Under the pieces are notes generated by a model, which searched no databases, was not told the DNA's origin, and worked only from the letters and a program-made list of their open reading frames with translations. A program made the translations under genes and the position numbers. DNA of 64,000 nucleotides, from the NCBI GenBank assembly GCA_964016885.1, contig OZ024754.1:2108001-2172000 (forward strand), written 5' to 3'. Origin of the DNA: Eledone cirrhosa. Lineage: Eukaryota. Each line of letters opens with the position of its first letter. The stretch's first letter is position 1. Shown in pieces: positions 1 through 64,000 of the stretch.

Positions 1-137
1 AGTGAATTTCCTTGTCACATATCGTGTTTCTACAGAAATGTAGAAGATGTATATTCACACACACACACACAAACAAACAAGCACACACAGTGTAATACAC
101 GCACATACACGTACACATACACACAAGCACACCCACA

Positions 138-239
<102 letters not shown>

Positions 240-254
240 CATACACACAGACAC

Positions 255-290
<36 letters not shown>

Positions 291-377
291 ATAATAATAA
301 ATTTGAAGACTAAAATCCAAAGATCCCGTTAAGGGTGAAAGCAGCGATTCTTTGCTTAAACTTTAATCTATTATTTA

Positions 378-444
<67 letters not shown>

Positions 445-892
445 CTTGTGTGTGTGTATGGGTGTACGTGCGTGCGCTTGTGTATATCTGTGTGCGTGTG
501 TGCCACTAACACAATCAATTAGCGTCACACACACACACACAAATTCACATCAATCCAATACTATCCTCCAACTGAAGCACATATTAACCCCAATAACCAG
601 ACGTAGAGATCACAAGATAAAATACAATTCAGACATTTCTTGATATTCCAAAACTCTTGGAGAACAACACCGAAGCTGCAGCAATTCCATATATGGAGGT
701 GACGGACTTCATGAAGATGTAAACATAGTATTACATTGTTTCTGGAATATTCTACAGCTTCTACTTCGCCGTCTCTTAATTGACATTGTACCCAGAAATA
801 TTCAATATGGCCACAGGAAATATGTGTGTGAGCATATGTAAATGTCTGTTTGATTGTCTGTTTTTCAGTCTATATGTATGTATCTATGTATG

Positions 893-922
<30 letters not shown>

Positions 923-923
<1 letters not shown>

Positions 924-1163
924 CAGCTCAGATCTATGCAGGTTTAGCTGGCCTCCTCCAAGGTATATATCGTTGGAGGTGTCTTGGGTGATTTAATGAT
1001 AGGGACCCCAGTCCTATCATCTCATTTCTACAGCTGAGTAAACTGGAACAACGTGAAATAAAGTGTCTTGCTCAAGGAAACAACACATCACGGAGTCCGA
1101 GAATTGAACTCACAACCTTTCGATTGCAAGGCCAATGCTCCAACCACTAAGCCATGCGCCTTC
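923..1163 (-). mobile_element. tRNA-derived SINE, family B
   Basis: Reverse complement begins GAAGGCGCATGGCTTAGTGGTTGGAGC (A-box) ... GAGTTCAATTC (B-box), then CCTTGAGCAAGACACTT core and a CA-repeat tail; colinear with the copy at 10004-10241. Confidence 0.88.
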
Positions 1164-1673
1164 ACATGCATGTATGTATGTATGTATGTATGTATGTATG
1201 TATGTATGTATGTATGTATGTATGATTGCAAAAATGTGTTGATATAGATGTCTGTGTAAGTGTTGTATGTATGAATGAATGTATGATTGCACATATATAT
1301 GTATATGATTGCTTATAGATGGACATTGTTGATTTGTAACATCATGTCAGGCTTCTGGAAGATTGTCAGGCTCTAACCACGTGGTTCAATAATTATTGCT
1401 CATGGGAATATATAGCAGACTAAAATATATCCGGAACCAGGCGCAGGTCCAGAGGAAGTTGACCATTCTGAGAGGGGGAACTGACTAAGCGAATTTCGTT
1501 GAAATCTACGGTAGCTAATGGTCAACTTCCTCTGGCCAGCGCCTGCGAAGACCGGTGGTGGTGAATTGGTACTCACAGGGGAACGGATGAAGAACCCAAC
1601 AGCACACACTTCGTCCGTTCCCATGTCGATTCAATTTGGATTGCCTCGGAAACATAACCTTATTATGTAACAA

Positions 1674-1747
1674 GCTGTCTGACGATGTCGCGACACTGGC
1701 ACACAGAACAGTGTGGACACTGTCGCCATTGAAATATATATCACAGC
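1674..1747 (+). ncRNA. Type-I hammerhead ribozyme motif
   Basis: Stem I GCTGT/ACAGC; CTGACGA 1679-1685; stem II GCGACA/TGTCGC with inner hairpin; GAAA 1731-1734; palindromic stem III ATATATAT; AUC cleavage triplet. Confidence 0.8.
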
Positions 1748-1793
1748 ATTATTATTAAAAGACTTGAACATCTGAAACTACTTCGCTTTTCCT

Positions 1794-1835
<42 letters not shown>

Positions 1836-1836
<1 letters not shown>

Positions 1837-2021
1837 AGTCGGGACCCTGACGGCTGAACTCTTGCCGAACAGCTAGTTTCAAACTGGATCTAGCTGTTTA
1901 AATAGCAAGAGCTCAGCCGTTGGTGTACCGACTCATTATAACAGAACCATACGCTACTACGCCAAGTATCCAGTACTCTGTCGAGTAATAGTCTAACCAG
2001 TTTCAAACTGAATCTATCCTG

Positions 2022-2022
<1 letters not shown>
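1836..2022. mobile_element. TA-embedded hairpin element, family C (diverged copy)
   Basis: GAGTCGG..GACGGCTGAACTCTTGC..CAGCTAG / CTAGCTG..GCAAGAGCTCAGCCGTT..CCGACTC inverted arms plus a degenerate AAGTATCCAGTACTCTG tail; flanked by (TA)n. Confidence 0.7.
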
Positions 2023-2074
<52 letters not shown>

Positions 2075-2105
2075 TTTTTGTGTGTGTATAAATATATAAA
2101 TATAT

Positions 2106-2221
<116 letters not shown>

Positions 2222-2479
2222 TTACAGGCATACTTACATAAGCACATAGGTACATACATATTTGCATACATACATGCATGCACGCATTCGTACAGGATAA
2301 GTGGGAGAGAAATTAGGTAGATAATGTGTTCAAACATGGTCGTTCTTTGCTGTCGAAAATATTAGCAATACATATACTCAATTAGCAAAAAGACACATTC
2401 GAAATATTTCTTTCTAATAAATGATTAGCAAGTGAAGAAATCAGATGACTATGGTCATTAAAACATAGCATTGCTAACA

Positions 2480-2990
2480 TTACTGTCGATGTTTATACGG
2501 GAATTTCGTCTCTAAATCCATCGCAGAAGCCATTATATTTACAGATCATAGTCTATGTATGGTATTAGCATAAATATTTAATCAGACTTGTAAATGTTAT
2601 TGTTAGTAATATGAGCATGTGATTGAAAGTGTTCTGAAACGAAACTTATTATATTCCGTATAGTAGGACATTCGAAATGTTTCCACATAAAAGCTAAAAA
2701 GCTTTTAGTCTGATCATATTCTATATTGATAAGGTATGTTTGATTTACTCTAGCTATATATGCTGCAGATGATGTGGTGTGTGATGAAACACCACACAAC
2801 ATTTTATTCTTTGGTTTTTGTTTTCCATGGTTTCCAACTCATTTTTACTTATACGAAATTTTCTTTCTACATTACTCCCGTCTCGCTTTCTTCACTCAGT
2901 GTATATGTCTGTATACTATATATGTGTTTGACAGATTTCCTTGCCATTTTTTGAACACGGTTCTTTCTATATCAATGTTCATATACATAC
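2480..2990 (-). pseudogene. Heavily decayed Penelope-like GIY-YIG endonuclease remnant
   Basis: Frameshifted minus-strand peptides in the expected order: PCSKNGKEICQTH, NVVWCFI..C, YIARVNQT, VSEHFQSHAH, WI*..RINID; resembles PC..C..C / NVVY.I.C..C..YIG.T / V..HF...H / WI......N. Confidence 0.4.
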
Positions 2991-3316
2991 ATAAATGTTC
3001 TTCCAAGTAAGAAGGCAGCTACCCACTTTCATTAATTATTTTTAACTGTTCACGGTGTCTCCGTTCAAGATTGTTGTTCTTTAAGTTATATGTATTTGAA
3101 TATTTCAATTAAAATATATATTCTCTTACTCTACCTTGAAATCTGTGACATCTTTTCTTCCTTTCATTTTTGTTTTCATCATCCACCATTATTTATTTAC
3201 ATATATGCATTTGCAATCATAAAGACAACATAGAAAATAGTGAATATATGAAAACACTTTCTTCCAATCACTCAGTGACTTGGATTTGGCGTTCGTTGAA
3301 CATTGATATAACAGAA

Positions 3317-3351
<35 letters not shown>

Positions 3352-3355
<4 letters not shown>

Positions 3356-3527
3356 AGTAGAGGTAGACCACGAAAAACATAGGCGGAGGTGGTGAGAGCA
3401 GACCTTAGATCGCTGAAGGGATGACGAAGGACTGTGACAAGTGGAGAGATGCTGTGCTGAATAGGACCCGTCCCACCTTTGCAAGCAGGGAAAAGTCGAC
3501 GTAAAATGATGATGATCATGATGATTA
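3352..3527 (+). mobile_element. 5'-truncated RTE-clade LINE 3' end
   Basis: SRGRPRKT*AEVVRADLRSL..MTKDCDKWRDAVL, then GACGTAAAA(TGA)n tail; RGRP..TW...V..D is typical of the RTE ORF C-terminus. Confidence 0.8.
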
Positions 3528-3540
3528 TATATATATATAT

Positions 3541-3575
<35 letters not shown>

Positions 3576-3709
3576 TTTACGTCCACTTTTGTATAGTATA
3601 TTTGGCAATATACCGTATGTTTAATTACAATGCTTTAGAAGACCATGCGCTATCGGTTTTAAAGTAGTCACTGTGTCACTTACTTATTTTCGGCGAAAGA
3701 AGGGAGAGT

Positions 3710-3751
3710 AGCTAACAGTCTGTTTCACGCTGGTTGGCGATCATCAGAGCC
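3710..3751 (-). ncRNA. Type-I hammerhead ribozyme motif
   Basis: Minus strand: GGCT CTGATGA T-CGC-caacca-GCG-T GAAAC-AGACT-GTT AGCT; stem I extends through GAGT/ACTC and ATTTTCGGCG/CGCCGAAAAT (3686-3777). Confidence 0.75.
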
Positions 3752-3887
3752 ACGCACTCGCTGCTTCCGCCGAAAATTATAGAAGCTGGATTCTTATAGA
3801 ATTCCATAATAGCGTATCGTCTTCTAAATGTTTTTAATTAAACATACGGTACATAGGCAAATATACTATACATACATTCACACACAC

Positions 3888-3984
<97 letters not shown>

Positions 3985-4009
3985 TAGAGAGAGGAGGGAG
4001 AAAGAGAGG

Positions 4010-4124
4010 AAAAGAGTCAGGCCCCGACGGCTAATTTCCGGCCGTTTCGACAGCTAGATCCGAAATAGTATCGAGTACTCTGGTGCGTTTTGGTCCACCT
4101 GGTATCTTACCACACTTTCTTTGT
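4010..4124. mobile_element. Family C element (short inverted arm plus tail)
   Basis: GGAAAAGAGTCAGGCCCCGACGGCT..CCGTTTCGACAGCTAG joined to GTATCGAGTACTCTGGTGCGTTTTGGTCCACCTGG tail, ending in (TA)n. Confidence 0.75.
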
Positions 4125-4130
4125 TATATA

Positions 4131-4194
<64 letters not shown>

Positions 4195-4231
4195 AAAAAA
4201 AAAAATATATATATATGTATATATATATATT

Positions 4232-4364
4232 CCATTGGTAATTCTCTAGATTTGCAATCTTTGGATTGGTGAAACCGTCGGTAACAGCATCAGAAGAGGT
4301 GATTATTTAAATCGTTTTTTAATTTATTTAAAGGATTGTTTGATAATTGCTTGCTCCGCTCATT

Positions 4365-4368
<4 letters not shown>
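4232..4368 (+). mobile_element. TA-flanked fragment with the 3' half of a hammerhead
   Basis: GAAAC-CGTCG-GTA at 4271-4283 (stem III ACCG/CGGT, GUA triplet); no upstream CUGANGA. Confidence 0.4.
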
Positions 4369-4445
<77 letters not shown>

Positions 4446-4472
4446 TATATATATATATATATGTATACATAT

Positions 4473-4593
4473 AACGAGGGAAGTGTGTTAAGGAACCAGA
4501 TGGACCATAACGCACCAGAGTACTCAAAACTTAGGGTAGTAGAGTGGGTAATATTCAAGAACCCGACGGCAGAGCTCAACCCGTTTCAACGGT
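4473..4593 (-). mobile_element. Family C element
   Basis: (TA)n-ACGAGGGAAGTGTGTTAAGGAACCAGATGGACCATAACGCACCAGAGTACTCAAAACTTAGGGTAGTAGAGTGGGTAAT..CCCGACGGCAGAGCTCAACCCGTTTC. Confidence 0.8.
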
Positions 4594-5026
4594 GAGCGTG
4601 CATGTGTAACATGTAACATATTTTTAATGAGGACCAATACGAAATCCACAATAGACTACGTAAATGGCGAACTAGAACTGGACTGCTTCAGCTTCAAATA
4701 TATATCGGCTGAAATTCCAATATAATTCACGTCATCTACAGTAGCAAAAGAAGAAAGCAGACGAGCGCATATCAGACAACAACATATCTATTATTTTACT
4801 AATCCCAGGCCTTCTCCTCCCACGTTAGAGAAGATTATTACTATAGTATAATGGGTTCTTGTCAATTTGGGGGAATATACTGCTTCACTCCATTATCATT
4901 TAACACTGTCATTTATTCTTGTACTAATGGGCTCCTTATTCATATGATTGTCGCGTTATAGGTACATTCATACATACGTACATACACACACACACATATA
5001 TATATATATATACATATATGTTTGTA

Positions 5027-5159
<133 letters not shown>

Positions 5160-5244
5160 GTGTGTATATATATCCATATAATGTATATGTATGTGTATAT
5201 ATATGTGTGTGTGTGTAGATACATAAGTATATATTTATACACAC

Positions 5245-5306
<62 letters not shown>

Positions 5307-5817
5307 ATATATATATATATATACACACATATAAATATACATACATACATATATATATTAATATAGGTATGTAACCACAGATTTATTTATTTATTTATAT
5401 TCTTGCTGCACTTTCAGCTAATGGAATACACGTGTTCTGATTAAAGTGGTTGAAATCAATATGCTAAAGCAGAACGTGTTTAGTTGGCGATAAATGAGAT
5501 TTCGCTGTTATAAATATGTGTATGTTCTTGCGTATATGTTTGCATGTGTGTGTGTCCGCAGGCGAGCCTGTGTGTGGCTATATCTTTCTTATTGCTTCCC
5601 CACCCTCACCGTGTGATCCATTTATAAATTTGTCTACAATTATAGAGCAGAAATTAGCGGAATATGCCACTTTCAAATTTAGGGAATGCTATTGTCTAGA
5701 TCGTTTCTTTTTTCTGAAGGTATTATAAGTTCTATATTTTATGAATACGATTAAACACAATGTAATGTTTATCTATGTATCTATCAATCTATTTCTCTCT
5801 CTCTCTCTCTTTCTCTT

Positions 5818-5882
<65 letters not shown>

Positions 5883-6134
5883 AAGAAATATGTTATGCGC
5901 AGGCTGGTGTATGCCACCTGCTATTTTGTTTTACGTGTCCTAATATTTTGGGACTAAAACACCTTCGTCAGATTTTTTAGATTTGAAACATGAAGAAAAT
6001 AACAGACGACACGCGAACATCTTTGTCAGTATATTTTTAATACGGAAACGAAGCTATCTGATATGACCAAACATTCTTCGGTCGCTTTCCTACTCACACG
6101 ATGTTTTAATTAAAATAGAGTGCTAATACGTTAA

Positions 6135-6216
<82 letters not shown>

Positions 6217-6570
6217 GCATGCACAATCATAGATGGTGTTACTTCTACATTCAGCTATGTTTTACCCGTCTATGTATCTATTGTTAATACATATTTGTTA
6301 TTCTATATATAAAAATCCACCTCACTTATTCCCCCTCTCATCAGGTTGTATATGATTTCTAACGCACTCACCACTCATTCAGGAATTTCCGATTGTGAAA
6401 CTGACAAAGAATGATTGTAGAACTCACGTGGAATAAATCGCACAAACCATTTATTCAACGCTTCAGTTAATCTGCAATTATCTCGCAGGACTGTTTTCAA
6501 TTTCGAAGACATATACGTACACATATATACATAGATTTACGTATGCAGATATACATAATTATTCAGGTAT

Positions 6571-6601
<31 letters not shown>

Positions 6602-6611
6602 CACACATACG

Positions 6612-6965
6612 ATGGTGGATGGTTTTCCGGTGTGGAGCGTGAAAAAAACACGGTTTAAGTAGGTATTCAATACATTAGTAGACATTATATAATTGTTTCA
6701 TAAACGATGTTTCGGTGGATTAAAAGAATGAAGAATGACATGGTCGACTGTACAAAAGGGTTTATTTACAGTATTAACAATTGTTTCATTAATCAGGTGA
6801 GTCTAAAAGTCGCTGATCGCTAAACGTTACGCCACTCGACCTTAATTACAGATCAAATCATCAGAATACTTCTTATTGAGTCAAACAACGCCGTATGTTA
6901 AGACTATTCACAACACAGAGTACTCACAACCTCTAACTGAATTACCTTAAACGAAACCTTGTTAT

Positions 6966-6968
<3 letters not shown>
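6612..6968 (-). mobile_element. Penelope-like 3' end fragment with hammerhead motif (6770-6870)
   Basis: Minus strand: AGTATT CTGATGA [70 nt, TTGATC/GATTAA stem] GAAAC-AATT-GTT AATACT; tail motif GGTATTCAATAC at 6662-6673; microsatellite on both sides. Confidence 0.68.
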
Positions 6969-7031
<63 letters not shown>

Positions 7032-7171
7032 TATATATATATAATATATATATACATATATATTTATTTATATATATATATACATAAAACTATAGAGAGA
7101 GACTCGTTTTATATTCTATAATTTAACATTACATTCTAATATTTATATTTAAGTTTGTAGATTTTGATTAC

Positions 7172-7355
7172 CCACATCCTTGAGGGACGATTAAAAGATA
7201 AAGTGGCCAAGGGACGGCAGAAAAGGAGATGGACAGATATCAAGTAATGGGCAGGAAGGAGGTTGGTGGAATGTAGGGCAATAGCAAGGGACAGGAAATA
7301 ATGGAGGGTGCTGGTCCATAAGTCGATGATACCTGACTCTCAGATATAAGGATGC
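7172..7355 (+). mobile_element. Decayed RTE-clade LINE 3' end
   Basis: HILEGRLKDKVAKGRQKRRWTD-IK*WAGRRLVECRAIARDRK*WRVLV matches the RTE C-terminal pattern I.EG...G.R.RGR....W.D.I..W........A.DR..WR. Confidence 0.75.
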
Positions 7356-8469
7356 TATTTTATTAATCTCTTTCCGTGGTTTACCAATTATCTGTTTGTA
7401 AATTTTCTTCTATTGTCTGTCCTATTTATCTTGATTTACCTCTCTTTTTTAATATGATATATTTTGGGTTGTTTTGCCTCCCCTTTCTCTCCTTTAATCT
7501 TAATCTATTTTCATTATTTATTTCGTCAACTTCTGTTTTTTTCTTCTTCTTATCTTGATTCCCTTAATTATTTAACATTAATTTACTATTATTTTCTCGC
7601 AATTTTCTGTTCTTTTTTCTTGTATTATATTTTTGTCTACACTCGCAAGAATATTAATGCTTCTTCACCTTTCGCGTCGTTCTTTTATCCATTCCTATAT
7701 TAGAGGGATGAGTAATGAGTCAGACGGTTGAACAGTCTACATCCATCTTATTTCTTGTCTGTTTATGTGAAACCTCTACTCAACAGTATTTTAGGCACAT
7801 TTGAATTTCGCTATAACATATGGCTCATTAAAATGCATACATACGTACATAAATACATATCTATACGACTCACTGAAACGTTTATTGCATATTGCACTAC
7901 GGTTTTTATATCCTTATCGAGCCCTCTTCGGATTTTAGTCTTCACATTTATTAACAATGACCCTCTGCTAATATAATATTCTGTAACATAATCAACGTAT
8001 TATCGAGTTATTTTCAAACCCGAAGTCTCATAATTACGAGGTAAAATATTTACTCGCACAACATTGTATGTGTATATACAATATATAAGATATATGATGT
8101 GAACTTTCCATTGTTAAACGAAAGCAAATTATTAAATTCTGATAATTTTATTTCTTCTGTTTCCGCACGTTAGTTTAAATAAGAATATCAAGAAAACCAT
8201 AATTACAATACACGCCACATATGAAGGAAATATCCTCATTATATTATATAACGGTATAATCATGCAATGTTTTGTGTCTTTTGTGTATAATCTTTAGTAA
8301 GGACTGAATAGCAGAATTAAAACGTCTTTTGTCTTCTCTCTGCAGTATATTAAAGGTTTTCAAGATTTTAAGTAAAGAGATAGTCACGTTTTTGTTGAAA
8401 CTATGAAATAAGATATGGAACAAATTCAGCATTCAATAATAATTACATGACGAAAAATAACAAGAATAA

Positions 8470-8472
8470 CAA

Positions 8473-8528
<56 letters not shown>

Positions 8529-8637
8529 GTACTACTACTACGACTACTTATAACATTAATAACAACAACAACAACAATGATAAACATTATAATACTAATA
8601 ATTACAACTACACTACAAATACATATACAACAACAGC

Positions 8638-8669
<32 letters not shown>

Positions 8670-8680
8670 CTGCAACATCA
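8470..8680. repeat. (ACT)n/(AAC)n microsatellite cluster
   Basis: Direct reading. Confidence 0.95.
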
Positions 8681-9049
8681 ACAATATTAACAAGGTAAAA
8701 AAAAACCACAACAATCGTATGAATAGTAAGAGAACAAACCAACTCATGACTTCGCCAAGACTCTCATAAGGAAGATGAATACAAATTAACAATATATTCT
8801 CAATAAAAAAAACAGTGACAAAATGTAGCTATAAATTAGCAAAACCTATGATAATAATATGAATAAACCATTAGATATAACATTAATTAAAAACCCAAAA
8901 AATAATGATGATAATTATAATAGTATTATTAATATAACAATGGGTTGTTTATTTTGGCATAAGAACAAGATATAACCAAGTGCTACAATACAATACCTCA
9001 TGTATTAAAATATAATACAATCGTGTTGAAATTGCGGTGTATGTATATG

Positions 9050-9520
<471 letters not shown>

Positions 9521-10003
9521 TGTGTGTGTGTATGTATGTATACAGACACACACATATATAATGTAAACAGAAATAACAAAAAATGGCAAAACAAACGGCA
9601 CAGTACAAGGAAGGAATATATTAGTTTAACGCTTGAAATACCAGGAAGAGTGTTTTAACGTTTCGGACTGATATAAGGGGGTGGAGAGTGATAGACGTTG
9701 AAATAAATAAAGAGAAAGTGACATTCGAACGAGTATTCTCCGACTCTAACTAATTTACCCACCGCCTCTGGAGAATGGAGAATACGTAGCCCCGGATGAG
9801 AACAAGAGAGATGCGCTGGAACAGTCACTCTCCCTCTCGTCGCTCAAACCCGTCCGCGGCCAACTTCACTTTAATAGTAGTAAGTAAGAATGTAGTCCGG
9901 GAGCCAACAATGCAGGAAGTCACCACGGCTACAGGCTGTTATAAGTATACTGGTGCATCGTAGCTAATTTCATATCTGTTAATAAGGATATATACACTCT
10001 TGT

Positions 10004-10241
10004 GAAGGCGCATGGCTTAGTGGTTAGAGCATTGGCCTTGCAATCGAAAGGATGTGAGTTCAATTCTTAGACTGGGTGGTGTGTTGTTTCCTTGAGCAAG
10101 ACACTTTATTTCACGTTGCTCCAGTTTACTCAGCTGTAAACATGAGATGATAGGACTGGGGTCCCTATCATTAAATCACCCAAAACACCTCCAACGAAAT
10201 ATACCTTGGAGGAGGCCAGCTAAACCTAGGTGTGAGCTGTC
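10004..10241 (+). mobile_element. tRNA-derived SINE, family B
   Basis: A-box TGGCTTAGTGG, B-box GAGTTCAATTC, CCTTGAGCAAGACACTT core, (CA)n tail; homologous to 923-1163. Confidence 0.88.
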
Positions 10242-11084
10242 ACACACACATACTAGCAAAGGTGCAATAAAAATAGTTACTTGTTTCGTTTCAATCAGCG
10301 TTATGCGTGTCTATCGTGATGTCAATGGGGTTTTATATAGTGAGAAAAGTACAGTAAAAACTCCAGTATTCCGTCTTTAAGAGTGCAAACATACTCGATC
10401 GAATTTGGGCCCTACACCCATAAGAATAAAGTCCTGTATACTAAATGATATGCCGTCTTTCTCTTATTGCCATGAGTAGAGTATTAGTTACATCCAGAAA
10501 CAAATAATATTCCACAATAAATGTTATGCACATTTAATCAACTTCTAATTTAATGAATGCAAATAAGAATGAGAAAAGTTTGAAATCAGAAGACTCAATT
10601 AATGTAGATAAACGTGAAAACAAAGTATGTTCAACTTTCTGTTGATTGTGTCACCCACTACAGTTAGAATAAGAATGCTTTGAAGCATAGCTGGAGGAAT
10701 TTTGTAAATTTAATGGTTATTTGTAATCATTCATGTCAAGTGCAATGTGCAATATGTAATTAACTTCATGGAAAATGCAGGATATAACCTCAGAACCTTC
10801 CTGGTTCTGCCATCCACCTTCAACTCACAAATATTAATAATGATAATACAAATAAGAATAATTGTATCATATTGTAGAAGAAGTCGAACAACAACAATGA
10901 GTAACGAATTGGCGCATTTGAAAAGCTGTTAATAATGTAAACTGCAAACATGATGCCTGAACAAAAGAAAATGTGTTTCGCATTCATATGTTAAGTAATA
11001 TAACCTAGTGATATATGTATTTTTCCCTTCCCTAAACTCTACTCTGTAAAATTCTATTCATTGCTAATAGCTCACCCCCACCTA

Positions 11085-11143
<59 letters not shown>

Positions 11144-11167
11144 ACAGTAACGCAAACATATACACGC

Positions 11168-11215
<48 letters not shown>

Positions 11216-11217
11216 CT

Positions 11218-11252
<35 letters not shown>

Positions 11253-11511
11253 CTCTGCGTACAAATTTACGTGTGTGTGCTTGCAGATATATATTCGTAT
11301 GCCTATGTTTGTATCTATGTAAGTACGTATGTATGTATAGTAGACAAAGTAAAATTCTTTATTGCCATTTGTAAATTATTTCAATTGATTCTCTAATGTT
11401 ACGGCTACTCATAGATAAAAACCAATACATCGAAGACGCAGAGGAAATGATATATAATGAAGGCAATGAAAGAAAGTGAAAAACATATATGAATATTGAA
11501 TATACACATAT

Positions 11512-11559
<48 letters not shown>

Positions 11560-11570
11560 CATATATATAC

Positions 11571-11603
<33 letters not shown>

Positions 11604-11693
11604 CATATATATAAATGTATATATATACATGTATATATATATATGTATATATATATATGTACATATATATATATGTATATATATATATATATG

Positions 11694-11796
<103 letters not shown>

Positions 11797-12528
11797 CCTA
11801 TCAAAATGTTTTGTTAAAATAAATCTATATGCTAAGAAAAATTAAATAAGAAAAAAATTAATAGAAATACTTCATAAATAAAAGCATTTTAAAAATATTA
11901 TTTTAAAAAACTATCCGACAATGAATAATAAATGCCTGAATGCCTCAATAGGAAAAATTGTTCTCTCTGTAAACTAAAAGGTTAATGTGTATATATATAT
12001 AGATATATATATACTATATACATATATATAAGTGTACATCTATATATATCTATCTAAATATATATATATATATATATATATAAATATATATGTATGTATA
12101 TACATATATATATATATATATAAGATTTTTGATGAGAATGAATTTACTACTCATGCGTAATGGTAGGATAATAAATTTTCGTAATGTTAAGTAAAGCTTT
12201 TAACAGACATTGTTCCATGCTATTTTCACGATTTTAATGATGTAAACGTGTATGTATCTGTGATATATTTATAATATATGTGATACGCTATAAGTACGTA
12301 TGCGTGTTTCTATTTGGGGATGCGTTTTGTTTTTATGTGTATATGGTTTTATATATACATGGATATACGCAAAAAAATAATTAAATAGGAATATAAGGTA
12401 TACCCAAATGTGAAGATTTATATATATATGTTTTGTTTTCTATTGTATTATCATGTACAAGTAAAAGCATATATACTTTTCTGCATATGATAGAAGCATT
12501 CAATTACGCACACACACTCTGGCACTCC

Positions 12529-12559
<31 letters not shown>

Positions 12560-12568
<9 letters not shown>

Positions 12569-12965
12569 TAAACAAATAATGAATAAACAATTCCTTATAT
12601 TAAACAAAAAAAGTTCATTATTTAACGATCGTTTCTAGGGTATATATGTGTTATAATTGGTATGCATATTCAACAGATCTATGTACAAAATTATACAAAA
12701 TTATACAAATTATCAAGATTAAATATACATACCTAACACATATATACGCCGTCTTCAGAAATATTTCTGAAGACGGCGTATATATGTGTTAGGTATGTAT
12801 ATTTAATCTTGATAATTTGTATAATTTTGTATAATTTTGTACATAGATCTGTTGAATATGCATACCAATTATAACACATATATACCCTAGAAACGATCGT
12901 TAAATAATGAACTTTTTTTGTTTAATATAAGGAATTGTTTATTCATTATTTGTTTAATATTTTAT
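12560..12965. repeat. Spacer-less 406-bp palindrome (Penelope-like fold-back insertion)
   Basis: Centre CAGAAAT|ATTTCTG at 12762/12763; arms complementary by eye out to 12560/12965; sense arm continues to (TA)n at about 13100. Confidence 0.93.
12762..12906 (+). ncRNA. Hammerhead motif with long stem II (mirrored on the minus strand in the left arm)
   Basis: TATTT CTGAAGA(12767-12773) ..GTATATATGTGTT/AACACATATATAC.. GAAAC-GATC-GTT(12890-12901) AAATA; base of stem II is imperfect. Confidence 0.65.
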
Positions 12966-13096
12966 CTTGACTCTGTATACCGTTTATCTTTCACCGAAAG
13001 TGGTTTTTCATTACATCTCTTCTTTCCATGATATCCGGAATACATTGAGTTCTTCATACGGATTGGACACTACCGTAAACTCTTGGTAGATTTATC

Positions 13097-13134
<38 letters not shown>

Positions 13135-13229
13135 TATAGCATTGTGAGTGCGTGTGTATATGAGATGTGTGCTAAACCATACTCGACTTTGTTAATGTAG
13201 TCTCAATTTCAATAAAAATAATTTAGGAA

Positions 13230-13740
13230 GGAATTCATATATTTTCGCCCCCACCTCATCAGTTTTTCTATATTTAATGTAGTATTGACCATTCCAATAT
13301 CAGAGAGATCGTAGAGAGATAATGTTGCTAGTGTTTTTGTGAATTTAAAAATTAGTACGAGTAGTAATTGATGTGATTTTTGTTGTTATTGAAGTTGTTG
13401 CTGTAGGAAGTAATGTTATGTTGCCTTGTATCTATTGATTCAGTTGTATCTCTTGTCTTCTCCAGTTGCTGTTTCAGTTGTCGATCTTATTACGTTACTT
13501 TTAGGGTCATCAAGTCTGAAATTTGTAGAAATTTATATCTTTTCTACAACTTTCTACAAATTTTCTAATTGATGACCCAATAGTTTGTATGTATTTTCAT
13601 GTTGTTTTGCAACTGTTCTTGTTCACAAGTTGGATTCACAAAACTATTATTTGGGTGAGATTTAGTGTTTATAGATTTAACCAGTTGAAAATTAGATGCT
13701 GGGTTTCCCTTAACCTGCTCTTCTTCTGTTCAGCGCAACG
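13230..13740 (-). pseudogene. Decayed Penelope-like 3' end (GIY-YIG C-terminus plus degenerate hammerhead)
   Basis: Minus-strand SRLRETQHLIFNWLNL near 13675-13722 resembles R..EQHLIF.L..L.P.GLN; downstream CTGATGA-GGTGGGGGC-GAAA-ATATAT at 13262-13237. Confidence 0.4.
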
Positions 13741-13812
13741 TTAAATATTTTCTACCCCTGCTCTAACTCTTCCCTATTATGTCCTTTATTATGTTCTTTA
13801 TTATGTCCTTAA

Positions 13813-13956
13813 GGGCGGTTGATTGGCAGTATCGGTAGAGGGTCAGATGCCATGCTTTGCAGCATAGAGTTACACCCCTTTATGATCAGAATTGAAATCC
13901 CGCCGAGGTTAACTTTGACTTTCATCCTTACGGGGTCGATAAAATAAAGTACCAGT
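13813..13956 (+). mobile_element. tRNA-derived SINE, family A
   Basis: GGCGGTTGATTGGCAGTATCGGTAGAG head, B-box-like GAATTGAAATCC, central CTTTCATCCTTACGGGGTCGATAAAATAAAGTACCAG domain. Confidence 0.9.
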
Positions 13957-14125
13957 CGATTAAATCTACCCCAGTGCGTGACTGGTACTTTATTTTATTG
14001 ACCAGTTAAGGATGAGAGGCAGGCAAAGTTAACCTCGGCGGGATTTGAACTCAGACCATAAAGGGATGTAACTCTATGCTGTAAAGCATGGTGTCCGACC
14101 CTCTACAGATATTGCCAATACACCC
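13957..14125 (-). mobile_element. SINE family A, tail-to-tail with the previous copy
   Basis: Reverse complement of the same consensus. Confidence 0.9.
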
Positions 14126-14154
14126 ATACGTACTTTACTTATAATAATAGTAAT

Positions 14155-14224
<70 letters not shown>

Positions 14225-14361
14225 CAATAGAGGGTGTAAATCGGACAATAAAACTCCATTCCATTAAGCACTCTAATGTTATTAATCTTTCTATTTACTT
14301 CCTTTTCCCTTTCTTTACTGGTTTCCATTTATTTCTATTATCAAAATTATTTTTATTATTA

Positions 14362-14398
<37 letters not shown>

Positions 14399-14844
14399 GG
14401 TTATTAGTAATATCGATGTTGTTGTTGTTGTGGTAACATTTTCGTAAGTTATTTTTGATATTACTATTATTATTATTATTATTATTACTATTATTATTAT
14501 TAGTTGCTGTTTTTGTTGGTTTTGTTGTTGTTAGAATATATTTTCCTGGTTTTCTTTCCTCTCCATTTTATTGTATTCTTCCACTACAAATTCCCTCCTT
14601 TCTTTCTGGTGTGTCTGTTTTTTTGTTTATTTTAAAAGGGATTCTCCTTGACTCCTTCGACCCACACACTCACACGTATAACCCTCTCGTATTTCTAGAA
14701 AATTCTGAGTCCGCGATCGTGATGACGGACGGTATTGGTTGCTTTCATAGGGATGATGCTAATAATGATGATGGCGATGAGGATTATTATGAGATATCCT
14801 TCCCTCTTTTATTAGCAAACCTTTCAAATATTCTATATCTTCCC

Positions 14845-14899
<55 letters not shown>

Positions 14900-15699
14900 C
14901 TGTGTGTATGTGTGTGTGCCTGTGTCAGAGAGTTTGGGCGTATGTGTGTATATAGATATATAGAGAGAGGAGAAAGACGAAAAAGTAGCATCTATTATAT
15001 AGTCCCTTTCCATGTGTCATGCATCATCACTGTAGTTGCCATTTTACTGATTGTTAGTGTGTTCAGTAGTTCAGTGTTCTTTCTTACACACACACACAGC
15101 ACCATCTAGAACATAATGCCGTGAACACACTCCATCTTGTAATATCTGTTTGCTGTTTCTTTCACATTCAAACACATATACATACATAAACTTACTTTTT
15201 CTTATTCTCTCTTCTGTTCTTTATCTCTATATCTCACTTTGGCTCTCTGTTTCTCTCTCTTACTTTGTTTCTTTCTCTCGCTCTCTCTCTCTTTCTCTCT
15301 TTCTCTCTCTCCCTCTGTTTTTTTCTCTATATATCTCTCTTGCTCTCTCACTCTCTCTGTTTCTCTCTCTCTCTCTCATACTTTGTTTCTTTCACATTGA
15401 TGCAAACATACGCACATAATTCTGGTTTCTTTCCTTTCCCCTCCCCTCGACGGAAAATCTGCTATAAATCTGCTCAGTGTGACCAAGGTGATTGACTAAG
15501 TCACTTAACATTATGAGAAATTGGACGGCAGCAAAAATGTCTCTCGAGAGTTGAGCGAGAATTCAGCGTGATTGAACGTGATATAAAAATGTACCAAGTA
15601 ATAGTGCTTATTGAAAACGGAGATGAACGAAAACTGGCAGAAGTAACATAAAAAAACACTAAAAAACAGTATCAATACTACCACTAAAAATACCACAAA

Positions 15700-15781
<82 letters not shown>

Positions 15782-16259
15782 AATGTTATCATTAATAATA
15801 AATACAAATAAATATCTTTAGTATATTTGGAACCGGGAAATTGGTTAAGTATACTGGTAGAAATATATATAGATATATAAGATTCCCAAAAGACAAAAGT
15901 AAAACACTCATAAAAAATATTGAAGATAAAAAACAAACGAGGAGAGCTTTAACAACTCTAACAATAACAATAACGATGATGACGAAAACGAGGAACATAA
16001 TAATCGTTTCTTTCATTGCCACAAGGCCAACAGTTTAGAGAACGTTACAAAGACCGGTTGCTAAAAGTGCTAGGGTTTACAGTGAAACTAAATTAATGAA
16101 AATGGAAAAAGATTTAAAATGGTATTTACAATATATGGAATGAACCTCCGGTGGTTTCAAAGACGAATATTTTAACTCTGAGAGGGAGATCAACTGAACA
16201 CATTGCTCATGAAATTAATGCGTTAGTATGCATTCCGCAAATATATATATATATATTTT

Positions 16260-16597
16260 TAACCGTTGGTCAATCAATGATGAACACTTATAGCCAAATA
16301 AATTAACTATGGAGATATAAAAGATACAGAAGCGAAAACCAACCAAACAGTGAGTGAGTTCTGGTGGATTGGCAGTATCGGTAGAGGATCGGACGCCATG
16401 CTTTGTAGCATAGAGTTATGTCCTTTTACGGTCTGGGTTCAAATCCCGTCGAGGTTAACTTTGCCTTTCATCCTCACGGGGTCGATAAAATAAAGTACCA
16501 GTAATGTACTGGGTAATTGCTTTCTTTGTGCCAAAATGTAGGAACATTTATTTCTGGCAATATTATTACAGCAATATGACCTTCCCCAATTATAACA

Positions 16598-16598
<1 letters not shown>
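16260..16598 (+). mobile_element. Diverged copy of the 30840-31466 element arm, interrupted by a SINE
   Basis: GAAGCGAAAACCAACCAAACAGTGAGTG.GTTCTG and TTCTGGCAATATT..AATATGACC.TCCCCAA.TATAACA match 31378-31462; ends in (TA)n. Confidence 0.75.
16363..16551 (+). mobile_element. SINE family A
   Basis: Full consensus match, B-box GGTTCAAATCC. Confidence 0.9.
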
Positions 16599-16663
<65 letters not shown>

Positions 16664-17340
16664 AAATTCTCAGAAAGATTCAGAGAGACAGTGTGTGATT
16701 GGTCTTTTGACTTACAGGTAGAGTCCTTTCGATAAGCTTCCAAACTGACCCGTCTGCAGAATTTCACTCAGAAATTTGCCACGGGCTTATATATGATGCT
16801 GTGTAATGACATCTTACATGAGATCCGAACCAGAGAAAAGGCTCACCTTCTTCTGATTGCGATTGCTGGTTAAGAATGTGTTGTTACAGCTACATGTCTT
16901 TTTCCAATAGTTGTTTCAAAGTTTTTGCAATGATTGTTAGCGATTGCGAGGGAGAGAAACCTTTACATATTGTATGAATGTGTTTAAGTGATTCAGTCGC
17001 TCATTCGGTCTTCTTGTGTTGATGACACATCGAAAACTCTAGATATACACATCGAAAACTCTAGATATATTAAAACCCACGTCAATGCTAACAACGTTAT
17101 CAGCAAATACCACAAATATAACAGCATCACGTTTACAAAAAAAAAAGTGTTCCTATAATCCTCGTTATGTTCACAAAACATTTTAGAGGTTTATTCACTT
17201 CATGCATTTTGAAAACTAAGCTACAACAACATTAACAAGAACACTATTAAGAGTGAAAGTCAAAATAATATATCGAGATTTGATTAGTAACGAATAATGA
17301 GTGTTGCAGATATGAATGTCCGCACTGCCCTATATGTATG

Positions 17341-17430
<90 letters not shown>

Positions 17431-17476
17431 TATGTATATAAATATATATATATATGCATATATATACATATATATA

Positions 17477-17532
<56 letters not shown>

Positions 17533-17583
17533 CATATTGCATATATTTACGTATATATACACAGATATATATATATACATGTA

Positions 17584-17695
<112 letters not shown>

Positions 17696-18193
17696 AAATG
17701 GCTTGATAAACGCTTGGAGGTGTGATATACGGGAGAATAAGAGGCTGCAAATGTATGCTTTTTTTATTTTTCTTCTATACTATATAAAAGGGAAGTCTGA
17801 AATGGCGAGCGTCTGTGTACGTACTTTACTTAAATATGACAAGAGATTCCCAGAAAAAAATCCCATGAAAAATAAGACAAAAGAAGGACATCCGTGAGAA
17901 TATGCAATACATTGGTAAAGAGGATTGCTAGAAGGAAATCAATAGGAAAGATGATAGACGAGATGAAACATTGGCTAACGTAGAATAATGAATATTTGAG
18001 GAAATAGCAATTATGAGAAAAGTGTGTTTATACATACACGCACACACACACACATTCACACACTCACACTCACACATATATATGGCTATACTTATCCAGC
18101 TCTATATATGTGAATTCATATGTACAATCACACACACACACAAACACACATATATGTATATACATACATACACACAGACAAATATTTAAGTGC

Positions 18194-18324
<131 letters not shown>

Positions 18325-19228
18325 TGTGTTTGTGCATGCACATATGTAAATAAATGCATATATATATATATATACAATATATTAACAAATGGAAACTATA
18401 TTTATAAAACCATATTTATTTCATTATACATATTTCAAGGACACCAACGCAAATTATGGTGCGCTTTCATGAGATAAAATATAATATAGATCAGTTTTAT
18501 AAACAAATATTGACATACCCTTAAAAGAATGCGACCATGTCGGTTGGAAGCTCCCGGATAGTATTTTTACTCCAAAAATTTGTTGAGTGCTTTATATCAG
18601 TTATGAAAATATTTGCTTGTTGTATCGCAACAAATTAAATATAACTTCTACATATATATATATACACACTTATGAAAATTAGCAAGTCTAATTACACATT
18701 TGTTATATCAGAACAGAAAAAAGATTTAAGGAATTAACTTCGAATGTTCATGATATTTTTACCGTTGTCTGGGAAAGAACTACCAAGACATGACACGTGC
18801 AGCGATCACTAATAATGCCGAAGAGGAACTAGAACTTGCTGGAAATGGCCGGTATAATTTCCAACATATACTTGCGCTTGAAAACGCTGTCAACAAAGCG
18901 CATTTTACATATGTAAAACACCTGGCAATGATTTGAGACAGAGGTAAGAAAATAATAGATTCCTGCAAAATATTGTTCATAATTTAGCCAGAGGCATGTT
19001 GTAATGTTTCAATATTTATTTCTTAAATCCTAATATATTATCTCACCTAGCTCGTTGTATTTATATTAGAGGTTTTATTGGTGAATTTTAGGGCAGAATT
19101 ACATAAGTGCCCACCGCTTATTCGGTTTTTAGAAATATTTTATAAACAAGAATCCCTCCACGCCTATCGTAAATTTATACATATTAATATATATTCCTCA
19201 ATATATTTTCATATATGTTATTGAATAT

Positions 19229-19311
<83 letters not shown>

Positions 19312-19375
19312 TGTCTGTTTGTGCGTGTGTGTGTATATATATATATATATGTATACATATATATACGTGTCTGTT

Positions 19376-19429
<54 letters not shown>

Positions 19430-19437
19430 GGTCTGTT

Positions 19438-19471
<34 letters not shown>

Positions 19472-20826
19472 CACACACATACGCGTGAATACCTACATGT
19501 TTCTATGTGAATGCAACAAAACAGTGTGTCCATGTGTCAATATGAATGTTTGTATTCAGAACAAGATAGTGAGCCATAGATATAGATTAATTAGTTATCG
19601 GTAGTGGTATGTTGAAGGCTTATGGTGCGATAGCATTATTTGTTCAGATGTTTTGCTGATCAATAAGAGAGGACCAGCTCATTACATTCGTTCTGAATAC
19701 AAGCGGAAAGAGCAAAGCAATTGAATTGAAATGTCTTTAGTGTTGCCACAGAAATATCGAAAATGTCTGCAGAAATAGTGTGTGTGTGAGAGAGAGAGAG
19801 GGAGGGAGGGGGAAGGGGGGAAGGGGAGGCTGGAGAGACAGTGAACGAGAGATAGTGAAGAAGGAAGACAACTATAGGGAACGACTGAAATATGTGAAAC
19901 AAAAACGAAATATATTCGAGAGATCATAAAATATCATTTCATCTAATTACCAATTAACATTATGAATATCATTAATTTTATGTGTCACCATGTATATAAT
20001 ATATATATATATATTATATATATATGCATATATATATATATATATATACATACATAAGTGTGTGTGAGTGTATTGTATGTGATTCTACGTATGTATATAT
20101 ATAATATTATATGCCTCTCTTACACGCCCACCACTTTTCCCCTTTACATAAGAATCCGTCTTTCTATGAGCTCGCTCCATTTATGTAATTTCCTGGGCAT
20201 CGAATACTCTCTCCCTCTCATACACACATTCTTTCTCACTCTCTCTCTCTCTCTCTCTTTATTCCCTTATCTCTCTCTCTCTCTTCTCTTATCTCTCAAT
20301 ATCTCAAAGTTATTAATTCGATATGCTGTTAAACCGGAAGCATATATTTAAAATATCGTAGGAAGTGTATCTATAACATCAGAATTTTCTTCCTATAATT
20401 ATTTTAACAATGATCGGCGTTTCTATATAAAACGGATTCAATAAACTATATAAACAGTCGAGATCGATAAAATAAATAGCGATCGATTTCTATGCAGGTG
20501 TCTCTTAAACATCCCTCTCATTACAAAAGGTCGCTAAATTTGTGATTCTGTGGTAATTTCCAAACCAATAACATCGATTTCGTAAAAATACAAGCTTACA
20601 GTTTAAAATGCAATGTTAAATTATCCTATCCAAACACATTAGCAAGGCCACATATAAAACTTAATAGACATATCAATAATGGTTTCTGATTTAGGAACAA
20701 GGAAAAGAATTTGGAACGAGAGGAATGTCGATTAATTCTACACACAGACACAAACGACCAGCATCTATATTATATATATATATATACAGATATGAGAAAA
20801 ACCACAGACCCTCCATCTCAACTCTA

Positions 20827-20862
20827 CTTTTGAAAAGCAGAAGAACTGCGAAACCGGTAAAG
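20827..20862 (+). ncRNA. Minimal hammerhead, U3-A8 core variant
   Basis: CTT TTGAAAA GCAG-aagaa-CTGC GAAAC-CG-GTA AAG; palindromic stem III ACCGGT. Confidence 0.65.
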
Positions 20863-21062
20863 GAACCAAATAAATATATATATATTTTTTTAAATAAAAC
20901 TCCAGTGGCATTTTCGATTTCATCTTTTTTTCTTTATACTTTCACTCGTGTAGGACACCTCGGTTATTTTTCATTTTGTAAAAAAACCCTCACTTTCTAA
21001 TATATGTATGAAGTAAGGGAAAGGTCCAGGAAAAAGGAGTGTTGTATATAGGTTACAGAGCT

Positions 21063-21287
21063 TATTAGTTATGTAATAAACAACATAAGATAATTATTTC
21101 ATTTACCAGTTTTGCTTTCAATCATCAGAATGAAAAAATCCTGGTGTATTTATTGAAAGTGGATTTGAAAAACCACTTTCAATAAATACACCAGGATTTT
21201 TTCATTCTGATGACTGAAAGCAAATTTATTTGCTTTCAAGAAACCACTGGTAAATGAAATAATTATCTTATGTTGTTTATTACATAA

Positions 21288-21293
<6 letters not shown>
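21063..21293. repeat. Inverted repeat (Penelope-like fold-back) ending in (TA)n
   Basis: Arms TATTAGTTATGTAATAAAC.. / ..GTTTATTACATAACTAATA, about 10-nt loop at 21163-21172; the left arm lacks about 25 nt. Confidence 0.9.
21200..21259 (+). ncRNA. Type-I hammerhead ribozyme motif
   Basis: Stem I TTTCATT/AATGAAA (7 bp); CTGATGA 21207-21213; stem II TGAAAGCAAAT/ATTTGCTTTCA (C-A mismatch at base); GAAAC-CACTG-GTA 21240-21252. Confidence 0.8.
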
Positions 21294-21370
<77 letters not shown>

Positions 21371-21373
21371 TAT

Positions 21374-21555
21374 AACGAAGGAGGTGTGGTAAGGAACCAG
21401 TGGATCATAACGCACCAGAGTACTCGATACTTGGGGTAGTAGAGTGGGTAATAGGAAAAGAGACAGGACCCGACAGCTGAGCTCTGGCCGTTTTGACAGC
21501 TAGGTCCTAGCTGTCGAAATGGCCGGAGCCCAGCCGTCGGGGTACTGAGTGTTTT

Positions 21556-21560
<5 letters not shown>
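21374..21560. mobile_element. Family C element with both arms of the hairpin
   Basis: Centre GACAGCTAG-GTC-CTAGCTGTC; arms ATAGGAAAA..GACAGCTG / CAGCCGTC..TTTTCCTAT; (TA)n on both sides. Confidence 0.85.
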
Positions 21561-21615
<55 letters not shown>

Positions 21616-21935
21616 CCAGAAGCTTTACTGAATTATTAATATCTTCGATTCTACAAAAATTAGAATATAATTTTTTTAATCAGCAACTTTCTAGGTTCCC
21701 CTTGAAAAAAATAACTTTAAGCAACGGGGCTTCTTGCAACGGCAAATATAGATCAAAATAGTCAATCGTTAAAATTATCGTCACGGATCTATTACTCATC
21801 CTTGAATCACATTTCTCCTTGTTGCTGAGATACATATCGTCCATTTACAGGTGTATCTTCTCAATTGAATATATTTAATATTTATTCAGCATGAGTCGTA
21901 TATTTTGCAACTATATATATATATATATATATATA

Positions 21936-22000
21936 CGTAGGTCCCGGGTTGAGTAGGGGATAACCACAGTAAGTAAAGTACTCAATACAAGGCAGAGATT
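21936..22000 (-). mobile_element. Family D tail (TA-docked)
   Basis: GGGGATAACCACAGTAAGTAAAGTACTCAATACAAGGCAGAG matches 48905-48947 and the reverse complement of 50815-50857. Confidence 0.65.
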
Positions 22001-22190
22001 ACTTAGTGGGTGGAGCCTGGAGCTTGTAACCGCGAGGTCGTGGGATTTTTTCTCGCACCGGGGAATGCGTTGCTCTAGTTTACCTGAATTCTGCTTTACG
22101 TCCTGATGACACAGCAACACCCAAAATGTAAAATAAAATATATGTATGTTTATATGTAAATATGCACGTATATATATATATATCTATCTT

Positions 22191-22292
<102 letters not shown>

Positions 22293-22865
22293 TGCTATAC
22301 TTTAATAGACGTACATCTGCAAACATATAGTTATATAAATATGTGCTATGCAATAAATAACTTCATGAAATTATTTACCTCTAATAATCAACGCGTGTCT
22401 TCCTTTAAATGTAACAGAAACAGACGGGCAATAATGAATGTACATTAAAACATTCCATGTTCTCATAAGACTTTCGGTACATTTATGTTAAAAACACTAA
22501 TAATTCAATTTCTATTAGTTTTTGAAGATAGCTTTAAAGGACAATATATAAATATAGTCACGCATATTTTTTAGTATACATAACATATATACACTAACAC
22601 ACACACATACACACATACAGACACACACACCTACACATACCAACACACACACATATATATATATATAGGCATACATATACACGTAGGGAAAGCAGAAGCA
22701 TCGGGATGAGTATGTGTTGATAAAGAATGAGTTGAAATATAATAAAGTATGTTTTTCGATTGTGCGCATGCATGTGTGGTTGTGCGCGCATGGTTGTATA
22801 TGTGTGCATGTATATATATGTATGTAAAGGGTAAAGAACCCCCCTTCGTATATATACATACACAC

Positions 22866-22918
<53 letters not shown>

Positions 22919-23643
22919 AGTGCGTATGTGCTGTATAAATGTATGTATGAACAACACATATAATATGTCTTTCTTCAACAGAAGGTATAAACATTGCTGA
23001 GATCTTTTCAACCTCACGTAATGTTCGGCATAAATAGAATTACCAGAGATATTAACTTTGCAAGGTTCAATAGGACAGCTTAGTGTTGGCCTTTGTCGTC
23101 TTCCTTACAAATCTTTCTAAAATAGTATTTATATTATTTAACTGTGGACATATATTTAGGCCGTTTAATATGTTGATGCCTGATATTAAGTAAATACATT
23201 ATACTGTACCGTATTTCTAAGATAGTTCTATTTATTTCTTGCCCCCCTACAGTACGACATGATTTATATAAATGTCGGACGATCTTAATCAAAATACAAT
23301 CAGAACTAATGCTGTTGATTGTGATTATCATCTTGATTATGTGGATCATTATGAGGATGGGCTTTGATGATCATAATGTTGGCGCTGGTGGTGGTGGTGG
23401 TGGTGGTGGTGGTGTGTGTGTGGGGGGGGGGGGGGGGTGATGCTAAAGATAATGATCTTGCTATTAAACATGATGATGGCGCTGATTATTATTTTGAGGA
23501 ATTGTAGGTGTAGGTTTTGTCCAATAATGATTGACTAATTCCTTTAACTTTTGACCGTATATGTTTGATGTTTTTGTTTGTCTGTGAAGGGGTGTTCCTT
23601 TATTTAAATCACCTGACGGTTGTATATTATATATGTGTATATA

Positions 23644-23758
<115 letters not shown>

Positions 23759-23759
23759 G

Positions 23760-23862
<103 letters not shown>

Positions 23863-23863
23863 G

Positions 23864-23908
<45 letters not shown>

Positions 23909-24246
23909 TTGTGTTAGCCCAGCGCACTAAACATCAGATAGCCCACTGACCCGTTTAGAAACATTTCTTAGAAAGTGTATGTTAAACGGAAATTCTAACT
24001 CCAGGACATGAGAGACGGTTGACCCGTCAGTGTATTGTTGCTGCCTGGAGTAAATGTAATTTCCTTACCTTTCGTAATGATTGGCACACGTGACATAATT
24101 AAATACATGCTTCACTATCAATGAATACCATTTACAAGCTGTCCCTTTTCGGCACTCACTCCCCCTCTTACTCACATACATACATAATTACGTACTCTAT
24201 GAGAAACTCCTTCCCTTTTCAACACTCACTCCCCCTGTCACTCACA

Positions 24247-24483
24247 CACCTGCATAATTACGTACTCTATCATAAACTCCTTCCAACACCTGCATAATTA
24301 CTTACTCTATCATAAACTCCTTCCAACACCTGCATAATTACGTACTCTATCATAAACTCCTTCCAACACCTGCATAATTACTTACTCTATCATAAACTCC
24401 TTCCAACACCTGCATAATTACGTACTCTATCATAAACTCCTTCCAACACCTGCATAATTACGTACTCTATCATAAACTCCTTC
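24247..24483. repeat. 40-bp minisatellite, about 6 copies
   Basis: Unit CACCTGCATAATTAC(G/T)TACTCTATCATAAACTCCTTCCAA, period 40. Confidence 0.95.
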
Positions 24484-24744
24484 ACTCATTCACTCACTCC
24501 CCCTGTCACTCATTCACTCAGATGCTCAGTATTTCTTTGTCAATGAAGGAGGCAGTTTCGGTGTTTAGGATATGTGGATTATAAAGATATGATTGTGAGT
24601 TTGCTTCCGGGTGGTAAGTTCTAATCTGGAAGAAGACCATTTATTGCCAATTTCTTGAGTACCTTCACATGTGTGTCATCTGAAATGCATCTTAACGGAG
24701 TGAATCTTCAATCAGCCGTGCAAACTGACATTACGATTACTCAT

Positions 24745-24747
24745 CTC

Positions 24748-24821
<74 letters not shown>

Positions 24822-24980
24822 TCTACTACTACTTCTACTACTTCTTCTTCAACTACTACTACTTCTTCTTCAACTACTACTACTACTATACTACTACTAC
24901 TTCTACTACTACTACTACTTCTACTACTACTACTACTACTACTTCTACTACTACTTCTTCTACTACTACTACTTCTACTA
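24745..24980. repeat. (CTA)n/(CTT)n microsatellite
   Basis: Direct reading. Confidence 0.95.
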
Positions 24981-25403
24981 CCACTTGAGTCACCCCCCCC
25001 CCATCGAAGGTGAAACACGCAAGAAGTTCTCGTTCCAGACTTCCCAATTTCTCATTGCAACACGAATATCCCATCGAGTTAGACCAGAGTCCCTCGCCAA
25101 CAGAGTCCAAGTATATATATGCCATCATCCCACATACATCCAACAGATCAATTTTGTAATCTTTTCTGCAAATTGCTATTACAATTACAATACCGTCTTA
25201 ATGCACAGAATTACTCGGCAGCAAGTTGGCTGATGAGGTAAGGATGCAACAGTATGTTCCTTTGACGTAAGACTGCATTTTTTTCTGATATATATATATA
25301 TATAACAGTCTATTTACATGCCAACACAAGAGCAAGAATGAAGGGTTCATTCTACTGACATGGCTTTAAAAATGAGGCTTGTTTGCATAATTGCAAACAA
25401 ATC

Positions 25404-25598
25404 GGGCGGTGGATTGGCAGTATCGGTAGAGGCTCGGACGCCATGCTTTGCAGCAAAGAGTTACGGCCCTTTATGGTCTGAGTTCAAATCCCGCCGAGGT
25501 TAACTTTGCCTTTCATCCTTACGGGGTCGATAAAATAAGGTACCAGTAATGCACTGGGTACTTGCTGGCCTTGTTCCAAAAATAGAAAAAATTATTAA
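25404..25598 (+). mobile_element. SINE family A, full length
   Basis: GGGCGGTGGATTGGCAGTATCGG..GAGTTCAAATCCCGCC..GCTGGCCTTGTTCCAAAAATAGAAA. Confidence 0.92.
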
Positions 25599-25885
25599 TA
25601 TTCGAAAAACTCAGATTACATTTATATATATATACCAAAAGACTTTGGTACGCTTTCTTCAGATAAAATACGAAATTTGTTTTATAAAGAGAGACATACC
25701 CAGGAAAATTATACCTTATCAGTTGGATATTCTCTGGATAGTGGAAATGTATTAGGGATTTTTCAAACTTATGGGTCAATACGCAAATGAATATGTAAAT
25801 AATTGAAAAACAACCGTTTATTTAAACGACTAAGGAGAGAAATTAAATACCCCCTTCTACTTATATATATATATATATATATATT

Positions 25886-25931
<46 letters not shown>

Positions 25932-26511
25932 TCTGTGTGTGTGTGTGTCTGTGTGTGTGTAAATATATTTATATGTGTGAATGTGTGTGTATAAATATAC
26001 ATATATATATATAAATATATAAATCTGTGTTAAAAATATGTCAACAACACATTTTTTTAACAGAGAAAAAGACATTCTTCATAGCTAATAAAATTGTTGT
26101 CATGTTTTGGCGCCAATTGTACACCGACAAGTTAAGAAACGTTGAATAAACAATATGTAATGTACAACCTTACAGTATATGACATAAATCATGACACGTT
26201 TTGGCTGTGTCAGAATATGACTTTAACTAGGAAATATATATAGATATAGCTAGCAAGAAATGTGAACTTTTATGATTAAATGGAGTTAATAACGAATGTC
26301 CTTCAGAATCTCCTTTAAAAACATGCAAAGTGCCGAAGATATTGCAGAAATTTTAAGTGTTAATGTATAATGCATCATCTACTTTAAACTCACCTGCTAA
26401 GTCTTTACTATATTAAATATACCAGACGTGAAGATGATGTATATACAGGTATATCTCTATATATCTATAGAAAGACACACACATATATATAAAAATACAG
26501 AGCTACACACA

Positions 26512-26551
<40 letters not shown>

Positions 26552-26630
26552 TTGTGTGTGTGTGTATGTGTGTGTATGTATGTATTTATTAAATATGCAT
26601 AAATGATTTAGAAAGACTCACAATTACCTC

Positions 26631-26711
<81 letters not shown>

Positions 26712-26713
<2 letters not shown>

Positions 26714-26810
26714 ATAATAGTAATAATAATAAATTTGAAGACTAAAATCCAAAGAGGGCTCGATAAGGATAAATATATATCAGATATATAAGAACGGTAG
26801 AGCAAATGGA
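26712..26810 (-). mobile_element. Dispersed TA-docked repeat, family E
   Basis: AATAAATTTGAAGACTAAAATCCAAAGAGGGCTCGATAAGGATA; also at 290-325, and inverted at about 7908-7953 and 29055-29101. Confidence 0.7.
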
Positions 26811-27353
26811 CAATGCGATGTATTCTTTCTTTTCTTTGAATTCTATTTATTAAACGGAATCTTGAGAACATTTTCAATTTTGTTCTCAATTTCCACTTAC
26901 TAAAAGTCTTTTAGTCGATGACGTCATACTTTACAATTTGATGCTTCTCCCTATATATTTAGAAGTTCTCAAAAGTTTTATAATCTCCCTAGACATTCAG
27001 AAATTCTGAAAAAGTCGAAACATAAATATTAAAAGGAAAATAAGTAAAAAATAAATAAATATGAAATTAATGAAACCTTTGCTGCTTGTGAAGTTTGTGG
27101 AAAAATTTACCTTTTCCGAGGCTGGATTACGATCTCATATAAGACCACATAATAGAGTACATGCGACGGATTAGAAAACATACCGGAACGTACGTACCTG
27201 GTATGGCACCACTGTAGTAACTGGCCTTTATAATTATATTCAAATTCGCTCTATAGACTTGATATGCTCTATACATTGGACGTATTTACCTACCTATTAC
27301 TACTACATATAAATAAATATATATACATTTATATATACATATATATTATTTTG

Positions 27354-27687
27354 ATGAAAGATGGGTGAGAGAGGCAAGAATGGCCCGAGTGAATGGGCCT
27401 ACTCTGAGTATGTGCCAGTAAATTGAAGGTGGAAAACTGTCAGAGAGCACTTGCCCTGGTGGTCAGGGTCACCGTGGCTTTTTTAATGGGCTTTCTCCAC
27501 GATGACCCTCGGAAGTCTCCCCCCTATTGGGGAATTTTTAATTGTTTTTTTTTTGTTATATCCTCTGTTTTTTGTGTGTTTTTTTACAGGCGGAAATACC
27601 CTTTGTACCGTCTAGTATTGTCCTGTATTTTCCTGTATTGTCCTTAATGTCTTACTTTGGGTAAACCCTTGTGGTTAATAAAGAAAG

Positions 27688-27720
<33 letters not shown>
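27354..27720 (+). mobile_element. LINE 3' end, probably L1/Tx1-like
   Basis: ORF end RWVREARMARVNGPTLSMCQ*, a 3' UTR, then AATAAA and an (ATT)n tail; clade assignment is from recollection only. Confidence 0.5.
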
Positions 27721-27750
<30 letters not shown>

Positions 27751-27828
27751 ATATGTGTGTGTGTATGTGACTATATACGTGCATGTGCATGTACCTGACA
27801 AACAAACAAAAAACATAGGTAGACATAG

Positions 27829-27881
<53 letters not shown>

Positions 27882-27904
27882 TATACATATACGTACATAC
27901 ATAC

Positions 27905-27951
<47 letters not shown>

Positions 27952-28853
27952 AAAAATGCATCTAGTGATTACAAAAGCAATAATTAGCAAAAAATTCCTA
28001 TTTATTCAATTTTTATTTCTTGTCAAATTTGTATATATATATATATATATGTTTTTTTTTATATATGGTTTCTACTTGTTTATATTTGTTTTCTATTCCA
28101 ACAATAAACGACTGTAAATATTCAATGCAATTATTGCAAATAAGCAAACTTAAAAATGCAATTAAATAATGCAAAGAGAGCGAGAAAAACAACAACGCAA
28201 ACAAGAACGACATTAAAAAATTATATAAAACTACATAAAGAAATATATATTACAAACAAACAAACGAAGAAAATGAACAAATCAAATATAAAACTAATAC
28301 AAAATTCGTTGAACAATAAATGAAACAAACATTGAATAATATCACCATAAAATCTTTAATAATAAAGATGAATGCGATGATAATTGTGATGAGAAACGTT
28401 AGGTTCTGATGATTTTCACGATTATATTCATCATAGAAATAAGAACAATAATAGAGTAGAGGAAGGCAGTAATAATAACAGTGATAAGAATCACGAGAGG
28501 GGTGATAGATGGCTGAGGAGTAGGTGGAGGATTGGAGTGAGTGTAATGATGATGATGATGAAATGATGAAAATAGAAGCAAGTATTAGAATGAGAATACA
28601 TATCTAAGATTAGGTATTCATAGACATTAGACATCCATAAGCAAATACATAAAAATGCAATCACATGTATGCATGGGCATAGTTATGTTTGTATATATAT
28701 TATATATACGTTTATATATATATATAGTAATATATTTTAGTAATATATATATATATATATATATATAGTAATATATTTTAGTAATATATTATATATTATA
28801 TATATATATATATATATGCATATATATATTTGTATATATATATATATATATAT

Positions 28854-28902
<49 letters not shown>

Positions 28903-28918
28903 CATATATATATATATA

Positions 28919-28955
<37 letters not shown>

Positions 28956-29136
28956 TTGTATATATATATATATACTGTACATATATTTATTAAAATAACA
29001 GATTAAAGTTTAAGCAAAGAATATTGCTCTATGGTTCTTATATATTTCATATATATTATCCTTATCGAGCCCTCTTTGGATTTTAGTCTTCAAATTTATT
29101 ATGCATATATATATATATGCATATATATATATATGC

Positions 29137-29179
<43 letters not shown>

Positions 29180-29194
29180 TATATATATATATGC

Positions 29195-29249
<55 letters not shown>

Positions 29250-29250
29250 T

Positions 29251-29289
<39 letters not shown>

Positions 29290-29937
29290 CGAGAGAGAAA
29301 AATATGTATTTGTATGTGTGCGTGTGTCTATTTATATAAACATATGTATATTATTTATACAGAAAAATATATATCTGTATGTCAGTGTGCGTCTCTATTT
29401 ATATATGTGTGTGCGTGTATATATACTTCTATATACATAGATACATAGATACATACATATTTACATACATACAGAGAGGTTTCTGCTTCTTTCATGTCTA
29501 TAGAAATGTCCGTAATCAGAGAATGAAAGAAGTCTAATAATTATTAGAGAAATTTAATTGAACATAATTCTATTATGTTTGTTTGCTTGTTGGATTTTTC
29601 TTGATACCATAACGAAACTAAGCCCTTCTCCCTGAGATATCTTGATTGAACATAGCTGAGGAATGTGCAGTTTGTGAAAACATGACAGCAGCTGCAATAT
29701 GATATATATGTATATGCAATTTGTGTATACTAGTTATTATGATGTTTGAGTATGTTTGTGGGAGGGCTTTTGTTTATATATTTGCGTGATTATTGTCTGG
29801 TGATGGCGATGGATTAAGGTTTATGTATTTATGTATTGTCTTCTCTTCTGTTCGTTGATGGCGAGGGTGATGGCTTGGCAAAGATTTGTTTGCGACTGTC
29901 GGGCACAGAATATCCATACATACATTCATATATATAT

Positions 29938-30255
<318 letters not shown>

Positions 30256-30258
30256 TTA

Positions 30259-30296
<38 letters not shown>

Positions 30297-30455
30297 GTAT
30301 TTACGTATCGAGAAAGAGAAAAAAAGGGGGGATAGGTGATACATATAGTTATTTGCCAAGTAGCGTATGCCAAAGGTGCTCGATACTAGTGCCGGCAGTA
30401 TTAAATATTCGAAGTGTTAATATTTAGTGGGCTAGAGAGTTAGCAGAGCGTAAGC

Positions 30456-30657
30456 ACGTGGGAAAGTAAGAAATCGGAGAATAGACCGTTAAAACATGTT
30501 TATTTAAAATATCACCTACGTACGTTTCGCCCAGTTGGGCTTCTCAAGGGCATAAATATTTATGCCCTTGAGAAGCCCAACTGGGCGAAACGTACGTAGG
30601 TGATATTTTAAATAAACATGTTTTAACGGTCTATTCTCCCATTTTTTACTTTCCCAC

Positions 30658-30659
<2 letters not shown>
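30456..30659. repeat. 204-bp spacer-less palindrome (Penelope-like fold-back)
   Basis: Centre CATAAAT|ATTTATG at 30557/30558; a few mismatches only near the arm ends; right arm abuts (TA)n; longer arm runs left to about 30298. Confidence 0.92.
30566..30600 (+). ncRNA. Minimal hammerhead, U3-A8 variant (mirrored at 30515-30549 on minus)
   Basis: CC TTGAGAA GCCC-aact-GGGC GAAAC-GTAC-GTA GG; palindromic stem III ACGTACGT; stem I short. Confidence 0.7.
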
Positions 30660-30707
<48 letters not shown>

Positions 30708-30810
30708 TCGAGAGTAGATGTCTACACACGGTTTTAAGTATGCTCAGGGAACGCCGTATGTCCCTACAGCGCTTATAACTCTGCGCCAGAAATTACAGGA
30801 ATTTCATTCA

Positions 30811-30839
<29 letters not shown>

Positions 30840-30847
<8 letters not shown>

Positions 30848-31466
30848 ATATTTGGGGAGGGTCATATTTGCGTAATATTGCCAGAATTAATAACAGAACA
30901 CACTCACTGTTTGGTTGGTTTTCGCTTCTCGCTGTCTTTTATATATATATATCTGCGATCTAACTTACTCGGTCCTCAATGTTGCCATTGACTGACCGGC
31001 GGTCAAAAATAATACAGATACAATATAGACAAACACATATATATATAGTTTACATAATTTACATAAATCTTTCGTTGCACATCTGCAACATCGTCAGTGG
31101 TGTTATATTCATTGTTCCTCCTGTTGTGTTGTATGTCTACGCCAAAAAAAAAAAAAAAAAATGGCGTAGACATACAACACAACAGGAGGAACAATGAATA
31201 TAACACCACTGACGATGTTGCAGATGTGCAACGAAAGATTTATGTAAATTATGTAAACTATATATATATGTGTTTGTCTATATTGTATCTGTATTATTTT
31301 TGACCACCGGTCAGTCAATGGCAACATTGAGGACCGAGTAAGTTAGATCGCAGATATATATATATAAAAGACAGCGAGAAGCGAAAACCAACCAAACAGT
31401 GAGTGTGTTCTGTTATTAATTCTGGCAATATTACGCAAATATGACCCTCCCCAAATATAACAATAT
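30840..31466. repeat. 627-bp inverted repeat with an oligo(A) spacer
   Basis: Arms of about 305 bp; mirrored ORFs in the track (31003-31209 minus / 31097-31303 plus; 30979-31197 plus / 31109-31327 minus) show one substitution outside the spacer; spacer A17 at 31145-31161; CTGACGA-T-GTTGCA-gatg-TGCAAC-GAAA at 31209-31236. Confidence 0.93.
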
Positions 31467-31549
31467 CTGTTTCGACACACGATTTCATATAAAAAACCTC
31501 GCAAAACTAACTCATCGCCGCTATATATATATATATATATGCATGTATA

Positions 31550-31839
31550 TTAGGGTGGACCTTATTTTTCAACTTTCGAAAAGTTTAGCTCCCTTGTTTC
31601 AATTAATAGAAAAATCTATGCAAAAATTTAGCTGAATCGGACAATTGCAAGTCGACCCTCATCGACCGTGAAAGTTTGAAGTTTTCGTCATTTTTTCACA
31701 TAAACATTTTCTCTTAAATTAAAAACTTGTTCAGACTAATTCTTGTAGCGCCATTTATAGGGCAAACACCATTTTTTCGCTGTGGGAGCAGCAAAATTTA
31801 AACTTTCGGAAAATTACCTATTGCTAAGGGCCACCCTAA
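31550..31839. mobile_element. MITE / non-autonomous DNA transposon
   Basis: Terminal inverted repeats TTAGGGTGGACCTTA / TAAGGGCCACCCTAA with TA on each side; a second right-end fragment lies at about 32262-32298; superfamily not assigned. Confidence 0.75.
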
Positions 31840-31895
31840 TATACATATATCCGTATGTGGTTGACAGCTGAGAGAAATGAGTACTCGGTATTGAG

Positions 31896-31995
<100 letters not shown>

Positions 31996-32682
31996 AGAGA
32001 AAAGCAGAGCAAGGTGAGGAAGAAAAAAAGGAGACCAACGAGAAAAAGAGTGCAAGAAGGGCAAGGACGGGTTAAAGCAAATATTGCTCAAGATATGCTG
32101 GAATCAGACAAAGGTGAAGAAGAGGAAGAAGAAAAAAATCAACTGAAGAATTACATTCTGCACGAAAATGACTTTTCCTCTTTTACAAACATCGTGTTTT
32201 CGTTATTTGCGACTTCCGTTACAAAAACTTTCTTCGCGAGATTTTAAAAGCAAACGTTTATCTTTCGGAAAATTACCTATTGCTAAAGGCCACTGTAATG
32301 TGTGTATATATATATATATATATCCAACATAGACATCACAACTATGTTGACGATGCTGAAGATGATGATAGTAATGGTAGTGTTGGTGATGTTTATTTTG
32401 TCCATGATGTTGGTGAAATATATAATATAGAGAAATGGGATAATACCAGGCATTATCATCATATTTGAATGATGGAAAGACGGCATGGACTGTCGAATAA
32501 AATAATTAGAGGCGATATGATCCGATGCTAATATTAACTATGTTTGTGTATTAATGTGTAGCTATGCTTGCATATAAATACGTATTACGTTGATAAGCAT
32601 TTATGCATGTATGTAAAAGTATGTTTCTGCATATACACACATAGACACGCGCTTATCTCCAGATATATCTATCTATAAGTAA

Positions 32683-32723
<41 letters not shown>

Positions 32724-32725
32724 TA

Positions 32726-32760
<35 letters not shown>

Positions 32761-32792
32761 AGTAAATATATATATATATATATATATATAAG

Positions 32793-32890
<98 letters not shown>

Positions 32891-33068
32891 ATATAAACAC
32901 AGATATACGGTATTTAGCGTCTGCTGCCGTATACGTGCGATAATACTAAACATGATAGGTGTTGATTAAACACATGAGGCACGAAATTAGTTTCCAATTT
33001 AATTCCCATTCACTCATGGAATATGTTTCCTTCCATTTCTCTAGAACCGTGTATTTTCATTGTATATA

Positions 33069-33150
<82 letters not shown>

Positions 33151-33204
33151 TATGTGCGTGTGTGTGTGTGTGTGCGGGCGTATGTATATATATATATGTG
33201 TGCG

Positions 33205-33245
<41 letters not shown>

Positions 33246-33255
33246 GCATATATAA

Positions 33256-33293
<38 letters not shown>

Positions 33294-33324
33294 GTATATA
33301 TATATGTATATATATATTTATATG

Positions 33325-33449
<125 letters not shown>

Positions 33450-33476
33450 GCATATATATATATATATGCATATATA

Positions 33477-33553
<77 letters not shown>

Positions 33554-33781
33554 CTCTATATATATGCATGTTGTGTATGATTGTGCTCTGATGATAAATG
33601 AAGACTTAAACATGTGTGTGGTAGAGCGTTTGTATATATATATATATATATATATGGCACCACGTCTATATATATCATATGTTAAAACTTATTAGTGATC
33701 ATGTATATATGTATGTGCAGGTTCAATTGTCCGTATAAAAGTTAATTTTATTTCTGCATGTATAATATTGAATCTGATTTC

Positions 33782-33896
<115 letters not shown>

Positions 33897-34351
33897 ATAG
33901 TTCTTCTTCTAAAATCATATATATAAGTGTCAATCTGTGTGGTTATACGCGTGTGTGTTTGTATGTGGATATATGTGTTGGCTAGTGAGTGTGAGTGTGC
34001 TTTTAAGAGAGTATGTATGTGCGCTTGTGTATACGCATGCGCGCGTATGTATGAGAGCTTGTGTATCTACGTTGATTGTTTAAATAATTTATACATCTTG
34101 CTTATCTAATCAAATGAAATCTAAATATTCGTTTCTATGTACGATTGTAATGTATAGGCAAGTATTGATCTGTTACATATACCGAGACCCAGAAACAGTC
34201 AGGCACACGGTTACATATACATCTAATTCCACACACATACACATTCTTACACAGGTACACAATGGTATATATTTGTATGACTCTACACATTTTATAAATA
34301 CACATGGATTGATGAATGAATAAACATATATATATATATATATATATCTAT

Positions 34352-34745
<394 letters not shown>

Positions 34746-35009
34746 ACGGTGCTGCCTGGCTGTCCATATTCTGCGTGTGCCAAATGAACGGCATTCGAAA
34801 ACAGCGATGAACTGGACTCCACCTGGCGGTAAACGGAGGCGGGGTTGCCCAAGGATCACCTGGCGACGAACTCTCCCGAAGGACCCGATGGCAGCCAACA
34901 TCACCTGGCACGGCCTCCCAAAAGTTGCCGCTGATCTTGACCGTTGGCGAGTATTTACTGCTCGATGCGCCGAACGGCGCGGAAGAATCTAAGACTAAGA
35001 CTAAGACTA

Positions 35010-35011
<2 letters not shown>
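34746..35011 (+). mobile_element. 5'-truncated RTE/RTE-X LINE 3' end
   Basis: [48 protein letters not shown] followed by a (CTAAGA)n tail. Confidence 0.9.
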
Positions 35012-35061
<50 letters not shown>

Positions 35062-35902
35062 ATCTACACTCTACTCTGATGAATATCGAGTGCTAATTTT
35101 GGAATACCGCCTATGGGGGTGGGGGTAGCTATGTATGTACCTGTGTGTGTATGAAATTACACTTATTAGTGTACGTTTGTATACTTCTATATATATGTAT
35201 GTGATTTTCTATTTCCATGTGTGGTTACGAAATTACGAACTTTCTGATATGTATACGATGTATGCCTGTATATATATATAAATGTGTGTCTGTGTCTGTG
35301 TGTTTGTGTGTATCTGTGTGCCTCTGTGTGTTTGTGTGTTTGTGTGTTTGTGTGTTTGTGTGTTTGTGTGTGTGTGCCTTTCTTTGTTTGTGTGTTTGTG
35401 TGTGTCTGTGTGACTTTCTTTGTGTGTGTCTGTGTGACTTTCTTTGTGTGTGTATATTGATTTAAAATGAACACTGAAAAACTTGCCTGATATTGTCTGC
35501 ATTTGCTCGAGTCCAATTTTACAGAGAAAATAAACAACATAAAAACAATACTAATTATATATATTTTCAATAAATCTATATTTATACGTTGTAGGAATAA
35601 ATAAAATCAGGAATAATCTCCGTTATTGTTGTTTGTCGTTCTTTTTGTAATATTATTGTAATTTTCTTCTGTCAAATTTAATTCGTTTAACGTTTTCTAT
35701 TGGAAGCTGATAGCTTCTTTCATTTAGGAATATGCTAATAGCAATATTACCTGAACGTACATCAGATGCATCTGTTTTATATATGGAAGGCCATCAGGGT
35801 GCTTATTTCGAAAATTAATCACTATTTTCTACTTGCAAGAACATGAGCATCATTATCAATGACATTGCCATAAGCGTCATCAATATTACTATCATCATCA
35901 TA

Positions 35903-35951
<49 letters not shown>

Positions 35952-36074
35952 CCATCATAGTCATCGTCGTTAATATAATCGACATCAATCACTATAATGA
36001 TTTCTATCGTTAGATTTCTTAATTCAATAATTATAAAACCAAGAAAATCAATAACAGTAATAATAATAATAATG

Positions 36075-36183
36075 ATTTCTTATTTACGCACAAAGCTAGC
36101 AATTTGAGAGGAGGGGGAAAGTCGATTAAATAGACCCCAGTGCATAACTGGTACTTCCTATTATCGACCCCGTAAGGATAAAA
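36075..36183 (-). mobile_element. SINE family A, 3' part
   Basis: GACCCCAGTGCATAACTGGTACTT..ATCGACCCCGTAAGGAT. Confidence 0.75.
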
Positions 36184-36674
36184 AACAAACGCACACACAT
36201 ACATTTACACAAACACACACATGCATTCACACATGTGGCGTCAGCGCCGCTTTCCTATAGTTTCGCCCCCCCCCCCCCCCCCCTTCCTTTTACACACATA
36301 TACATTCACATAAACACACACACTAACACACACAGAGACACACATGGAGTGACGGACGGACGGAAGATGCTCAAATATAGATTCTAACAAATCTTTAATG
36401 GAAGAGTTTCGAAGCTGCATGATAGTATGAGATTATAAAATAATTGACATTGACTAAAGAACAAAAGAATATGACATTATATCACCCTAAAGCCTAACAA
36501 TGGGAATTTGTAGCAGATGTCTGATGCAGGTGGATATAGATTATAATACATTGCTTACTGGATGCGAAAAATCTACCCGGAGAAAAAATATGTACGATTA
36601 CAGATAACATTGATATATGAAAAAAGAAGCTGAAATGATATTGGCAAAAACAGTTATACTCATATATAACATAA

Positions 36675-36868
36675 TATTGTTTTCTAATTTAGGCAACAGG
36701 CCAGCAATTTTGAGCAAGGGAACTTAGTTACTGTTAGTTTATTTTATTTATCACTCAGACAGATGAAATGTAAAGTGTTGTACTCGGCTTCATTTGAACT
36801 CAGAACATAAGAAGCCAGAACTAATACTCCTTAGCTTTTGTCCAAATCTCTGACGACTCTACCAATCC
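36675..36868 (-). mobile_element. Older diverged SINE related to family A
   Basis: TTTAGGCAACAGGCCAGCAATT..ATTTGAACTCAGAAC..GACGACTCTACCAATCC. Confidence 0.65.
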
Positions 36869-37145
36869 ATAACCCTAATATATTCTCCTAGACTCTACCA
36901 ATCCATAATCCTAATATATTCTCCTAGACTCTGCCAATCCATAACCCTAATATATTCTCCTAGACTCTGCCAATCCATAACCCTAATATATTCTCCTAAA
37001 CTCTGCCAATCCATGACCCTAATATATTCTCCTAGACTCTGCCAATCCATAACCCTAATATATTCTCCTAGACTCTGCCAATCCATAACCCTAATATATT
37101 CTCCTAGACTCTGCCAATCCATGACCCTAATATATTCTCCTAGAC
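36855..37145. repeat. 36-bp minisatellite, 8 copies
   Basis: Unit GACTCTGCCAATCCATAACCCTAATATATTCTCCTA. Confidence 0.95.
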
Positions 37146-37175
37146 GTCACATCATTGAACTACATTATTTTAAGC

Positions 37176-37337
37176 AGTGGATTTGTAGTATCGTTAGAGG
37201 GTTGAACACCATGCTTTCCAGCATAGTTACGTCCCTTTACAATCTGAGTTCAAATCCTTACGGGGTCGATAAAATAGAGTACCAGTAATACACTAGGGTA
37301 ATTGCTGGCCTTGTGCCAAAAGTAGAAACAATTATTT
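37176..37337 (+). mobile_element. SINE family A with an internal deletion
   Basis: Head and tail match the consensus; AATCC joined directly to TTACGGGGTCG. Confidence 0.85.
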
Positions 37338-38556
37338 TAAGCAGAATCAAAGAAACAATAAAAAACACCAAAAGTACAAACTATGTATGAATACAGAAGA
37401 TAAAATTAGATAATTCAGACATGTACGATGGTCGACTGAAAAGCTGATAGTTTGATTAGCAAGGACTGATATTAGAGCTGTGAACTCTGAGATGGATTAA
37501 TTTCAACTCTTTTTATTAATAACTACATTGTTTCTTTCCAGAGAGGATGTTGAGAAATAAACCTCATTTGGTTATTCCATGAGAGTATTTTGGTCGGCCT
37601 ATTGAACTTTTAGCCAGCCCTCGTACATACGATAGCAGAGGATTGTGGCTTAGAAGTTAGACTGGTCGGTTCATGGTCTTACGAGCATGAATTCAATTGG
37701 TGGCATCAGGTTGAAACCTTAAACAAGTTACTTACTATATTATAGGCTGCTCCAGTTTTCACATTTGTCAAATTTCAGTTGTTCCTTTAATCCTAATGGT
37801 CAATCTTGTTATAGAATTTGTCCCATTATATCTAATCTGAGAGTTATGTTAAAAGCACACGTCTCTGTGGAATGCTCAGCCACTAACACCGTTATTCCAC
37901 GACCATGATAGAATAAAAACGTGTAGGCATTTAGAAGCATCATGTTTCACAAATATGAACACGTAATTACGTTTGCAACAGCCATACAGAGAAGGTCACG
38001 GGCAAAACAAAAACACAGGGAGCTTCTATATAATTGCACAACAGAGAAAACATAGCAGGATATGTCTCATACACAACTTCCAGGTGTTAACAAAACGATG
38101 AACGTTTTAGATAATGTAGTGCTAGATATATAAAATGACGTGTTGGTTACAAGTGGATTAGCTATGATTAATAGTTCTGGTCAGTTATGTCTGGTTTGGA
38201 GCAAACATAACAAAACCAGTACAATAGAAATTATTAACAAACTCAGAACACACACGTAGATTTGCATCATCCCAAATGATAAATACAATAGCAACACCAT
38301 AACACAGGAACATAGATACTACATCTTAACAATGAAAAGCACAAGCAATTTGTTATAATTTACAAACACGCCAGGAAAAAACACGCGAGATCTGACGCTA
38401 CACACGAAACACATAAATACTCTCAGAACATGAGACATATTTAACCACACAATTACACCAGAAATTTCAAAATAAATTTCTTAGGAACAAAGCAATACGT
38501 AAGCACAATAGTATCACATACATACGCATACAGACAGACACACAGACACACACACA

Positions 38557-38602
<46 letters not shown>

Positions 38603-38742
38603 TACACACACAGACATACACATTAGATACACCTCATGATCTACATCATCACGACAGGTAAACACAAAGTAGAGGTCAGAGATCTAGTGCCCTAGCGTAG
38701 ACAAGGGAAATTATAAAATGATGTATCGATTGGAAAGGTGAG

Positions 38743-38800
<58 letters not shown>

Positions 38801-39068
38801 CCTATCAAATTATGACAATAAGAGAGGTATAACTCGGATGAATACACGCCTAATTAAATTTCACGAAGGCCGGTACTTATAATATAAGTACTTGAGATAT
38901 ACAATTAAGGAAAACGAAATAATAATCAAAATTGATTGACAGAAGAAAATAAACAAAATAGTTTCTTGGACCTCAATAAAACATCACCAAGGAGAGTTTA
39001 TTTCATGTTTCTGGCTTGTTAACATAAGCAACAATTATAGATGTGTGTATGTGTGTGTGTGTGTGTAT

Positions 39069-39211
39069 GACAGCTGACACCTATGCAGGTTTAGCTGGCC
39101 TCCTCCAAGTTATATCTCGTTGGAGGTGTCTTTGGTAATTTAATGATAGGGACCCCAGTCCTATCATCTCATTTCTACAGCTGAGTAAACTGGAGCAACG
39201 TGAAATAAAAT
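39069..39211 (-). mobile_element. SINE family B, 3' half
   Basis: Near-identical to 923-1062. Confidence 0.85.
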
Positions 39212-39754
39212 ATTTACTGATGTTCACAACTATTTCTATAATAGAAACAAATATACTTAAGGTTAAGTATTGTCGACACGTTCATCGGTTCGAGACTGAG
39301 AAGAGAAGACGAAAATCTAATAATTTCTTCTACACTGTAATGCTATTTTCATAGACAATTAAGCACATCTGAAAACAAATACACGTAAACCTATGTAAAC
39401 AGTGGGAGAATTATCAGCAGCATTATGATATGAGTATTAGCAGACGTCCCAAATAATATATAAATCAGATATATGGGCAAAATACGATTCTCATTGGCAT
39501 GGATCCTAGTTTGAGCTTATTGCCCGTTAATTTGAACATATTTTATGCTATATATATATATATATATATAAACCAACAGTCGATCGATTTTCTTCAAATC
39601 GGACTGAGGAAGCAATGTTTCCGTTGGTCTTTCCAATTGCTAATACTATCTATCGGTCGCAACTCCAGGTAGAAGGAGCAACGGGAAATAAAATGTCTTG
39701 CTCAACGGCATAACGCATCGCCCGGTCCAGGAATCGAACTCACAACCTCAGGAT

Positions 39755-39848
<94 letters not shown>

Positions 39849-40489
39849 AATATCGTGTCAGCAACAGAAATGCAAACTTGCATAAAACGAACAAACATCT
39901 GTGCATCTTTGCCTCATCATCGACATTTGTCGCATTAAAGTTGTTTTACACTTGTAATACCAGTTTGCAAAACAGATTGGAGAATGGTTCTGTCAGTGGG
40001 GTGAGGTGTGAGACGCTAACAAAACAAAGAATGGACATGAAAATTTACGGATGTCTTTCAGCAAAACAAGAGATAAATACGTTAAAAAAAAAAAAGAAAT
40101 TACGACTACAAAGATATAGACAATGCACATTGCATGTAAAATATACAACATGGTAAAGCTAGGATAATGAAAGAATTACTTCAACTGAATTCCTCAGAAG
40201 AATGTATGTGGATGCGTTGCGGAGCTGAAGAAAAGAGATGTGCTATCTCCCAAGATTGGGGGACAAAAAGGTAGGCTAAAGGTAAAGGTTAGAGAGGAAC
40301 GAGACTCGAGATCAATAGTGAAATACACAAGGATATAGAGGAAAAGAAGAAAAGTGTAACAGAAAAGGAGAGATAGGGAATAGCGAGAGAAGAAAGACGA
40401 AATAGAGAAGAGATGGGGGACTGGGGAATATAAACATAACAGTTATCGAGAAATGGCTCGTATCCACATTATATATATAAATAAAGTAT

Positions 40490-40870
40490 CGGCAGAAAGT
40501 TCATACAATAGAATCTTTGAACATTGTCACAATACTACTCTTCCGTGATAGGTTTTCCAAAATAAGGAAGTACATCAAAGGACAGTCGAAATAAAATGTT
40601 TGCGGAGCACCGAGACACAGTAAACCTCCAAATTACAGAAGCGCATTTCATTAAGAAGCGAACACTTTCTATAAACAACCGGAGTGATTTTGTTTTCGTG
40701 CAACGACTTAGTTACTTGGGTAAATACGTGAATACTCATACATCAATCGGTAACAGTTTTGCCAACTCATGAAATGAAAGTAATACACTGGTCTGACGAA
40801 AGGTTTTAAATATGAATTACTAAAAAGTAACAATTACAAACACAGAGATGGGGCTTTCAGTCCAGTGTTT
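40490..40870 (+). pseudogene. Decayed Penelope-like GIY-YIG C-terminus and downstream degenerate hammerhead
   Basis: NRIFEHC, then VNLQITEAHFIKKRTLSINNRSDF (40620-40691) matching L.I.EA..I....P.IN.R.E; then CACTGG-T-CTGACGA (40793-40799)..CCAGTG. Confidence 0.55.
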
Positions 40871-40972
40871 TTACCATCTTCAACTTACCTAACATTTCTA
40901 TTTTATATTTAGTTTATTTTATATTTCTTACATTCTTATTCAATTCACTTCTTTGTGATACATATACATATA

Positions 40973-41249
40973 TATATTGAAAAGATAACAAGGACGATTG
41001 GTTACTCCTTCATTACATTTATTGGTTGGTGACGCGCGTTTCGCCACTGATCAGCTCAAGGTTCTATCTGTATCGATCTTACCCGACTCTGTAATCTGCA
41101 GCTCGACGGACCCCTTAAAATGCTAGTAGTAAAAGTCTGGTAAGATCGATACTGATCGAACCTTGAGCTGATCAGTGGCGAAACGCGCGTCACCAACCAA
41201 TAAATGAAATGAAGGTGTAACCAATCGTCCTTGTTATCTTTTCAATATA
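40973..41249. repeat. Inverted repeat, 116-bp arms and 45-bp spacer, carrying the 3' half of a hammerhead
   Basis: Arms 40973-41088 / 41134-41249 with several mismatches; GAAAC-GCGC-GTC at 41180-41191; sense arm continues to (TA)n at about 41346. Confidence 0.88.
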
Positions 41250-41505
41250 ATACACTCTGTCTAGCTCTACACCTCGACACAGAAGTGAACCTAAACATCG
41301 AGTGCTCACCCGGGTGGACCTACAGTAACTCCAAGTTACACTCCCTATATATATATATATTATAAGTACAGTTTAAAATTTATTCAAAGAATCGGTGTCT
41401 TCACCCATTCATCCTTTTACGGGATCTTCTGAAACTAAGAAAAGTCAATCTACAGATTTTAGCCTTCACTTTATTATACTATACATACACACACACACCA
41501 CACAC

Positions 41506-41586
<81 letters not shown>

Positions 41587-57855: not shown

Positions 57856-58392
57856 ATGTAAATGTGTACATTTAATATAAAAGCATTCTCCCTTCTATTA
57901 TAGTAGCTTTCCCTGATATCATGGATTAATTTATTAACTAAATAAAGAAATATTTAAAATACCCTTTCTCAGATATTTCTAATAATTGAAGCTAACAGTT
58001 TTAAGTAGATATTTATAAAAATGCTTCTCTTATTTTTTTCTTTATATATATATATATATATAAATTTCGAAATGTCATCAAGGTTTTATATTCTTTCACC
58101 AATAAAATATCAGGATTCAGAAAGAAATAACGTTATAAAAACAGTTATGTGTTTTCTTGTTTTATTTTTTCTCTCCGGTATTATGTTTTTCCTAATACAA
58201 ATTGAAACCGAAAAAATCTTCGACGTAAAGCCATTACAATGAAACAAAAAAAAAAATAACACAAAAACAAAACATTTTTATATGCCTTTCATTCTCTGAA
58301 ACAGCACATTGAAAATTAAATAGAGAAGAACATAGAGAGAAAAGGTGCGAGAAAGTGTGAGAAAAAATGATATGAAGTTAGATGATGTGAGA

Positions 58393-58469
<77 letters not shown>

Positions 58470-58499
58470 GTATATGTATATATATATATATTTATATGT

Positions 58500-58558
<59 letters not shown>

Positions 58559-58677
58559 GGTGTATGTATATGTATATATATATATATATGTATGAATGTG
58601 AGAGGGATAGAAAAATCGAGGTAAACGGACACAAGCAAACAGAGACAGACAAAATGAGGTGTAGAGAAAGGGAGAGT

Positions 58678-58741
<64 letters not shown>

Positions 58742-58749
58742 GATAGAGA

Positions 58750-58795
<46 letters not shown>

Positions 58796-58796
58796 G

Positions 58797-58827
<31 letters not shown>

Positions 58828-59459
58828 AAGGGAGGGAGTGAGAGAGAGAGAGAGAGATATACTAATATGCTATAAAACAAAAGAGAAAAAGTAAATATGT
58901 GAAAAATAGCTATACACCAAGCGTTGAATAGATTTGGAAATAAATCTGGTAAAATGCAACTAAGCAATCGTAGTGAGAGCTTTTAAATGTCTTTATGGAA
59001 TATGTTGAATGTTTTCACTATTTTTCTTATTGTTTGTTCCTTTCTTTTCTCTGCTTTCTTTTTTCTTCCCGTCGTTCTAGTTTTAATACAACTAAAAGGA
59101 TTTTTACTATATGAATGTATATATACATATATATATATTTATATATATCTATATATCTATATATCTATATCTCTCTCTCTCTATATATATCTATATCTAT
59201 ATATATATATATATATATATATATGAGTGTGTAGTCATTTAAGTATGTATGCAGGTATGTATGTGTGCATGTATGTATGCAGGCATGGATGTGTGTATGT
59301 TTGTATCTATATATATGTATGTATAATTTACAAAATGTAATAGTTTATCGGAAGTCAGAAAATTGCTCACCAGACAGACGGGAGTTGGTGATGGATACTG
59401 CTACTACTACTATTACTACTACTACTACTACGACTACTACTACTACTACTACTATTACT

Positions 59460-59508
<49 letters not shown>

Positions 59509-59533
59509 GGTGTATTAGTAGTGGTGGTCATAA

Positions 59534-59700
59534 TGGTTTCTGATTTAGGCACAAGGTCAACCATTTATGGAGAAAAGAATGTCGATTAACTGGAAACCAG
59601 TGCATTACTGGTATATCGATTTTATTGACCTCAGTAGGATGAACGACAAATCGACCTCGGTGGGATTGAAACCCAGGAAGTAACTAGCCGGATGAAATGC
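59534..59700 (-). mobile_element. Older SINE related to family A
   Basis: Diverged match. Confidence 0.7.
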
Positions 59701-59846
59701 TACAACAACCACTACAACCAAGACCATCACAATCACCACCATGTTTCCTGACACCCCTACCAATGACAACTCCAGCATCCTTATGTTGCACTGCCAATGA
59801 TTTTCAAGTATTCCCTTCAAACAAATTGTCAATGAATCTTATATCA

Positions 59847-60027
59847 TAATTGTTTCTACTTCAGGCACAAGGCCAGCAATTCACCAGTACATTACTGGTA
59901 CTTTATTTTATCGACCCCGTAAGGATGAAAGGCAAAGTTAACCTCGGCGGGATTTGAACTCAGACTGTAAAGGGACGTAACTATGCTAGAAAGCATGGTA
60001 TCTGACGCTCTACCGATTCTGCCAATC
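59847..60027 (-). mobile_element. SINE family A
   Basis: Consensus match. Confidence 0.9.
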
Positions 60028-60608
60028 TAATCATAATGAAAATTAAAATCATTCCCAATATCTCTCCTTCAATAGTTGTCCATTCCTTTAATTAATTATA
60101 AAAGAGAACTATAAAATGAAAGTATTTTAAAAAATAGTGAAGAAAATAATGAAGAAAAAGTGAAAGAAAATAGAAAATAGAAGGGATAAATAATAGAAAG
60201 GAGGGGAGGGAGTAGGATGCAAACTCCACACCCCCTAGCTAGGCAGTATATTGCAACTGCGCCGTGAGAGAAGATGGTGTAGGCATATGTGCGGAGAACA
60301 AACATTGCCTTGTTTATCTTTTTTTCTAAACTGAATTATGCTGAAAATTTAATTCATGAGGTGGGGATTTGAAATGAAAAAAATGTTTTAATTCTAGACA
60401 CTCAATTAATTTTATTCATTTCATTTCACCTTCAGCTAAATCAGAAATGAAGTTTAGTTGCTTTTAGAAATACTGTATTGATATGTGTTCAGTCTCTTTA
60501 ATTATGAGTTCGTACACCACCGAGCTCAACTTTAACTTTTACCAATCCCGAGATCGATAAAGTAAAGTACGATTTATGTACTTTTGTCTATATGACTCTG
60601 TACTCCAA

Positions 60609-60775
60609 ATGGCAGTATCGGTAGTGCGTCAGACACAATGCTTTGTAGCATAGTTTTATGGCCACCTACGTTCTGAGTTGAAATCCCCCGAGGTTATCTT
60701 TGCCTGTCACCCTTACGGGGGGTCAATAAAATTGCTGGCCTTGTGCCAAATCTAGAAATATTATTATTATTATTA
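60609..60775 (+). mobile_element. SINE family A
   Basis: Diverged consensus match. Confidence 0.82.
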
Positions 60776-61466
60776 TTTGTTTCTTGGATGTTCAGATGCC
60801 TAAAAATTTGTTAAGCAACTTTACAAAAAGAAATTATTTATCATTTTGGATTCATTTCAAAGAGGGTGATAATGTGTTTCAACATTCTACGTGAAGACTT
60901 TCTGTAAGTTCATTCCATTCTTAAACAATTGTCTTTCTCTCATCACGTTAAATCTATGTAAAGGTGTAGATTATCTCCAATGAAAATGATTGGCTGCAAC
61001 TGAACAACGGTGAACGTACGCAGAGCTAATCCAAACTAAACAATTTCATTTCAACAAACGAATATTCAATCTTCCACAAATTAATAATGATATTTTACGA
61101 AACAATAATATCAATACTGACAATACGTTTCAGAAACACAACAAATATATCCGCGTGTACACACGTGCTTATTAAAGGAAAATAATCCCCAAAAGCACCA
61201 AGGTCTTTGATTGTAAATTTCCTTCTGGGAAAATAAACTTCGTGAAAAGAAATGTGAAGGAAAAGTTAAATACATGACGGTATTATGTCAATGAAACAAA
61301 AAGCTTTTCTGATAGAATATCTTATTTAAGCTGGAGCGTGAAGGACGTTTGCATTTTTACGTTTCGGCCATTTTGAATATTGAATATTCAAAGAATCACT
61401 GTCACACATTTATAATTTAACTTCAGGATGTAGATGTTCTAGGAAATGTTATTATTATTGTTAACT

Positions 61467-61678
61467 GGTGGCAGTATCGGTAAAGGCTCGGACGCCATGT
61501 TTTGCAGCATAGAGTTACGGCCCTTTACGGTCTGAGTTCAAATCCTGCTGAGGTAAAATTTGCTTTTCATCTTTGCGGGGTCGATAAAATAAACGTACCA
61601 GTTCCGCACTGGAGTCAATTTAATCGACTTTCCCCTCCCCACAAATTACTGGTCTTGTGCCTAGAGTAGAAATTATTA
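61467..61678 (+). mobile_element. SINE family A (long-tail variant)
   Basis: Consensus match. Confidence 0.9.
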
Positions 61679-61683
61679 ATATA

Positions 61684-61875
61684 TGGTGACAGTATCGGTA
61701 GAGTGTCGTATACCATGCTTTGCAGCATAGAGTTACAGCCCATTATGGTCTGAGTTCAAATCGCGCTGAGGTTAACTTTGCATTTCATCTTTATAGAGTC
61801 GATAAAATAAAGTACCAGTAATGCACTGGGATAATTTCTGGCCTTGTGCCCAAAGTAGAAACTATTATTATTATT
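61684..61875 (+). mobile_element. SINE family A, tandem with the previous copy
   Basis: Consensus match. Confidence 0.9.
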
Positions 61876-62299
61876 ATATGGTGACACTGTTACATATATG
61901 ATACACTACATCCCATAACTAATGTCATGCTCCTACTTCAAACATAACCTTCACATTCTTGACCCTATATTTATATCTTCAAAGTTTATTCTCTCTTTAT
62001 CGATGTATCATAATATAAATAACAAATAGCATATTAACCTTAAGAACGCATATGACTCATTTACTCGGTGCAGTTTTCTCTGTATTTTATACAAACATCT
62101 CCACTTGTAGGAACTTGTGTTGTATTATAGTGTGAAGAGAAGGGGATGTTACACCGAAATATGATAGGATTTGAACACAGAAGTAAAGAATGTTTTATTC
62201 ACAAGAGAACAGATTTTCAAAACATAATAATTCGATATAGATATCCTCCATAGACTCTCATTCACACAGTCACACACACAAGTAGAGACTACAACTCCC

Positions 62300-62365
<66 letters not shown>

Positions 62366-62366
62366 G

Positions 62367-62422
<56 letters not shown>

Positions 62423-62444
62423 TATTTATATATATATATGTGTG

Positions 62445-62488
<44 letters not shown>

Positions 62489-62498
62489 TATGCATACG

Positions 62499-62544
62499 CA
62501 TCATCATCACCATCTTCGTTTAACGTCCATCTTCCACGCTAGCA

Positions 62545-62548
<4 letters not shown>
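62499..62548 (-). mobile_element. RTE-type 3' tail fragment
   Basis: Reverse complement CATGCTAGCGTGGAAGATGGACGTTAAACGAAGATGGTGATGATGATG, similar to 3480-3520. Confidence 0.55.
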
Positions 62549-62581
<33 letters not shown>

Positions 62582-62638
62582 CATATATATTTGCACGCAC
62601 TCACGTAAATATATATAGGTGTGTGTGTGTGTGTGTGT

Positions 62639-62753
<115 letters not shown>

Positions 62754-63629
62754 CCTGTGAGTAGGACACATATATATGTATATATTGTAACAAAGATGGA
62801 GAATAATGAAACTCCAATGTTAAATACAGTTAATTAGAGTCGCCATATCTTTTGAGTGAACCAATCAGGTAAGTATTCTACTGATGAAATGGATATCATT
62901 AATTTAGTAAGGATCTGCCATGGCGACATTTCCACTAGTTCAGCTATTGACCTTTATCTTAATCTAACATATTCACTCCATATGTCAAATCAACTAACAC
63001 TCTAGAAACTTACAATGAGCGCACGAAATCAAATGTAAAGGGAGGTAAGAGACAACAAAATAACTTCCCAGTCTAAACATTTTACACAAATAATATTATT
63101 GCTAAGTTAAACAGCAACTAAATTAACAGCGACCCGATTTTACAAACAGTTGTGATCTATGGTGAAATTGAGTGGAATGTAATTTGTTGTTTATATTTTT
63201 GCCTGGTTTTCTTGTTGTTTCTGTTTTGTTTTTCTGGTATTTACTCTTTCTAATAAATTGAAATCAAAGTGAAGGTTTTTATGTATTTATTCTTTGAAAA
63301 TAGTGGCATTTCCATTCAGCTATATCACATAAAACTTCACTTTCTGCTATTTTAGCTGGAATTTATCTACTGCCATAAATCTTCTTTTTCTCAGGAAGAT
63401 TTCCATGTGGAGTAATTGGTAAAATTTAGAGTATGGAATTCACGCCAAGCATTTAATGTTTCTTTCCTTTTTCAAAACATTATTTTGTTTGAATGAATTA
63501 ACACTTGAAAGATTCAAAGTGATATTACGATACGGAGTTTTACCGTATGGGTGAAATTTACTGGAAGTTTACTCATAAACCACTAACGGCGATTAAGATA
63601 AACCAGAGTTTTCTTAAATATGAGATTAT

Positions 63630-63703
<74 letters not shown>

Positions 63704-64000
63704 GGAATTTTCTCTGAAGAGAACACGCAGGGCAGTTATTATACCACTGCCTTGCTCACCGTACTCTCTATATAAGTTTAGCAATCTTGTAACATTGTAC
63801 ATTCGTTTATATTCATATTAAATACACAGACATCTGTAGATTACAATTCTTCGGGTGTTTAGTGTTATTCTCACCTCTTTTTAAAATATCAATAACTTAC
63901 ATATCATGACTGTCCAAAACTTATCACCTGAATTGATGTTCGTACACAGGCACACATATACATACACATACACACAAACACTCATAAATACACATATGCA

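Follow-up and report, generated by a model that had tools for sequence, protein, structure and literature searches.

Positions 1468-1796 of the window (the whole 64,000-nt stretch of Eledone cirrhosa DNA analyzed here) probably constitute a solo, 5'-truncated 3' end of an abundant Penelope-like element (PLE), or of a derivative that is non-autonomous and relies on the enzymes of PLEs. The element works like a PLE terminus and most likely derives from one; because no ORF was recovered, membership in the PLEs is unproven, and we infer the PLE identity of the upstream part of the family. The original prediction had treated 1401-1795 as one island, read as a retrozyme-like RNA or a complete pseudo-LTR. 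Its broader claim, that the stretch is non-coding, carries a hammerhead and belongs to a multi-copy retroelement in the orbit of PLEs and retrozymes, is borne out, with many copies in public sequencing runs. The narrower claim of a complete pseudo-LTR or one unit of about 400 nt is not, as the island is a composite of flank, a 30-nt inversion and 329 nt of an element cut at 1468. Given this make-up, its retrozyme-monomer-like size and branched fold are partly accidental. The stretch comprises the following features (z, folding z-score).

1401-1437, no strand: flank outside the repeat family (depth 0 over bins 1335-1429 in all four mapped runs; z -0.11 for 1330-1437)
1438-1467, minus strand: inverted duplicate of 1517-1545, located where the element is cut at its 5' end (93.3% over 30 nt)
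1468-1796, plus strand: 5'-truncated 3' terminal segment (3' UTR or pseudo-LTR-like) of a multi-copy retroelement (run depth; z -3.8 on the plus and -2.2 on the minus strand)
1517-1545, plus strand: family sequence, source of the inverted arm (CT at 1532-33 common to both arms)
1579-1622, plus strand: hairpin of 14 bp closed by an A/C-rich loop of 16 nt, within the family (pair probability 1.0)
1674-1747, plus strand: type I hammerhead, PLE variant form (descriptors, variants, fold)
1734-1741, plus strand: self-complementary 8-nt helix III (perfect palindrome)
1742, plus strand: C17, predicted cleavage 3' of AUC (sequence and hammerhead consensus)
1748-1796, plus strand: unstructured tail of about 49 nt, family sequence (MFE 0.0; highest X1 depth bins)
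1797-1834, no strand: (TA)19 microsatellite, likely insertion target ((TA)n preference of Hydra- and Naiad-clade PLEs)

The window is AT-rich, animal-like DNA with many microsatellites and short dispersed repeats. Against this background 1401-1795 is GC-richer, as had been predicted (45.6% versus 31.2% for the whole window; rank 2 among 125 tiles), and no ORF of at least 80 aa overlapping it was found, in agreement with the predicted lack of a credible reading frame. The (TA)n tract described at its end is (TA)19, directly 3' of 1468-1796. High structure had also been claimed, and the plus-strand fold is indeed strong (z -6.4); the minus strand, however, reaches z -5.7, and z is -4 or lower in 45 of 125 tiles (395 nt each; 125 of the 161 window tiles), with 1401-1795 outside the top 15. 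Since strong folding is common in these tiles, folding alone is weakly informative for this stretch. Of the individual stems, the 14-bp one at 1579-1592/1609-1622 held up well, with one U.G pair, z -4.9 and none of 60 shuffles as good. An alternative closing stem suggested at 1401/1625 exists as letters (8 bp, 1401-1408 with 1618-1625) but is absent from the MFE fold, lies at chance level (about one such inverted match is expected per 395 nt by an arithmetic estimate) and has its 5' arm outside the family.

The limits of the family were traced in four (X1, X5, X7 and X9) of 11 public sequencing runs, X1 to X11; part of the element is contained in 8 of the 11, X4, X6 and X8 being small-share runs. 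Depth is high over 1468-1796 in the mapped runs. A depth hole alone is no proof of absence, and the argument from bins 1335-1429 is their contrast with the family, whose depth is 1e4-2e5. At the boundary itself, X9 raw-read depth is 0/0.16 at 1449-1467 versus 18/50 at 1468-1486, and loose ends immediately before 1468/1469 in X1 and X5 carry letters that differ from the window (median length up to 56; 30 upstream family letters are available). The repeat family extends upstream of 1468 with other sequence. As only 1468-1796 belongs to the family, the window copy is 5'-truncated. Four further positions at which X9 molecules end (1492, 1564, 1633 and 1636) were considered as element boundaries and discarded, as all lie on AATT sites of a RAD library.

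The predicted 30-bp stem is real (1438-1467 with 1517-1545, 93.3% identity, E 4e-6 within the window), but it is not part of the element: it is an inverted duplication unseen in other copies. Both arms carry CT at 1532-33, where most copies have TC (79% and 87% in X1). Summed X1 depth of 432-728 at 1430-1467 speaks against the arm being absent from other copies; this depth probably reflects short family contigs mapped in reverse, because the majority sequence is closer to arm 1438-1467. Comparison of the upstream flank (1300-1437) with the element revealed no inverted homology beyond the 30 nt, and no microhomology was seen at the inversion junction. These data bear on the possibility that 1401-1795 is a self-contained structured RNA of about 400 nt, its stems functional in one monomer or in a complete pseudo-LTR. 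The plus-strand fold and the X1 depth on 1430-1467 would fit such a unit; yet the minus strand folds about equally well, family depth is missing over 1335-1429, X9 reads at 1468-1486 stop short of 1449-1467, other copies differ upstream, and no opposite-strand joint at 1467/1468 occurs among the joints listed, so that we consider it very improbable. A degenerate second hammerhead closed by the 30-bp stem was also rejected: its helix I would need the inverted arm, which is missing from other copies, neither candidate core conforms to CUGANGA, and variants strike the second core.

The family is large and divergent. In total, 1,896 X1 contigs and 2,432 X9 reads map to 1240-1796, with those on the low-complexity flank 1264-1307 counted in. 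Two other organisms also have relatives, represented by X5 (28 contigs, one of them spanning 1468-1752) and X7 (2 short contigs), and a 24-nt pattern from the element had no matches in metagenome and viral contigs. The longest X1 contigs, at depth 7-10, each differ from the window at 13-29 letters in 117-159 nt, which implies many distinct copies; summed contig depth is not copy number. X1 depth is 2-5e4 in most bins of 1487-1619 and 1.3-2.2e5 in most bins of 1620-1790, a rise of about 5-fold toward the 3' end that is confounded by divergence and contig overlap, and X9 is without a clean gradient. The window itself holds a single copy, which, over its 329 nt and among the variant rows listed, differs from the X1 majority by 14 substitutions plus 1 indel (about 4.5%).

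The hammerhead at 1674-1747 is formed by a 5-bp helix I (1674-78/1743-47), a core with CUGACGA at 1679-85, GAA at 1731-33 and AUC ending with C17 at 1742, and a 45-nt helix II region (1686-1730) of about 15 bp with mismatches. The conserved positions C3-U4-G5-A6-N7-G8-A9, G12-A13-A14-A15.1 and U16.1-H17 are all present (1679-85, 1731-34 and 1741-42). A strict descriptor found 2 matches in the window, whereas 100 block-shuffled versions of it gave none; a second one gave the same outcome (2 versus 0 of 100), both having been composed after the motif had been seen, and the 9 matches of a looser descriptor are mostly chance. Rfam produced no gathering-level match anywhere in the window, and at E <= 10 over 900-2100 it returned only microsatellite and hairpin noise. 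A hammerhead descriptor search yielded 58 + 5 loci, and 0 of these 63 had blastn similarity to 1301-2030; three with a 5-bp helix I (G.U counted; two of them identical and without helix II) were judged to be chance.

A full type I hammerhead had been predicted here, and its core and helices I and II are in place. It is, in fact, complete in the core only: the base of helix II (10.1/11.1) is U.U instead of a Watson-Crick pair, and helix III is unfavorable in the monomer. In the predicted ensemble, four helix I pairs have probabilities of 0.98-1.0 and the fifth 0.64, and pair 1690-1726 of helix II has 0.99; monomer helix III has 0.003 and thus does not form a stable helix, and helix II recruits N7, G8 and A9 into pairing (unpaired probability 0.07-0.09). 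Described PLE and axolotl hammerheads depart from the standard motif in the same ways. The helix III hairpin of the monomer costs +4.7 kcal/mol versus -3.2 kcal/mol for the palindrome duplex, and the palindrome 1734-41 is predicted to pair between two molecules. From the unfavorable monomer helix III, the palindrome duplex and the paired core, little or no solo cleavage would be expected; cleavage after C1742 is predicted to occur as a dimer in multi-unit transcripts.

Helix I, helix III and the conserved core carry no variant among the 40 of 82 variant rows listed, and N7 (1683) is variable. Pair 1690/1726 is G-C in the window copy and A-U in most copies, a compensatory change (86% and 79% in X1; 222/388 and 241/559 in X9; both on one X5 contig), and changes at 1693 and 1701 yield G.U pairs. 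Position 1720 forms a C.C mismatch in the window copy and in many X9 reads, and a near-private change at 1717, where 99% of X1 depth has C, breaks a distal helix II pair. In hairpin 1579-1622, three of the listed variants fall in the loop, the one at 1613 turns U.G into U-A, and the one at 1592 affects the loop-closing pair; for 1592, and for 1692 in X5, no partner change was found among the rows listed. One compensatory pair supports helix II but does not prove it. The original prediction had named dispersed copies and compensatory changes as its test, and both are seen: the family is neither single-copy nor devoid of covariation. Tandem copies, also named there, are not present at the locus, which has one hammerhead and no array in the window.

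Conservation of the core also bears on whether the motif could be a regulatory ribozyme co-opted by the host, or whether a SINE-like repeat merely folds this way by chance. No Rfam match and an abundance of structured tiles would be compatible with either, but the motif appears in 0 of 100 shuffles and its core is kept while helix II covaries. The change at 1717, which looks like that of a decaying copy, also speaks against them. We therefore regard both as highly unlikely.

The preferred reading, a truncated PLE 3' end, draws on several features shared with described elements. PLE hammerheads have a helix I of 4-5 bp, a longer helix II and a small palindromic helix III, and occur mostly as single motifs from truncated elements, with activity predicted for dimers (PMC4209133). 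Those of EN+ PLEs in that source have the same type I form as ours, with short helix I, long helix II and palindromic helix III; their helix II is 7-8 bp versus the 45-nt region of about 15 bp here, and a link to an ORF is putative here. In Hydra-clade PLEs, the 3' end is some 100-200 nt away from a sense hammerhead, and insertions target (TA)n; the latter preference is shared by the Naiad clade and includes Octopus elements (PMC8557442). The arrangement at 1468-1796 is similar: the hammerhead lies near the terminus and is followed by a short tail, so that 49 nt separate helix I from (TA)n. The sense orientation near the 3' end, palindromic helix III and (TA)n target are the same as in that clade, including Hydra-1_Obim (PMC8557442). 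The helix II base CUGA(U/C)GAU...UGAA is the common form there, with U on both sides in most listed members, as here (PMC8557442). The sequence of the Hydra-1_oBim hammerhead differs from 1674-1747, helix III AUAUAUAU is absent from the table of PMC8557442, and two short motifs of the element were not found in the supplement of Craig et al. 2021 (PMC8557442). Coleoid genomes are rich in Penelope families (PMC13282606, PMC8967140).

Truncation and inversion offer a second line of comparison. A hallmark of PLEs is 5' truncation with an adjacent inverted copy, along with a bias toward microsatellites (10.1101/2021.04.23.441226). The copy is cut at 1468 while its family extends further, and the confounded rise of X1 depth to the 3' end points the same way. 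Inversion occurs exactly at the junction, yet involves 30 nt of internal sequence, unlike the usual full inverted PLE 3' end. Insertion next to (TA)19 agrees with the (TA)n preference, a weak point given how very common such tracts are in the window. Two pseudo-LTRs around an ORF are not present; one copy occurs in the window and the locus is not a complete PLE, a lone pseudo-LTR-like copy being what truncation would be expected to leave.

Coding evidence is scant. No reverse transcriptase or GIY-YIG domain was detected by Pfam in 85 window frames (84 of 705 frames, after filtering on length and complexity, and one extra), and upstream of 1468 only 30 letters of the family are available; two sub-threshold matches elsewhere in the window are not relevant. 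Both X1 loose-end consensuses have a single open frame that reads GLN, with a stop at 1469-71. In Neptune PLEs the GIY-YIG domain ends with GLN (PMC8557442), which makes 1468-71 a weak hint of a putative endonuclease end; it consists of three residues noticed post hoc, without the usual proline two residues before, and is absent in the X5 loose end. If genuine, it would fit the Neptune rather than the Hydra clade. Neptune-clade PLEs are similar in microsatellite bias and in this endonuclease end, which here amounts to three residues with no protein recovered.

Biochemical work on an anole PLE provides a further reference. Its hammerhead required protein for activity and was dispensable for insertion in vitro, and its endonuclease favored AT-rich DNA (PMC11167929). 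Reverse transcription of that element starts in an AC-rich stem loop downstream of the hammerhead (PMC11167929); the A/C-rich hairpin at 1579-1622 is upstream of the hammerhead and therefore differs in position. Insertion at the present locus might have proceeded as follows. A PLE GIY-YIG endonuclease would nick DNA at (TA)n or another AT-rich site, copying by reverse transcription would begin near the tail and halt after about 330 nt, and fold-back or template switch at the 5' junction would add 30 nt of inverted sequence, creating the long stem. In the source element, transcripts of several units would be cleaved after C1742 by the hammerhead, acting as a palindrome dimer or with the help of protein. 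Both this insertion route and dimer cleavage are inferred, and the single copy in the window is most likely inert.

The other reading to be weighed takes 1468-1796 as a lone copy, truncated at its 5' end, of a tandem non-LTR retrozyme with a monomer longer than 329 nt, whose arrays elsewhere would be transcribed, cut at successive hammerheads and ligated into circles. Tandem units and circular RNA are the defining traits of non-LTR retrozymes (PMC7229834, PMC7761336). Those of metazoans are, like this element, non-coding and multi-copy, with a type I hammerhead and G+C below 50% (PMC7229834; 10.64898/2026.07.22.740005). Mussel monomers measure 350-390 bp and are without canonical tertiary contacts (PMC7229834), and U.U at the helix II base occurs in an axolotl retrozyme hammerhead as well (PMC7229834). 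Absence of an ORF, many copies, a palindromic helix III suited to tandem dimers, and better folding of 1468-1673 on the plus (z -4.4) than on the minus strand (z -1.1) all fit this reading. However, the locus has one hammerhead and one copy, with no tandem units, and so cannot free a monomer circle by two cis cleavages. Depth is uneven along the unit, and the canonical form with a 6-bp helix I and a 4-bp helix II (PMC4209133) is absent. None of the 12 joints listed runs from the 3' end back to a monomer start (a weak test, in that a monomer longer than the mapped stretch gives no joint), and upstream loose ends are unlike the 3' tail; on these grounds a monomer would exceed about 360-385 nt. 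The unit comprises no fewer than 329 nt in addition to its upstream letters, versus about 170-400 nt for non-coding retrozyme monomers. We consider a retrozyme origin unlikely. The two classes grade into each other, since retrozymes are proposed to derive from PLE pseudo-LTRs and many of their monomers are solo (10.64898/2026.07.22.740005); compared with those, the 1468-1796 locus is solo and truncated.

Several other repeats were observed in the window. Together with 1674-1747, the 64 kb holds three complete hammerheads, the others being near 21207 and at 3708-3753. The region 21063-21293 contains an unrelated type I hammerhead on the plus strand (21200-21260, core at 21207) with a 7-bp helix I and a long helix II; its helix III is palindromic like those of Hydra-clade PLEs, a long (TA)n follows after about 30 nt, and upstream lies an inverted copy, head to head with it, whose ribozyme has lost 21 nt. 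This hammerhead end with an inverted copy beside (TA)n serves as an internal control for assignment to PLEs. The hammerhead at 3708-3753, on the minus strand, is of type I with a 6-bp helix I including one G.U, CUGAUGAU...UGAA and a palindromic helix III, and sits inside a degenerate palindrome (3590-3872) that is flanked by TA runs at either end. A palindrome at 40973-41249 resembles a pair of PLE termini: it has two head-to-head hammerhead-like cores, CUGAUCA...GAAACGCGCGUC, at 41054 (minus) and 41168 (plus), in which C replaces G8 and AATAAA follows. Near-perfect palindromes (88-100% identity, 152-627 nt) occur at 30840-31466, 12560-12965, 30456-30659, 55396-55557 and 48224-48375; several adjoin TA runs, the first two hold CUGANGA-like starts, and they are possibly inverted retroelement ends or assembly fold-backs.

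Right after the (TA)n tract, 1834-1937 is a separate hairpin element (MFE -60 kcal/mol over 107 nt), 69-75% like 21416-21548 and one of several TA-flanked hairpin repeats. On the other side, 910-1170 is a SINE-like repeat; its copies at 10001-10253 and 39057-39209 are 92-93% identical, and it has a weak tRNA match on the minus strand (1094-1155, 22.4 bits, below cut-off). A dispersed repeat of about 190 nt (25404-25600) has about ten copies in the window at 82-90% identity, including those at 13813, 16363, 42757, 43044, 51734, 54791, 59846, 61469 and 61687. Tandem minisatellites are located at 45685-46577, 36855-37145 and 53348-54410, the first two with periods of about 66 and 72 nt.

Among the papers listed in literature searches on octopus and cephalopod hammerheads, self-cleaving ribozymes and retrozymes, none describes this family in its title or abstract; Repbase, Dfam and article supplements may do so, and that of PMC7229834 may include a similar mollusc family. 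The family appears to be uncatalogued, with a long covarying helix II missed by Rfam. As a kind of repeat, a hammerhead-bearing PLE-like end is ordinary for such genomes; hammerheads at PLE ends number in the thousands per genome. What the locus illustrates is that long perfect stems beside hammerheads can be by-products of insertion rather than RNA structure. The family would matter more as a tandem, circle-forming retrozyme. Doubtful as it is, 1468-1796 would then make up most of one monomer of a hammerhead retroelement that is non-autonomous, very abundant and so far undescribed, from an animal group (cephalopods) for which the papers listed report none, with a conserved A/C-loop hairpin, an unusually long helix II, arrays elsewhere, dimer cutting and circular RNA, and would provide an invertebrate test case for the transition from pseudo-LTR to retrozyme.
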